Positions 1-64,000 of a stretch of DNA of 64,000 bases are shown one piece after another. The number at the start of each line of letters is the position of its first letter. Position 1 is the stretch's first letter. The notes under the pieces are model-generated. The model saw nothing but the letters and a program-made list of their open reading frames with translations, made no database searches and was not told where the DNA came from. The position numbers were made by a program, and so were the translations under genes. Origin of the DNA: an uncultured Planctomycetia bacterium (lineage in GTDB: Bacteria > Omnitrophota > Gorgyraeia > Tantalellales > Tantalellaceae); the NCBI GenBank assembly GCA_964527765.1, contig CAZGQR010000001.1:25961-89960 (forward strand). The letters run 5' to 3'.

Positions 1-1203
1 GACTGGACAACAGCGTTCCGGACCCTGGATATCGTTGGGAGCATCTCATCCACTATGCCGCCTATGTCCCGCACGCCCAACTTGTCGATCAAAAGATCCA
101 GCTTATAATCAAACAACCCCTTGGCCTTATCAACAATATCCTCAAACTTCTCTTTTCCGCTTTTTCTCACAAAACTGTCCGGGTCCTCACCCTTGGGTAA
201 AGCTGCTATCTTCACGTTCATCCCGTGCGCGACAAGGACATCAAGGCCCCTCAGGCTGGCGGCTTCCCCCGCCTGATCCGCGTCAAAGACCATGACAGAC
301 GTATCCGTATATTTCCTGAGCATGGTCGCCTGTCCCGGGGTAAGAGCGGTTCCTGAAGTGGCCACGACGTTCGTAACCCCGTGCTGGAACGGGATGATCA
401 CATCCATATACCCCTCGACAAGGACCGCGTAACCCTTTTCCCGAATGCTTTTCTTGGCAAAATTCAGTCCATAAAGAACATTACTTTTGGTATATATCAG
501 TGTTTCCGGTGAATTTATGTACTTGGGCAGAGAATCATCCATGACCCTCCCCCCGAAAGCAACAATGTGCCCTCTTTCATTGAAGATAGGGAAAAGTATC
601 CTGTTCCTGAACCTGTCATAATCCCCTTTTCCCTTTTCGCTTGGGATGGTGAGCCCTGCTTTCTTCATGAGATCCGCGGGTATCTTCTTGCTTTCGCAGT
701 ATCGCCTGAACGATTCCCACTCTCTGGGCGCATAACCGATCCTAAACTCGCTTAATACCTCGGTATCGATGCCGCGTTTTTTCAGGTATTCGAACGCCTT
801 TTCCCCTCTATCGCTTCTAAGAAAATTCTGGTAAAACGTAGCGGCGGTCTTATTGATTTCATAGAGGCGGTTGGCCAGCGAAGCGGCGGGTCCGGTATCT
901 TTTTCGTATTTCGGAAGTTCCACGCCGGCTTTGGCGGCCAACATCCTAACGGCCTCAGGAAAATCCATGTTCTCGTATTGCATCACGAAGCCGATGGCAT
1001 TTCCGCCCGCGCCGCATCCGAAACAATGATATATCTGCTTGTCCGGACTGACCATGAAAGACGGGGTCTTTTCATTATGAAAAGGACAATTTGCCTTGAA
1101 ATTTCTTCCCGCTTTTTTCAACTGTATGTAGCCTGAGACGACTTCTACTATGTCAAGCCTGTCCAGCAAACGGTCAATGATTTCCTGTGGTATTCTGCCC
1201 ATA
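1..1203 (-). CDS. dnaG: DNA primase DnaG, N-terminal portion (gene continues beyond window start)
   Basis: Minus-strand translation from ATG at 1201-1203: MGRIPQEIIDRLLDRLDIVEVVSGYIQLKKAGRNFKANCPFHNEKTPSFMVSPDKQIYHCFGCGAGGNAIGFV = CHC2 zinc finger of primase. Absent from the ORF track because it runs off the window edge. Confidence 0.85.
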
Positions 1204-1210
1204 TCAGGTT

Positions 1211-2167
1211 CTATCGCCTTCTGATCCTCTTAAAGCCCGCGCATTCGATAAAATTCAGCTTTCCCCTCTTTTCCACCGCGTCCAGCAGAAGGTTCAATCC
1301 CAGCGTGTCGCTCGCAATATGTCCGGCTATCACGAAATTTATGAATTCCGTCTTTGCCTCCTTGTAGCCGGACTCCCTGCAGTGCATCCCGATTATGGTC
1401 TTGATCCCCGACTGGGACAGGCGAGCGAACATCTTGTCCGGCCCTGAGGTTCCTCCTGTCATGTCCACAAATACCTTGCCGGCGGCGGCGTTCTCCTCGC
1501 CGATCAATATGAACGGCCCCGTGCCTTCTCTTGTAGCCTCCCTGTATTCGGGGATCGCTTTCAGGATGTTCAGGACATTCTTCAGCTTTTTCGGTTTTTT
1601 GGTGTCGAAGGTCTTCTGCAGAAAACTTGCCACGCAGTTATCCGCCGCGGTATGGATACACATAAAGGGAATGCCGAGAAGCCTCGCCGCGTCCACGGCC
1701 CTGGTATGATTGCCCGGGGCTATTCCGCGGAAAACCTGCTCTATGCGGTCCTTCATGATACCCTCCGCGATCTCCCTGGTAAGACCATACTTTTCCCATA
1801 TGCGGGGCTGCACATCCATGACCCTGTGAAGCTGCGCAAGGGCTCTTCCGGACGGATGATGCGAAATGACCAGGTCTATGTTCGCGCCCTTTTCGTTTAA
1901 CCGATCGGCCAATAATAATTCGGAAACATGTATATCTATCCCTACCAGTATATTTTTTATATCCTCTTCCCCCGAACCGTTCAATATACGGGTGTCGTAA
2001 TACGGGTTCTTGAAACTTTCCCGGTCAAAACCGGCCCTGTCTATACCCTTGCTTTTCCTGTAATCCTTCCTGGCCTTTTTAAGAATGTCTTCAATGGCCC
2101 GCCTGGGGCGCTGATCCTCTCTGAGGCCCTTTTTAACGGCCAGCTCATAGATCGTTTTGAGTTTCAT
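1211..2167 (-). CDS. Nif3-like dinuclear metal center protein (YqfO/DUF34 family)
   Basis: 318-aa ORF with a VISHHP metal-binding motif, the length and His/Asp pattern typical of the Nif3 family. Confidence 0.7.
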   Translation of the reverse strand: MKLKTIYELAVKKGLREDQRPRRAIEDILKKARKDYRKSKGIDRAGFDRESFKNPYYDTRILNGSGEEDIKNILVGIDIHVSELLLADRLNEKGANIDLVISHHPSGRALAQLHRVMDVQPRIWEKYGLTREIAEGIMKDRIEQVFRGIAPGNHTRAVDAARLLGIPFMCIHTAADNCVASFLQKTFDTKKPKKLKNVLNILKAIPEYREATREGTGPFILIGEENAAAGKVFVDMTGGTSGPDKMFARLSQSGIKTIIGMHCRESGYKEAKTEFINFVIAGHIASDTLGLNLLLDAVEKRGKLNFIECAGFKRIRRR

Positions 2168-2168
2168 T

Positions 2169-2735
2169 TTACTCCTTTACTGATTGTTCCGTAGCGACCA
2201 GGATCCCCTCCACTACTTCATCTTTTGTTTTTTGCTCCGATATCCCGACAATGCCTGTCATCCAGCTGTAGATCTGCGCGTCCAGCCCCACGAAAAACAT
2301 GCACGTCCTGGATCCTTCAACGGCGGACTGGCGTACATAATCGAGCGGGACAAGCAGCAGCATTATCCCTATTATCCCGAAAAATATGAATGCCCGCAAA
2401 GAAGCTACCAGCGCCCCGCCTATTCGCTCAATAAGAGCAAGTTCCTCACCTACGATGATATTGAAAACCCTTTCCAAAATCTTAATAACTGTGAATAAAG
2501 CCGCGGAAATAACAAAGAACGACACCGGTTTTGCCCATTTCTGCAGCAAAAAACCAAATATCGCTTCAGATAGAAAACTATAATATCCTATTGAAACGAA
2601 TATTAAGATAAACCAGCCCACAAGAGAAAGGAGTTGACCGCCGACACCGGTCCTTAATCCTTTATAAACCATTCCCAATAAAAGGATTATGAAAAGTATA
2701 TCCAGCCAGTTAATGTTTGTTAATGTTATGGGCAA
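2169..2735 (-). CDS. cvpA: CvpA-family membrane protein
   Basis: 188-aa ORF with four predicted TM helices and the N-terminal pattern of the colicin V production protein family. Confidence 0.55.
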   Translation of the reverse strand: MPITLTNINWLDILFIILLLGMVYKGLRTGVGGQLLSLVGWFILIFVSIGYYSFLSEAIFGFLLQKWAKPVSFFVISAALFTVIKILERVFNIIVGEELALIERIGGALVASLRAFIFFGIIGIMLLLVPLDYVRQSAVEGSRTCMFFVGLDAQIYSWMTGIVGISEQKTKDEVVEGILVATEQSVKE

Positions 2736-2837
2736 AAATAGTACCTTCTAATGGAAAACAAAGTATATCATATAACAATATTAAAGTCAAATCGGCGGGC
2801 TGGAGGGGTAAAACTTTTATTCTTAGTTTTTGTTTGT

Positions 2838-4136
2838 CTAACAAAAGGCCTTTATTTTTTCCTTTTTTATGTTCCCGGCTATCAAGCAAGGCGCCTCTTC
2901 ATCAACGCTATCAACTTTTACTCTTACTATGTTCCCCTCAAATCCCGCAAAACCATCCAATTTCATCCTAACATATTCACCGGTATAACCTTCGGAAAAT
3001 GCTCCTCCGGATCTTCGCTCCACCAGAACATCCACTTCCCTGCCGACAAATCTGCTGCAAAATTCCGCCTGAAGTTCATTTCCGACCTTTATTAACCGTT
3101 CCGCCCTGCTTTTTGCCGTTTCCGAAGGCACTTTGCCGCTGCTTCGAAAAGAACGCGTCCCCTTCCGGTCGCTGTACCTGAAGACATGCAGCCGCGAGGG
3201 CTTTATCTTCCGGATAAATCCCAAGGTCCGCTCAAAATCTTTTTCACCTTCACCGGGAAATCCCACAATGACATCCATGGTCAAACCTATAAAGGGTATC
3301 CGTTCTCGGATCCGCCCGACAAGCCGGCTGAACTGTCCCGTGGTATACTTCCTGTTCATCGCATTCAGCACTCTGTCTGATCCGCTTTGAAGAGAAATGT
3401 GCAAATGCCGGCAGATCTTACGCGAACCGGCTATTTCTCCTATTAAAGAGTCATCTATATGATTGGGTTCGACGGAACTGAGCCTTGCCCGAAAATTCCC
3501 CGGGAGTTTATCTATCTTTTTCAGAAGATCCGAGACGCTTTGCCCATTGCTCCCCCTCCAGGCCCCGAGACAGATACCGGTCAAGACGATCTCCCTGTAG
3601 TCCGCTTCAATGAGTCGGGATGCCTCGGTCAGGATGTCCCGTTCGTCCCTGCTTCTCGAAGGGCCCCTGACAAGACTCACCTTGCAATAAGAACAATCCT
3701 GATCGCACCCATCCTGTATTTTTATAAAAGCCCTGGTATGAGAGCTAAAGCCCGAAATCTGTTCTTTCGCGCGCTCATCGCTTCTGTCCACGCCAAAAAG
3801 AGAGCCAAGGATGCGGGGCAATTTGAGCTTATCCCTGCCCGGCACCACCATGTGCACTTCAGGCAACGACTGTAACCTCTCCATGTCTTCCTTAAAGACC
3901 GCATAACATCCCGTAACGAACACTTTCGCGCCGGGATTCTCCCTTTTCACTCTTCGTATCGACTTTACCGTCTTTATGTCAGCCTGTTCTGTGACAGTGC
4001 AGGAATTCACAATGACCAGATCAGCGTCCTGTATCCCGGATTCCCGGAAACCGAAGTGTAGAAGATTTTCTCTCAGAACCTGCCCTTCATACTGATTGAC
4101 CTTACAGCCCAGTGTTTTTATAGCAAATTTTGGCAT
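2838..4136 (-). CDS. mtaB: MiaB-family radical SAM methylthiotransferase, MtaB-like (tRNA t6A37 methylthiotransferase)
   Basis: ORF track 2838..4154. The likely start is M7 (MPKFAIKTLGCKVNQYE), which matches the MtaB/YqeV N-terminus. It has the radical SAM CxxxCxxC motif (CDQDCSYC) and a C-terminal TRAM domain, and it sits next to rsmE, the conserved yqeU-yqeV synteny. Confidence 0.8.
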   Translation of the reverse strand: MPKFAIKTLGCKVNQYEGQVLRENLLHFGFRESGIQDADLVIVNSCTVTEQADIKTVKSIRRVKRENPGAKVFVTGCYAVFKEDMERLQSLPEVHMVVPGRDKLKLPRILGSLFGVDRSDERAKEQISGFSSHTRAFIKIQDGCDQDCSYCKVSLVRGPSRSRDERDILTEASRLIEADYREIVLTGICLGAWRGSNGQSVSDLLKKIDKLPGNFRARLSSVEPNHIDDSLIGEIAGSRKICRHLHISLQSGSDRVLNAMNRKYTTGQFSRLVGRIRERIPFIGLTMDVIVGFPGEGEKDFERTLGFIRKIKPSRLHVFRYSDRKGTRSFRSSGKVPSETAKSRAERLIKVGNELQAEFCSRFVGREVDVLVERRSGGAFSEGYTGEYVRMKLDGFAGFEGNIVRVKVDSVDEEAPCLIAGNIKKEKIKAFC

Positions 4137-4194
4137 TTTTATTGGCCCGACCATGCTCTAACCTGACAGATCTAACCACTTTAGATGTATGACG

Positions 4195-4935
4195 TTACAG
4201 AGAAAACTCGTAACCGAGCGCGGACAATACGAACAGTCCCGCGGTATCGCTTCTTAAGGTCCTTTTTCCCAAGGATATGAATTTGCAGTTGCCGCTGTCC
4301 GCCATCTCTGTTTCTTCCGGCGTAAAATCTCCTTCCGGCCCGATGAATACCAGGATCTTGCCCGACTTGAAGCCGGCCAGGGACTCCTTGATGGAAACGG
4401 TTTCACCGGCTAAACAGGCAAGCAGGGTCAGGTCATACAGGTCTATTTGTCCGGCTATTCCCCTGTACTCCGTGATCCCGTCGATCGCCGGAACATTTAC
4501 CCTACCGCACTGTTTTGAGGCCTCAATGGCTATTCTTTTCCATCTCTTGACCTTCCTTTTGCAGACCGCGGGATCCCTGGGCCTTGCGATCGTCCTTTCA
4601 CTGACCAGGGGGATCATCCGGGAAACGCCAAGTTCGGTCGCCTTTTCCACTATATAATCCATCCTGCCCTTCCTGGGAATGGCCTGGGCAAGAATGACCT
4701 CCGGGGCGCTTTCCGCGGGAGGTTTTTCCGTGCGCACGATCTCGACGATCATCTTCTTATCTTTCCTGTCCGCCTCTTTTATGAACCCTACATATTCCTT
4801 GCCTGTTCCGTCAAATACGACGATCTGGTCGCCGTCCTGCATCCTCATGACATCCAGGATGTGATGAGCTTCCCTTCCGTCGACCATGATCCTGTCTTTT
4901 CTTACATTTTCTTTCGGAACATAGAACCTTCTCAT
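4195..4935 (-). CDS. rsmE: 16S rRNA (uracil1498-N3)-methyltransferase RsmE
   Basis: 246-aa ORF with an RsmE-like N-terminal PUA-like region and a SPOUT C-terminal domain, adjacent to mtaB. Confidence 0.75.
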   Translation of the reverse strand: MRRFYVPKENVRKDRIMVDGREAHHILDVMRMQDGDQIVVFDGTGKEYVGFIKEADRKDKKMIVEIVRTEKPPAESAPEVILAQAIPRKGRMDYIVEKATELGVSRMIPLVSERTIARPRDPAVCKRKVKRWKRIAIEASKQCGRVNVPAIDGITEYRGIAGQIDLYDLTLLACLAGETVSIKESLAGFKSGKILVFIGPEGDFTPEETEMADSGNCKFISLGKRTLRSDTAGLFVLSALGYEFSL

Positions 4936-4943
4936 TCGTCCCT

Positions 4944-6482
4944 CTATTCCTTTATTTCTTTCTCACCGAATACTTCCGCGGTGAATACATAGATCTCACA
5001 GTCCCCGGTCTTCCATGCATCCGGAGAGATGCCGGCTTTATGCGCGCAGAGGCTGCTCATGAAGTGTTCCCTGTCCCACCCGGTCTCGTCGGCAACCTGC
5101 GGCAGATATACTCCGCTCCTCCATCCGCTTTTCACCATGACTCCGTGTTTCCCCATCTCGATCTCGTTGTAGTCGTCTATTTTTTTCATCGGCGATAAAG
5201 CCGATATTTCTACATCGATATCGTTCAGCTCCTCGAGCGTCACGGGCGGAAATCTGGGATCCTCGGTAGCGGCCGATATAGCCATGTCCCGCACGGTTAG
5301 ATAAAGGGGTCCCGTGGCGGCCATGTGTCCGATACATCCTCTCAGCTGCCCGCGCTCGTGCAGCGTCACGAACGCCCCCATGTCCTGCTCAAGCGCTTTA
5401 TCGCCCGCTTTCACGTCCAGACGCTTTCCCGTTTCAAGATAATGCCGTATGGTGTCCCGCGCTATCTTTAAGAGTTCTTCTTTTTGCTCACGACTGAACA
5501 TATCCCCTTCCTCCTCTTTCTCTGTTACCGCTTTCTCTTTTTTTCCGCTTTTTATGAATGCCGCGCTCAGATACCCCACAACCTTGTCTTTCGAGCCGGC
5601 GGTATCCCCGGAGTTCGCATATTTTAATATTTCAACTTTATCCGCCCCCAGTCTTTTGCAAGCCGACATGACCGAATAAACGGCACCATACCCGCACATA
5701 AGCTCGTGCCGTTTCTTCAGGCTGTAAAAGTACAGCGAATCCGGATCAAACGCCTTTATTATCCCGATCGTTTCCGCGTCTCTTTTGTTTGTAATATCAT
5801 AGGGCAAATAATGGCACATGTCCGTCGAGGCTATTAACACAAAATCTTTTTCATCGCGCAAAATGTCATAAAGCGCATTTGCCAAAAGCCGGCAATTTTC
5901 CAGTCTCTGGTCGCAAAGTGCGATCATCACCAGGCGCGCATCCTTTAATACCGTCTGGATAAACGGTATTTCCATCTCCACGGAATTTTCCGCAGTAAAG
6001 GCCTGGGGTATATCCTGTATATTCTCACTATAAGCGATGAGTTTATTCGTGATATCCGTGTCGATCACGGCTTCTCCCAGCGGTGTGACAAAAGTCTTAT
6101 CGGTAAAGACAGCAATGCGGTTGGGAAAATATTTCCTGTGAGTAAAACCTACCACTATGACCTTGTCGGGATTTCCGGCCATTATCGCTTTGTACGTGTA
6201 TGCAGCCACGGGCCCGGAGAACCTGAGCCCGGCATGGGGGGCTATGGCGCCCACGATCTCCCCTTCGATCCTGCCTACGCGTGCGTTGTGCAGATATCCC
6301 TCGAGCTCTGCCCTCAACTGAACAGGCGAGGCATTATACCAGGAACCTGCCAGATCGGCCTGCTTGGCATCAGCGCAGGCCCCGGCCATAACAAAAACAA
6401 TAACAAGAACTGCGAATAGAAAACGTCTGGCCATAAGATACTCCCTTACCCTGGATTTATGCTGAGCTTTGAGATGCTCCAT
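4944..6482 (-). CDS. Fusion of a Memo-like domain (AmmeMemoRadiSam protein B family) and an AMMECR1 domain (protein A family), with an N-terminal signal peptide or TM anchor
   Basis: 512-aa ORF. Residues about 40-305 are Memo-like (GSWY, IAPHAGLRFSG). Residues about 330-512 are AMMECR1 (GAFVTLHERGQLRGCIGH, VYLPQVADETGW). A hydrophobic N-terminus (FLFAVLVIVFVMAGACA-DA) makes M17, at coordinate 6434, an alternative start. Confidence 0.75.
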   Translation of the reverse strand: MEHLKAQHKSRVREYLMARRFLFAVLVIVFVMAGACADAKQADLAGSWYNASPVQLRAELEGYLHNARVGRIEGEIVGAIAPHAGLRFSGPVAAYTYKAIMAGNPDKVIVVGFTHRKYFPNRIAVFTDKTFVTPLGEAVIDTDITNKLIAYSENIQDIPQAFTAENSVEMEIPFIQTVLKDARLVMIALCDQRLENCRLLANALYDILRDEKDFVLIASTDMCHYLPYDITNKRDAETIGIIKAFDPDSLYFYSLKKRHELMCGYGAVYSVMSACKRLGADKVEILKYANSGDTAGSKDKVVGYLSAAFIKSGKKEKAVTEKEEEGDMFSREQKEELLKIARDTIRHYLETGKRLDVKAGDKALEQDMGAFVTLHERGQLRGCIGHMAATGPLYLTVRDMAISAATEDPRFPPVTLEELNDIDVEISALSPMKKIDDYNEIEMGKHGVMVKSGWRSGVYLPQVADETGWDREHFMSSLCAHKAGISPDAWKTGDCEIYVFTAEVFGEKEIKE

Positions 6483-6548
6483 TGTCTAAGATCTATCGTC
6501 GTACCTGAAGCGGGTACTTAGCCCGTCAGAGAATTTTCTTTAACGGGG

Positions 6549-6576
6549 TTTACGCAACAGATTTTTATGCTATAAT
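6549..6576 (+). promoter_or_regulatory. Sigma-70-type promoter for tRNA-Ala (TTTACG-N16-TATAAT)
   Basis: The -35 TTTACG is at 6549-6554, followed by a 16-nt spacer and the -10 TATAAT at 6571-6576, about 20 nt upstream of the tRNA 5' end. Confidence 0.45.
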
Positions 6577-6596
6577 AAAACCGCAATTTCCGCGGT

Positions 6597-6672
6597 GGGG
6601 CAGTAGCTCAGTTGGGAGAGCATCACGTTCGCAACGTGGGGGTCGTGGGTTCGAATCCCATCTGCTCCACCA
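6597..6672 (+). tRNA. tRNA-Ala (anticodon CGC)
   Basis: 76-nt cloverleaf GGGGCAG..CTGCTCCACCA with a G3:U70 identity pair, anticodon loop TTCGCAA, a TTCGAAT T-loop and an encoded CCA. Confidence 0.9.
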
Positions 6673-6715
6673 CTATAAAAATCCGAGACTCCGGCCGGCA
6701 CTGTTTTCGTCCCCT

Positions 6716-7666
6716 TCAACCCACAAAAACTTTGATGCATTCTTCCACCGTGGCGAAATGTATATCCACCGTATCTTCGCGGTTAACCGCATATCCCCCG
6801 GCCAAGGTTATTGCTATCGGCACGCCGAAATTGCGCGCCTGGGCACACACAAAATTGTCTCTTTCTCTCAGGCCTTCCTTCGACACCGCAAGGGCGCCCA
6901 GCTGATCCCCCTCATACGGATCGGCCCCGGCGAGGTATAGAATGATCTCCGGTTTAAATGTATTTATGATCTTCGGCACGCTATCATAAAGATGATGAAG
7001 GTACACCTTGTCACGGGTGTAATCCCTCAGGCCGATATCAATATCGCTTTTCGGTTTATGAAAAGGATAGTTATTTTCCTGGTGTATTGAAAAAGTGAAT
7101 ACGGAAGGATCTTCCTGAAAAATAAAAGCGGTCCCGTTGCCCTGATGAAGGTCGCAATCTATGACAAGGGCTTTTTTCACGGCGCCGCTCGCCTGCAGCG
7201 CCTTTATGCTGACCGCGATGTCGTTCAGCATGCAGAAACCCTCGCCATGATCGGGAAAGGCATGATGAAATCCGCCCCCCAGATGCACTGCCGCTTTTGT
7301 TTCAAGCGCGCGGCGCGCCGTGGTCAACGTCCCCCCGCAACATGTAAATGAAGCTTCCACTAGTTTATGCGAAAACGGAACTTCAAGCACGGCCACCTCT
7401 TCCGCGCTCAGGGCCCCGGCCTGAAGCTTGTTAAGATATTCGGCCGTATGCACGGTCCGGATCTCCGCTCCTGTTATCGGCTCGGGTAACACGGTTTCGA
7501 ACTTGCCCTTCAGGGAATCATTCGAATCCACGCGTTTTTTCAGAATTCTGTACTTGGAGGTCGGAAAGACATGGTCCCCTATATCAATATAATAGGATTC
7601 CGAATAAATGATCGGTATTTTGAGTGGCGCGTCCGCTAACATATTATCAAGCCAGTTCTTCGACAA
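6716..7666 (-). CDS. Histone deacetylase-family protein (AcuC / acetylpolyamine amidohydrolase-like)
   Basis: 316-aa ORF with the HDAC signatures HHGDG-like (GGGFHHAFPDHGEGFC), DIDxHHGNG (DCDLHQGNG) and a Gly-rich loop. Confidence 0.8.
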   Translation of the reverse strand: MSKNWLDNMLADAPLKIPIIYSESYYIDIGDHVFPTSKYRILKKRVDSNDSLKGKFETVLPEPITGAEIRTVHTAEYLNKLQAGALSAEEVAVLEVPFSHKLVEASFTCCGGTLTTARRALETKAAVHLGGGFHHAFPDHGEGFCMLNDIAVSIKALQASGAVKKALVIDCDLHQGNGTAFIFQEDPSVFTFSIHQENNYPFHKPKSDIDIGLRDYTRDKVYLHHLYDSVPKIINTFKPEIILYLAGADPYEGDQLGALAVSKEGLRERDNFVCAQARNFGVPIAITLAGGYAVNREDTVDIHFATVEECIKVFVG

Positions 7667-7976
7667 AATTCTCGACAGCTTTTTTCATGTGCTGCCAGTC
7701 TTCCTTCGAGTGTATGCCGAACTTCTGTTTGCGCTTCCAGCCATCGTCTGATTTTTGCCACAGATAGAAGCAAATCTGTTTTTTCGCGTAGCTTTCCAAC
7801 AGAACCACAGCTGCCCACCAGCCGAATTTTTTGTTTATGGTGTGGTATTTCAGCACCTTCAGAGGCGCTTTTATCGGCACTCTTTCCTCTCCGCCTTCCG
7901 CCCCCTCAACGACAGGCAGCACCTGCTCCTTTTCCTTTCCGCGCACATTGGATTCTTTTGAAACATCTTCGATCAT
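7647..7976 (-). CDS. Hypothetical protein (109 aa)
   Basis: Its stop overlaps the start of the upstream wHTH gene by 4 nt (ATGA coupling). No family was recognised. Confidence 0.35.
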   Translation of the reverse strand: MIEDVSKESNVRGKEKEQVLPVVEGAEGGEERVPIKAPLKVLKYHTINKKFGWWAAVVLLESYAKKQICFYLWQKSDDGWKRKQKFGIHSKEDWQHMKKAVENFVEELA

Positions 7977-8191
7977 TCTTTCCCCCTTACGTTAGTAAGC
8001 CGAACCGTATAATCCGGGCTGTCTCCTTCCAGAACGATATGCCCTTCCCTGGCAAGCCAGCCCGTGCTCATCAACACAATATCCCTGTCTTTCTGCAGAT
8101 CCTTGATGATGTCCTCCATCTGAGCTGTCTTATCATGGTTGTCGAGATAATCCCATATTTCACCGGCCACAAGTCCTATCCTTGTAATCAT
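7973..8191 (-). CDS. Small winged-helix protein (resembles the DUF2582 family)
   Basis: 72 aa. GEIWDYL and GWLAREGHIVL resemble the short DUF2582 wHTH proteins, by recollection only. Confidence 0.45.
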   Translation of the reverse strand: MITRIGLVAGEIWDYLDNHDKTAQMEDIIKDLQKDRDIVLMSTGWLAREGHIVLEGDSPDYTVRLTNVRGKE

Positions 8192-8233
8192 TTCCTCACC
8201 TCCTCTCTTGAAATTCGGGACTTCGTCCGGCGC

Positions 8234-8509
8234 TTATAAGTGCGCACCGCCTCCGTCCCCCTTTTTCAGCCTCTGGTTATAAGTCCCGCATCTCGGACAC
8301 CTTGAGATGTCTTCATGCCTACTGTCAATATACGTTAACGAACAGATCGAGCAGTGCCATATATGCTCCTCATCCGAGCTGAAGGTCTTCAGTTTGGTGC
8401 CAAAGTCAAAAAAAGCCCATATGACCAGGATGAGCACCGCCGTGAAAAGCAGGTACAGAAAAAGCACCATGGAAATATCCAGTTTTATCATGCGATCAAT
8501 CCCTGGCAT
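8234..8509 (-). CDS. Small membrane protein with a C-terminal CxxC..CxxC zinc ribbon
   Basis: 91-aa ORF with one TM helix (VLFLYLLFTAVLILVIWAFF) followed by HCSICS...CPRCG. Confidence 0.4.
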   Translation of the reverse strand: MPGIDRMIKLDISMVLFLYLLFTAVLILVIWAFFDFGTKLKTFSSDEEHIWHCSICSLTYIDSRHEDISRCPRCGTYNQRLKKGDGGGAHL

Positions 8510-9188
8510 TCAAGATGACATCCACTTCCTGCCATTCATCTGCTGCCGCGGCTTCTTTTCTCGGCTCAAAAATCCATCCCCTGACAAACTTCGAAGCTGC
8601 GATATCAAGCCGGGGATACCCGGTCGTAGTCAACGGTTCCACCTTCTTGACGTTCCCGCCGGCGTCTATCAATACCTTGACCCTGATCTTGAACGTCTCC
8701 TCGCCTCCGTAAAGAGCGCGCATTACAGAAGGGGCTTCGGGCCTGTAAATGACTTTTCTTTCTTTCGCCTGTCCGGTGTAATCAGTCCCCCATTTCCCCA
8801 ACACAAAATCATCCACATCCAGATCCAGGGTAAAATCGGGCACGGCCTTGGAGCCGGTCAAAAAACTCATTACAAGGGTGTCCATGTTGTTTTCCAGGTA
8901 ATCCGGGAATTCCTGAACGGTCGACCTTCTTTTCGGGGCCGCCACTTCCAGTTCCCTGCTCTGCGACGGCAAGAATATGTACCTGTAAGTAGTCATCACG
9001 ACCGGGTTCACGTTCTCCAGCATGATATCGAACGCTGTCTTTTTCAGGATCGGCCCGAGAAAATCGATACGGGTATAAGGATGCGCTCTCTTTATGTCAT
9101 CCGGGGCTATTATTGTCACCGCGGACATCCCCACAATATGCACACCCAGCGATATCAGCAGTGCTATCCTTAAATTCCTGCCTATCAT
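8496..9188 (-). CDS. tonB: TonB-family energy transducer (TonB C-terminal domain)
   Basis: ORF track 8496..9269. The probable start is the internal MIGRNLRIALLISLGVHIV TM anchor. The C-terminus (RVKVLIDAGGNVKKVEPLTTTGYPRLDIAASKFVRGWIFEP) is a TonB_C fold. Confidence 0.6.
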   Translation of the reverse strand: MIGRNLRIALLISLGVHIVGMSAVTIIAPDDIKRAHPYTRIDFLGPILKKTAFDIMLENVNPVVMTTYRYIFLPSQSRELEVAAPKRRSTVQEFPDYLENNMDTLVMSFLTGSKAVPDFTLDLDVDDFVLGKWGTDYTGQAKERKVIYRPEAPSVMRALYGGEETFKIRVKVLIDAGGNVKKVEPLTTTGYPRLDIAASKFVRGWIFEPRKEAAAADEWQEVDVILNARD

Positions 9189-9204
9189 GATTTCCCTTGT
9201 CGGT

Positions 9205-9597
9205 TTACTGCGTCGTGGCAATGTTGATCTGCCTGACATCAACCTGCCGGCAAATATCCCAGACCTCAATGACCTTACCCAGGTCCGATTTCTTATCCGC
9301 TCTTATCAGAAGCGGCTGGTCTTCCCGTGCCGCAACAGTTATGCGGGAGACGAGTTCATCTCCGCTAACGGGCCTTTCATTTATGAAAACCCCGTTATCC
9401 TCCGTGATCGTCACTATAAGCAATTCCTTGTGCAGGACCTCGCTGGTAACGGCCCTGGGCAGATTGACCCTTATCCCCGGCTGGAAGACAAAACTCGAGG
9501 TCAGCATAAAGAATATGAGCAGCAGGAATACCACGTCTATCAGCGGCGCGATATCCAGGCGCCCTTTTTCCAGAAATACTTTTCTTTTAAACTTCAT
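9205..9597 (-). CDS. exbD: ExbD/TolR biopolymer transport protein
   Basis: 130 aa with a single N-terminal TM (IDVVFLLLIFFM) and an ExbD periplasmic domain. Confidence 0.8.
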   Translation of the reverse strand: MKFKRKVFLEKGRLDIAPLIDVVFLLLIFFMLTSSFVFQPGIRVNLPRAVTSEVLHKELLIVTITEDNGVFINERPVSGDELVSRITVAAREDQPLLIRADKKSDLGKVIEVWDICRQVDVRQINIATTQ

Positions 9598-10219
9598 TTT
9601 CCTCTCTTTTTGTCCCGAGTATGTTTATGATGTCCGTCGCGCTTTTTTCCATCTCCAGCACGAAGCCGTCGACCTTGCTGACAAGAAAATTATATGCGAC
9701 GTATGTGGGTATCGCGACCGAAAGGCCCGCCACCGTAGTGATAAGAGCCTCCCAAATACCGCCTGCCAGGTCTCCGGGATTGATCGGCATCAGCACGATC
9801 GCCTTCTGCTCGATGACCTGGAACGCCCGCACCATCCCGGTCACGGTCCCCAGAAGCCCGAGAAGCGGAGATATGTGCGCTATAGTCGCCAGCGCGCCAA
9901 GGTTCTTCTCCAGGCGAGGTACTTCATGCAGGCCTGCATCTTCTATGGCTTCCTTTATTTCTATCCTGGGCCGATCATGTTTAAGGATGCCCGCTTTGAG
10001 TATGTGAGCTATGGGGCCGGGCATCGCATTGCACTTATCTATGGCCTCCATGATCTTGTTCCTTCTCAGCGTCTCGGCTATGTCCTCCATGAATTCTTCG
10101 GTGTTGATCTTGGCCCGCCTAAGATGCCATAACCTTTCCAGTACCACCGCAAGCGCTATGACGGAGCACAAAAGTATAAGAAACATCAACGGTCCGCCTT
10201 TAATTATCAGTCCCCACAT
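9587..10219 (-). CDS. exbB: MotA/TolQ/ExbB proton channel
   Basis: 210 aa with three TM helices and the ExbB/TolQ C-terminal region (LGLLGTVTGM). Confidence 0.8.
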   Translation of the reverse strand: MWGLIIKGGPLMFLILLCSVIALAVVLERLWHLRRAKINTEEFMEDIAETLRRNKIMEAIDKCNAMPGPIAHILKAGILKHDRPRIEIKEAIEDAGLHEVPRLEKNLGALATIAHISPLLGLLGTVTGMVRAFQVIEQKAIVLMPINPGDLAGGIWEALITTVAGLSVAIPTYVAYNFLVSKVDGFVLEMEKSATDIINILGTKREENEV

Positions 10220-10252
10220 ATCTTCCTCCTTTGATCGCTTCCGCGGTATGCC

Positions 10253-12700
10253 CTATCTGGCATAACGCTTCAGCAGTTTTATCTTTTCCTTAGCGTAATC
10301 CGCCTCCTGACCCTCGCCTTCACTCAGTTTCCGATATATATTGAACGCTCTCTCGTTCTTGCCGTGTTTTTCAAGAAGTTCCGCGCATTTGAGACGGGCA
10401 CGCGTGACCCAGAATCTTCCTTGAGGATATTTGTATTCCACCTTAAGATATTCCTCGATCGCCTCATCCTCCATGCCTGTCTTCTCATAACATTCCGCAA
10501 CATCGAACTGTATCTGGGCGTTCGACTCGGAATTTTCTTCCGTAAGAGCGACCTTGAAATACTCTATGGCCAGGACATATTTGCCCTGGATCTTCAATAT
10601 TGTCCCTATCCTGTTATTCGCGATGTTCGTTATGCTGCTCTCGGGATATTTTTTAATGAGGGTCTCATACCTGGGTACCGCCTTATCATAATCGCCCTCC
10701 TTTTTATATATGTCCCCGAGCGCCAGTATCGCCTGCGGTGTCCACTTGCTGAACGGACGCTGCTTTTCTATGCTTTCAAACTGAGCCAGACTTTGATCCG
10801 CCATGTTATTGTCATACAGCACCCACCCCAACCAGTAAGACGCATTGTCCGCAAACGGGCTGTCCGGATATTCTTCTATTACCTCAGAAAAATATTTCTG
10901 TGCGTTATTAAAATCCCCTTTGCCGTAAAAGTATTCACCGAACCAGAGTTTTATCCCGGGAACGAAATGGCTCTCTCCGCTTTCCTTAAGCATCCTCTTG
11001 AATATCCCCAGCGCTTTCTTCTCCTTCCCCATCTTGTAATAAGCCCAGCCGGAATGATACTGCGCCCTGAGAAGGAGATCCTTATCCTTCGTGGAGCTGA
11101 TGATCTTTTCATAGATCTCCGCGGCAGCTTCATAGTCGCCGCCGTTATACATGGAATTGGCTTTCTGCAGAGCGGCTTCATTCCGAAGATTACTGCCCGG
11201 GAATTCTCTGAGTATGTGTTCAAACTGCCCTGCGGAGGTCCTGTAATCTCCCTTCTGCACGTAAAGCAGGCCAAGCTGATAATGGGCCTTGTCGAGAAGG
11301 GTTGACTCGGGAAAGTTCACCACCAGCGACTGAAAAGCAAGTATAGCAGCATCTTCCCTGTTTAACTTTTTCAATATGGACCCCACCTCATACTGCGCAT
11401 GATCCGCCAGCATGCTGTGCGGGAAGTTCCTGAGCACCCTGTCATAAACGTCAACGGCGCGTCCGTTCTCGCCGCGACCCTGAAGAATGTCCCCGATACT
11501 GCATAAAGCACTTACCACCAGGTCCTCATTGTCGGACAATTCCACCGTCTTATCATATTCTTCCAGCGCTTTTGCCTCATCTCCCGCACCAAGATACGCC
11601 CATCCCAGATTGTAATGCATTTCGGATGAAAACTCCCCGTTGGGAAACTTTTCAAGAGCTTCACGGTATATCCTGATGGTATCGGGTATGTTCCCGCTTT
11701 TGTACAAGGCCTCACCCAGCCAGAAATACGCGTCATCGGTCCATTCGTTTTGCGGTATCTCGTAGATGACCTCCTGATATGCCTTCAGGGCTTTTCCGTC
11801 ATTGCCTTTCTTGAGATTGATGCGGGCGATCCCCATCAGCGCCGCGCTCCTGATCCGAGGATCGGTACTGTCATCTACGACTTGCCTGAACCATTCCTCG
11901 CTGCTATCCAGGTCCCCGCTCTGCAGGTAGGCCCTGGCCAGTTTATATTCAGCGATCACTTTTGGCGGTTTATTTTCACTACCGCGCAATGAATCTTTCA
12001 AGCTCGCGGCGGCTTCGGAAAAATTACCCAGCTTATAGTAACTGTCTCCCAGCATGTAATAAGCATCAAAAATATGCTCGCTCACCGGGTACTTTTCGGT
12101 AAATGCCTTTAATTCCGGAACCACGTCGGCATACCTGCCCGTCTTGTACAGAATCTCCGCGATCTTATACCGGGCTTTCACTGCCAGCTCTCTTTCCGGA
12201 TACAGCTGAATAACTTCGCGGAACGCCTCTATGGCCATGGGGTGTTCGCCAAGCTTTTCGTAACACCACGCCTGGGAATAACGGGAATACGGCACGTATT
12301 CACTCGTCGGATACGATTCGATCACCATTTGGTAATAGGCCAGGGCCTGTTCAAAGTCGCCCTCCTTGAAATAGACTTCGGCTATCCAATAAGTGGCGCG
12401 CGCGGCGAAATCGCCGTCCTTGAACCTTTCAAGCACAATATTGAATTCCGTAAGTGCCTTGGCGGGGGAAGATTTTTCATAATACACTCTTCCCAGAAGC
12501 GAACGCGCCTCACCCTCGACGTCTTTTGAGATGTCCAGCGCAAGCAGGGAGTTCAACTTGCTCTCCGCCAGATCATAAAAACCGTCCTTGACGGCTTTCC
12601 TGGCAAAATCGAGTTCGGGTTGAAACGTCTTTTCACCCGCTTCTGAAGGTAAACACCACAAGAACACAGCTATCGACACCAGATATATGATTTTCTTCAT
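10253..12700 (-). CDS. Secreted tetratricopeptide-repeat protein (815 aa)
   Basis: Signal peptide (MKKIIYLVSIAVFLWCLPSEA) followed by many TPR-like repeats (AxxYxxxG, W-LG-Y motifs). Confidence 0.75.
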   Translation of the reverse strand: MKKIIYLVSIAVFLWCLPSEAGEKTFQPELDFARKAVKDGFYDLAESKLNSLLALDISKDVEGEARSLLGRVYYEKSSPAKALTEFNIVLERFKDGDFAARATYWIAEVYFKEGDFEQALAYYQMVIESYPTSEYVPYSRYSQAWCYEKLGEHPMAIEAFREVIQLYPERELAVKARYKIAEILYKTGRYADVVPELKAFTEKYPVSEHIFDAYYMLGDSYYKLGNFSEAAASLKDSLRGSENKPPKVIAEYKLARAYLQSGDLDSSEEWFRQVVDDSTDPRIRSAALMGIARINLKKGNDGKALKAYQEVIYEIPQNEWTDDAYFWLGEALYKSGNIPDTIRIYREALEKFPNGEFSSEMHYNLGWAYLGAGDEAKALEEYDKTVELSDNEDLVVSALCSIGDILQGRGENGRAVDVYDRVLRNFPHSMLADHAQYEVGSILKKLNREDAAILAFQSLVVNFPESTLLDKAHYQLGLLYVQKGDYRTSAGQFEHILREFPGSNLRNEAALQKANSMYNGGDYEAAAEIYEKIISSTKDKDLLLRAQYHSGWAYYKMGKEKKALGIFKRMLKESGESHFVPGIKLWFGEYFYGKGDFNNAQKYFSEVIEEYPDSPFADNASYWLGWVLYDNNMADQSLAQFESIEKQRPFSKWTPQAILALGDIYKKEGDYDKAVPRYETLIKKYPESSITNIANNRIGTILKIQGKYVLAIEYFKVALTEENSESNAQIQFDVAECYEKTGMEDEAIEEYLKVEYKYPQGRFWVTRARLKCAELLEKHGKNERAFNIYRKLSEGEGQEADYAKEKIKLLKRYAR

Positions 12701-12760
12701 TTTGCTTATGGGCTAATTATAACTTAATTACAGGGTAAATCATATGCTAACAAAATATAG

Positions 12761-15556
12761 CTATCTCATCAAGAGCTTTTTGAGATATGCTCCGGTATGG
12801 GACTTCTTGCCGGAAGCCACTTCTTCGGGGGTGCCGCAAGCGACCAGCTCGCCGCCGGTATCTCCGCCTTCCGGCCCGAGATCTATGATATAATCCGCGG
12901 ACTTGATGACATCCAGGTTATGCTCGATCACCAGTACCGTATTTCCGGCGGATACCAGGGCATGCAGCACATCCAGCAGTTTGTGTATATCCGCAAAATG
13001 TAACCCCGTAGTAGGCTCGTCCAGTATATACAGCGTCTTGCCGGTAGCCGTCTTGGACAATTCTGTCGCAAGTTTCACCCTCTGCGCTTCTCCGCCGGAT
13101 AATGTCGTCGCCGGCTGCCCAAGCCTTATATACCCCAGCCCGACATCGTACAGGGTCCGCATCTTGTTCTTGATCGCGGGGATGTTCTCGAACAGCTTCA
13201 GCGCATCCTCCACGCTCAGATCAAGGACCTCAGAAATATTGTACCCCTTGTATCTTATCTCAAGCGTCTGGTCATTGAATCGCTTGCCGTTGCAGACCTG
13301 GCACTGCACATAAACGTCCGGCAGGAAATGCATCTCGATCTTTTTCATCCCGTCGCCCTGGCACGCTTCACAGCGGCCTCCCTTGACATTGAAACTGAAC
13401 CTGCCGGGTTTATAGCCCCGCATGCGCGATTCGGGAAGAGAGCTGAAAAGCTTTCGTATGGGGTCAAATGCTCCCGTGTATGTCGTGGGATTGGACCTAG
13501 GGGTCCTCCCTATGGGGGACTGGTCTATCACTATCACTTTGTCTATGTGTTTAACGCCGTTTATCCTTTTATGCTTACCGGGTTTTACCTTGGACCTGTA
13601 AAGTTTTTTAGCCAGCGCCCTGTATAGAACCTCGTCGATGAGCGTGCTTTTCCCCGATCCCGAAACACCCGTCACGCAGTTAAACACGCCCAACGGGATA
13701 CTCACATCTATGCGTTTGAGATTATGCTCGGCGGCGCCTATCACTTCCAGGCGTTTATCCGGGTCGTATTCCCGCCTTTTCTTCGGCACCTCGATCTTCA
13801 GATCTCCGCGCAGATACTTGCCGGTAAGCGACTGCTTGTTCTTGAGAATATCAGCCAATCCTCCTACTACGACCACTTCCCCTCCATGTTCACCCGCCCC
13901 GGGACCCAGGTCAATAATATAGTCCGCCTTTCGTATAGTCGTTTCGTCATGCTCGACCACCACAAGCGTATTCCCGAGCTCTTTAAGCGCGACCAGGGTG
14001 TCAAGAAGCTTGCGGTTGTCTTTCTGGTGAAGCCCGATACTCGGTTCGTCCAGGACATAGAGCACGCCGACCAGGCCGGCCCCGATCTGCGTGGCGAGCC
14101 GGATCCTCTGGTCCTCGCCTCCTGAAAGCGTGTTGCTTCTCCTGTCCAGGGTGAGATACCCAAGCCCCACATTTATCATGAATTCCAGCCGTGACTTGAT
14201 CTCCTTGAGGGCTTCCTCGGCGATCTTCTTCTGCATCGCGTCAAGCTTAAGGCGGGAAAAATACTCTTTCGCCCCGGTTATGGACATCTCGCACGCGTCG
14301 GCAATGTTCTTGCCCCCGATAAACACATTACGCGATTCCTTGCGCAGGCGCTGCCCCTTACACTCCGGACAGGGCTGAACCGACATGAAACCGCTTATCA
14401 TCTCCTTGATAAAATCGCTTTCGGAGTGGCGGAAACGCCTCTCCAGATTGGGAATAACGCCTTCAAAACCCGATTCATCATCCCCGTAAAGGACCATCTT
14501 CTTCTGGGCGGAAGTCAGCTTCTCGAACGGCATCTCATGATCAAAGCCATGATACCTGGCCATCCTTCGGATATGCCGGCGGTAGTGAAGCACGATCCCT
14601 TTGCCGCCTCTTTTCCAGGGAACAACCGCCCTTATAAGAGATTCGGTCTTGTCCGGGACTATCAGTTCCGGATCTATCTCCATTTTGTTCCCCAGGCCGT
14701 TGCAGGCGGGACACGCGCCGTAAGGGCTGTTAAAGGAAAAATTTCTCGGTGCCAGCTTTTCAAAACTTATCCCGCACCTGAGGCAAGCGTTCTTCTCGCT
14801 GAAAAGTATATCCTCGGTAAGGTTCCCTTTTTCATCCAGCAGAACCACAACAGTAGTACCGGAACCGAGCTTGAGCGCCGTCTCGACCGAATCGGACAGG
14901 CGCGACCGGATACCCTTTTTCATGACAAGCCTGTCCACCACCGCCTCAATAGTATGCTTGACCTTTTTATTCAGTCTCGGGATGCGGTCGCCTATATCCA
15001 CGATCTTTCCGTCAAGCCTTATCCTGATAAGCCCTTCTTTTCTCGCGCCCTTCATCACCTCAACATGCTCACCTTTTCTTCCCTGGATCAAGGGAGCGAG
15101 TATCATCAGCTTTTTGCCTTCCTTAAAGGACATGATACGATCGACGATCTGCTGCGAGCTCTGTCCGGATATTTCCCTGCCGCACCTGGGACAACGCTGG
15201 ATGCCGATCCTCGCGAAAAGCACTCTCAGGTAATCGTAGATCTCGGTCTGCGTGCCTACGGTCGATCGGGGATTCCTTCCAGCCGTCCTCTGCTCGATGC
15301 TTATGGTCGGCGATAATCCCTCGATGTAGTCCACGTGGGGCTTCTGGAGCTGTTCGATAAACTGTCTCGCGTAGCTGGATAAGGACTCCACGTAACGCCT
15401 TTGGCCTTCAGCATATATGGTATCAAACGCGAGAGACGACTTGCCGGAACCGGAAAGGCCGGTAACCACGCACAGCGTGTTCCGTGGAATGCGGACATCG
15501 ATGCTTTTGAGGTTATGCTCCCTGGCGCCTTTTACGAAAATATGATCCTTGCTCAT
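12761..15556 (-). CDS. uvrA: Excinuclease ABC subunit A
   Basis: ORF track 12761..15613. Two ABC ATPase modules ([20 protein letters not shown]) and zinc fingers. The likely start is [17 protein letters not shown]. Confidence 0.95.
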
Positions 15557-15627
15557 AGGGTATGATTGTAACATAAATATATTTACGTCACAACAAGTTA
15601 GTGATTTTCGCATTTGTGAAAATATAT

Positions 15628-15656
15628 TTGATTATTTTTAAAAAATGTAGTATATT
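15628..15656 (+). promoter_or_regulatory. Sigma-70-type promoter (TTGATT-N17-TATATT) for the XRE-cupin regulator gene
   Basis: The -35 is at 15628-15633, followed by a 17-nt spacer and the -10 at 15651-15656. An imperfect inverted repeat ATTTTCGCA-tt-TGTGAAAAT lies at 15604-15624, just upstream. Confidence 0.4.
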
Positions 15657-15708
15657 GTCAATATCGGAAAACAGCAAATACTTTTTGAGTTATCTCAAAG
15701 GAGGAAGT

Positions 15709-16260
15709 ATGAAAATAGGAAAAAGGATGCGTTTGTTGAGAAAAGAAAAGGATATCACGCTTGAAGAGCTTTCCGAGAAAAGCGGCGTGGCCCTGGCCAC
15801 CCTCAGCCGCATGGAAAACAACAAGATGGCGGGCACCCTGGCCTCCCATAACAAGATATGCAAGGCCCTCGGCGTCTCGATCTCCGAACTCTACCGCGAG
15901 CTCGAGGACGAAACCAAAACAGTCGAAGCGGTCCCGAAATACAAAAGAACGGAACACTTTATCCATGCCCGCAAGGCAAAATACGAACTCCTTGTCACGA
16001 AAACGCTCGACAAAAAGATAATGCCGCTAATGATGAAACTCGCAAGCGGAGGCAAAACACAAAAAGAACAAAATAAACCCGGCGTGGAAAAATTCATATA
16101 CATGATAGCCGGAACCCTTGAAGCGATTGTCGGCAACGAAACGCACACTCTAAAACGCGGTGACAGTCTCTATTTCGACGCTTCCCTCCCCCATGTATTC
16201 AAAAACAACGCCAAAACGGAAGCGGAGGCAATGTGCATTATTTCACCGCCGGCATTATGA
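15709..16260 (+). CDS. XRE-family HTH transcriptional regulator with a C-terminal cupin domain
   Basis: ORF track 15601..16260. The RBS AAGGAGGA precedes ATG at 15709 (MKIGKRMRLLRKEKDITLEELSEKSGV). The N-terminus is an HTH_3 domain and the C-terminus is a cupin (GDSLYFDASLPH). Confidence 0.75.
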   Translation: MKIGKRMRLLRKEKDITLEELSEKSGVALATLSRMENNKMAGTLASHNKICKALGVSISELYRELEDETKTVEAVPKYKRTEHFIHARKAKYELLVTKTLDKKIMPLMMKLASGGKTQKEQNKPGVEKFIYMIAGTLEAIVGNETHTLKRGDSLYFDASLPHVFKNNAKTEAEAMCIISPPAL

Positions 16261-16327
16261 TCGGTATGTCGTCATCCTGTAAGACTGGAAATCTATAACA
16301 TTGCTAATAAGCTTGAGGAGGAAAAAA

Positions 16328-16684
16328 ATGAATAAACAAAAAAAGATCCTGATCTGTGACGACGAAGAAGGAGTCCGGGAATCACTTAATCTGATACTCG
16401 AAGACATGTATAATCTTGATTTTGCTTCTTCGGGAGACGAAGCTATACAAAAAGCTAAAAATCAAAAGTACGATGGAGTATTGCTGGATATCAAAATGCC
16501 CGCAAAAGACGGCCTTGAAACCCTGGAAGAGCTCCGGCAAATATCTCCCGACGTGAAAGTCATCATAGTCACCGGATATCAAAGCGTAGAAACCGCCGCA
16601 AAAGCCGTCCAACTGGGCGCAATGGACTACATCACCAAACCTTTTGAGAGCGATGAGGTAAAGGAAAAGATTGGGAGAATTTAA
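16328..16684 (+). CDS. Response regulator, receiver domain only (CheY-like)
   Basis: RBS GAGGAGG precedes MNKQKKILICDDEEGVRESL. The phospho-acceptor pattern DD...D(LLDIKMP)...T...K is present and there is no output domain. Confidence 0.8.
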   Translation: MNKQKKILICDDEEGVRESLNLILEDMYNLDFASSGDEAIQKAKNQKYDGVLLDIKMPAKDGLETLEELRQISPDVKVIIVTGYQSVETAAKAVQLGAMDYITKPFESDEVKEKIGRI

Positions 16685-16757
16685 AGTATTGCAAAAGAAA
16701 TAAATTTGGGATAGCACTAAAAAACTCAATTAAGTATCCATTAGAGTATTGTTTATA

Positions 16758-18383
16758 ATGATTAACTTATATGGCATATCTAACATACTTACTACAATAA
16801 CTAGCATGGCTATGGCCCTATTCGTCTATACAAAAGGCTATAGAAGCAAATTATGCAAAACATGGTCAATTTTTGCCATTTGTGTCGCTATTTATGGATT
16901 TGGCGCGTATATGGCATCTGGTTCTAGAAACTCATTATCAGCATTTTTTTGGTGGCAAATTTCCTATATAGGCGTTATCATGCTACCTGCCTTATTTATA
17001 CATTTTGTTTATGTTTTTTTAAATATCAAACGAGCTTACATTATTAGAATTGTATACATTTTAAGTTTAATAGTGTTAGCTGCGGATATTTTTAGTAAAA
17101 ATTTGTTTGTTGGAAATGTTAGTTTATTATTCACAAATTCGAAATGGTTTACCCCAGCTTGGTGGATTTATCCCCCCGGCCCCCTGCACATCTTCTACAC
17201 TCTTTTCTTGTATATTGGATTACTAATATATGCTCATGTTGAATTGATTAAAGCATATAAAAATTCTGGGCACCTTAAACAACAACAAATCAAGTACTTT
17301 TTCTTTGCTACAACATTGGGCTTTGTCGGAGGTGGAACTTCCTATTTGCCATGCTTTGGCATAAATGTATATCCTGTTTTGAATATAACTGTACCTTTAT
17401 ATCCGCTAATTATGACTTATGCTATTATCCGCCATCAACTTATGGATATAGAAGTTATAATCAAAAAAACTCTTATTTATTCAGTGCTAATATCTGTTAT
17501 AACAATTCTTTATTTCATTATTGTTTATACCTTGGAAAAGATCTTTAGCATCATTGTAGGATATTATTCTATGCCATTAGCCATAACTATCATTACCTTC
17601 TTTTCAATAATATTTATCCCCTTAAAAAACAAAATTCAAAAATTTATTGATAAATATTTCTTCCATGGCTCCATAGATCAGATAGATGAGGAAAACATCA
17701 AGCTTCGCGAAGAACTTCAGAAAGCCGAAAAGCTAAAGGCGGTAGCTACCCTTGCCGCAGGTATGGCGCATGAGATAAAAAACCCTCTTACATCGATCAA
17801 AACCTTTACAGAATACATTTCTAAAAAGAAAACTGACCCGGAATTTCTTGAAAAGTTCCAAAAAATCGTCAGCGGTGAAGTTAACAGGATAAATTATATC
17901 GTCAAACAACTGCTGGAGTTTTCTAAACCCAGCGATCTCCAGCTTAAAGAAACCGGCATCGATAGTCTGCTGGATGAAACGTTGGATCTATTGAATAATG
18001 ATTTTCTGAAACATAACATAAAAATCGAAAAATGTTACTCTCCTCTGCCCTCGATCAAAGTTGACCCTTCACAAATGAAACAAGTCTTTCTCAATCTCTT
18101 ACTGAATGCCATAGACTCGATGGAAACTGGCGGGATTATCACGGCAACCATTAAACCAGGCAAAAACGATAATATAATAATAAAAATCAAAGATTCAGGT
18201 AAGGGCATAGAAAAAGAAGATCTCAAGCATATTTTCGACCCGTTTTTCAGCAAGAAAAACGGTGGAACAGGCCTCGGCCTCAGCGTAGTTCATGGAATTA
18301 TCGAAAAACACGGCGGAAAGATAAGCGTCGAAGGCGTCCCAGGCCATGGAACATCTTTCCAGATCAATCTACCAATCGATTAA
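16758..18383 (+). CDS. Sensor histidine kinase with an N-terminal polytopic (7-9 TM) membrane domain, HisKA_7TM-type
   Basis: ORF track 16749..18383 (TTG); the first ATG is at 16758. It has 8-9 hydrophobic helices, then the HisKA H-box (MAHEIKNPLTSIK) and an HATPase_c domain (GGTGLGLS). The loop YAIIRHQLMDIEVIIKKTLIY is shared with the second kinase. Confidence 0.8.
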   Translation: MINLYGISNILTTITSMAMALFVYTKGYRSKLCKTWSIFAICVAIYGFGAYMASGSRNSLSAFFWWQISYIGVIMLPALFIHFVYVFLNIKRAYIIRIVYILSLIVLAADIFSKNLFVGNVSLLFTNSKWFTPAWWIYPPGPLHIFYTLFLYIGLLIYAHVELIKAYKNSGHLKQQQIKYFFFATTLGFVGGGTSYLPCFGINVYPVLNITVPLYPLIMTYAIIRHQLMDIEVIIKKTLIYSVLISVITILYFIIVYTLEKIFSIIVGYYSMPLAITIITFFSIIFIPLKNKIQKFIDKYFFHGSIDQIDEENIKLREELQKAEKLKAVATLAAGMAHEIKNPLTSIKTFTEYISKKKTDPEFLEKFQKIVSGEVNRINYIVKQLLEFSKPSDLQLKETGIDSLLDETLDLLNNDFLKHNIKIEKCYSPLPSIKVDPSQMKQVFLNLLLNAIDSMETGGIITATIKPGKNDNIIIKIKDSGKGIEKEDLKHIFDPFFSKKNGGTGLGLSVVHGIIEKHGGKISVEGVPGHGTSFQINLPID

Positions 18384-18391
18384 TCCGGCTA

Positions 18392-19714
18392 TTACACTGT
18401 ATTGCGTAATTTCCCCTTTTTGTATGCCAGCAGGAAAGCGCTTACGATTATAGGATCGAACTGCGTCCCTGAATTGTCCTTGATTATCTGAACAGCAATT
18501 TCTGCCATTTTTTTCTGGCGGTAAGGTCTGTCGCTGGTTATTGCATCAAAAGTATCTGCAACAGAGATTATGCGGGAAATAAACGGTATCTCTTCGCCCT
18601 TTAGACCATCCGGATATCCGGCACCGTCAAACCTTTCATGATGGGCACGCACTTCCTTGGCGATATCCCCCAATTCCTTTATGGGATTAAGTATTGCCGA
18701 CCCTGTGATTGAGTGCTCTTTCACTTTTTCGTATTCTTCCTTAGTCAATTGACTGCTCTTGTTCAAAACACTGTCCGGAACGCCGATCTTTCCAACATCA
18801 TGAAGCAACGCCGCTAGATGAAGTGTCTCTTTGAAGTTTTTATATGCCTTTGCTTCAGGGACATCCTCAAGTTCCCCTCCAATGGCCAATGCATATTGCG
18901 TAACACGCTCGGTATGGCCGTGCGTGTAAAGATCTCTTGCGTCTATAGCGGCTGCCAGGGAAATAGCTGTATGAATGAATATGCGATGTTCCCTTTCATA
19001 AAGACTGTGGACCTCGTAGATCTTATCCTGAAGGTCTTGTATAAGCTGCGCATTTGCAAGTGCCATGGCCACATCATTGGCAAGCGTTGTGAAAAACCCT
19101 ATTTCCTGTCTGGAAAATTTCATATTAGACAGTTTCTTTCCCAGGACAAAGACACCTATAAGATCTTTTTTATAATAGATCGGTATACAGATATTGGCCT
19201 TTAAAAGTTCCATCTGTCTGATAGTCAGCTCGATCAATTCAGCGAGTTCCTCATCCTTTTTAAGGTTCTCATCTCTCTGCAGAATATCAAGAAGTCCTTT
19301 ATACTCGATATCTCCTGTTTCTGATATCTTGTAATTGTACCGTTCATTAAACATCCGGATGAGGGGATTCTCAAACGTAAGCCGTATAAATCCTACCGGT
19401 ATCTTAACGCCTTCCGCACCCTTGCTATCGATAAGTATAAAAGAATCCTTGTCTTTGCGGTACAGGAGCATAGCCGTATGTGTAACTTTTACCTGTTCGT
19501 CTATGATCCTGACTATCATACGTATAAGGCGCTCGGGCTTTTTGAACCGTATCATGGTGCGAGAAGCGTTCTCCAGAAAGAATTGGTAATCCAATTCCGG
19601 TTCTTGTCTCTTCTGGACACTTTCCGAATCAATGGGGATCAGAGCACCGTCACAATTCTTCATTTTTTCGACGATCCAATCCTGTAGCTTTAACCAGTTA
19701 TCTTCGTATGACAT
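18392..19714 (-). CDS. GAF domain - HD-GYP phosphodiesterase (c-di-GMP hydrolase family)
   Basis: 440 aa with a GAF-like N-terminal half. The HD-GYP motifs are HGHTERV...HDVGK...HHERFDGAGYP. Confidence 0.8.
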   Translation of the reverse strand: MSYEDNWLKLQDWIVEKMKNCDGALIPIDSESVQKRQEPELDYQFFLENASRTMIRFKKPERLIRMIVRIIDEQVKVTHTAMLLYRKDKDSFILIDSKGAEGVKIPVGFIRLTFENPLIRMFNERYNYKISETGDIEYKGLLDILQRDENLKKDEELAELIELTIRQMELLKANICIPIYYKKDLIGVFVLGKKLSNMKFSRQEIGFFTTLANDVAMALANAQLIQDLQDKIYEVHSLYEREHRIFIHTAISLAAAIDARDLYTHGHTERVTQYALAIGGELEDVPEAKAYKNFKETLHLAALLHDVGKIGVPDSVLNKSSQLTKEEYEKVKEHSITGSAILNPIKELGDIAKEVRAHHERFDGAGYPDGLKGEEIPFISRIISVADTFDAITSDRPYRQKKMAEIAVQIIKDNSGTQFDPIIVSAFLLAYKKGKLRNTV

Positions 19715-19726
19715 CTTTTCTCCTAA

Positions 19727-20101
19727 CTACTTTTCCATTTTAATCTGCTCTGCAACCGTAAGAACAGTCCTCTCAAGCTGTTCAAGCAAAAGCGGCTTGG
19801 TGATGTACTCTGTTACCCCATGATGTTTTGCCTCCTCGGCTTTTTCCACATCTTCAACCGCCGTGATTATTATTACTTTTTTGGTGCTATCTTTTTTGCG
19901 GATCGCTTTAAGCGCCTCTATGCCATCCATGACCGGCATTTTTATATCCAGGAGGATTATATCCGGATTTATGGACTTTACTATGCTAAGAGCCTCTTTC
20001 CCGTCATAAGCGACAGATACTTCAAAATTCCTTTCTTTAAAGAAATTCTTCACAAAATCACACACATCCACTTCATCATCAACAACTAGTAGCTTCAGCA
20101 T
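19727..20101 (-). CDS. Response regulator, receiver domain only
   Basis: 124 aa: MLKLLVVDDEVDV...LLDIKMPVMDG...T...K, with no output domain. Confidence 0.8.
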   Translation of the reverse strand: MLKLLVVDDEVDVCDFVKNFFKERNFEVSVAYDGKEALSIVKSINPDIILLDIKMPVMDGIEALKAIRKKDSTKKVIIITAVEDVEKAEEAKHHGVTEYITKPLLLEQLERTVLTVAEQIKMEK

Positions 20102-20114
20102 GATATTTCTCCTC

Positions 20115-20492
20115 CTATTTATTCACCTTTGCGGCTCTATTAACAAGTTCCTCAAGAGATTTCAGGCTAGTTATGGGTTTTTCGACAAACGCATAAGCGC
20201 CTTTTTTCAATAAACGTTCTTTAGTCTTCCCGGGATCCCTGTACGCTGTTATAAAAATAACCTCAATATCTGCATTCAACTTTTTTATTTCTTCCATCAC
20301 TTTCTCGCCGTTAAGACCGGCCATCCTCAAATCAAGTAGAACAATATCGTATTTTTTCTGCCGCAAAAGCCCTAGCCCTCTATCGCCTCCCGATGTTGCA
20401 TCTATCTCATAACCCCTTGGTTCAAAATATTGTTTCAGCAAATCCGTAAAGCTTATTTCATCATCAATCGACAAAATTCTCGGCTTTTTCAT
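20115..20492 (-). CDS. Response regulator, receiver domain only
   Basis: 125 aa: RILSIDDEISF...LLDLRMAGLNG, with no output domain. Confidence 0.8.
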   Translation of the reverse strand: MKKPRILSIDDEISFTDLLKQYFEPRGYEIDATSGGDRGLGLLRQKKYDIVLLDLRMAGLNGEKVMEEIKKLNADIEVIFITAYRDPGKTKERLLKKGAYAFVEKPITSLKSLEELVNRAAKVNK

Positions 20493-20525
20493 CTTATTCT
20501 TTCTGCTTCAAGCACTAATTCTGCC

Positions 20526-22643
20526 TTAACTAGGCTGCACGGCATTAAAACTGAGACTAAAACGGGTTCCATTCCCAAGCTCACTTTGAACGCTTATATG
20601 CCCATTATTTCTTTCAACGATCTGCTTTACAATAAAAAGTCCGAGTCCGGCACCTCTACCCGGTTCTTTGGTAGTAAAAAACGGATTAAATATCTGACCC
20701 AAATGGTGCTTGCTTATTCCGACACCCGAATCTTCAATATCAATATAGACCCTTTTATTATTGCCTGATGCTCGTATGACGATTTTCCCATTTCCTTTGA
20801 TGGACTGGGCAGCATTTCTTACAATGTTGAAGAATATTTCCTGCAGCTGCTTCCGGTCCGCTGAAATGCATGGGAGGTCTTTTTTGATCTCTTTAGTAAT
20901 AATAATGTTTTCCATTTTTAAATCATGCTCTACAAGAGATATAACTTCATCCAATTCTTTTTCCACCTGAACATTACCCGCCATTTCTCCCTTTGCAGGC
21001 TTTGCAAAAGAAGAAAGTTTTTTAGTTATAACTGTAGCTCTGTCTGTCTCGTTCATAACTTTTTTCATTATTTCCTGCGCCTTTTCAAGTAATTCCTCCG
21101 GACTCTTGCCCTTGTAAACCCCGTCCTTCAGATTTAAAAGAAACATCTCGCATTGCCCGCGCGCTATCCCCAGGGGATTACAGATCTCGTGGTTTATGCC
21201 GGCGGAAAGAGTGCCTATGACTGCCATCTTCTCTCTCTGCGCCGCCTGGGCTTGGGCTTCCGAAAGTTTCTCGAAAAGCTGGGCATTGGTTATGGCTATG
21301 GAAAGCGTCCTTGCGAGAGGCAAAAGTATATCAATATCGTCCTGCGTGTATTCCTCGTCAGATTTCTTTTGCCCCAAAGACAATATTCCAACCATATTTT
21401 TATGGTGCATTAGCGGAATAACCAGAGCCGCGTTTAATTCGTGCATTTTCTTTTCTATATCGGTACCTACAAACTTTTTGCGTGCAGGGTCTTCCAAAAG
21501 AATATGTTTACCACTTCTTCGCATATAGGAAATGAGGTCTTCTTTATCGCTTAATTTATATGTAGTATTTTCTGGTTTACCAGACACCGATGCAGCTGTT
21601 CTGAATCCTTCTTTTCCTTCATCATAAAGCATTATAGAAGCATTATCTAATTTCACTATCTCCGCCAGCTTATTTACCGTAAGATTAACCAGCATGTTAA
21701 GATCAAGAACCATAAGTACCTCGTCAGAAAATGTTCTCAAAAGCTGCCTATAATCATATTTTTTCTGGAATAAGTACTTATCGGTAGTATTTCTTAAGAA
21801 ACTTTCAAGCGGACGAAGCATGAGAACCACTATCAATATAGAAGGTACCATTGCAATCCAGCGATTTCGAACCACATTTTCGAATACGGCAGATCCCAAA
21901 TAAGCAAAGCTCGCAAAAACCGCATAAGCAGCTACAAAAAGACCGGCAAAAATGAGGGTCTTTTTGACAATGACCTCGATGTCCATGAGCTGGTGCTTAA
22001 CAATTGCATATGCTACAATCCCTATATACACGCTTATCAAAATATTTGCATATGGCGGGAACTTTAGTCCATACCACAAAGGCCAATTATTTGCCCCTCC
22101 GAAAAAACCCACTATAGCTGCTAAAGTAAAATATCTTATTTGCATTTTGCGTCTAGAAGATCCAATATTTGCATTTTTCACCAAAAAAAAGAATCCGTAA
22201 AAACATTGAAAAAACCAAAACAATAAATAGAAATTAAAAAGAGTGGTTGGCTCTGGCCAATATCCAAAATTATATTTAGTGACAATATTGTGATATAAGT
22301 CCCCATGTATATTCGCCGCTATAAAGTAAATATTTAATAAGGCACATATTGCTAAAGATCGCTTTTGTTGCTCAAATATATTTAAAAAAACAAAAACAAA
22401 AAACAAATAAGCTAAACTTATTAGGATAAAACCTGTTACCAATATTTTAAACCAGAAAACAGCCATGTTTTTAGGTTCAGCAATTTGCCAAAAAAAATAA
22501 CCCAGGCTATAAAGAGCTACGCTTGCGTTTAACCAAAAATAAACAATATTTTGTATATTTCTTTTATTTTTTAAAAAAACAAAAATACCTAAACTAATAC
22601 AAGCTAAAAAATTTAGCATCCCTGTTAATGCCAAATAAGTCAT
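20526..22643 (-). CDS. Sensor histidine kinase: polytopic N-terminal membrane domain (HisKA_7TM-type) + GAF + HisKA + HATPase_c
   Basis: 705 aa with at least 7 TM helices and a GAF-like region. The H-box is INHEICNPLG and the ATPase motif is GAGLGLFIVKQIV. It is a paralog of the 16758..18383 kinase. Confidence 0.8.
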   Translation of the reverse strand: MTYLALTGMLNFLACISLGIFVFLKNKRNIQNIVYFWLNASVALYSLGYFFWQIAEPKNMAVFWFKILVTGFILISLAYLFFVFVFLNIFEQQKRSLAICALLNIYFIAANIHGDLYHNIVTKYNFGYWPEPTTLFNFYLLFWFFQCFYGFFFLVKNANIGSSRRKMQIRYFTLAAIVGFFGGANNWPLWYGLKFPPYANILISVYIGIVAYAIVKHQLMDIEVIVKKTLIFAGLFVAAYAVFASFAYLGSAVFENVVRNRWIAMVPSILIVVLMLRPLESFLRNTTDKYLFQKKYDYRQLLRTFSDEVLMVLDLNMLVNLTVNKLAEIVKLDNASIMLYDEGKEGFRTAASVSGKPENTTYKLSDKEDLISYMRRSGKHILLEDPARKKFVGTDIEKKMHELNAALVIPLMHHKNMVGILSLGQKKSDEEYTQDDIDILLPLARTLSIAITNAQLFEKLSEAQAQAAQREKMAVIGTLSAGINHEICNPLGIARGQCEMFLLNLKDGVYKGKSPEELLEKAQEIMKKVMNETDRATVITKKLSSFAKPAKGEMAGNVQVEKELDEVISLVEHDLKMENIIITKEIKKDLPCISADRKQLQEIFFNIVRNAAQSIKGNGKIVIRASGNNKRVYIDIEDSGVGISKHHLGQIFNPFFTTKEPGRGAGLGLFIVKQIVERNNGHISVQSELGNGTRFSLSFNAVQPS

Positions 22644-24016
22644 ATTATTTCTTTCCTAATAATGAAAAATAAAATAATGCCTGATTTATCTCTATGAACA
22701 TCAACATTTATTTTCCTTGCCTGTAAACTTTTTTTTATTAAGTCATCTAAATTTTTTCTAGCTCTAAAATAAAAATTCCAATCACAGAACCAATTTGGAG
22801 GTAATGGCTTGTATTTTAACGTATCTTTATGCGCGATAATTAAACGTCCCGCTTCAGCCACATATTTATCAAACCATATATTTAATAACTTTCCTGATAT
22901 TCTATCGGGCAGATAATCCATTAAACCTGTAGTATAAACCAAATCATTTTCCCCTATAATTTTAGAAAAATTTGCTCCATTAGTTATAAATTCCAAAACA
23001 TCATTTTTAAAATAATTAAAGGATGCATAGCTACTGAACTTTTCTACTGCTCCCCTTGTAAATAAAACAGCTTCACTATCTTGATCGAGCAAATTTATAA
23101 TAATTTCTTTTCCATTATCTTTGATTTTCTGTAAAAAATGGGCATCATGAAATAACTCTCTGATTTCTTTGCCGGAACCACACGCAATATTTAAAATTCT
23201 TACTTTTTTAAGAGGTGTATTTAAAATAAAGGTTTTTAAATAGTCTCTCATCCAATCCTTCCTCGATCTAACCGCCACTGCATATTTATTATTTTGAAAA
23301 TATACATCAAAACAGCGCCCAATTCCCTTTGACAGAACTTTAGTATCATATATATGTTCCATAATTCTATAATCACCAGGATATCCCCTAGGCTTATCAT
23401 AAGATCTCTTAACGATGTAACTTTTATAAGCCCAACAGCTCACTAATTCTCGAAATTCTTTCTTAATCCTTCGCACAACTATTTTGTTACTAACAGAATT
23501 TTCAAATTCATTAGCCTTTTCCATAATGTCTTCTGTTAAACTATGCAATAATCTTTCGGCTTCTGTTTCTTCAATCATATTGTGTGCAATTTTATTCATT
23601 AACTCAAATAAATCGAAAAAATACTGTAATACATATTTCGAAAAAATTTTTACTTGTCTTCGCTCATTTTTATTTTTGACTTCCCTTATTACATCCTTGA
23701 ATTTTCTAAATATTAAACTTTTTCGAATTAAATTAAGTATTTCAATATCAATATCCTCATATTTAGCCCCATAAACATATTTCCATTCTTTTGAAATTTC
23801 GCGCTCCCATATGATGTTAAACTTTATGTGCACTTTGCCATACGGCAACTTTAAGTCCCCAGATAATCTTGATGATTTTAATTGCTGCATTGTCACAAAA
23901 CACAATCCATCATCATTCAAATTAATACTTCTCGCACATTGCTTTCCCAACTTTAAAGGAAATTCTGATTTAATTCTTGGGGTCATTCTGTTATCAATAG
24001 TCGCAATCTCAAACAT
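22640..24016 (-). CDS. Putative PilZ-like N-terminal domain fused to a class I SAM-dependent methyltransferase
   Basis: ORF track 22640..24136, but the first 120 nt overlap the upstream HTH gene in another frame. The likely start is MFEIATIDNR at 24016, whose ATG overlaps the HTH stop (ATGTTTGA). The N-terminus has RMTPR (RxxxR) and INLNDDGLCF, a degenerate D/NxSxxG. The C-terminus has methyltransferase motif I (VRILNIACGSGKEIREL) and a post-I acidic residue (LLDQD). About 29% GC. Confidence 0.5.
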   Translation of the reverse strand: MFEIATIDNRMTPRIKSEFPLKLGKQCARSINLNDDGLCFVTMQQLKSSRLSGDLKLPYGKVHIKFNIIWEREISKEWKYVYGAKYEDIDIEILNLIRKSLIFRKFKDVIREVKNKNERRQVKIFSKYVLQYFFDLFELMNKIAHNMIEETEAERLLHSLTEDIMEKANEFENSVSNKIVVRRIKKEFRELVSCWAYKSYIVKRSYDKPRGYPGDYRIMEHIYDTKVLSKGIGRCFDVYFQNNKYAVAVRSRKDWMRDYLKTFILNTPLKKVRILNIACGSGKEIRELFHDAHFLQKIKDNGKEIIINLLDQDSEAVLFTRGAVEKFSSYASFNYFKNDVLEFITNGANFSKIIGENDLVYTTGLMDYLPDRISGKLLNIWFDKYVAEAGRLIIAHKDTLKYKPLPPNWFCDWNFYFRARKNLDDLIKKSLQARKINVDVHRDKSGIILFFIIRKEII

Positions 24017-24209
24017 CTTTTCCTCTGCTACTTTTTTGACTTTTTTCCTGTTTTTCAATCCACTCATCGATCGTTTCTTTTTTGAAGCGCCATTTGGAGC
24101 CAACTTTGAACCCGGGGATCTTGCCCTCCTGGGCATGCTTGTAAATTGTGACGACTTTCATCTTGAGATAGTCGGCCAATTCGTTAATTGTCATTACTGA
24201 ACTCGCCAT
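24009..24209 (-). CDS. Excisionase-family (MerR-like) helix-turn-helix DNA-binding protein
   Basis: 66 aa: MTINELADYLKMKVVTIYKHAQEGKIPGFKVGSKWRFKKETIDEWI, the typical excisionase/Xis-type HTH. Confidence 0.65.
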   Translation of the reverse strand: MASSVMTINELADYLKMKVVTIYKHAQEGKIPGFKVGSKWRFKKETIDEWIEKQEKSQKSSRGKDV

Positions 24210-24580
24210 ATTTCCCCCTATGATAAATTGATTTAATTTACTATATTGTGCTTTTTACTGCTGTTTATTGATATAGAATGGTTTAATTTAATATGGTTTA
24301 ACATAGATTGTAAAATCGCGAAATAATATATAATCATAAAACCACTATAAACTGTGGACTTTTCAACAAAAAAACTATTACGATTTGCTACCTTTTGGTG
24401 TATTTTCCGACAATTTACCCTAATCTTTTATAGATTGGTACAAATTGGTCGGCGTTGTTAAAGTATAATGGGGAAAAGACAAAAGTCAAGAGCATGAAAA
24501 AAGTTTTTGAGTATATACCCATTTGATGTGGACCACTTTTTACGGTACACAATATATGGTGTTAAAAATGGCCTTAAAAA

Positions 24581-25030
24581 TTAGAATATTTTGAGGTATA
24601 GCAGAATTTGCAGAATCAGATTGGTGTATATAGCAGCTACAAGATCATCCAGCATTATCCCCCATCCCCCGCCCATTTTTTCCACGGATCTCATGGGAGG
24701 AACCTTTATAATGTCTATAATTCGGTACAGGATAAAGCCAGTAAGAATGGTGGAAGTCCTAATAGGAACGAAGAGAAACACAAGAAATATAGAGGCGAAT
24801 TCATCAATAACAACGATCGAGGGGTCTTTGTAGCCAATTTCCGCTTCCACCTTGCCCGAGGATACTGTGCCGGCGATAAAAAAGACGGCAAAAGCAATCA
24901 AATATATGACCAGATTTCCGTGCAGGGCCAGGCAAAGGACCAGACCGGCCAGGCTTCCCAGCGTACCCGGGACAATACTGATACGGCCTATCCCCAATAC
25001 AGTTGCGATAAGATCATGTGCCTTTTTCAT
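24581..25030 (-). CDS. pgpA: Phosphatidylglycerophosphatase A
   Basis: 149-aa membrane protein with a GIGRISIVPGTLGSLAGL motif. Confidence 0.75.
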   Translation of the reverse strand: MKKAHDLIATVLGIGRISIVPGTLGSLAGLVLCLALHGNLVIYLIAFAVFFIAGTVSSGKVEAEIGYKDPSIVVIDEFASIFLVFLFVPIRTSTILTGFILYRIIDIIKVPPMRSVEKMGGGWGIMLDDLVAAIYTNLILQILLYLKIF

Positions 25031-25604
25031 TGAACAGATATTTTCTGCTCCCTATCAGATAAGAAACACCGCTTACTATGGTCAACGTGACAGTTATGAG
25101 CATGAGTATAAAAATAAGCTGTCTGTACCAATATTCGAAGGAGGGATTCCAAAAGCCAAATGTCCGCACGCCCGATTCCTTGATCACGATGAATATCAAT
25201 ATCACGAGTATGGACAGCATCTGCGAGACAGTTTTTTGCTTGCCTCCTGCTCCCGCGGGGAGAACTTTATTGTATTTCAAGGCCACAACGCGGATGCTGG
25301 TGATCACAAATTCCCTCATGATGATGATAACCACCATCCATGCCGGTATAAGTTTCATCTCCACGAACGCAAGAAAAGCGGCAAGGACCAGTATTTTGTC
25401 CGCCACGGGATCCATGATCTTGCCGAAATCGGAAATGGTATTATATCTTTTAGCAAGAAACCCGTCCAGATAATCGGTAAGAGCGGCAATGATAAAAATA
25501 CCCAGCGCGGCGACCTTACAGAACACCCCCTTCGAGAAAAGAAAGATCATGAACGCAAAGGTCAATATTATCCTGGTCAGCGTGATCTTATTGGGTAAAT
25601 TCAT
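25014..25604 (-). CDS. pgsA: CDP-diacylglycerol--glycerol-3-phosphate 3-phosphatidyltransferase
   Basis: 196 aa with the CDP-alcohol phosphatidyltransferase motif DYLDGFLAKR...DPVADK. Confidence 0.8.
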   Translation of the reverse strand: MNLPNKITLTRIILTFAFMIFLFSKGVFCKVAALGIFIIAALTDYLDGFLAKRYNTISDFGKIMDPVADKILVLAAFLAFVEMKLIPAWMVVIIIMREFVITSIRVVALKYNKVLPAGAGGKQKTVSQMLSILVILIFIVIKESGVRTFGFWNPSFEYWYRQLIFILMLITVTLTIVSGVSYLIGSRKYLFNEKGT

Positions 25605-26932
25605 ACAGCTTCTCCGATAAGGTCATATTCCATGGTCCCGGTTATGCGGACATCCGCGAATTCGCCGGTTTTCACGTTGCTTCCCCTGACGTATATCACC
25701 CCGTCTACCTCAGGGGCGTCCATCTGGGCCCTTCCCACGAACTGCTCCGGATCAGCGGGGTCTTCTTCATCTATCAGCGTCTTCAGTTTTTTATCAAGAA
25801 ATTTCAGGTTGTTCCCGGCGGATATCTTTTGCTGGAGCCGCATAACCTCGTCAAACCTTTCCTTCTTTATTTCATCCGGGACCTGCCCCTCAAAGGTAGC
25901 CGCCGCAGTACCTTCTTCCCGCGAATAGATGAACGCTCCGAGACGATCGAAGCTGCTATCTTCCAGAAAATCCAGAAGTTCCCTGAACTCATCTTCGGTC
26001 TCGCCCGGGAACCCCACGATCACGGAGGTCCGTATCGTAACTCCCTCGATCTGCTTTCGGAGGCGTTCGACCAGCATTGCGATATCGGTCTTTCCCGTAC
26101 GCCGGTTCATGCTCCGTAATATCCTATCATTTACATGCTGTATCGGCAGGTCCACATATTTGCATATATTTGCCGTATCTGCAAGAACTCCTATTAGTTC
26201 GTCCGTGAAATGCGCGGGGTGAGTATATAAAAGCCGTACCCAGCCGTCTTGCATGGTCGGGCTTATTTCCTGCAGGAGTTCTGCAAGTTCCGTTCTTCCT
26301 GTCCTGTCGATACCAAAAGAGGTAGTATCCTGCCCTATCAGTATAAGTTCCTTTATGTCGTGCACGGCCTTCAGCTTTTCTATTTCCGTCATGACGGATC
26401 CTATTGTCCGGCTGCGGCACGGTCCTTTCAGCTGCGGTATTATGCAGTACGAGCACCTATTGGAACATCCTTCCTGTATCTTGACATACGCCTGGTGCGG
26501 TGGGGTCAGGATCTTTCTTTCATAGAGATGGCCGTAAAGAAAATCGGGCTTTGGATCCACTTCTTTTATCTTCCCGCCGGAAAGAAGTGAATCCATCATG
26601 CCGGGTATTTTCGTAAAATCGGCGGTCCCGAACACCCCGTCTATTTCCTTTATCTCATCCATGAGCTCGTCCGGATGTCTCTGGGACAGGCAGCCGGCTA
26701 TAACAAGCTTTTTTATCTTCCCGTTTTTCCTCAGATCGGCCAGCTGAAGGATCAGGTCGATCGATTCCTGCTTGGCATCCTGGATAAAACCACAGGTATT
26801 GATTATAGCTATGTCCGCGCCTGCGGGAACCTCGACGATGCTGAAACCTGCCTGCTCAAGAAGCGCGAGCAGAACTTCACTGTCAACTAAATTGCGGGGG
26901 CAACCGAGACTTAAAAGATAGGCGGTTTTCAT
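25601..26932 (-). CDS. rimO: Ribosomal protein S12 methylthiotransferase RimO
   Basis: 443 aa with the RimO N-terminus LSLGCPRNLVDSE, a radical SAM motif CSNRCSYC and a TRAM domain. Confidence 0.9.
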   Translation of the reverse strand: MKTAYLLSLGCPRNLVDSEVLLALLEQAGFSIVEVPAGADIAIINTCGFIQDAKQESIDLILQLADLRKNGKIKKLVIAGCLSQRHPDELMDEIKEIDGVFGTADFTKIPGMMDSLLSGGKIKEVDPKPDFLYGHLYERKILTPPHQAYVKIQEGCSNRCSYCIIPQLKGPCRSRTIGSVMTEIEKLKAVHDIKELILIGQDTTSFGIDRTGRTELAELLQEISPTMQDGWVRLLYTHPAHFTDELIGVLADTANICKYVDLPIQHVNDRILRSMNRRTGKTDIAMLVERLRKQIEGVTIRTSVIVGFPGETEDEFRELLDFLEDSSFDRLGAFIYSREEGTAAATFEGQVPDEIKKERFDEVMRLQQKISAGNNLKFLDKKLKTLIDEEDPADPEQFVGRAQMDAPEVDGVIYVRGSNVKTGEFADVRITGTMEYDLIGEAV

Positions 26933-26940
26933 GTGCAGAC

Positions 26941-27738
26941 CTATTTGAGACGAGTGACCCAGGTGTCACCGATCCTGATCCCGCCTGAGGAAATTTTTAT
27001 ATTCTTCACAACCCCGGCGGCGATTTTGCCGATCCTGCGGTTATTAACAGTAAAATCCAATTTATCCGCTTTACCGGTCCACACGGTAAGGGTCCCGTCC
27101 GATTTCCAGGTCTTTGAATCTCCCTTTTCAAGGACTCCTTCGAAGATTTTGTCCTTTTCACTGGTAACTTGCAGCCATGCATCTTCGCGGGCTTTCAGGG
27201 TAAGCGTAACAGAAGCGCTTGTCCGTGCGGCCGGAGCAATACGCTTTGAGACTTTTTCTTGTGTTTTGGCAGGCGCGGCCGTTATCTTTTTCGCCGTAAC
27301 TGCCGTTTCTTTCGTCTGCCGCGAGAGCATCATTTTTGATTTCATCATACCTATGAGCACAAAGATCAAAAACACGAGAATAACTGAGAGTATAGCCGCG
27401 AGCGCCATCTGCAGCCTTTTCTCCGTGAGCGCGCCAAGGACCTCATCCTTTTCCTCTTTCTCTTTTGCTCCCAGATCAAATTCCCGCCCCGATATGGTGG
27501 GAGCGATCGATTCGTATTCTTTCATCACGTTGTCGGGGTCCAGCCCGAGAACTATGGAATACTTTTTCAGAAAGCTTTTCACGTACAGTTTTCCGATCCT
27601 GTCGAACACGCCGTTTTCAATATCCTTGATCACGGCCGGGTGTATGCGGCTTTTCCTATAGGCGTCTTCCACGCTCAGGTTAAGCTTTTCCCTTGCTTCT
27701 TTAAAAATATTTCCGATCTCTTTGGATGTCGTTGCCAT
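26941..27738 (-). CDS. rodZ: Cytoskeleton protein RodZ
   Basis: 265 aa with an N-terminal XRE HTH, a single TM helix and a C-terminal beta domain (DUF4115-like). Confidence 0.7.
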   Translation of the reverse strand: MATTSKEIGNIFKEAREKLNLSVEDAYRKSRIHPAVIKDIENGVFDRIGKLYVKSFLKKYSIVLGLDPDNVMKEYESIAPTISGREFDLGAKEKEEKDEVLGALTEKRLQMALAAILSVILVFLIFVLIGMMKSKMMLSRQTKETAVTAKKITAAPAKTQEKVSKRIAPAARTSASVTLTLKAREDAWLQVTSEKDKIFEGVLEKGDSKTWKSDGTLTVWTGKADKLDFTVNNRRIGKIAAGVVKNIKISSGGIRIGDTWVTRLK

Positions 27739-27743
27739 CTTTC

Positions 27744-30005
27744 CTATTCTTCGCTTTTCTCTACTTCTTGCATTTCCTCGATCTCACTCATGTCGTTTAC
27801 CAGGATCTCCCTAGGTTTTGAGCCGTTATAAGGCCCGACTATGCCCTCTTCCTCCATTATATCTACCATCCTGGCCGCCCTGGTGTAACCCACTCTGAGT
27901 TTTCTCTGGATCATGGAAACCGATGCCTGTTTGGTCTCTACAACTATCCTTACCGCCTGCATGTAAAGCTCGTCCTTTTCCTGCTCGACGCCGGTTGCTT
28001 TCTTTTCCTGTTTTACTACGGCTTCCTCAATATACTGCGGGCCTGCCTGGGCTTTAATGAACTTCACTATGTTCCTGAGCTCGCTGTCCTCCACCAGACT
28101 GCACTGGCCTCGGATAAGCGCGGTCTCTCCGGGTTCCATGAGCAGCATGTCCCCTCTTCCCAGTAGTTTTTCCGCTCCGTTGGTGTCCAAAACGGTCCTT
28201 GAATCGACTTTTGACGCCACTTTAAATGATATCCTCGCCGGGAAATTCGCCTTAACCACACCGGTTACGACATTTACCGACGGCCTTTGAGTGGCAAGTA
28301 TCATGTGTATGCCTGCCGCGCGGGAGAGCTGTGCAATCCTCATTATCGCGCCTTCCACATCCTGCTGGGCAATTATCATAAGATCCGCAAGTTCATCCAC
28401 TATAACTATAATGTAAGGCAGATTTTCATCCCCTTCTTTCATCTTCTCCTTGTAGGCGGCGATGTTCCTGACGCCTTTTTCCGCGAATATCTCGTAGCGC
28501 CTTTCCATTTCACTGACTACCCAGCTCAAAGCCGCGGCCGCTTTTTTCGGATTGGTCACTATCGGAGAGACTAAATGCGGTATCCCCTCGAACATCATCA
28601 GTTCCACCCGCTTTGGATCTATCATCAGGAATTTCAGTTCATCCGGAGAAGCATTGAACAGAAAACTGCTGATGATGCCGTTGAGGCACACGGTCTTTCC
28701 CGAACCGGTAGCTCCGGCTATTAACAGATGGGGCATCTTCGAAAGATCCGTGATCATAGGAGCGCCCGAAATGTCTTTCCCCAGAGCGAACTTAAGCGAA
28801 GAGTCCTCTTCATTATATTCTGTTGTCTCCAATATATCCCTGAGCAGAACAAGCTCACTTTTCGCGTTCGGCACTTCAATGCCAACGGTTCCCTTCCCAG
28901 GAAGCGGAGCAATGATCCTTATGTTCGCGGATTTCAGGGCAAGGGAAATGTTGTCGCTCAAGGAAGTGATCCTGTTGACTTTTGTGCCCACGGCAGGTTC
29001 CAGCTCGTACATAGTTATAACGGGTCCCCTGTTGATCTCGACCACCCTGGCTTCTACACCGAACTCAAGAAGCGTATTCTCAAGAATAGCGGCTCTTTTT
29101 TTCAGGTCCTCTTCCCGTTCTTTTGCTCCGCTCGCAGACGGCCTTTTCAAGAGATCCAGGTTCGGCAGTTTGTATTCTACCTTTTCCCCGGTCGAGGTAT
29201 CTGAGACGGGAGCAACACGAACCGGTTCTGCTGACACTTTTTGCGTACTGGCGGGAGCGACTATTTTAGGTCCGGCGCCGGCCGGTTTGGATCCCGGCTT
29301 TCTTTCGGTCCTGCGCGCCAGGGACGTTTTCCGAACCTCTTCTACCTGGCTTTTCATGGTTTCAAGCTTTCTCGCGATCTCTTCCTTGGCGGCTTTGAGC
29401 TTACTCCTCGGCGGCCTCGTATCGCCGACGGATACGGACGATCTTTCCGGAAACCATGACCCGATCCGTGAAGGTATCCTCGCGGCAAACTTGAACGCGG
29501 CCATCAGGATGGGCAGAATGAGAAACTCGGTCGCTATCAACACGGACAGGACTATCAAGGCGACAATGAAAACCGTCGCTCCGACCTTGCCCAGATATTC
29601 GAAAAGAAAGTTTGAGACAAGAGTTCCAACCAATCCGCCCTGCGAGAATGACATCGTCCGGCTCAGGTCAGCCAGCATGCTCAGACTCGCGCTGACAGCC
29701 ATGACAAGAACGATCGTCCCGAAAAGTTTGAAATAAAACTTCCGCGCTTCCAGCTGAAGCAAGCGGGATATGCCCCATACCAGAATAAGCAAGGGAATGA
29801 CATACGCCGCTTTGCCCACGAAAAACAATAGGACTCCGCCGACATACGAACCGACGATCCCCGTAACGTTCTGCGAGGCAAGATTGGGACTGCTGGTATA
29901 GAAAGAAAGGTCCTGTTCGCTGAAAGTAAATATGCTCAAAAAGAGAAAAAGACTCGCCGCGAACAATATTACCGCTATGATCTCGTTTTTCCTTACCTGA
30001 TCCAT
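27744..30005 (-). CDS. ftsK: DNA translocase FtsK/SpoIIIE
   Basis: 753 aa with an N-terminal 4-TM domain, a Pro/Ala-rich linker, a motor domain (P-loop GATGSGKT, Walker B VIVDELADLM) and a C-terminal gamma wHTH. Confidence 0.9.
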   Translation of the reverse strand: MDQVRKNEIIAVILFAASLFLFLSIFTFSEQDLSFYTSSPNLASQNVTGIVGSYVGGVLLFFVGKAAYVIPLLILVWGISRLLQLEARKFYFKLFGTIVLVMAVSASLSMLADLSRTMSFSQGGLVGTLVSNFLFEYLGKVGATVFIVALIVLSVLIATEFLILPILMAAFKFAARIPSRIGSWFPERSSVSVGDTRPPRSKLKAAKEEIARKLETMKSQVEEVRKTSLARRTERKPGSKPAGAGPKIVAPASTQKVSAEPVRVAPVSDTSTGEKVEYKLPNLDLLKRPSASGAKEREEDLKKRAAILENTLLEFGVEARVVEINRGPVITMYELEPAVGTKVNRITSLSDNISLALKSANIRIIAPLPGKGTVGIEVPNAKSELVLLRDILETTEYNEEDSSLKFALGKDISGAPMITDLSKMPHLLIAGATGSGKTVCLNGIISSFLFNASPDELKFLMIDPKRVELMMFEGIPHLVSPIVTNPKKAAAALSWVVSEMERRYEIFAEKGVRNIAAYKEKMKEGDENLPYIIVIVDELADLMIIAQQDVEGAIMRIAQLSRAAGIHMILATQRPSVNVVTGVVKANFPARISFKVASKVDSRTVLDTNGAEKLLGRGDMLLMEPGETALIRGQCSLVEDSELRNIVKFIKAQAGPQYIEEAVVKQEKKATGVEQEKDELYMQAVRIVVETKQASVSMIQRKLRVGYTRAARMVDIMEEEGIVGPYNGSKPREILVNDMSEIEEMQEVEKSEE

Positions 30006-30016
30006 ATCCGTCCTTA

Positions 30017-30787
30017 TTATTTCCAGAAAAATATCCCGGTCATCCCGAGCAAAAGACAGTATATGCCGAAAATAAATAACCGTTTCTCTTTAATGACCCA
30101 CCACAAAAGGCGCAAGCTCAGGAGCCCGATAATGAACGCAACCCCCATACCGGCCGCATAGTTCACAAGATTACCCGAAACGATACTGGTTATATCCAGT
30201 GTAAGTGCCTTGTATATCGCGGCTCCTATAATAACGGGCACCGACAGCAAAAACGAAAATCTGAAAGCCTCTTCAGCCTTTATACCGCTAACGAGTCCGG
30301 TGGAAATCGTCACCCCGCTTCGTGATATCCCCGGGAGGAGGGCGAACGCCTGCGCTATCCCCACCAAAAGCGAAGTAAGAAGCGTCGGCCCCTTGCCGGG
30401 ACGTCTTTCTCTCCACAGGGCGAACTGCCCGGCAAAAAGCGCCAGCCCTGTCAGAATGAGCATGAGCGCCACTTTTCCGGGATCCACGAAAAATGTCGAT
30501 ATTTTTTTATCAAAAAACAGAGCCGCCAGGACCGCCGGTACGGTTCCTATGGCTATGTAAAAAAGCCATCCCAAATTCTTCTCTCGTATCAACGTGACAA
30601 TATCCCTGCCGAAATATAGTATAACCGCTGTCAGCGTCGCTACATGAAGGCATATGTCAAAAAAAATGCTTGGCTCGGTAAAGCCAAAAAACCTGTGAAC
30701 CAGAACGAGGTGGCCGGAACTGGAAACCGGCAAAAATTCCGTCAGGCCCTGCACGACACCAGATATCAAAGCTTCCGTTATCGTCAT
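30017..30787 (-). CDS. uppP: Undecaprenyl-diphosphatase
   Basis: 256-aa polytopic protein with the motifs GLTEFLPVSSSGHL and SRSG. Confidence 0.85.
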   Translation of the reverse strand: MTITEALISGVVQGLTEFLPVSSSGHLVLVHRFFGFTEPSIFFDICLHVATLTAVILYFGRDIVTLIREKNLGWLFYIAIGTVPAVLAALFFDKKISTFFVDPGKVALMLILTGLALFAGQFALWRERRPGKGPTLLTSLLVGIAQAFALLPGISRSGVTISTGLVSGIKAEEAFRFSFLLSVPVIIGAAIYKALTLDITSIVSGNLVNYAAGMGVAFIIGLLSLRLLWWVIKEKRLFIFGIYCLLLGMTGIFFWK

Positions 30788-30821
30788 CGCTATATTTAAG
30801 TCACAGAACTAAGGCCGTATC

Positions 30822-31271
30822 CTAAACACCGGTGTGCCCGAACCCGCCGTGCGCCCGCTCGGTCTCGCCGAGTTCTTCCTCTTCCTGGAATTCCGCACGG
30901 GTCACCTCGCGGATCACCATCTGAGCCAGTCTGTGCCCCCGTTTTACGACAAAATCATCTTTTCCGAGGTTGGTAACGATCAGGTTGACCAGCCCCCGGT
31001 AATCGCTGTCGATGGTCCCCGGGGTATTGACCAGCGTGATACCATGCTTTAGCGCCAACCCGCTCCTGGGCCTGGTCTGCGCCTCATATCCCTCCGGCAG
31101 CTCTATGTATATGCCGCATGATATCAGCTTTATTTCACCGGGGGAGATGACTACCTCATCATCCACGTCAGCATACAGATCCACGCCGCTGGAACCCGAT
31201 GTGGCATAAGCCGGAACCGGCAGGTCCCTGGCGCTCTCTTTACGTTTTATCTTTACCTTGATCTTTTTCAA
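30822..31271 (-). CDS. dut: dUTP diphosphatase
   Basis: 149 aa. The N-terminus MKKIKVKIK...[18 protein letters not shown] aligns with E. coli Dut. The start overlaps the pnp 3' end by about 32 nt. Confidence 0.85.
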
Positions 31272-33351
31272 CTTGTTTCATGCTGAGTTTAACGCGGTTC
31301 TGCTCGTCCACGCCTATGACCTTGACCTTAACCTTCTGTCCTTCCTTGACCACGCTGGAAACATCTTTCACGTACTGGTCTGCAAGTTCGGAAACATGGA
31401 TAAGACCTTCCTGGCCAGGCAGGAATTCGCAGAAAGCGCCGAAATTCATGATCTTTGTTATGCGCGCGTCATATACTTTGCCGACTTCGGGTTCGGCAAT
31501 GATCCCCTCGATCATTTCAACAGCTTTATCAAGGGAAGTTTTATCCGCCGAGGCGACCTGACAGGACCCGTCATCTTCTATGTTTATATCGGCTCCGGTC
31601 TCGGCTATTATCTTGCGTATTACCTTGCCGCCGGGGCCTATAACGTCTCTGATCTTATCCGGCTTAACCATCAATGTGACGATCCGCGGGGCGTTCGGAG
31701 CCACTTCTTTCAGGGGCTCGGCAATCGTCTTGCTCATATGGTCCAGGATTTCCAGCCGTGCTTTCTTGGCTCTTCCAAAAGCCTCCTCAAGGATATCATA
31801 ACCGATCCCCTTGACCTTCAAGTCCATTTGTACGGCTGTTATGCCATTTTTTGTTCCCGCGACCTTGAAATCCATATCCCCATGGTGGTCTTCCGCCCCT
31901 GCAATGTCGGTAAGGATCACGTGTTCAGCTCCCTCTTTCACCAGCCCTATCGCTATACCACTGATGGCATCCGTTATCGGCACACCGCTGCACATAAGAG
32001 ATAACGAGCTTGCGCAAACTGTTGCCATCGAACTGGAACCGTTGGACTCCAGGATCTCCGAAACGATCCTCACTGTATAAGGGAACTTTTCCCTCAAGGG
32101 AAGGACCGGTTTAAGCGCCTTCTCGGCAAGAGCTCCGTGCCCTATTTCCCTTCTGCCGGGCCCGCGCATAGGCTTAGTCTCACCAACGCTGAACGGCGGG
32201 AAATTGTAGTGAAGCATGAAAGTCTTAAAACCTTCTCCCGCGAGCGTCTCTATTCTCTGTTCATCCGCACTGGTCCCCAAAGTGGTCACGGCAAGAGCTT
32301 GTGTTTCCCCGCGCGTGAAAAGCGCTGATCCGTGCGTGCGAGGAAGCACGTTGATATCAGAATTTAGGGATCTTATCTCGTCAAATTTTCTTCCATCAAG
32401 ACGTTTTTTGCTTTTCAGGATAAAATCTCTGGCCAGTTCTTTTTCAAGCTTCGCCAACGCAAGTGTAACGTCCTGCTCCAGAGTCTCGCTGCTCTCAGGG
32501 CCTTCCTCCTCGATCAGCTGCTTTTTCAGATTCTCAAGACTCTCAGCGCGTTCATGTTTTCCGGAGAGCTGAAGGATCTTCAAGAGCTTATCTGACGCTT
32601 TCTCGCTGACCTTCCGGCGCATCTCCTCATTTACCTCGATAAATGTTATGTCCTCTCTCTTTGGCTTACCTGCCTTTTCGTGAAGCTGTTTCTGTATATC
32701 GATCAGCGCCTTAAGTGATCCGTGGGCAACTTTTATTCCTTCCATTACTTTTTCCTCACCGATCATATTGGCTCCGGCTTCCAGCATTACGACACTTTCT
32801 TCATTTGCCACAACAACAAGATCCAGTTTGCTTTCCTCCAACTCCTTGAATGTCGGGTTGACTACAAACTCGTCATTGACCAGTCCCACCCTCACGCCTC
32901 CGATAGGACCATTAAAGGGTATATCTGATATGGTGAGAGCCGCTGAAGCGCCGATAAGCGCTAAAATATCAGAATCATTTTTCCCGTCCGAAGACAAAAC
33001 CGTAGCCACGACCTGTACTTCATTCAACATCCCTTCCGGGAAAAGCGGCCTGATGGGCCTGTCTATCATTCTTGCGGTCAATATTTCCTTTTCAGTAGGA
33101 CGACCTTCCCTCTTAAAAAACCCGCCGGGGATCTTGCCCGCGGCGAAAGTCTTTTCCTGATACTCGACCGTCAAAGGGAAAAACCCCTGTTGCTCCCTGG
33201 GTTCCCGCGCGCACACACACGTCACCAGAACCATGGTTCCACCGCACTGGACCGTCACGGATCCGTCGGCCTGTTTTGCCAGTTTCCCGGTCTGGACTAT
33301 TAATTCTTCCTTACCAAGTTTAGCCTTGATCTCCTGCATTTCCATCATCAC
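31240..33351 (-). CDS. pnp: Polyribonucleotide nucleotidyltransferase (PNPase)
   Basis: 703 aa with two RNase PH domains plus KH and S1 domains. Confidence 0.95.
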
Positions 33352-33391
33352 CTTATCCTTCTAAAGTTGATTTATTGCTATAAACTGTTCA

Positions 33392-33661
33392 TTACTTTCT
33401 GAGCCCCAATTTCTTGATAAGCTCCGTATATTTGGCATTATCTGCCGATCTCAGATAACGAAGAAGCTTCCTCCTCTTGTTGACCAACATGAGGAGTCCT
33501 CTCCGGGAGTGATAATCCTTTTTGTGCTTTTTAAAGTGTTCCGTCAGACTGTTTATTCGCTCACTCAAAAGGGCTATTTGAACCTCCGGAGACCCCGTAT
33601 CCGAATCATGTTTCTTGAAATCCTTTATGACTTCCTGTTTTTTCTCTTTTACCGTAGACAT
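33392..33661 (-). CDS. rpsO: 30S ribosomal protein S15
   Basis: ORF track 33392..33691. The start is [57 protein letters not shown], the canonical S15 sequence. Confidence 0.9.
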
Positions 33662-33797
33662 CGTTTTCACCCCCTTTCCAAGAGGACACAACCCGCTAAT
33701 ATTTAATATCTTTACGGTTTATAATATTAGCACATAAATATATACTTGTAAACAGTATTAAGCAGCATGGGGTAAACCGGGCACGCTCTAAAATTGA

Positions 33798-33886
33798 GGG
33801 ACAGGTCTGAGATTGGTTTTGGGGACAGGTCTGAGATTGGTTTTGGGGACAGGTCTGAGATTGGTTTTGGGGACAGGTCTGGATTC
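33798..33886. repeat. Tandem direct repeat of the 24-bp unit GGGACAGGTCTGAGATTGGTTTTG, about 3.7 copies, between ribF and rpsO
   Basis: Three perfect head-to-tail copies plus a truncated, diverged fourth copy (GGGACAGGTCTGGATTC), read directly from the sequence. Confidence 0.9.
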
Positions 33887-33929
33887 AAAATTTTTTACGG
33901 TCTGGGTTCAATTTGAAAAACGTCCCTGA

Positions 33930-34904
33930 CTATATGTACTTGTATTTGCGGATCTTATGGAGGACCTTTTTACTGGCCAGGATTTTCTTCGCGTGTTCGG
34001 CATCCCTTCTTATCTGCTTCTTGAGCATCTCTTCGTTCCTGAATCTTTTTTCGTGTCTTAACCTTTTTATAAAAAATATTTCTACGGACCGGCCATATAA
34101 ATCACCCTTAAAACCGATCACGTGCGCCTCTATCTGAGGTTCCCTCCTCTTCTTCAGCCTTCTCCCATAAAAGGTCGGCTTGAAACCGATATTCAGTATT
34201 CCGTCGAACAGCTGCCCATCAATGTCAACCTTTACGGCGTAGACTCCGGGCGGGGGGATCACTTCCTGGTGCGGGTCGATGTTGGCGGTCGGAACGCCGA
34301 GGCCTTTCCCCCTGCTGTCACCGCCCACTACCGTGCCCAGAACCGACACCGGACGGCGCAACAGTTTCTCTGCCTTTTCGATCTTGCCGGACGATATAAG
34401 CTTGCGCAGCCATGTGCTGCTTATAACCCTGCCTCTCTTTTTGACGGCTTTGACCGTCCTGACGTCTATTCCGCAGTCCCTGCCTATTCTCTCAAACGTT
34501 TCCACGTTCCCGCTTTTTCCCCGTCCGAAATGAAAATTGCTGCCGACATAGACCTTCCTGGCGCCTATCCCTCCCAGGACCCGCCTGATAAAATCTTCCG
34601 GCGTCATTGCGGCGACGAAATCAGTAAACCGTATTATGACCGCCGCGTCCAATCCCATTTTTCTTAAGATATACAGGCGGTGTTCCAGCGACATGATCCT
34701 GGGAGATGTTTTTTGGGGCCGCAGAACAGTTCGAGGGTGGGGGTCAAAAGTCACAACTACTTTGTCCCTGCCGGGTTCCTGCAGATTCAGGATCTTCTTA
34801 ATAACGCGTTTGTGCCCGATATGTATACCGTCAAATATGCCGATAGCGACTATCGGGTCCCTGAGTTTTTCACTCAGGTTCCTATACCCGTATAATATTT
34901 TCAT
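33930..34904 (-). CDS. ribF: Bifunctional riboflavin kinase / FMN adenylyltransferase
   Basis: 324 aa with the N-terminal FAD synthetase motifs (GIFDGIHIGHKRVI) and a C-terminal flavokinase domain. Confidence 0.9.
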   Translation of the reverse strand: MKILYGYRNLSEKLRDPIVAIGIFDGIHIGHKRVIKKILNLQEPGRDKVVVTFDPHPRTVLRPQKTSPRIMSLEHRLYILRKMGLDAAVIIRFTDFVAAMTPEDFIRRVLGGIGARKVYVGSNFHFGRGKSGNVETFERIGRDCGIDVRTVKAVKKRGRVISSTWLRKLISSGKIEKAEKLLRRPVSVLGTVVGGDSRGKGLGVPTANIDPHQEVIPPPGVYAVKVDIDGQLFDGILNIGFKPTFYGRRLKKRREPQIEAHVIGFKGDLYGRSVEIFFIKRLRHEKRFRNEEMLKKQIRRDAEHAKKILASKKVLHKIRKYKYI

Positions 34905-35568
34905 CCAGCATCTTCCTGTCCATATCCAACAGAGCCGGAAAAGAGACCGCGCGTTCCAGCGAAAAAGAGCCTGACCTTGTGCGCCTCAATTCCGTCAGGT
35001 GGGCGCCGCATCCTAACCTTTCACCGATATCCTCCGCCAGCCGCCTGATATATGCTCCCTTGCTGCAAACCGTCCGGAACGTGACAAAAGGCAGATCTAT
35101 CTTCATCACGTCTATCTCTTTTATAACGATCGTCTGCGGCTTTCTTTCTATCTCTATCCCCTTCCGCGCGAGTTCGTACAAGCGCTTTCCACCCACCCGC
35201 TTAGCCGAGACCATCGGCGGAAGCTGTTCCATCTCGCCGACAAATCCGGCCATGGTGTCTTTTATTTCACGTTCCGAAGAACGCACCTTCCTGGTCAAGA
35301 TCAGATTCCCGTCACGATCAGCACTATCGGTCTTCTCTCCGAGTTTCATGGTAGCTATGTATTCCTTGTCTTCGTTCGAAAAAGTGCCGGAAAGTTTCGT
35401 GGCTTTTCCCAGCAAAAGAACAAGCACCCCGGTGGCGTTGGGGTCAAGCGTTCCGGCATGCCCTACTTTTCTAATGCCGAACTTTCTCCGGACCAGATCG
35501 ACAACATCGTGGCTGGTCATGTTTTTTTTCTTGTCAACGACCAGTATCCCCAAGGGGTCTTCTTTCAC
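34882..35568 (-). CDS. truB: tRNA pseudouridine(55) synthase
   Basis: 228 aa with the motifs GILVVDKKKNMTSHDVV and GHAGTLDPNATGVLVLLLGKATK. Confidence 0.9.
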   Translation of the reverse strand: MKEDPLGILVVDKKKNMTSHDVVDLVRRKFGIRKVGHAGTLDPNATGVLVLLLGKATKLSGTFSNEDKEYIATMKLGEKTDSADRDGNLILTRKVRSSEREIKDTMAGFVGEMEQLPPMVSAKRVGGKRLYELARKGIEIERKPQTIVIKEIDVMKIDLPFVTFRTVCSKGAYIRRLAEDIGERLGCGAHLTELRRTRSGSFSLERAVSFPALLDMDRKMLDENIIRV

Positions 35569-36554
35569 GACTGTTCGGCCTCCCTGATGGCCTTTCTTGC
35601 CTCGGCCAGCACCTTATCCTGCGCTTCCGCAAGCCCGCAATTAAGGACACAACCGGCAGCCTGCTCGTGCCCACCGCCGCCGAAACGAGACGCCACGCCA
35701 TTCACGTCCACCTTTCCCGCGGAACGAAAATTAACATTGACCTTATCTTGGACATCGGCGTCCTCCTTAAAGAACACGGCCACCTCAACACCTCTAATGG
35801 AACGGGGGAAGTTTATGAACTCGTCCGTAGAAATGTCCTCGACTCCTTCTTCCCTGCGCATCTCCCTGGTAAGGACCATATACGCCAAGGCACCGTTCTC
35901 TTCGACCTTAAGCGTGGTCAATGTTTTACCAAGCAGCCTTATTTCGGAAACGGACTTCTTTTCGAATATCTCGCGGCGTACCACCTTCGGTTTTACGCCC
36001 GCGGATATAAGCTTCCCCGCGATCCTGTGCGTTTCCGGAGAAGTGTTATCATAGTTGAACATGCCGGTATCGGTCACGATGGCCGTATAAATGGCTGTCG
36101 CCAGGTCTTTTTTCATTCCAAGCCCCAGCTTTTCAATCAGATGAAAGACCATCTCCCCCACCGAACTGGCTTCGGGTTCGACCCAGTTGACATCCCCGAA
36201 AGACTCATTGCTTACATGATGGTCGATGTTCACTATGAACTGTTCCTTGTCCATACTTTCAAAGATCTTCCCGGCCCTTTCCGCGACCGGGCAATCCAGG
36301 ATCACGACGGCGTCCGGCCGAAATCCTTCAGGAACCCCGGGCTTGATCAGCCCGGCACCCGGCAGGAACTTCAGATTATCCGGCACATCGTCATGGTTCG
36401 CTATGACGGCATCCTTCCCCATCCCTTTGAGTATATGATGAACGGCGATCTGGCTGCCGATCGAATCGCCTTCGGGATCGACATGAGCGGTTATCAAAAA
36501 ATTATCTCGCTTTTTAAATACCTCTATTACCTTTTCCATGTTTTTGCTGTCCAT
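35565..36554 (-). CDS. nrnA: DHH-family phosphoesterase (NrnA-like bifunctional oligoribonuclease/pAp phosphatase)
   Basis: 329 aa with DHH (HVDPEGDSIGS, DHH) and DHHA1 (GGGH) motifs. Confidence 0.75.
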   Translation of the reverse strand: MDSKNMEKVIEVFKKRDNFLITAHVDPEGDSIGSQIAVHHILKGMGKDAVIANHDDVPDNLKFLPGAGLIKPGVPEGFRPDAVVILDCPVAERAGKIFESMDKEQFIVNIDHHVSNESFGDVNWVEPEASSVGEMVFHLIEKLGLGMKKDLATAIYTAIVTDTGMFNYDNTSPETHRIAGKLISAGVKPKVVRREIFEKKSVSEIRLLGKTLTTLKVEENGALAYMVLTREMRREEGVEDISTDEFINFPRSIRGVEVAVFFKEDADVQDKVNVNFRSAGKVDVNGVASRFGGGGHEQAAGCVLNCGLAEAQDKVLAEARKAIREAEQS

Positions 36555-36575
36555 CGCACATGTCCTTTCCCGTTA

Positions 36576-36935
36576 TCACTCTGTCGTTTCCCGATGTTCT
36601 TTCTTTATTTTCTCAAAAATGTTATCAATGGACTCTTCCCTTTTTTTAACCACATCTTCCCTGAATGATATCCGCGGAGTGAATTTCATGGAGATCCTCC
36701 CGGCAAGCTCGCTCCTGATGAAACTGCTGGCGCTCTTTAATCCTTTCATGATGTCTTTTTTTTCGTTTTCGTCGGCGGACACCAGACAAAAAACCTTGGC
36801 CAGCCTGAGATCCCTGGTCACTTCCACTCGAGTAATGGTCACATGCCTGACCCTGGGGTCGTTGATCTCATCCTGGATGATAACAGAGATCTCTCTTTTT
36901 ATCATCTCCGCTACTCTGTCTATCCTATCGATCAT
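36576..36935 (-). CDS. rbfA: Ribosome-binding factor A
   Basis: 119 aa with RbfA signatures (RVAEMIKREIS...VTITRVEVTRDLRLAKVF). Confidence 0.9.
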   Translation of the reverse strand: MIDRIDRVAEMIKREISVIIQDEINDPRVRHVTITRVEVTRDLRLAKVFCLVSADENEKKDIMKGLKSASSFIRSELAGRISMKFTPRISFREDVVKKREESIDNIFEKIKKEHRETTE

Positions 36936-36972
36936 ATTCTAATCCTTAATGCGTGATGTCCGGACCCTTTCG

Positions 36973-37254
36973 CTACAATATCTCAGTCGCATGGTCCAGC
37001 ACCATGATCTTGCTCTCTTTCTCGATAAAGTCCACTATATTGTCAAGGTATCCGGAAAGATGCTTTTTGTCATTCGAGACGGCGGCTATGGCCAGCGTCG
37101 CCTTCTGCCATTTATCCATATCATCGACCTCGGCGATCGAGACATTGAATCGATTTTTTATGCGGTCCTTCAGCCTCCTGAGAACTCTTCTCTTGTCCTT
37201 GAGCGAACCGCTGTCATTAAGAAGAAGGTCGATGCTCAACACGCCCACGTTCAT
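36973..37254 (-). CDS. DUF503-family protein (YlxP-like)
   Basis: 93-aa small protein upstream of rbfA, in the usual nusA/infB-operon position of YlxP. Confidence 0.55.
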   Translation of the reverse strand: MNVGVLSIDLLLNDSGSLKDKRRVLRRLKDRIKNRFNVSIAEVDDMDKWQKATLAIAAVSNDKKHLSGYLDNIVDFIEKESKIMVLDHATEIL

Positions 37255-37255
37255 A

Positions 37256-39907
37256 TTATTTCCTCTTGGCGATCAGTTCCCTCATATACCGGATCTCGTC
37301 CTTTTTCGTGAGAAGTTTTCCGTCGAGCTTTCCGTAAAGGACCTGGCGGAGGATCTCTTTGTATCCCGGACCGGGGACGATCCCCTCTTTCTTTATGTCA
37401 TGTCCCCTGATCCTGAGCTTGACCCCGTTATAATCCGTGAAGAACTTCTTTATGCGCCTGCGCGCTACAACGGATCTTGCCTTCGTCATGACATAGAGCG
37501 TAACTTCATGGGAAAGGGGCTCCAGAAGATCGTATACCCCGCTTGGCAGTATCTTCTTCCTGGAGGAAAGCTTTCTGATCGCCTTTTCTGCCCATTTCTT
37601 GCACGACAGGAGCCGCATGCTCGCGTTCCTGGTAAAGACGAACTTTTCAAGGACCTCCTCAACCTGTTCTGCCGTAAGTTTCTCCAGTATCACCATAAAA
37701 TTCATCAGCCATACATCCAGGTGTCTTTTCCCGACAGCCGCCGATTCATACCACCGGATACACTTTCTTAATTCCGCGAACGTACTTTTTATCGATCTCT
37801 TTAATGAAAGATCGGGGTGTATGAACCGCAGCTCATGAAGTTCTCTCATCCTGAAAACGGCGTTTTCAGGATTCTTCTCCTTCAATATCAGTATAAGTTC
37901 GTCCCGTATCCTCTGGTTTTCCGTTCTACGGAACATTTCCTGTTTTACCGCGTGTTTAATAAGATATTCCGTGTGCTTTTCGATCCCGAAACCGAACCTT
38001 TGTTCGAATCTTACCGCCCTGAAAATGCGCGTCGGGTCGTCAATGAAACTGTTGTCGTGCAGTATCCTTATGGTCTTCTTTTCCAGGTCTTTTGTCCCGC
38101 CGAAAAAATCTATGAACAGACCGAAATTTTTCTTATTGACGCTTACCGCCATCGCGTTTATTGTAAAATCCCGGCGATAAAGGTCCTCTTTCAGTGAGCT
38201 GAACTTCACCCTGGGCAATGCCGCGGGAGCTTCGTACGCTTCCTTTCTGGCGCTGGCCACGTCTATCTTGAACTTATTGTCCGGATGGAGGGACGGACCG
38301 AGCCACCGGGGCCATTCTTTTACCAGCGTCGCAGTGCCGAATTTTCGATGCACGACAAGCGAGGCTTTCATCTTATCCGCGAGTATCTTCCCGAACCGCA
38401 TGGCGTCGCCTTCGACCACGATGTCCAGGTCATAATTCTTCTCGCCGAGCATGAGATCCCGCACAAAACCTCCGACAAGAAACACATTCACTTCCAGCGC
38501 GTCCCCTTCGGCGCCGATAGATCTTATCAGCTCGATAAGTTTTTTCGGCAACACCTCATTCATCTTCGCGGAAACATTCGACAGTTTGACAAGTTTTCCC
38601 GGCCCCCCCGAAAAAAACGAACTGTGGACTTTTTTCAGCACATCGGTCCTGGTGACTATGCCGACCAGTTTGCCGCCGGAGATCACGGGTATGCGGCCTT
38701 TGCCTTTTTCCAAAAGTATCCTTTTCATGCTATACAGCGGCGCTTCGGGAGTAACCGTTATCAGCGGAGTCGACATATACCCTTTCACCCGGGAATGCCC
38801 CATATCGTGTCTCATCGCCTTCTTAAGATCTCCCATCGTTACCATGCCGACCGGTTCGGCCGCTTCATTGAGAACCGGGACGCCTTTATAACCGAGGCGT
38901 TCGAGTTTTTCCAGTACCTCGCTTACCTTTTCCTCCTGTGAAACGGTCCTTACCGGAAATGACATTATATCCTTCGCGTACACCTCCGGCCGGACTATCT
39001 CCTCCAGTAGCCGCAGTATCTCGGACTTGATATGTTCCGGCGACTCACCCTGTATCTTGGCGCTGGCCGCACTGGAATGCCCGGCTCCGTTAAAATGGCC
39101 GAGCAGCTTGTTGACGTCAATGAGTTCCAGCCGGCTCCTGGCCAGGATCTTCACCTTTCCCTTGGCCTCGAACATGGCAAAAAGGACGGGAAAATTTTCC
39201 ACGTCCTGCAGCTTGTGCACGACCGTCCCCATCTCCCCGTCGAGACGGCTGGCATCGATATGTGAAAACGCGATATCTATGCCGTTCACATTGATGACCT
39301 TTATCGATTCCAGGAGATTTATCAGCGCCGAGAGTTCGCTCTCGGAAAGTTCCCGGTTCAGGTACGATGAAACGGCGTTCAGGCTGGCTCCCTGTTCCAG
39401 GAGCAAGCTGACCATGTCAACATCAAGTTTGGTGGTGGCTGAATACGAAAGAAAGCCGGTCTCTTCATATATCCCCAAAAGCATCAGAGTGGCTTCCAGC
39501 GGCGTCAAGGGCAATTTGCCCCTCTTCGACAGTATCTCCAGGATAATGGAGACCGTAGCCCCTACTTCCTTGAACACGTCCTTGTCCGCTTTTATGTCAA
39601 ACCTGGTCCTCGGATGATGATCATATATGTGGACCTTCAGACCCCTTTTCGTCAAGAGGTTCGCCGCATCCCCTATGCGGGACCTGTGGCGGTTATCCAC
39701 AATGATGAGCCGTGTCACGTCATCCATGCGGCATGTCTTTTCGTCCTCTATCTTTATCTCATCCTTGATAAGTGAAAGAAAGTTCCGCACGGCTTTCTCC
39801 TGAGACCCGGGAAGCAAAAGACGCGCTTTGGGATAAAGCTTACTGGCCGCCACCAGGGAGCCCAGCGCGTCAAAATCGGCGTTCTTGTGGGTGGTTATCA
39901 GATCCAT
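37256..39907 (-). CDS. cca: Multidomain tRNA nucleotidyltransferase (CCA-adding / poly(A) polymerase family) with N-terminal DHH-DHHA1 and tandem CBS domains
   Basis: ORF track 37256..40060. The likely start is MDLITTHKNADFDALGS (the DHH motif) at 39907, 4 nt after the xerD stop. The order is DHH/DHHA1, a CBS pair, then the nucleotidyltransferase head (GGFVRDLMLG...DLDIVV...RDFTINAM) and an HD-like C-terminal tail. Confidence 0.8.
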   Translation of the reverse strand: MDLITTHKNADFDALGSLVAASKLYPKARLLLPGSQEKAVRNFLSLIKDEIKIEDEKTCRMDDVTRLIIVDNRHRSRIGDAANLLTKRGLKVHIYDHHPRTRFDIKADKDVFKEVGATVSIILEILSKRGKLPLTPLEATLMLLGIYEETGFLSYSATTKLDVDMVSLLLEQGASLNAVSSYLNRELSESELSALINLLESIKVINVNGIDIAFSHIDASRLDGEMGTVVHKLQDVENFPVLFAMFEAKGKVKILARSRLELIDVNKLLGHFNGAGHSSAASAKIQGESPEHIKSEILRLLEEIVRPEVYAKDIMSFPVRTVSQEEKVSEVLEKLERLGYKGVPVLNEAAEPVGMVTMGDLKKAMRHDMGHSRVKGYMSTPLITVTPEAPLYSMKRILLEKGKGRIPVISGGKLVGIVTRTDVLKKVHSSFFSGGPGKLVKLSNVSAKMNEVLPKKLIELIRSIGAEGDALEVNVFLVGGFVRDLMLGEKNYDLDIVVEGDAMRFGKILADKMKASLVVHRKFGTATLVKEWPRWLGPSLHPDNKFKIDVASARKEAYEAPAALPRVKFSSLKEDLYRRDFTINAMAVSVNKKNFGLFIDFFGGTKDLEKKTIRILHDNSFIDDPTRIFRAVRFEQRFGFGIEKHTEYLIKHAVKQEMFRRTENQRIRDELILILKEKNPENAVFRMRELHELRFIHPDLSLKRSIKSTFAELRKCIRWYESAAVGKRHLDVWLMNFMVILEKLTAEQVEEVLEKFVFTRNASMRLLSCKKWAEKAIRKLSSRKKILPSGVYDLLEPLSHEVTLYVMTKARSVVARRRIKKFFTDYNGVKLRIRGHDIKKEGIVPGPGYKEILRQVLYGKLDGKLLTKKDEIRYMRELIAKRK

Positions 39908-39911
39908 GTCT

Positions 39912-40796
39912 TTATGCTCTCGGGTGGAATCGTTCGTGAACCTTTTTAAGCTTATCCTTATCGACATGCGTGTAAATCTGGGTGGTCGAAATGTCGGCAT
40001 GGCCGAGCATTTCCTGGACCCCTCTGAGCTCCGCTCCTCCTTCCAGAAGATGCGTGGCAAAGGAATGTCTGAGGGTGTGAGGAGTAATGTGCTTTTTAAT
40101 GCCGCTTTTCCTTGCGTACTTCTGCATCATCTTCCATAAACTCTGGCGGGAAAGTTTCTTGCCCAATCTGGACAGAAAAAGATGGTCATCCTGGCTCTTT
40201 TTGCACAATTTATGCCTGACATCCTCCAGATATTTTAGAATGGCCTGTTCCGCGACCTTCCCCAGCGGCACTATCCTTTCCTTTCCGCCCTTGCCGGAAC
40301 ACTTCACGAAATCCGCTTCCAGGTTTACGCTTGTCTTCTTCAGATCCTTTACTTCCGATACGCGCAGGCCCGTGGCATACATCAGTTCCAATATGGCCCT
40401 GTCCCGTATGCCCATCCACCCTTTCTTCGGGGGCGCGTCAAGGAGCTTCTCGACTTCTTTTTTATTCAGCACGTCCGGTATGGTCTTCCATGTCTTCGGT
40501 GTTTCAATGATACCGGCGGCATTCTCGCGGATGATCTGTTCCGACGCCAGAAACTTCCAAAAAGTCTTTATCGCCGCTAGATTCCTGGCGATCGTGGAAG
40601 CGGAAAGTTCCCGGTCCTTGAGCTGCATAAGAAAACCGACTATATCTTCCCTTGTCACGGCCGGAACATCCTTACCCTTTTTACGGATATAGCCTGCGAA
40701 TTTTTCCAGGTCCCCCCTGTAGGACTGTATGGTGTTGTGGCTGACGCCGCGTTCGACTTCCAGAAAATATATAAAATTATCGATGTGCTCTTTCAT
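39912..40796 (-). CDS. xerD: Tyrosine site-specific recombinase XerD/XerC
   Basis: 294 aa with an N-terminal SAM-like domain (YRGDLEKF) and the catalytic R..K..HxxR..Y residues (RHSFATHLL...GHADISTTQIYTHV). Confidence 0.85.
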   Translation of the reverse strand: MKEHIDNFIYFLEVERGVSHNTIQSYRGDLEKFAGYIRKKGKDVPAVTREDIVGFLMQLKDRELSASTIARNLAAIKTFWKFLASEQIIRENAAGIIETPKTWKTIPDVLNKKEVEKLLDAPPKKGWMGIRDRAILELMYATGLRVSEVKDLKKTSVNLEADFVKCSGKGGKERIVPLGKVAEQAILKYLEDVRHKLCKKSQDDHLFLSRLGKKLSRQSLWKMMQKYARKSGIKKHITPHTLRHSFATHLLEGGAELRGVQEMLGHADISTTQIYTHVDKDKLKKVHERFHPRA

Positions 40797-41422
40797 AAGA
40801 ATGGATTGTTCCGTCTTTCATGCCCTATTGTCGTTTCCGGGCCGTGGCCGGGGAATACCCTTACTGAATCCGGAAGTACCAACAGTTTCTCCCTGATGGT
40901 CCTTATAAGGGTCTGGTGGTCGCCCCCCGGTAGGTCCGTCCGGCCGATCCCCTCGAGGAAAAGAACGTCCCCGCTGAAAAGCATATTCCCGCATCTTGCC
41001 GAGATACTGCCCGGGGTGTGTCCCGGCGTATGGATGATCTCCAGCTCAAGATCGCCCAGACGGAGAATATCCCCGTCAGCCAAAAATTTCTCTGCCCGGG
41101 TCGGCTCCATGTCCCCGCCGCCAAGGAAAAACAAGCCTTTAGCCGGGTCCTGCAGGCAGGGGCCGTCAAGTTCATGGATCAATATCGGGAAGCCGAAAGC
41201 GGCATCGCCCATCACATGATCACCGTGTCCGTGCGTGTTCAATGTACAGATCACGTCAATGCCGTTATCCTGCGTGTGCTCTGTTATCCGGGGATCATAC
41301 GCGCCGGGATCGATCAGTATCCCTTTCCGCGAACGTTCTTCGTAAATAAGATAGCAGTTCGTGTCGAGCGGGCCCATCACAAATTTTCTGACGGTAAGCT
41401 CGTTAGTCATTTCTAAAATCAC
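40793..41422 (-). CDS. MBL-fold metallo-hydrolase (glyoxalase II-like)
   Basis: 209 aa with the motifs HGHGDH and HTPGHTPGS. Confidence 0.75.
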   Translation of the reverse strand: MILEMTNELTVRKFVMGPLDTNCYLIYEERSRKGILIDPGAYDPRITEHTQDNGIDVICTLNTHGHGDHVMGDAAFGFPILIHELDGPCLQDPAKGLFFLGGGDMEPTRAEKFLADGDILRLGDLELEIIHTPGHTPGSISARCGNMLFSGDVLFLEGIGRTDLPGGDHQTLIRTIREKLLVLPDSVRVFPGHGPETTIGHERRNNPFL

Positions 41423-41909
41423 TTCTTATAGATCCCCGCACCTTGTTATATGAGAACTTGCTCTTGACCTCTCGCCCCAAGGATTCCAGTTTCCTTCTTA
41501 TCCTGACTTCATTACCCGAAGTGATCTTCTCTTCCTTCAGGGTCGTCTTGATCTCCGTCATCTCGTCCACGCATTTTTGCATCTCATCGGCCTTGTCATC
41601 CACAAGCATCCTCTGCATGTCCATCAGATTCGAAAGTTCCTGTTCAGCCGCAGTGACCTTCTTTTTATTATTATCGTCCCGGAGCACGTCCAGGAGTTCC
41701 CTGTGCCAGCTCTTCCAGAAAACATACCTTTTGGTATAAAGCTCCAGGCTGGGATGCACGTCATATCCCCTTACCGGCTGATAGCGTTTCGCCGGTATCT
41801 TTTCCTCCTTGGATTTTCTGACAAATTTATCCTTCAGCTGCGCGCAACCGGAAATTGCGAACACCAGGACCGAAATAATGATCAAAATACGAATATTGCT
41901 GTTCTTCAT
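41403..41909 (-). CDS. Hypothetical lipoprotein
   Basis: 168 aa with a signal peptide and lipobox (LVFAISGCAQ), followed by a coiled-coil-like charged region. Confidence 0.45.
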   Translation of the reverse strand: MKNSNIRILIIISVLVFAISGCAQLKDKFVRKSKEEKIPAKRYQPVRGYDVHPSLELYTKRYVFWKSWHRELLDVLRDDNNKKKVTAAEQELSNLMDMQRMLVDDKADEMQKCVDEMTEIKTTLKEEKITSGNEVRIRRKLESLGREVKSKFSYNKVRGSIRSDFRND

Positions 41910-41968
41910 ACTTCCTCTCTTCTTCAGTTATAAACCGTAAGACATGCGGTTTTGTTTTCCGTTTCCTG

Positions 41969-42694
41969 TCATCTGCCTACCAATATCCTTTCCGCCAGCA
42001 TCACGGGAAGGCCCGCTTCGATAATGCTGTCATGCGCAGACCTTACGTCATACTCCACCCTGTGAAACTCCACTTCCTTTTTTTCGGAATCATAAACGCA
42101 ATAACACGCGCGGCTATCATTGTCCCGCGGCTGACCTATGCTTCCCACGTTTATTATGTACCTGGAACCGTCTTCGATCTTCACTTTTTTTTCGTGCGAC
42201 CGGAACAATTTGCCGCCGGCGGATATGAACACATCCGGAACATGGGAATGCCCCACAAAACATATATTTGTCTTCAAAATTTCAAGGGTGCGCATGGCAT
42301 CCGTCCAGTCCATCATGTAATTGAACTCTTCCGGGTCATGCAATGTCCCGTGAACTACGGTAAAAAGTTTTTCCTCAAGCACAAGAGGCAACCCTTGCAG
42401 ATAATCCAGGGCCGATTGACCGATGTTCTCCTTTGTCCACAAAACCGCATCCCTGGCATGTGCGTTAAAATAAGAGATATCGGTCCTGTCGATCACGGCG
42501 GCATCGTGATTGCCAAGGATATTCACCGCTTTGAGGGACTGGACCATCTCTATGCACTCGTTGGGGTTAGCCCCGTAGCCCACGACATCTCCGGCGCTTA
42601 TTATGGGAATACCCTTTTCTTTCGGGAAAGACTTGATTGCGGCTTCAAAGGCTTGGAGATTGCTGTGAATATCCGAAAGTATTATATATTTCAT
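41969..42694 (-). CDS. Metallophosphoesterase (calcineurin-like)
   Basis: ORF track 41969..42778, but its N-terminal extension overlaps tRNA-Pro. The real start is MKYIILSDIHSN at 42694, and the GDVVGYG...GNHD motifs are present. Confidence 0.7.
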   Translation of the reverse strand: MKYIILSDIHSNLQAFEAAIKSFPKEKGIPIISAGDVVGYGANPNECIEMVQSLKAVNILGNHDAAVIDRTDISYFNAHARDAVLWTKENIGQSALDYLQGLPLVLEEKLFTVVHGTLHDPEEFNYMMDWTDAMRTLEILKTNICFVGHSHVPDVFISAGGKLFRSHEKKVKIEDGSRYIINVGSIGQPRDNDSRACYCVYDSEKKEVEFHRVEYDVRSAHDSIIEAGLPVMLAERILVGR

Positions 42695-42741
42695 GTCGGG
42701 ACTTCTGCGTGATGAGACATCGTTTTTTGCACAGAAAGATC

Positions 42742-42819
42742 TGGTCGGGGCGCTGGGATTTGAACCCAGGACCTCCACGTCCCGAACGTGGCGCGCTAGC
42801 CAGACTGCGCTACGCCCCG
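42742..42819 (-). tRNA. tRNA-Pro (anticodon CGG)
   Basis: Minus-strand 78-nt cloverleaf CGGGGCG-TA-GCGC-AGTCTGGCTA-GCGC-G-CCACG-TTCGGGA-CGTGG-AGGTC-CTGGG-TTCAAAT-CCCAG-CGCCCCG-A-CCA. Confidence 0.85.
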
Positions 42820-42878
42820 ATGCGCTATATTATCATCATAGTAACAGAGCGTCAATATTAAACATGTACGCATCGGCG

Positions 42879-43223
42879 TTATTTTATCCTCTCAAGCCGA
42901 TCCTTTTGCAAAAAGAATTCAGGGTCTTCCAATATCGGTTCATAATCCTTAGGCAGCGGTATGGGAAATGTCGCGATCTCATAAACCCCCACTACGGCCC
43001 TTTTCACGATGTTTACCGCCCCCTTCAGAACGCCCCAGGTCAGGCCGGCAAATACCCCCTTTTCAGCCTTCGTGTCCCCCATGCACTTGGTAAGCTCGAA
43101 CGGAGAAGTTACCACGTTCGCCGCGCCTCTGCCAAGCTTTTTTACGGGCCCGTTCGCATGAACCGCCAACGTAAAGGAAAAAAATAGTCCCATAACGAGA
43201 AGAACAACGACAAGATTTTTCAT
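42879..43223 (-). CDS. Small secreted protein resembling the exosortase-system-associated TIGR04073 family
   Basis: 114 aa with a signal peptide. KKLGRGAANV...GLTWGVLKGAVNIVKRAVVGVYEIATFPIPLPKDYEPIL matches my recollection of that family's motifs. Confidence 0.45.
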   Translation of the reverse strand: MKNLVVVLLVMGLFFSFTLAVHANGPVKKLGRGAANVVTSPFELTKCMGDTKAEKGVFAGLTWGVLKGAVNIVKRAVVGVYEIATFPIPLPKDYEPILEDPEFFLQKDRLERIK

Positions 43224-43258
43224 GCTCCCCCTTTCATTGAACCCGAAGCCCGTACCTC

Positions 43259-43885
43259 TTACATAAACCCCTTTTCAGCAAGCATATCCATGGTAACGGA
43301 CCCCTTTTGGCCGTTTTTACCGGCGTATTTCGCCATCATATCGAATTCCACGTTCACATGATCTCCGGGCCTTTTTGATTTCAGCGTGGTATTGTCAAGG
43401 GTGTGCGGTATCAAAAATATCCTGAAAAAACCGCGGTACAATTCTCCCACGGTAAGACTCACTCCGTCCACGGCTACCGAACATCTGGCAACAAGGTATT
43501 TCTCGTCGCCGGGAAGAATGCCGACATCGAGGACCCATCCTCCGGATGCTTCCCTGCTGCCCTTCACGACACGTTCGCCGTCAACATGGCCCGATACCAT
43601 ATGCCCGCTTAAAGTATCGCCGAGCTTCAACGGACTTTCAAGGTTCACTGCATCCCCGGCTTTCAGTCTCTTTAGAACGGTCTTATCCAGGGTATTCCCT
43701 ACCACATCAAAAAAGAGGTTTTCCTTCCTATCCACAATGCTCAGGCACACACCGTTAACCGCAACGCTGTCACCCGGATCAAGGCCTTCGCCGGTCTTCA
43801 CGCACGTTATCTCCAGACGCGCGGAATACCCCTTCCGGATAACACTCTTAACTTTTCCGACTTCGGTGATTATTCCCGTGAACAT
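43259..43885 (-). CDS. ribE: Riboflavin synthase (alpha subunit)
   Basis: 208 aa starting MFTGIITEVGKV, with two lumazine-binding repeats. Confidence 0.9.
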   Translation of the reverse strand: MFTGIITEVGKVKSVIRKGYSARLEITCVKTGEGLDPGDSVAVNGVCLSIVDRKENLFFDVVGNTLDKTVLKRLKAGDAVNLESPLKLGDTLSGHMVSGHVDGERVVKGSREASGGWVLDVGILPGDEKYLVARCSVAVDGVSLTVGELYRGFFRIFLIPHTLDNTTLKSKRPGDHVNVEFDMMAKYAGKNGQKGSVTMDMLAEKGFM

Positions 43886-44973
43886 GCCAATCCCCTTATG
43901 TATATATCCCCGCCGAATTCCTTTACTTCCACATCTCGCAATTCCAGCGCTTCCGCTATGCTTTTCGCTCCGCTGCCTTTAACGGAAGAACGGCTGCCCC
44001 CTATTATTTTTGGAGAAATAAAGAACATGGCCTCATCCACCAGGGACTCATCTATCAGGCTCCCGACCAGTTCACCGCCGCCTTCGACCAGGACATTCAC
44101 CATGCCTTTTCGGGCCAGCTCGCGCAAAAAAGGCTTCATGGAGACTCTTCCTTTTTTGCTCCTGGTGACCGTCACTTCCACGCCCCTGAGGCGCCTGAAT
44201 CTTTCCACTCTGGACTTCGGGGCGAGTTCCGTGGTCCCGATGAGAACCGGGGCCTTGTCCGCGGTCTTGATGATATTTGAAACAGCCGGCGTCCTTAGGC
44301 GGGTGTCCACTATTACGCGGACCACATCATACCCCCGTTTCTTCTCGTCAAGAAGGAACGGATCGTCCATACGGGCGGTATTGCTTCCCACGATAATGGC
44401 GTCAAAATCAGAACGGATCCCCCTGGTATATTTGCGCGAAACATCGGAAGATATCCATTTTGATGTTCCGTCCCGCGCGGCGATCTTTCCGTCGACCGAT
44501 TGAGCCAGCTTCACGGTCACGTACGGAAGTCCCGTAGTGATGAATTTTATATATTTCCTGTTCAGCGCAGCCGCTTCTTCAGCGCACAAACCCAGATTTA
44601 CCGTAATTCCGGCATTTTTTAATTTCCTGATACCGCGGCCGCTGTTGATCGGATTGGGGTCTTCGATCGCGACATTGACCGTTTTTATACCGCTATCAAT
44701 GATCGCCTGCGTGCAGGGCGGGGTCTTTCCGTGATGATCGCACGGTTCAAGCGTCACGAACATCGTCCCGCCGGAACACGCGCCGCGGGCACTGTTGATC
44801 GCCCTGACCTCGGCGTGGTCTTCACCGGCCTTCCGGTGATATCCGCTCCCGGTGACCCTGCCGCCAGTGACTATAACGGCGCCCACCATCGGATTGGGAT
44901 AGGTCTTATCCCTTGCCTTTGCAGCCAGTTCCAGCGCCAGTTCCATGTATTTTCTTTCGGCCGACTTATTCAT
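43870..44973 (-). CDS. ribD: Bifunctional diaminohydroxyphosphoribosylaminopyrimidine deaminase / 5-amino-6-(5-phosphoribosylamino)uracil reductase
   Basis: 367 aa with an N-terminal CMP/dCMP deaminase zinc motif (HAEV...PCDHHGKTPPC) and a C-terminal RibD reductase domain. Confidence 0.9.
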   Translation of the reverse strand: MNKSAERKYMELALELAAKARDKTYPNPMVGAVIVTGGRVTGSGYHRKAGEDHAEVRAINSARGACSGGTMFVTLEPCDHHGKTPPCTQAIIDSGIKTVNVAIEDPNPINSGRGIRKLKNAGITVNLGLCAEEAAALNRKYIKFITTGLPYVTVKLAQSVDGKIAARDGTSKWISSDVSRKYTRGIRSDFDAIIVGSNTARMDDPFLLDEKKRGYDVVRVIVDTRLRTPAVSNIIKTADKAPVLIGTTELAPKSRVERFRRLRGVEVTVTRSKKGRVSMKPFLRELARKGMVNVLVEGGGELVGSLIDESLVDEAMFFISPKIIGGSRSSVKGSGAKSIAEALELRDVEVKEFGGDIYIRGLACSRE

Positions 44974-44976
44974 GAT

Positions 44977-45837
44977 CTATGTCTTCCGGTTACTTCTTTG
45001 GATCTTTTCCGCTTCCGCGCGCAAATTCTCCACAACCTCGTAGCCGACCTTGACCTTGCCGATCAAGACCCTTCCCTTCTTCATGCCATGACAATCCGAT
45101 CCGCCGGTCACAAGTAAATTATATTTCCTCGCAATGGCAAGATATTTGTCGTTCGTCGACGTGTGGTGTTCGGAATGATAGACCTCAATGCCCCTCAATC
45201 CCGCCTGCACGTAAAAAGGGATGTACTCGTCCTTGCCCATGGTCCCGGGGTGCGCCAGAACCGGTACGCCTCCGGCCTTTTTGATTATGTCTATGGCCTT
45301 TCCGTAATCCAGGCGTTTATGCGCCACGTGGCAGGGCTTTCCATTTCCTATATACCTGTCAAATGCTTCCTGTTCATCCCTTGTTATGTTTTCTTCTGCC
45401 ATCACACGGGCAAGGTGAAGACGCCCGGCCGTACCTTCGGAAACTACCGCAAAGACCCTGTCCGCGTCCAGGTCTATCCCCTGGCGATGCAGCAGGTGTA
45501 TCATCTTTTTCATCCTCTCGGTCCTGTTTTCCCGCATTTTCCTGAATATCTCCAGAAGAAAGGGATCCTGCCAGCCGATAAAATATCCCAGGATATGTAT
45601 TTCGGTCTCGTCTTTTGCGGCTGAGATCTCGACTCCCGGGATGACCTCCAGCCCGGTCCCCCTGGCAGCCTCCATGGTCGGACCAATGCCGTCCACACAG
45701 TCGTGGTCCGTTACCGCGATAGCTTTCAGCCCCATTTCGACGGCTTTCTCCACCACCTTCTCGGGGGTAAACGTCCCGTCCGAATAAGTGGTGTGTACAT
45801 GCAAATCGACAAAACCGTTATCCCTGCTATTCTTCAT
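44977..45837 (-). CDS. PHP-domain phosphoesterase (histidinol-phosphatase-like)
   Basis: ORF track 44977..45903. The likely start is [21 protein letters not shown], and the DHD / His-rich motifs are present. Confidence 0.7.
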
Positions 45838-46282
45838 GTTGGATCTCTCGCTGGCCGGCCGGGGGATCCGAGCCGCCTTTTTCGGATTTGTTGATCTTGT
45901 CAAGTACCCCGTTCACGAACTTCCCCGAATCCTTATCCCCGTATTTTTTTGCCAGCTCTATTGCCTCGTTGATGGCAACTTTGGGCGGAATATCCTCGAC
46001 AAATAAAAGCTCGAACGAGGCTATCCTCAGGATATTCCTGTCTATCGTGGCCATTCGTTCAAGTTCCCAGTTCGCGGTGTATTTACCGATCACCCTGTCC
46101 ACTTCGTCGCGGTTGGCGCTAACGCCGGAAACAAGGAAATCCGAAAATTCCTTGACGGCCTCATCAGCGATCTCGCTGTTTTCCCAGAATTTTCGGTAAC
46201 ATTCCCTGGCGGGTTCCTTGGTAATATCGTTGGCGTAAAGGATCTTCAGCGCCACTTCGCGCGAAAGAGTGCGTTTCCTCAT
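45827..46282 (-). CDS. nusB: Transcription antitermination factor NusB
   Basis: 151 aa: [13 protein letters not shown]...[11 protein letters not shown], embedded in the rib operon as in many bacteria. Confidence 0.85.
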
Positions 46283-46298
46283 CCTGTCTCGCCTTTCT

Positions 46299-46772
46299 TT
46301 ATTTTATTGCCGAATACAGATTGCTCATCTCGATGGCGGTCATCGCGGCTTCTCTTCCCTTATTGCCGCTTTTCGTACCGGCCCTGTCCACCGCCTGCTC
46401 AAGATTATCCGTGGTTATTATGCCGAACACGCAGGGGATGTCGCTCTCCATCGCGACTTTCGCTACCCCTTTGGCCGCCTCAGACGCGATGAACTCAAAG
46501 TGGGGAGTCTCTCCCCTTATGATCGCCCCCAGACAGATCACGGCATCGTACTTCCCGGATCCCGCCATTCTTTTGGCGACAATGGGTGTCTCGAACGAAC
46601 CGGGCACCCACGCAACGGAGATATCCTTTTCTTTTACACCGTGCTTCGAGAGAGTGTCGAGTGCTCCTTCAAGAAGTTTCGACGAGATGAACTCGTTGAA
46701 CCGAGATACCACTATCCCGAACTTCTTGTCCTTTGCTATCATGCTGCCCTTGATGATCTTTGAATTTGTCAT
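46299..46772 (-). CDS. ribH: 6,7-dimethyl-8-ribityllumazine synthase
   Basis: ORF track 46299..46796. The likely start is [29 protein letters not shown]. Confidence 0.9.
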
Positions 46773-46784
46773 TTCTACCTCCTT

Positions 46785-47030
46785 AAATGAGCACATGACT
46801 TACGCGACTGAAAAGAGCGTAAGTTATAGGTGCGAATTTATCCCGAGCTCGCTACAAGCGAGCGAGGGGTCCAAATGAGCACATGACTTACGCGACTGAA
46901 AAGAGCGTAAGTTATAGGTGCGAATTTATCCCGAGCTCGCTACAAGCGAGCGAGGGGTCCAAATGAGCACATGACTTACGTGACTGTACGAAGCGTAAGT
47001 CATACGTGCGAATTTACATCTTACCCGTAA
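46785..47030. repeat. Tandem 88-bp palindromic repeat units (two perfect copies plus a diverged partial third) between ribBA and ribH
   Basis: The unit is AAATGAGCACATGACTTACGCGACTGAAAAGAGCGTAAGTTATAGGTGCGAATTTATCCCGAGCTCGCTACAAGCGAGCGAGGGGTCC, at 46785-46872 and 46873-46960. Each contains two hairpins (ACTTACGC/GCGTAAGT and CTCGCT/AGCGAG). Confidence 0.9.
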
Positions 47031-47062
47031 CCGCGAAGGTTTAAGGGCAAGATGCCAAAATT

Positions 47063-48262
47063 TTAAACATTCCGCAATTTATGGCCTAAACGGCGCTTCT
47101 TTACCTGTAAATAATCTTTATTTCTGGCTCCCGGCTTTATCTCCAGCGGCACTCTTTCCACAACCTGCAGGCCGTAGCCTTTCAACCCTATTATTTTCCT
47201 TGGATTATTGGTCAAAAGCCTGATCTTTTCAAGGCCGAGATCAGCCAGTATCTGGGCACCTATACCGTAATCTCTCAGATCCGGCTTAAAACCGAGCCTT
47301 TCATTGGCTTCCACCGTATCACACCCTTCGTCCTGCAATTGATACGCTCTTATCTTGTTAAAGATCCCTATCCCGCGACCTTCCTGGGAAAGATACAAGA
47401 GTACCCCTTTCCCCTCATCGGAGATTATCCGCATCGCTTTTTCAAGCTGTCCTCCGCAATCACATCTGAGCGAATGGAACACATCTCCGGTCAGGCATTG
47501 CGAATGGACCCTGACCAGCGCCTCTCCTTTCGTGATGTCCCCTTTGACCAGAGCGAGATGCTGATAATTATCCACCATCGACTTGTAGGCATGCAGACGG
47601 AATTCTCCAAAAGGTGTGGGAAGATCCGTTTCCGCGATCTTCTCTATGAGCTTTTCTTTCTCTCTGCGGTATTTTATGAGACTCTCAATGGTGCATATCT
47701 TCAGTTTATGGTTGCTTGCAAAGTTCAACAGGTCCGGCATCCTCGCCATCGTGCCGTCTTCGTTCATGATCTCGCATATCACTCCTACCGGCTCCTCCCC
47801 CGCAAGCTTCATAAGATCGACACTCGCTTCGGTATGTCCGGCCCGGACAAGAACGCCGCCCTTCTTGGATCTGAGCGGAAAAACATGTCCGGGTCTCGTG
47901 AAATCTTCCGCAACCGATTTCGGGTCCGCGAGAAGTTTTATGGTGCGGGCGCGGTCATGCGCGGATATCCCTGTGGTTACGCCTCCGGCGGCATCAACAG
48001 ACACCGCCCAGGCCGTCTTATAAGGATCCTGCGGCTCTTCCGACATAAGATGAAGCCCCAGCCTCTCGGCTATATCATCCTCCATGGGGACACAGATAAG
48101 CCCTCTACCGTACTTCGCCATGAAATTGATATTTTCTGCCGTGATACGCGGCGCGGAAGCTATAAGGTCGCCTTCATTCTCTCTCGAGGGATCGTCAACA
48201 ACCACGACCATCCGGCCTTTTTGGATGTCCCCGATCACTTCTTCTATAGTGTTCAGCTTCAC
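47063..48262 (-). CDS. ribBA: Bifunctional 3,4-dihydroxy-2-butanone-4-phosphate synthase / GTP cyclohydrolase II
   Basis: 399 aa with GTG start. It has an N-terminal DHBP synthase region (ENEGDLI) and a C-terminal GTP cyclohydrolase II (CDCG...EGRGIG). Confidence 0.9.
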
Positions 48263-48289
48263 GCCTGCCTCTCTTGCGGTTCCAGCATA

Positions 48290-48326
48290 TACAAAAAAAG
48301 CCCTGAAATAACTTCAGGGCTTTTTA
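48290..48326 (-). terminator. Intrinsic terminator / attenuator hairpin (GCCCTGAAG-TTATT-TCAGGGC + U-run), the expression platform of the FMN riboswitch
   Basis: A perfect 9-bp stem followed by TTTTTTT on the minus strand, between the riboswitch aptamer and the ribBA RBS. Confidence 0.65.
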
Positions 48327-48334
48327 CTGTATAA

Positions 48335-48511
48335 AACCAGTTTTCCCGACTTCTTTCATCCCGGCTTTACGGTCGGTATTCGATTCTCACGAATTCGGAC
48401 CCCGTCTATCGGGGTTTCGCGGACTTTTCCTCGCTTGCGCGGAGAAATCACCGCCGACTAAGGAATTTCCTGCCGCATCCCTGCGGGGGCAGGATCACCT
48501 TACCCTGAAGT
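48335..48511 (-). promoter_or_regulatory. FMN riboswitch (RFN element) in the ribBA leader
   Basis: The minus-strand RNA contains conserved RFN blocks: GCGGCAGGAAATTCC, GTCGGCGGTGA, CCGCGCAAGCGAGG and ACCGACCGTAAAGCCGGGATGAAAGAAG. These match the GGGGCAGGGTGAAATTCCC / CCGGCGGTA / CCGACAGTGAAAGTCTGGATGGGAGAAG consensus. Confidence 0.75.
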
Positions 48512-48518
48512 TAGAATA

Positions 48519-48546
48519 ATTCTAACACACTTGACCTTTAAGTCAA
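48519..48546 (-). promoter_or_regulatory. Sigma-70-type promoter for the riboswitch/rib operon (TTGACT-N16-TAGAAT on minus strand)
   Basis: The -35 is at plus 48541-48546 and the -10 at 48519-48524, immediately upstream of the riboswitch aptamer. Confidence 0.45.
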
Positions 48547-48554
48547 GGTCTCAT

Positions 48555-50207
<1,653 letters not shown>

Positions 50208-50251
50208 TTATCTTATATCGATCTTTTCTTTTCCGTGTTTTGTCAAAAGGT

Positions 50252-50539
50252 TTACCCGACAATACCCAGGATATCCTCTTCTTTCAGCATTAGCAGATTT
50301 CTGTCATCCACCTTTAACTCTGTCCCGGAATATTTGCCGAAAAGCACTATGTCCCCTTCCTTTACTTCCAGGGGAACCTTTTTGCCTTCATCGGTGACCT
50401 TACCCTTACCGACAGCGACTATTTTAGCCTGCTGCGGCTTCTCTTTCGCGGTATCCGGTAATACTATCCCGCCTTTTGTCTTTTCTTCCGCCTCAAGAAC
50501 TTCGACAAGAACTCTGTCACCAAGTGGTCTTACTTTCAT
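50252..50539 (-). CDS. groES: Co-chaperonin GroES
   Basis: ORF track 50252..50554. The likely start is [13 protein letters not shown]. Confidence 0.95.
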
Positions 50540-50585
50540 AACTCTCTCCTCCATTTTAGGTTACTGCTTTCCCTCTTTTGCAAAA

Positions 50586-50612
50586 TTAGCACTCACCGCA
50601 TTAGAGTGCTAA
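50586..50612. promoter_or_regulatory. CIRCE element (HrcA operator) TTAGCACTC-N9-GAGTGCTAA
   Basis: A perfect match to the CIRCE consensus, about 47 nt upstream of the groES start. Confidence 0.85.
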
Positions 50613-50622
50613 CGGGTAAACC

Positions 50623-50650
50623 ATTATAGAAAATTTTCCCGTATTGTCAA
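50623..50650 (-). promoter_or_regulatory. Consensus sigma-70 promoter for groESL (TTGACA-N16-TATAAT on minus strand)
   Basis: The -35 TTGACA is at plus 50645-50650 and the -10 TATAAT at 50623-50628, with the CIRCE element directly downstream. Confidence 0.6.
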
Positions 50651-50698
50651 GAATTTTTTAAAAAAATACGGGTCCGGGGCAAATACGCCTTTTACCGC

Positions 50699-51442
50699 TT
50701 ATCTGTCCGAAAGGCAGCACAACCCGGTAAACACCAGGTCGGGGTGAACTGTTTTTATGCGGCGGGAATATCTCGCGACAAGCCCGGCATCACCGCCGGT
50801 CGCCACGACTTTGAATTTTTTTCCGTATTTTTCCCTGAACATCCGGATAAGGCCATCGCACATGGCGGCATAACCAAAAAGTATCCCTTTATTCATGCTG
50901 CCCCTCGTGTCCCGGCCTATAAGGCCCTTTGTGGTTTTGATCCTGACCTTCGGAAGTAACGCGGTATTTCGGACAAGCGACTCTAATCCCAGCCGGAGAC
51001 CGGGAAATATCAATCCTCCCTCATATTCCCCTTTGCTATTAACAAAATCAAACGTGACCGCTGTCCCGAAATCCACGACGAGCACGGGCGCGCCGTATGT
51101 CCGCAACGCGCCGAAAGAGGTCACCAGACGGTCCTGTCCTACTTCGCGCGGCTTTTTATATCTTACCTTCATGGGGACCCTGACCCCTTCACCGATGACA
51201 AGAAGCGGGACCCCACGGGCAACTGACCTCAGGCTTTTTTTCATCATGGAACAGAATTTCGGGACAACGCTGACCATGATGATCCTGTCGATCCCGCGCA
51301 GATCCGGCCCGAGAAGCCGTCTGAGCGACCCCGGCTTGACCCGGTCCTTATCGGTATGAATAAAATACTTCTTCCGGACTTTATCCCCCCGGGCGACCGC
51401 AATAGAAGTATTAGTATTTCCTATATCGACCAGTAGTTTCAT
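50699..51442 (-). CDS. coaX: Type III pantothenate kinase
   Basis: ORF track 50699..51472. The likely start is MKLLVDIGNTNTSIAV, the CoaX N-terminal motif. Confidence 0.85.
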   Translation of the reverse strand: MKLLVDIGNTNTSIAVARGDKVRKKYFIHTDKDRVKPGSLRRLLGPDLRGIDRIIMVSVVPKFCSMMKKSLRSVARGVPLLVIGEGVRVPMKVRYKKPREVGQDRLVTSFGALRTYGAPVLVVDFGTAVTFDFVNSKGEYEGGLIFPGLRLGLESLVRNTALLPKVRIKTTKGLIGRDTRGSMNKGILFGYAAMCDGLIRMFREKYGKKFKVVATGGDAGLVARYSRRIKTVHPDLVFTGLCCLSDR

Positions 51443-51462
51443 GTCCAAATCGATCCCTCGGC

Positions 51463-52440
51463 TTAACGGCACAGTATGACATCTCCGCTGAAGACCCTTT
51501 GAAATATCCCGCTATCCGTCCTGATGATGAGGGCCCCTTTTTCGTCTATATCAACCGCCAGCCCTTCGATCGGACGATGATGCTCCGACACCTTCACCCT
51601 CTCCCCCAGGACCAGCGACAGGGCCTTGCACTCCTCCCGCAACGAGGCGAACCCGTCTTTTTTAAATCTCAAATAGTTATCCTCAAGTTCCTCCAGCATG
51701 CATTTCATAAATCCCGTCCGGCTTACATCGCGGGAACATTCGATCTTCAGGCTCGTCCCTTCGGGCGGAAGCTTCTCAGCAGGCGTATTAACGTTTATCC
51801 CGATACCGAGGACCAAGAAATCCACAATGTCCGGCTGGGCCTTGATCTCTGTCAATATCCCGCACACCTTTCCGCCCCTGATCAATATATCATTAGGCCA
51901 TTTCATCTTTGCTTCCAGCCCGCAGATTTTCCTGATAGCCCTGATAATGGCCGTCGCTGCAATAAGAGTGACCGCGGGCACTTCATCCGCCTCCGCGTCG
52001 GGACGCAGGATGACCGAGAGATATATGCCTCCTCCTTTAGGCGAAGCCCATTTCCTGCCCATCCTTCCTTTGCCGCGTGCCTGCGCCTCCGCTATGACAA
52101 GCGTTCCTTCCGGCTCGCCGCCTTCGGCCAGCTCGTAAGCCCTGTCATTCGTCGAATCTATGCCTTCATAATAATGTATGGACCCTTTTCCGATCGTCCT
52201 AGTCCGCAGGCCGCTTGAAATATCGTACCCGTACATCTTATCCGGCGCGGACTTGAGCCTGTACCCCAGATGAGGGACAGCTTCTATTACATAACCGTCA
52301 GAGCGCAGTTTGCTTATATATTTCCATACGCCGGCACGTGAAAATCCCAACGCGCTCGAGATCTCCTCTCCGGAGATAAAATCCCCCTCGTTCCCGCGAA
52401 AAAAACCTATTATCTTTTTCTTGACCTCAAACTCTTTCAT
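51463..52440 (-). CDS. birA: Biotin--[acetyl-CoA-carboxylase] ligase with an N-terminal HTH (BirA)
   Basis: 325 aa with an HTH, a BPL catalytic core (GRGKGRMGRKWASPKGGGIYLS) and a C-terminal domain. Confidence 0.85.
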   Translation of the reverse strand: MKEFEVKKKIIGFFRGNEGDFISGEEISSALGFSRAGVWKYISKLRSDGYVIEAVPHLGYRLKSAPDKMYGYDISSGLRTRTIGKGSIHYYEGIDSTNDRAYELAEGGEPEGTLVIAEAQARGKGRMGRKWASPKGGGIYLSVILRPDAEADEVPAVTLIAATAIIRAIRKICGLEAKMKWPNDILIRGGKVCGILTEIKAQPDIVDFLVLGIGINVNTPAEKLPPEGTSLKIECSRDVSRTGFMKCMLEELEDNYLRFKKDGFASLREECKALSLVLGERVKVSEHHRPIEGLAVDIDEKGALIIRTDSGIFQRVFSGDVILCR

Positions 52441-52442
52441 GT

Positions 52443-53051
52443 TTACCCTACAAGCACGCGCATCAATATTCTCACAAGCGGAATGATAACTTTATCGAAA
52501 AGCCCCAGATACAAAAACGCTATAAGTATGATAAACCCGTATGGTTCAATGCGCATGAAACGTCGTGCCAGTTCGAACGGCAATATCGAAGAAACGATAT
52601 TTGCGCCGTCAAGCGGAGGTATCGGTATCATATTGAATATGCCGAGAACAAGGCTGATCAGGATCCCGTAAAGCAAAAACGTCCACAGCGCGGAATATGG
52701 CGGGAACAGGCCCGTCTTAAAAAGGATCGCGAACAGGACGGCAAGACCAAAATTCGCCGCCGGGCCGGCGAGGCTCGTAAGCAGCATCCCCTTCCTGGGG
52801 TCGGCGAAATTGTAAGGGTTCACCGGGACCGGCTTGGCCCATCCGAATATCACAGGTGAACGCATCATGATCAAAAACGCCGGCAGTATGATAGTCCCTA
52901 CCGGGTCCGCATGAGCAAGAGGATTAAGCGTAAGCCGACCGGCGTCCCGGGCGGTCGTATCCCCCAGCCTGTAAGCGACATATCCGTGCGCAAGCTCATG
53001 CGCCACGATCACTATAATGAAAACCGTAACGGAAATAATCGCGTTGAGCAT
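52443..53051 (-). CDS. Site-2 protease-family (peptidase M50) membrane metalloprotease
   Basis: 202 aa with the motifs HELAHG and NMIPIPPLDG. Confidence 0.8.
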   Translation of the reverse strand: MLNAIISVTVFIIVIVAHELAHGYVAYRLGDTTARDAGRLTLNPLAHADPVGTIILPAFLIMMRSPVIFGWAKPVPVNPYNFADPRKGMLLTSLAGPAANFGLAVLFAILFKTGLFPPYSALWTFLLYGILISLVLGIFNMIPIPPLDGANIVSSILPFELARRFMRIEPYGFIILIAFLYLGLFDKVIIPLVRILMRVLVG

Positions 53052-53054
53052 GAT

Positions 53055-53234
53055 CTATCTGATGGTATATCCGGTGCGCTTGAGCGCCTTGTCCAGCCTG
53101 CCCAGCGCCTGGCTCACCGTCCTTCCCTCGGTAAGATTGCTCTTGCAGATAACGGCGTATCCTTTGCGATTCTTGATCTTGAACTTTTTTACCTGAGACA
53201 TCGGAATCTTCTTGAGCTTTTTCTGTTTCCCCAT
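53055..53234 (-). CDS. Unannotated small basic protein (59 aa), not in ORF track
   Basis: The RBS GGAGGAAAA precedes ATG at 53232-53234. The translation is MGKQKKLKKIPMSQVKKFKIKNRKGYAVICKSNLTEGRTVSQALGRLDKALKRTGYTIR, ending at a TAG stop at 53055-53057. It is tightly packed between the S2P and HD-GYP genes. Confidence 0.4.
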   Translation of the reverse strand: MGKQKKLKKIPMSQVKKFKIKNRKGYAVICKSNLTEGRTVSQALGRLDKALKRTGYTIR

Positions 53235-53245
53235 TTTTCCTCCTT

Positions 53246-53962
53246 TTATCGCCTCCCCTTTATCCCCATATCCTCCAGGAAGATCTCTATATCCCGATTG
53301 GCCTCCCAGATCCTCCTGATCTTCTCTCTCTTTCGGATAAACGCTCTGACAACAGCAGGATCAAAATGCCCTCCGGATCTTTCCCTTACCATGGAAACCG
53401 ATCTTTCGAAATTATACGCCCTTTTATAGGAGCGCTGTGACGCGAACGCGTCGAAACAATCCGCAAGGGCGACGATCCTTCCGTAAAGAGGTATGTTCTC
53501 CCCTTTAAGTCCGCGCGGATATCCGGATCCGTCAAATCGTTCGTGGTGCGTCAGCGCGATGGTCCTGCAGGCGCGCATCATAGGGGACTTCGCGTTCTTG
53601 AATATCTGGGCGCCGACCTCGGGATGCCTTCTCATGAGCTTCTTCTCCACGGGGGTCAGCTTGCCCTTCTTCTTGAGGATCTTATCGGGAAGCATGACCT
53701 TGCCGACATCGTGCATGGGGCTTGCATATCTTATGACCGCCACCTCCTCCTTCGGCAGGCCAAGACCTTCAGCTATCGTGGCGCTGTAGTCGGCTATCCG
53801 GACAAGATGGGCCCCGGTGGCCGGGTCACGAAATTCCGCCATCAGCGCCAGACGGAACACCATTTCCAGGTGGGAATTCTTGAGCTTATTGTAGGCCTTT
53901 CTCAGCTCCTTATGGGTCCTCTGGAGCTTATCGCAAGTATCCCTCTTTGTTTTTCTGGCCAT
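53246..53962 (-). CDS. Stand-alone HD-GYP domain phosphodiesterase
   Basis: 238 aa with the motifs HDVGK...HHERFDGSGYP. Confidence 0.8.
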   Translation of the reverse strand: MARKTKRDTCDKLQRTHKELRKAYNKLKNSHLEMVFRLALMAEFRDPATGAHLVRIADYSATIAEGLGLPKEEVAVIRYASPMHDVGKVMLPDKILKKKGKLTPVEKKLMRRHPEVGAQIFKNAKSPMMRACRTIALTHHERFDGSGYPRGLKGENIPLYGRIVALADCFDAFASQRSYKRAYNFERSVSMVRERSGGHFDPAVVRAFIRKREKIRRIWEANRDIEIFLEDMGIKGRR

Positions 53963-53981
53963 ATTCCGTTTCTAATTGCCG

Positions 53982-54923
53982 TCAATCGAGCTTTTTCAGG
54001 TATTTATAATAATCGCCGTCAGTAGTAAGGATCACCGTGGTATTCTCATCCACCGTACTGCTGTAAGTCTCCAGCGTCTTTAAAAAGGAATAAAACTCGG
54101 GGTCCTTGCTGTATGACTCCGCGTATATGGTGACCGCCTCTGCATCCGCCTTTCCGCGTATGCCCTGCGCTGTTCTATACGCTTCCGACGTGATAAGCTT
54201 CAGTTCCTTTTCCTTCTGCCCCTGGATCTCGGCGCTTTTACCGCGCCCTTCGGAACGGTACATTTCAGCGGCGCGCTTTCTCTCGGATATCATCCTCTCA
54301 TATACTTTTTTCCTTACCTCTTCGACATAGTTGATACGTTTAATGCGCACATCGACCAGTTCTATACCGTACTGCGGCGCGATCTCCTCGGCACGGTCAA
54401 GTATCTCTTTTTCCAGTTCGTGCCGTCCGACCTTTATCCTTTCCAGTGCCTCCTCGGCGATCGCGACGATCTGATCCGCGTCCTGCAAGTCGAGAATACG
54501 GTTCGAATCCCTTATCGTCTCAACAAGCAGATGGCTTGTTATCACGTCCCTTGTCGCGGAATTGACGATGTCATCCAGCCGGGCGTGCGCGCCTCTTTCG
54601 CTGCCAACGGACTGCAGAAACTTCAGCGCGTCGACTATTCTCCATCGCGCGGTCGTATCGACCCAGATATACTTCTTATCCCTCGTGGGTATCTGGTTGG
54701 GGTCGCCGTCCCACTCAAGAAGCCTCTTGTCAAAATAATGGGCCTGTTGAATGAACGGCAGCTTGAAATGCAATCCCGCTTTTGTCACGGGGTCTCCGAC
54801 AGGCTTTCCGAACTGTGTAATGACCACCTGCTGTATCTCGGAAACGACATATACCGCTCCGGTCAAAAAAGCTATCCCCAGTATGACGGCTAAAGCTATG
54901 ATCATTCTCAGGAATCTTTTCAT
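53982..54923 (-). CDS. hflC: SPFH/band-7 protein, HflC-like
   Basis: 313 aa with an N-terminal TM helix and an SPFH domain, downstream of the hflK-like gene. Confidence 0.75.
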   Translation of the reverse strand: MKRFLRMIIALAVILGIAFLTGAVYVVSEIQQVVITQFGKPVGDPVTKAGLHFKLPFIQQAHYFDKRLLEWDGDPNQIPTRDKKYIWVDTTARWRIVDALKFLQSVGSERGAHARLDDIVNSATRDVITSHLLVETIRDSNRILDLQDADQIVAIAEEALERIKVGRHELEKEILDRAEEIAPQYGIELVDVRIKRINYVEEVRKKVYERMISERKRAAEMYRSEGRGKSAEIQGQKEKELKLITSEAYRTAQGIRGKADAEAVTIYAESYSKDPEFYSFLKTLETYSSTVDENTTVILTTDGDYYKYLKKLD

Positions 54924-55927
54924 CTCGCTTCTCCTCCTCCTTCGTCAAGTTTCAAGAGCGGCAATATCGAGGTCTGCTTCGGGTCTATGACAAACTTTCT
55001 CTTCACCCTGGGAAGAACATCTGACATCGTTTCCAGATAAAGCCTTTTTTGCGTTATATCAGGCGCTTTTTTATACTCCTGCCACGTTACCATAAACCTT
55101 TCCGCTTCCCCCTTCGCGCGGTTGACCCTATCCAGACGGTATCCTTCAGACTGTCTTATGGTCCTCTCGGCCTCGCCTTTAGCTCTGGGTATCGCCTTAT
55201 TGTAAGCTTCCCAAGCTTCGTTTATCATGCGTTCCCGTTCCTGCTTGGCCTCGTTTACCTCGTTAAAGGCCGGCTTTACTTCATCCGGAGGATTCACGTC
55301 AAGCAACTTCACCGTTACGACAGTTATCCCCGTCTGATATTTATTCAACAGCTTTTGAAGCTCCAACTGTGCCTGGTGGGCTACCTCCTGCCTCTTGGTG
55401 GTAAGCACCTCGTCCACGGTATAATCTCCGCAAAGACGCCGCATGACCACCTCCGACATGGCCCTGACATTGTTGACCGGATTTCTGGTCTTGAACATGA
55501 GTTTGACGGGGTCGTCTACCCTGAACTGGACTATCCATCGCACATCCAGGATATTCAGGTCACCCGTGAGCATCAGGGATTCGTCGGTAAACTGTTTTAC
55601 GGCATATACGCTTCTTACCCCCGGATGCGCGGTCCTGAACCCGAACTCTTCCTTGAATATCTTTTTTACCTTGATGGGTGTCACCTTTTCGATGCCGAAC
55701 GGTAACTTGACGTGAAGCCCGGGCTCCGTCGTCCGGACAAACCTGCCGAAACGCTGGATAACGCCTACCTCGTCCGGCCCTATGGAATATATGGTCCCCT
55801 GCAGGGCGAAAATAATAAGAAACACGGCGATCACGACCGGGATATACTTGCCGTAATCCTTCCCCATCTGTTTTACTTTCCTTGCCTCATCCTTGAAAAG
55901 ATCCTCCGGTGAACGAAAATCATCCAT
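54920..55927 (-). CDS. hflK: SPFH/band-7 protein, HflK-like
   Basis: 335 aa with a TM helix and an SPFH domain (GVIQRFGRFVRTTEPGLHVKLPFGIEKV). It has a 4-nt overlap with hflC. Confidence 0.75.
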   Translation of the reverse strand: MDDFRSPEDLFKDEARKVKQMGKDYGKYIPVVIAVFLIIFALQGTIYSIGPDEVGVIQRFGRFVRTTEPGLHVKLPFGIEKVTPIKVKKIFKEEFGFRTAHPGVRSVYAVKQFTDESLMLTGDLNILDVRWIVQFRVDDPVKLMFKTRNPVNNVRAMSEVVMRRLCGDYTVDEVLTTKRQEVAHQAQLELQKLLNKYQTGITVVTVKLLDVNPPDEVKPAFNEVNEAKQERERMINEAWEAYNKAIPRAKGEAERTIRQSEGYRLDRVNRAKGEAERFMVTWQEYKKAPDITQKRLYLETMSDVLPRVKRKFVIDPKQTSILPLLKLDEGGGEAR

Positions 55928-55977
55928 ACCTCAACCTCCTCTATTAAAATTTGGTCCTCTGGTTAATAAACCGTCCG

Positions 55978-56397
55978 CTATTTTACGACCCTGAACGAAT
56001 GAAAACTTCTCCAGCTCTTATTCCCGCCGCGGTACACCTGTCTCAGGGACCATGTATAAACACTGCCGCTTTCGAACATATCCGACGGCACATCTATCCC
56101 GTAAGTGCCCGCGTAGACTTTCTGCTTGTACATCAAGGTCGACTGGATCATGTTGAACCCCCTGTACAGCCTGAAATCGTAATATTTCCTTTCAAAACGG
56201 CTGCCTTCATGGGGGCTCCACTTAAACTCCAGAACGCTTTTTCCTGTCAGATCCACCGTTTCCGCAATGGGTGAAAGCAGCCTGGGCTCCGGCGCATAGT
56301 CGCGCGTTCCTCCCACCCTCACTTCAAAGCTTTGCGCAAACGCACAGAAAGCGATCAAAAGCCCTGTAACAAGAACTGCCGGACCGAACTTTTTCAT
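55978..56397 (-). CDS. Hypothetical secreted protein
   Basis: ORF track 55978..56454. The likely start is MKKFGPAVLVTGLLIAFCAFAQS, a signal peptide. Confidence 0.4.
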   Translation of the reverse strand: MKKFGPAVLVTGLLIAFCAFAQSFEVRVGGTRDYAPEPRLLSPIAETVDLTGKSVLEFKWSPHEGSRFERKYYDFRLYRGFNMIQSTLMYKQKVYAGTYGIDVPSDMFESGSVYTWSLRQVYRGGNKSWRSFHSFRVVK

Positions 56398-56459
56398 ATG
56401 ATAAGAAAGAGAACAAGGGCGATACTGACCTATAAGTGCCGGCCGAAGGACCAAATTTT

Positions 56460-56536
56460 TGGTAGCGGGGGACGGACTCGAACCGTCGACAACACGGGTA
56501 TGAGCCGTGCGCTCTAACCAGCTGAGCTACCCCGCC
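56460..56536 (-). tRNA. tRNA with CAU anticodon (elongator tRNA-Met, or tRNA-Ile2 if lysidine-modified)
   Basis: Minus-strand 77-nt cloverleaf GGCGGGG-TA-GCTC-AGCTGGTTA-GAGC-G-CACGG-CTCATAC-CCGTG-TTGTC-GACGG-TTCGAGT-CCGTC-CCCCGCT-A-CCA. It lacks the three G-C pairs of initiator tRNA. Confidence 0.8.
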
Positions 56537-56603
56537 ACTGTAAACAAATCCTGAACAAGAGTTTTAATTATATTTCAAAGATACCGGTTTGTCAATTAAA
56601 GCG

Positions 56604-57680
56604 CTATTCAAGAACTTCTTCTATCCACCCGCCTCCCGCGACTGTCTCGCCATTATAAAAAACAGCCGCCTGGCCGGGTGTCGGCGCGAACTGCGGCTTT
56701 TCAAATTGCACTATCACATCATCGTCACCGCAGGGCGTGACGACCGCTCCCGCTTTCTTGCTGTTATACCGTATCTTCGCCTCGAAACTCTTCGGCCCGT
56801 TGAGTTTCTCTTCCGTCAGCCAGTTGAGCCCGGTTATCCGTATTTTTCTGTTCATCGCCTCAAGTTTGCCGCCGACCGTTATGGCATTGTTCTCGGGATC
56901 TATTTTCAGCACGTACACGGGTTCCGGCATGCCCAACCCGATGCCCCGACGCTGCCCGACAGTATATGAAGCTATGCCCTTATGTCTTCCGATCACTTTG
57001 CCTGACGCGTTCAGTATGTCCCCGGACAGGAACGCGCCTGCGCCGAGTCTATTCAGATATTCGCGGTACCCGCCTTCAGCCGTCGCGAAACACACATCCT
57101 GGCTTGACCGGCGCCCGGCCGACATGAAGTTCCGGTCCTCAGCGATCTCCTTCACCTTCTTCCCGTCGAATTCCCCCAACGGGAATTCGATAAAGGGCAG
57201 CGTTTCCTTCGGAATATCATAAAGAAAATACGATTGGTCGCGCCACTTGTCCCTGGCTTCGGCCAGACAACAGTTCCCGCCAGCCTCCACAATACGGGCA
57301 TAGTGCCCCGTAGCTATTTTTTCAGCGCCCAGCTCCTGCGCCTTCCTGAAAAGGTAACCGAACTTTATCTTGCTGTTACAATAAATGCAGGGGTTCGGGG
57401 TCCTGCCCCGGGCATATTCCTCTACAAAATAACTTTTGACCTCCCTGGAAAATTCCTCGGACAGGTCGATAACATAAAACGGTATTTCCAGTTCCTCGGC
57501 CACGCTGCGCGCGTATTGGACCGCCTCAAGAGAACAGCACAGTTTATCCCATCCGATGCCGCATTCTTCCTTCGGCCACGTTTTTATGGTGACCCCTATG
57601 GGGTCATGCCCTTTTCTTTTAAGCTCAAACGCCGCAACGCTTGAATCCACTCCTCCGGACATCGCCACAACAACGCGCAT
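56604..57680 (-). CDS. mnmA: tRNA-specific 2-thiouridylase
   Basis: ORF track 56604..57752. The likely start is MRVVVAMSGGVDSSVAA, the PP-loop motif. Confidence 0.9.
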   Translation of the reverse strand: MRVVVAMSGGVDSSVAAFELKRKGHDPIGVTIKTWPKEECGIGWDKLCCSLEAVQYARSVAEELEIPFYVIDLSEEFSREVKSYFVEEYARGRTPNPCIYCNSKIKFGYLFRKAQELGAEKIATGHYARIVEAGGNCCLAEARDKWRDQSYFLYDIPKETLPFIEFPLGEFDGKKVKEIAEDRNFMSAGRRSSQDVCFATAEGGYREYLNRLGAGAFLSGDILNASGKVIGRHKGIASYTVGQRRGIGLGMPEPVYVLKIDPENNAITVGGKLEAMNRKIRITGLNWLTEEKLNGPKSFEAKIRYNSKKAGAVVTPCGDDDVIVQFEKPQFAPTPGQAAVFYNGETVAGGGWIEEVLE

Positions 57681-57685
57681 AAAAG

Positions 57686-58687
57686 TCACCTTTCTGCCAG
57701 GTATTCTGCCGCGCCCCCGGAAAAACTCACCTTTTCCTGTCCGCCGGGACACTCTATCGCAATGATCGAGACACCATCCATAGTATCGGCAAGCGCTATG
57801 GCCTTTTCCCTGCCCATGGCCATCATCCCGGTTGCGAGGGCATCCGCTTCAGTGCAGGTAGAAGCTATAACGGTAACGCTGGAGGGGATCTCCCTTCTGG
57901 CTTCATCAACGGACGGGTCAATGATGTGCGATACGATCTTGCCTGTATTTCCGTCAACGATCACGTTCTCATAATCCCCGCTTGTCGCAACAGCCATGTT
58001 CCTGATGCTGAGCGTGACCGCGATGTTCAGCGCCCCGGGCCTTCTCACGCCGATCTTCCAGTCCCCGCTCTTCTTCCCGGTCCCGCAATAAATATCTCCC
58101 CCGGCGTTGATCAAAAATACCTCTATCCCTTCATTCCTTAAAAAGGCGGACATCTGATCAACGATATATCCCTTGGCGATACCTGAAAGGTCTATCCACG
58201 CTCCATTATGCAGTGTGATGCTCCTCCCGGCGGGATCCAGCGTAACGTTTTTCCATCCTACCCCGCTAAAGCCCTCAGGTATCCTGTCGCGGATCTCCGC
58301 CGGCATATTCCCGTAAAAACCGTCCGCCTTAAGCACGGGCGCCACTGTTATATCGAACTCGCCGTCGGTTATGCGACCCGCTTTACTGGCCTTCATGACC
58401 AGGTCGAATAGTTCCGGTGATGTTGTCCGCACCCCCGCGATATTGAGCGCGTTCACTTCGCTCTCCGGGTCAAAGATGCTGAATTTTTTCTCGAGCTCTC
58501 GCGCCCTGCCCAGGGCCCTGTCCGCGGCCTTGGCAAGTTCCGCCCGGTCACGCCCCGGCGCGGCGACCTTGACCTGCACGAACGTGTCCATGAGCGCCGC
58601 AGTGCGGGAATAGGCGTCTTCTTTTCCGGTCCGCGAACAACCGGATAATAAAATGACGCCGAAAAATATGCAGATGACGCGCTTCAT
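57686..58687 (-). CDS. apbE: FAD:protein FMN transferase (ApbE family) lipoprotein
   Basis: 333 aa with a lipobox (LLSGCS) and ApbE motifs. Confidence 0.8.
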   Translation of the reverse strand: MKRVICIFFGVILLSGCSRTGKEDAYSRTAALMDTFVQVKVAAPGRDRAELAKAADRALGRARELEKKFSIFDPESEVNALNIAGVRTTSPELFDLVMKASKAGRITDGEFDITVAPVLKADGFYGNMPAEIRDRIPEGFSGVGWKNVTLDPAGRSITLHNGAWIDLSGIAKGYIVDQMSAFLRNEGIEVFLINAGGDIYCGTGKKSGDWKIGVRRPGALNIAVTLSIRNMAVATSGDYENVIVDGNTGKIVSHIIDPSVDEARREIPSSVTVIASTCTEADALATGMMAMGREKAIALADTMDGVSIIAIECPGGQEKVSFSGGAAEYLAER

Positions 58688-58697
58688 GCCGCTTTTT

Positions 58698-59885
58698 CTA
58701 CCCGATATCCCTGATTATCCTCTCTACATCCACATATTTTTCGATCATGTCTATGACCATTTTCACCTTATTCTCGTCCCTGGATTTTATCTTGACCGTG
58801 AGGTCGTGTACCCGGGAAGCTACATCGTACGTATTGAACCGCGACATGAGCGTCGGGATATCCGTCTTCTTGAGGGTGTTGTAGATCCGCCTTTTGGGGG
58901 TATGTCCTCCCGAAAGTATCAGGCCGGCTATTCTCTTGGGCCCCTTGAGGCGCCCCGTGTGGACCTTTATCAAAAGGTTTATGAGATCCCCCCTGTTACC
59001 CGGGGTTATGACCAGGCAATCATCCTCGATATACTGCGAGGCTTCCCGCACGTCCATGGCCCCCACCAGCACTTTTCTCATCTGCTTGTACAGATATTTT
59101 TCACCGCACAGCACGTGCATATCCAGTTCTTCGCGGAGATCGCGCATGGTCGGTATGTCCAAAAGCTCCACATACGGCATGACCCCGAGCACCGGGATCC
59201 CCAGCCTGTTCAAGCCCTTCCTGACATACTTGTTGACCTTATCATATTTATGAGGCATCACCTTGTTCACGACAACGCCGGCGAGCTTGACCCCTTTGCT
59301 GTCAAACAGGGATTTGTTGAGCATCACTTCATCTATGGGGTTGCCTATCCCTCCGGGCGCCACAAGGATCACTTTTGAGTTGAGCATTTTCGCTACCGCG
59401 GCATTGGACAGGTCAAATACGGACCCGACACCCGCATGGCCGGTACCCTCTATGATGACAAAATCCTTATCTTCCGCCACGCGGCTGAACGATTCCCTGA
59501 TGCTGGTGACGGCATTCAATGTACCTTTTCCGTCGAGGAACCTCTCGGTGTATCCTCTTTCGACCGCAACGGGCGACATGTCGTGAAGGGGGAACTTAAA
59601 CTTGAATATGCGTTCTATCAGGACCGAATCTTCATCGACCTTATATCCCTTCTCCAGCATATAACGCTGTCCGACCGGTTTTATAAAACCCATCTTCTTG
59701 AAACGGTTCCTGAGCGTGGCAATAAGCCCGAGGGATACGGTGGTCTTGCCTACATTCTGCCTGGTAGCAGCTATAAATATGCGCCTGGTCCTTCTTATAC
59801 CGAAGATCTTTTCCCAGGTTTCCGCGTAGGACTTCATAGGGGCTGACCTTTCAGAAATGTATTTGTTGACCCGAAAACCGACCAT
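58698..59885 (-). CDS. P-loop ATPase + DRTGG domain protein (resembles the N-terminal two domains of phosphotransacetylase)
   Basis: 395 aa with a P-loop (ATRQNVGKTTVSLGL) and a DRTGG-like region (LVITPGNRGDL). There is no PTA_PTB catalytic domain. The start overlaps the panB stop (TAATG). Confidence 0.6.
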   Translation of the reverse strand: MVGFRVNKYISERSAPMKSYAETWEKIFGIRRTRRIFIAATRQNVGKTTVSLGLIATLRNRFKKMGFIKPVGQRYMLEKGYKVDEDSVLIERIFKFKFPLHDMSPVAVERGYTERFLDGKGTLNAVTSIRESFSRVAEDKDFVIIEGTGHAGVGSVFDLSNAAVAKMLNSKVILVAPGGIGNPIDEVMLNKSLFDSKGVKLAGVVVNKVMPHKYDKVNKYVRKGLNRLGIPVLGVMPYVELLDIPTMRDLREELDMHVLCGEKYLYKQMRKVLVGAMDVREASQYIEDDCLVITPGNRGDLINLLIKVHTGRLKGPKRIAGLILSGGHTPKRRIYNTLKKTDIPTLMSRFNTYDVASRVHDLTVKIKSRDENKVKMVIDMIEKYVDVERIIRDIG

Positions 59886-60691
59886 TAAGAAAACGAGTGC
59901 TCATCGTCAGGAAAAACACCCGATTCGGTCTCTTTTTTAAACTCCTCGATCGCTTCTTTTATTACAGTGTTGATATTTGCGTATTGTTTTGCGAACTTCG
60001 GGACGAACTTGTCAAAATAGCCTACCACATCGTGCGTGACCAGCACCTGCCCGTCGCAATGTTTCCCCGCGCCTATACCGATGGTCGGGATCCCAAGCTT
60101 GCCCGTGATCCTCTTTGCCAGTTTTCCGGGAACGCATTCCAGGACAATAGCAAAACATCCCGCCTTTTCCAAGCGGATCGCGTCATCAATAAGTTTTTTC
60201 GCGGTCGCGGGCCGCCTGCCCTGAACCCTGTATCCTCCAAGCTTATTGACGCTTTGCGGGGTGAGGCCTATGTGACCGAGAACGGGTATCCCGGCATCTA
60301 CTATGGCCTTTGCGCGCGGACAGACCTCCCTGCCTCCCTCGACTTTCACCGCCTCACACCCGGCTTCTTTCACGAATCTTCCGGCATTCCGCACCGCATC
60401 TTCATCGCTGGCCTGATATGACATGAACGGCATGTCACCGATCAAAAAAGCGCGCTTTATCCCCCTGCGCACGGCGCTCGAGTGATGGATCATCTCATCC
60501 ATCGTCACGCTGATGGTCGAATCATATCCAAGCACGACCATGCCCGCGGAATCACCTACCAGCACCGCGTCGATACCGGCCGAATCCACAAGCCGCGCCA
60601 TGGGATAATCATAGGCGGTAAGCATGGTGATCTTCTCGCTGTTCCGCTTCTTCCTCTTAAAATCCAACACGGTCACTTTATCTTTGGCCAT
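59885..60691 (-). CDS. panB: 3-methyl-2-oxobutanoate hydroxymethyltransferase
   Basis: 268 aa with the motif MLTAYDYPMARLVDSAGIDAVLVGDS. Confidence 0.9.
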   Translation of the reverse strand: MAKDKVTVLDFKRKKRNSEKITMLTAYDYPMARLVDSAGIDAVLVGDSAGMVVLGYDSTISVTMDEMIHHSSAVRRGIKRAFLIGDMPFMSYQASDEDAVRNAGRFVKEAGCEAVKVEGGREVCPRAKAIVDAGIPVLGHIGLTPQSVNKLGGYRVQGRRPATAKKLIDDAIRLEKAGCFAIVLECVPGKLAKRITGKLGIPTIGIGAGKHCDGQVLVTHDVVGYFDKFVPKFAKQYANINTVIKEAIEEFKKETESGVFPDDEHSFS

Positions 60692-60703
60692 GGGCCTCTC
60701 CGG

Positions 60704-61444
60704 CTAAACGATCCCCGTCAGGTATTCCACAAAATCCACTGTTATGGGGCAAAAATAAACATGGAAATTCTCTGCTGTTGTGTGCTGAAGCATCTTCCTG
60801 GCAAAGTCCTTGTTCCAATCCATCGTACATTCGAAATCACGGGGAAACCTGATATTGTTCTTTGTCTCCCAATAATGTTTCGACGATTCCCTGATGACCG
60901 GAGCTACCCCCCAGAAAACCTGGGTATCCCCCAGCTTTTTCGCGTAATCTTCCATCAGTTCAAAATCAAAGAAAGGCTGAGTAAAAAATCCGTCCGCGCC
61001 GGCCGCCCTCTTCCGGCTGACATATTCCATCTCTTCTTCGAAACTCGACCTCCACTGATCGATCGCAGCGTAGACCGTGAGCTCCGGCGCTTCGCGTTTT
61101 ATCTTCTCTATAAGTTCGATCGAGGTGCAGGGGAAATCGCTTTTGGAGACTATTTCGGGATTGTCTCCCAGCACGACCAGCACTTCCCTGATACCGTTTT
61201 TGGCGAAAAAATCCCTGTAAGAAAAAGGTTCTTCCTTGTTGATCGAGACCGCGCGTATATGAGGGACGATCCTGGAAAAATAAGAAACGGCCACCCCGCA
61301 TGCTTCCGGGATACGCACGTCAAATTTAAGTATGTCCGGTATGTTCAGGGTATCGATACTGGAAAATCTTTCCCTCACCATTTCCAGTTCCCCGGCGAAA
61401 GACTCCTTGCTCCGCGGGACCAATTCCAGCGATATTCTGCCCAT
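60704..61444 (-). CDS. Methylenetetrahydrofolate reductase-family protein (short MetF-like)
   Basis: 246 aa. An N-terminus ISLELVPR (versus SFEFFPP in MetF) and a TIM-barrel-like pattern. It sits next to folD, fchA and fhs. Confidence 0.5.
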   Translation of the reverse strand: MGRISLELVPRSKESFAGELEMVRERFSSIDTLNIPDILKFDVRIPEACGVAVSYFSRIVPHIRAVSINKEEPFSYRDFFAKNGIREVLVVLGDNPEIVSKSDFPCTSIELIEKIKREAPELTVYAAIDQWRSSFEEEMEYVSRKRAAGADGFFTQPFFDFELMEDYAKKLGDTQVFWGVAPVIRESSKHYWETKNNIRFPRDFECTMDWNKDFARKMLQHTTAENFHVYFCPITVDFVEYLTGIV

Positions 61445-61459
61445 CTTCTCCTCTCAATA

Positions 61460-62323
61460 TCATGATCCGGGATTCTGATCCACGTATGCCCTCAAGACAT
61501 TCCGCATAAGTATAGACACGGTAACCGGCCCGACACCCCCGGGAACCGGAGTTATGGCCGAAGCCCGCTCGGCAACCTCCGAGAAATTTACATCCCCGAC
61601 TATCCCGCCGTTCACCTTGTTGATGCCGACATCTATCACCACCGCGCCTTCGGCGACCCAGTCGCTCCTGACCATCTCGGCTTTGCCCACTGCGACAACC
61701 AGGATATCCGCCCTCCTGGCGTGTTCCTGAAGGTTTCCGCTTTCCGCTGTCCCTATGTGGCACACTGTCGTCGTGGCCATCTCGTTCAGCATCATCAGGC
61801 TCAGCGGCTTTCCCACGATAGCCGAGTGACCTACGATCACGACTTCCTTTCCGTCCAGGTCTATGTCGTGAACGCGCAATATTTTCATTACGGCCCCCGG
61901 TGTGCACGGAACGATATCCGCCTCCCTCCTGAATATCTTTCCGAGGTTACACGGGTGTACGCCTTCGGCATCCTTTTCCGGCGCTATGCTTGAGGCGACC
62001 TTTCCGTGATCCATGCCTTCAGGAAGAGGTTTTTGCACGATGATCGCCGTTACCGTATCATCCGCGTTCAGTTCTTTGATCTTCCCGATAAAAGCTCCCT
62101 GCGAAATATTCTCATCCAGCTCGTGGGGGCTGAACTCTATACCGACGGACTCAGCCGCTTTTTTCTGCATGTTGAGAAAAATCTGCGCATCCTCACTGCG
62201 GCCTATCATAAGGGATGCGAGTTTAAGGGGAGCGCCGGAGGAGGGGCAAAGTTTCCGGATCTCATTTTTTACCGCGGCATTGATCTCCTGCGCTATCTTC
62301 CTGCCGTCAATTAATTTCGCCAT
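61460..62323 (-). CDS. folD: Bifunctional methylene-THF dehydrogenase / methenyl-THF cyclohydrolase
   Basis: 287 aa starting MAKLIDGRKIAQEI, with GHSAIVGKPL and PGGVGPVT motifs. Confidence 0.9.
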   Translation of the reverse strand: MAKLIDGRKIAQEINAAVKNEIRKLCPSSGAPLKLASLMIGRSEDAQIFLNMQKKAAESVGIEFSPHELDENISQGAFIGKIKELNADDTVTAIIVQKPLPEGMDHGKVASSIAPEKDAEGVHPCNLGKIFRREADIVPCTPGAVMKILRVHDIDLDGKEVVIVGHSAIVGKPLSLMMLNEMATTTVCHIGTAESGNLQEHARRADILVVAVGKAEMVRSDWVAEGAVVIDVGINKVNGGIVGDVNFSEVAERASAITPVPGGVGPVTVSILMRNVLRAYVDQNPGS

Positions 62324-62337
62324 GTCAATCCTCTGGG

Positions 62338-62934
62338 TTACTTGCGTTTTTTTAAGGCCGTGTTCACCTTATGGTCCGCGATATCCATTTCCTTCCCCAT
62401 GGCCTTAAGCTCTTTCCCGGCCTTTTCGACGAACGAACGGTCCTTGATATGCTCAAGGTTAACTTCCGCGTTAAGCCGCGCGGAATAAAAAGCTGCTTTC
62501 AGGATATGCGCCGCGCATCCTACGTCCGTCATCAGTTTCTCATTGGCTTTCCCGGCAAGATAAGCCGTTATATCCATGGATATCCCGCATTCACGGCATG
62601 TTTCCATCGGCACGGCGGCCGCGATAATGTATTCTTTCTCTGTGTCATGCCCGGCTTGCAGCGCTTCCATAAGCTCCCGAAACGCCTTGCAGTCTTCGTC
62701 CACCAGCAACGAAAGACGGTCCATGCTCTTCTGCTGCCGCTCCCTGGCAGACAGGAGCCCCTGCGCCGCCTCTCGGGAAGCGCCGGGTCTTATGCTGTAG
62801 CTTATGACCATCAGATTAAGTCCGGCACCCAGTGCCGCGGTGAGCGCTGAAGCGCTCCCTCCCCCCGGAACTATGCTTCGCTCCGACAATCCCTTAAGGT
62901 ACTTTTCGACCGTGCCCTGTAAATAATCCTGCAT
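62338..62934 (-). CDS. fchA: Methenyl-THF cyclohydrolase / formimino-THF cyclodeaminase (FTCD_C family)
   Basis: 198-aa all-alpha protein with SIVPGGGSASALTAALGAGL, typical of the cyclodeaminase domain. Confidence 0.65.
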   Translation of the reverse strand: MQDYLQGTVEKYLKGLSERSIVPGGGSASALTAALGAGLNLMVISYSIRPGASREAAQGLLSARERQQKSMDRLSLLVDEDCKAFRELMEALQAGHDTEKEYIIAAAVPMETCRECGISMDITAYLAGKANEKLMTDVGCAAHILKAAFYSARLNAEVNLEHIKDRSFVEKAGKELKAMGKEMDIADHKVNTALKKRK

Positions 62935-62939
62935 GTCCC

Positions 62940-64000
62940 TTAAAATAGTCCTTTTATACTGCCGGTTTTAACGTCCACATCGATACCGGTCCCCCTCGGG
63001 GTTTTCGGCAGGCCCGGCATCGTGTTGACCCCCTCGCACCTCACCACTACGTAACCGGCTCCCGCCGCTATCTCGATATCTTCAACAGCGAGCTTAAACC
63101 CCCTGGGGCGGCCTTTTTTATTCGGGTTATTGGAAAGCGAAAGATGCGACTTCGCCATGCATATCGGTAGCTGATCAAGCTTGGCCTTCTCCAGCCTTTT
63201 AATGCTTGCCTCGGCCTGTTCGGAATATTTGACCTCGCTTGCTCCGTACATCGATTTGGCGACCCGCTCGATCTTGCTTTTTAAGTTCATGTCTACCGGA
63301 TAAAGATATCTCATTTTGGGTTTCTCGTGCGCAGCTTTGATCACAGCGCGGGCCAGTTCCACTCCCCCTTTACTTCCGAGTTTATAGATCTCGCTGACGG
63401 CCACGCCCTGGACGTCAAGCGCTTCGGCGCGCCTGATGACCACATCAAGTTCTTTCCTGGTATCGGAATCAAACCTGTTGATGCAGACCACCACCGGGAC
63501 CCCGAACATCTTCAGGTTTTCCACCTGCTTCTCCAGGTTCGAACATCCTCTGTCAACCGCGGAAAGATTCTCTTTCTTGAGCTCAGACGGCATCGAAGTT
63601 CCCTTAAACGCAAAATCGCCGCTGTGCACTTTAAGCGCCCTGACGGAACAGTTGATCACGACCACGTCCGGCTTGAGCTTCGATTGCCGGCACTTTATGT
63701 CGATGAATTTTTCGGCTCCCAGATCGGCGCCAAACCCGCTCTCGGTCACGGTATAATCCGCCAGTTTCAGGGCTATCTTATCAGCGATGACCGAACTCGA
63801 ACCGTGCGAAACATTAGCAAAAGATCCCGTATGGACAAAACACGGCGTATGTTCGGTGGTCTGCATAAGATTAGGGTTCAGGGCTTCCTTCATCAGGACC
63901 GTCATGGCACCCGCGACCTTAACGCCCTCTGCCGTAACGGGGTTCTTATCCTTGTTAAACCCGACAACAACCCTTCCGAGGCGCGCCCGTAGATCCTTCA
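62940..64000 (-). CDS. fhs: Formate--tetrahydrofolate ligase, C-terminal ~350 aa (gene continues past window end)
   Basis: ORF track 62940..63905 (321 aa), but the frame stays open to the window end. FTHFS signatures are present (DIKCRQSKLKPDVVVI, MPGLPKTP). Confidence 0.85.
   Translation of the reverse strand, partial: KDLRARLGRVVVGFNKDKNPVTAEGVKVAGAMTVLMKEALNPNLMQTTEHTPCFVHTGSFANVSHGSSSVIADKIALKLADYTVTESGFGADLGAEKFIDIKCRQSKLKPDVVVINCSVRALKVHSGDFAFKGTSMPSELKKENLSAVDRGCSNLEKQVENLKMFGVPVVVCINRFDSDTRKELDVVIRRAEALDVQGVAVSEIYKLGSKGGVELARAVIKAAHEKPKMRYLYPVDMNLKSKIERVAKSMYGASEVKYSEQAEASIKRLEKAKLDQLPICMAKSHLSLSNNPNKKGRPRGFKLAVEDIEIAAGAGYVVVRCEGVNTMPGLPKTPRGTGIDVDVKTGSIKGLF

Follow-up and report, generated by a model that had tools for sequence, protein, structure and literature searches.

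A tandem hairpin array in the ribBA-ribH spacer is a local cluster of a dispersed element, not described before, that occurs in Omnitrophota and Planctomycetota

The DNA analysed here is a 64,000-nt stretch (hereafter the window) in which the rib genes all lie on the minus strand. The ribBA gene (DHBP synthase / GTP cyclohydrolase II, 48262..47063; Pfam PF00926, 8.5e-85, and PF00925, 1.4e-76) ends on a TAA stop codon (47065..47063) and is followed, after a spacer of 290 nt, by ribH (lumazine synthase, 46772..46299; PF00885, 2.1e-58). Downstream of ribH lie, in order, nusB, a gene encoding a PHP domain, ribD and ribE. The ribH start codon at 46772 was confirmed by comparison with relatives; together with its ribosome-binding site it occupies 46770..46783 (GGAGG, 46782..46778; ATG, 46772..46770). 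Ahead of ribBA on the same strand are an FMN riboswitch (48516..48344; Rfam RF00050, 70.6 bits), its intrinsic terminator (48325..48295), identified by a terminator scan, and a promoter-like site, TTGACT-16-TAGAAT (48546..48519), identified by a promoter scan. These three sites are predicted to control the transcript that carries the spacer described below. The Pfam assignments agree with an earlier note, which had placed the repeat units of this spacer between ribBA and ribH inside a riboflavin operon.

The spacer is filled by a tandem array, which Tandem Repeats Finder reported at 46785-47016 (period 88, 2.6 copies, 95% matches, score 415). A repeat search showed that the 88-nt units at 46785-46872 and 46873-46960 are 100% identical, confirming the two perfect copies and one diverged copy described in the earlier note. 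The diverged copy is shared in part only: homology is limited to its first 56 nt (46961-47016; 87.5% identity, 7 substitutions), and the remainder is another hairpin. The proposed 88-bp unit likewise stands as a period, the natural unit being a hairpin of 57 nt, named hp1, followed by one of ~31 nt, named hp2. Both inverted repeats claimed for each unit were recovered by the repeat search and by folding, and none of 100 shuffles of the window matched either hairpin. On the plus strand, the array reads hp1A-hp2A, hp1B-hp2B, hp1C-hp2C. Copy A of hp1 (46784..46840, 57 nt; 76.1 bits, E 6.5e-18 with R1, the hp1 covariance model) folds with the layout TAAAT-GA-GCAC-ATGACTTACGC...GCGTAAGTTAT-AG-GTGC-GA-ATTTA; it abuts the ribH ribosome-binding site, its closing T at 46784 lying 1 nt from the Shine-Dalgarno core on the opposite strand. 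It is followed by hp2A, an inverted repeat of type a (46841..46871, TCCC-GA-GCTCGCT-ACA-AGCGAGC-GA-GGGG). Copy B of hp1 (46872..46928, 72.5 bits), part of the 100% repeat, differs from copy A solely in its closing base, a C derived from the junction with hp2, and hp2B (46929..46959) is the same as hp2A. The diverged hp1C (46960..47016, 72.7 bits) differs at 7 of 56 positions and folds with a perfect 10-bp upper stem. Its companion hp2C (47017..47054, CATCTTACCCGTAA..TTAAGGGCAAGATG), an inverted repeat with 14-nt arms that are 86% complementary, is a different hairpin from hp2A and hp2B; the array therefore contains at least two distinct elements. The far end of the array lies 8 nt from the ribBA stop codon.

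Folding, a check proposed in the earlier note, indicated that the unit is stable and well below shuffled sequences on both strands. A single unit reached -42.4 kcal/mol on the plus strand (z -7.6 against shuffles) and -31.5 kcal/mol on the rib-mRNA strand (z -5.3), and the entire spacer reached -131.3 kcal/mol (z -12.9) and -111.7 kcal/mol (z -7.1), respectively. Promoter and terminator scans found no promoter-like or terminator-like site inside the array, and co-transcription with the rib operon was therefore taken as the default assumption. Two more specific readings of the structure were rejected. The hp1A/B loop, CGCUCUUUUCAG on the rib-mRNA strand, is boxA-like and nusB lies downstream, which evoked boxA/Nus autoregulation; this was discarded, since it is the apex that varies within the family and copy C bears no such resemblance. 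A hammerhead-like core (UGAG..CGAA) proved to be just the tandem G·A motif, the CUGA/GAAA positions differing and no Rfam match being found. Separately, an ATG at 46796 on the minus strand, inside hp1A, is in frame with ribH and opens a spurious 165-aa ORF (46299..46796).

The 20-nt 5' arm common to all three local hp1 copies, AAATGAGCACATGACTTACG, gave 21 exact matches in 17 MAGs/SAGs of other species when searched against one-genome-per-species GTDB contigs; by our own estimate from the size of the collection, ~1 match would be expected by chance. The matches came from Ca. Omnitrophota (13), 'uncultured Planctomycetia' (6), Ca. Scalindua rubra (1) and an unclassified bacterium (1), and four MAGs had two matches each, on different contigs. 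The 3' arm of hp1 added 12 loci from metagenome contigs. With R1, 44 copies were found in the window and 33 further loci (identified below by L numbers where they need to be told apart), 41 of them outside the window. The dispersed copies that the earlier note had suggested searching for were thus present, in the genomes of other organisms. Viral contigs, plasmids and phages in the collections searched contained no hp1 match. No other hp1 was found in the window plus ~20 kb of same-species flanks (~84 kb), which points to a low copy number in this genome. Exact 20-mer matches never exceeded two per MAG, a lower bound on copy number in incomplete genomes. Many copies lie near contig ends, and for this reason the elements appear to break assemblies.

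In Rfam 15, no family matched the array (46600-47200) at E <= 10 with a score reaching its gathering threshold. The sub-threshold matches, PhotoRC-I at 47029-47057 on the edge of hp2C and sR39 at 46606-46621, were far below their thresholds. Six other loci with canonical hp1 copies gave no relevant match at E <= 1, and a search of the whole window at gathering thresholds, together with the locus searches, returned the FMN riboswitch, tRNAs and chance matches only (in L011, miRNA precursors). A literature text search by sequence and topic found no account of this element. Collectively, these data indicated that the array is a local cluster of a previously undescribed dispersed hairpin element found in Omnitrophota and Planctomycetota.

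Comparison of the copies revealed a well-defined hp1 architecture (consensus TAAATGAGCACATGACTTACG..CGTAAGTCATAAGTGCGAATTTA). The 5' side consists of T(N)AAAT, a GA mismatch, a 4-bp stem, a 3-bp stem, the core ACTTACG and a variable apex; the 3' side returns through CGTAAGT, the 3-bp stem, a 2-nt bulge, the 4-bp stem, a GA mismatch and ATTT(N')A. The length of hp1 ranges from 55 to 71 nt across the family and is 57 nt in the window. Both short stems vary with pairing preserved: GCAC/GTGC in the 4-bp stem is replaced by GACC/GGTC, GGCC/GGCC, GACT/AGTC or GGAC/GTCC, and ATG/CAT in the 3-bp stem by ACA/TGT, ATA/TAT, ATC/GAT, CAA/TTG or ACG/CGT. Across a 42-copy alignment, 95.8% of the cells were paired and 8 of 20 pairs had changed on both sides (34 cells); this alignment was fitted to the covariance model, which favours structure, and the compensatory variants are still plain in the raw sequences. 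None of 500 shuffles reached the real value, and slid controls were 17-40% paired. The family-wide pattern thus bears out the claim that the third copy retained its hairpin pairing. Invariant or nearly so were the 7-bp ACTTACG/CGTAAGT core, the GA/GA internal loop (38 of 40 copies) and the bulge. The apical loops are rich in purines (74%) and include C(GNA)G triloops in 12 of 40 copies. Both such triloops and tandem G·A pairs typify DNA hairpins of very high stability. These non-Watson-Crick features of hp1 are strand-specific and define a 'sense' strand of the family, which in the window is the plus strand; G·U and A·C combinations (10 each) carried no strand signal.

The second hairpin is more variable than hp1 and comes in several interchangeable types. 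At least three were distinguished (ATCCCGAG.., CCCCACACCCAG.. and GATTGCGAG..GAAGCAATC), along with a further module, TTTAATTCGCAGACGGCCTTCGGCC. Type a of the window was also found, as ATCCCGAG..CGAGGGATC, in L012, L018, L025 and L026. A hairpin GATTGCGAG..CGAAGCAATC is used as hp2 in L011, L027, L028 and L036, and a module TTTAATTCGCAGACGGCCTTCGGCCTACAATTT was seen 3' of hp2 in several genomes (L010, ~1700-1760; L033, ~1150-1190; L027, ~1260-1300). The organisation of the family is therefore mosaic, with several hp2 types and an additional conserved module after some copies. Besides the window, arrays occur in L030, L011, L009 and L005; the one in L030 combines three hp1 subfamilies at spacings of 132 and 128 nt.

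The position of hp1 relative to genes was strongly biased. For 19 of the 41 hp1 copies that lie outside the window, a co-oriented upstream ORF ended 2, 3 or 7 nt into hp1; we estimate that random placement of hp1 in 100-200-nt intergenic spacers would produce these positions in 1-2% of cases. The stop codon was provided by the element's own T-A-A, by T-G-A with an extra G-C pair, or by the TGA of AAATGA. The 5' T pairs with the 3' A to close the stem and so belongs to the element in any context. A partial GroEL ORF in L032 ends in hp1 in the same way, as does GroEL at a truncated copy in L005, and the ORFs ending in hp1 encode an aminotransferase, DnaX, RNase Y (twice), PFK (twice), PGK, an SDR-type reductase and GroEL. 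Two RNase Y orthologues with 69% protein identity both end in hp1 copies that have conserved arms and unrelated apices. Termini of REP elements also often supply the stop codon of a flanking ORF (PMC3733652). About 80% of the loci are in sense orientation to the upstream gene, and those antisense to neighbouring genes are the window, L017, L018, L027-1151, L030 and L036. The three-copy antisense arrays of the window and of L030 each run right up to the Shine-Dalgarno sequence of the gene that follows. The array does not qualify as an intrinsic terminator (a G+C-rich hairpin with a U-tract), as hp1 and hp2 are followed by AUUUAUCCC and GGGAUCUC, with no U-runs. A crude scan of our own placed canonical terminators after 3-5 of the 44 copies. 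The same organisms do have canonical terminators, at the riboswitch (48325..48295) and downstream of groEL in L038 and L040.

The organism belongs to Ca. Omnitrophota, and its RibH shares 84% identity with that of Ca. Makaraimicrobium thalassicum. In the three closest relatives with contigs (RibH identity 89, 85 and 84%), the groES-groEL-rib order is kept and the ribBA-ribH spacers measure 20, 26 and 59 nt, without hp1. Because these spacers are empty, the array was considered a lineage-specific insertion. Copy number also varied at the locus itself: among contigs 99.8-100% identical to the window, L003 has two perfect 88-nt units, and L001 and L002 have one. When L002 (213-2956) was aligned with the window (46873-49616), identity was 94% across groEL-ribBA, the spacer was identical and the downstream part was 99.8% identical, a pattern which suggests recombination near the locus. 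At other loci, the same hp1, including its apex, was found at three different flanks (L027, L028 and L036), and two copies in L010 share their hp2. A composite of ~250 nt, made up of hp1, a CCCCACACCCAG-type hp2, ~120 nt and an inverted hp1-like hairpin, occurs twice in L034 (336-583 and 1616-1866), 1281 nt apart; it resembles a larger MITE-like unit with hp1-like ends.

No candidate mobilising enzyme was identified in the sequence covered. Searches by tblastn of ~0.4 Mb (window plus loci) with approximate IS608 TnpA and E. coli RAYT query sequences gave no match at E < 0.5, and neither a transposase nor Y1_Tnp was present among the 25 most recurrent of the 222 Pfam families in 131 neighbouring ORFs. 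No target-site duplication was evident at hp1 flanks, and no insertion sequence with hp1-type ends was seen in the loci examined. An insertion sequence bounded by outward-facing hp1 copies was considered for L010 and L027 and rejected, the enclosed ORFs having no obvious IS-like layout and no transposase family recurring. Three genes encoding an ORF6N domain (PF10543; L018, 3464-4021 and 4918-5577; L036, 787-1302) adjoin antisense hp1 copies and other hairpin repeats. ORF6N is the sole family to stand out among the recurrent families listed for the 131 ORFs; it may offer a weak lead, or its proximity may be a coincidence of repeat-rich regions.

We compared hp1-hp2 with known classes of small structured elements. 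REPs (sensu Di Nocera 2013 / Bertels & Rainey 2011) are defined as palindromes of 20-40 bp in high copy number with a GTAG or CGTC tag at one end (PMC3733652), accompanied by a RAYT (Y1 HUH transposase) gene that the repeats flank. The hp1 consensus ends without GTAG or CGTC on both strands, and with 55-71 nt and one locus in ~84 kb, a lower bound, it departs from REPs in length and in high copy number. Like the REP, REPIN and BIME elements of Proteobacteria, the family consists of short, extragenic, imperfect palindromes, dispersed, single or clustered with other short motifs, located inside operons or at the 3' ends of genes, co-transcribed and variable in copy number between strains. The alternation of palindromic units with a small set of motifs corresponds to that of BIMEs, as an analogous organisation and not as homology to the enterobacterial elements. 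Unlike REPs, hp1 of the window spans 57 nt without a tag and has a core of 7 bp whose sequence is fixed and two internal loops made of tandem G·A; its arm is shared between phyla rather than species-specific, its copy number is apparently low and no RAYT was found in the searches above. MITEs have terminal inverted repeats bordered by a target-site duplication, and a related autonomous IS. The arms of hp1 are inverted repeats too, but its flanks show no direct duplication; the outermost T...A and the optional G-C, C-G or A-T pair are complementary, not direct.

Further similarities were found with ERIC/IRU and Correia (CREE/NEMIS) elements, which are also long imperfect hairpins (~60-150 nt), intergenic, in either orientation and co-transcribed. 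De Gregorio et al. reportedly found that the influence of ERIC and Correia elements on mRNA processing and stability depends on orientation. In contrast to these elements, hp1-hp2 shows no sequence similarity to them and no TA target duplication, occurs in other host phyla and has its 5' end locked to stop codons; the unit is also asymmetric, since hp2 always lies on one side of hp1. PATEs derived from IS200/IS605, and other HUH substrates, share conserved imperfect hairpins, strand-specific mismatches or bulges, orientation bias and the lack of conventional terminal inverted repeats and of target duplication. They differ from the present family in that no TnpA/TnpB gene and no conserved tetra- or pentanucleotide target upstream was found here, and an HUH link is put forward as a hypothesis only. 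Integron attC sites share a folded single strand with a foot, an unpaired spacer, extrahelical bases and a variable apex, as well as arrays and a position just after ORFs; the R'' (RYYYAAC) and R' (GTTRRRY) core sites are missing from the hp1 consensus, and the neighbours are fixed, syntenic housekeeping genes and not cassettes. Because hp1-hp2 falls outside the definitions of REP, MITE and attC, has no Rfam family and is not described in the literature searched, we regard it as a new family belonging to a known kind of element. Two of its traits are unusual, namely a start locked onto stop codons and an arm sequence conserved across phyla.

We propose that hp1-hp2 is a REP/BIME-like or MITE-like, non-autonomous structured repeat recognised as a hairpin, and put the probability of this explanation at about 60%. 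The similar suggestion of the earlier note gains support from the further copies, the compensatory changes and the mosaic hp2. Presence or absence between related species, identical copies at different loci and the exchange of hp2 all suggest that the family behaves like REP/BIME or MITE elements. At the rib locus, two different hp1-hp2 elements would have entered a short ribBA-ribH spacer (~20-60 nt) in reverse orientation. Slippage between neighbouring hp1 copies, whose first 20 nt are identical and lie 88 nt apart, would then have added or removed one 88-nt unit. On the rib mRNA, the co-transcribed array is predicted to form six strong stem-loops that end 1 nt from the ribH ribosome-binding site. 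These stem-loops may act as an RNase barrier or processing site, which would uncouple the mRNA levels of ribBA and ribH and still allow ribH to be translated. By analogy with REP, ERIC and Correia elements in operons, this is the most likely type of effect on rib transcripts; REPs located near stop codons are also reported to affect translation (Liang, Rudd and Deutscher, 2015). Spread of the family would proceed through recognition of the hairpin by some trans-acting enzyme, and the form recognised is probably single-stranded DNA.

The conservation of hp1 across phyla and at orthologous sites exceeds that expected of a neutral selfish repeat, and suggests a host function. According to the strongest alternative, which we regard as a real possibility although not the probable one, hp1-hp2 is a host-functional cis element at the 3' ends of genes, acting as RNA or single-stranded DNA and bound by a conserved protein of the PVC group. 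It might set the 3' end or stability of the mRNA, or modulate termination and ribosome release, the ribBA-ribH copy being a stray, reversed one. Genuine housekeeping ORFs that end within hp1, at 19 of the 41 outside copies and at the L032 GroEL, argue for such a function, as do the sense orientation of ~80% of loci, arms identical across two phyla and a low copy number per genome. Retention of hp1 at RNase Y stop codons despite 69% identity, and at groEL in both L005 and L032, is consistent with it, and so are the strand-specific tandem G·A pairs and purine-rich loops and the scarcity of canonical terminators after hp1 (3-5/44). However, the element varies in presence, recurs in identical form at unrelated flanks and forms mosaic arrays, a picture closer to proliferation than to a site-specific function; close relatives lack hp1 at the same genes, and ~20% of loci are antisense, including the two three-copy arrays of the window and L030. 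For a role in read-through, an in-frame TGA four codons past the TAA is a counter-argument. A more specific and more speculative version, held tentatively, is that hp1-hp2 is a conserved, strand-specific module, common to Omnitrophota and Planctomycetota, that is embedded in the stop codons of diverse housekeeping genes and recognised by a conserved protein, through which translation termination would be linked to the formation of the mRNA 3' end, to mRNA stability or to ribosome rescue. The stop codon could then sit in the closing pairs of a 20-25-bp rod carrying the tandem G·A motif twice, with the stable upper stem beginning ~8 nt past the stop.

An assembly artefact, affecting the repeat or at least its copy number, is improbable. 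The forms with two units and with one do come from different assemblies, and de Bruijn assemblers may be expected to collapse perfect tandem repeats exceeding the read length. Against this, arrays with at least two hp1 copies were found in four independent contigs from three samples in addition to the window, and by our own calculation the perfectly periodic stretch of 196 nt contains no repeated 141-mer. Transcription of the plus strand as a separate antisense or small RNA against the rib spacer seems very improbable: the plus strand is the family's sense strand here and the unit folds ~11 kcal/mol better on it than on the rib-mRNA strand, but no sigma-70-like promoter or terminator-like site was found on that strand in or next to the array, and the family is normally co-oriented with, and abuts, an upstream CDS, which points to co-transcription. 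Still harder to sustain is the proposal that the hairpins are attC-like sites of a gene-cassette array (integron or CALIN). The conserved foot, unpaired spacer, extrahelical bases, variable apex, location after stop codons and arrays would suit it, but the RYYYAAC/GTTRRRY core sites are missing and the groEL-rib order is the same in relatives without the element; the only tyrosine recombinase gene, XerC/D-like, was seen in the relatives L038-L040, a few kb beyond the downstream end of the rib operon, and no integron integrase was identified. Finally, a purely local tandem duplication of the ribH leader, without relatives elsewhere, agrees with the identity of the 88-nt units and the lack of a further copy in the 64-kb window but is refuted by the dispersed 20-mer matches and R1 copies (41 hp1 copies beyond the window, spread over 33 loci in other organisms) and by the different hp2 of the third copy.

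To our knowledge, work on small structured intergenic repeats (REP, BIME, ERIC, Correia) has dealt almost solely with Proteobacteria and a few pathogens; hp1-hp2 supplies a defined consensus and a covariance model for such repeats in Planctomycetota and in the uncultivated Omnitrophota. Arms shared across phyla and a fixed stop-codon position raise the question of whether a dedicated enzyme or a host function at mRNA 3' ends maintains the element, and if the module embedded in the stop codon were real, it would represent a widespread class of cis-elements. The elements also create spurious ORF extensions, as with the in-frame ATG upstream of ribH, and can alter intercistronic spacing in essential operons such as rib. 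The one-unit (88-nt) difference between near-identical strains is a possible strain marker.

Several minor observations were made at the same locus and nearby. After the groEL stop codon, the minus strand of the window at 48517-48557 reads TAAATGAGACCTTGACTTAAAGG.., the first 11 nt of which equal the 5' start of the 'GACC' subfamily of hp1. The -35 box of the rib promoter-like site, TTGACT, falls inside this apparent hp1 remnant, which scores just 7.7 bits with the covariance model; the remnant could have been co-opted into the -35 box. In the relative L037, a degenerate hp1 copy (17.9 bits) also follows groEL. The same contig, from the closest relative, carries between ribD and ribE an 86-aa ORF with a GIY-YIG domain (13064-13324) that is absent from the window. 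Elsewhere in the window, at 33798-33885, a 24-nt unit, GGGACAGGTCTGAGATTGGTTTTG, is repeated in tandem (3.7 copies, 98% matches) between two minus-strand ORFs.
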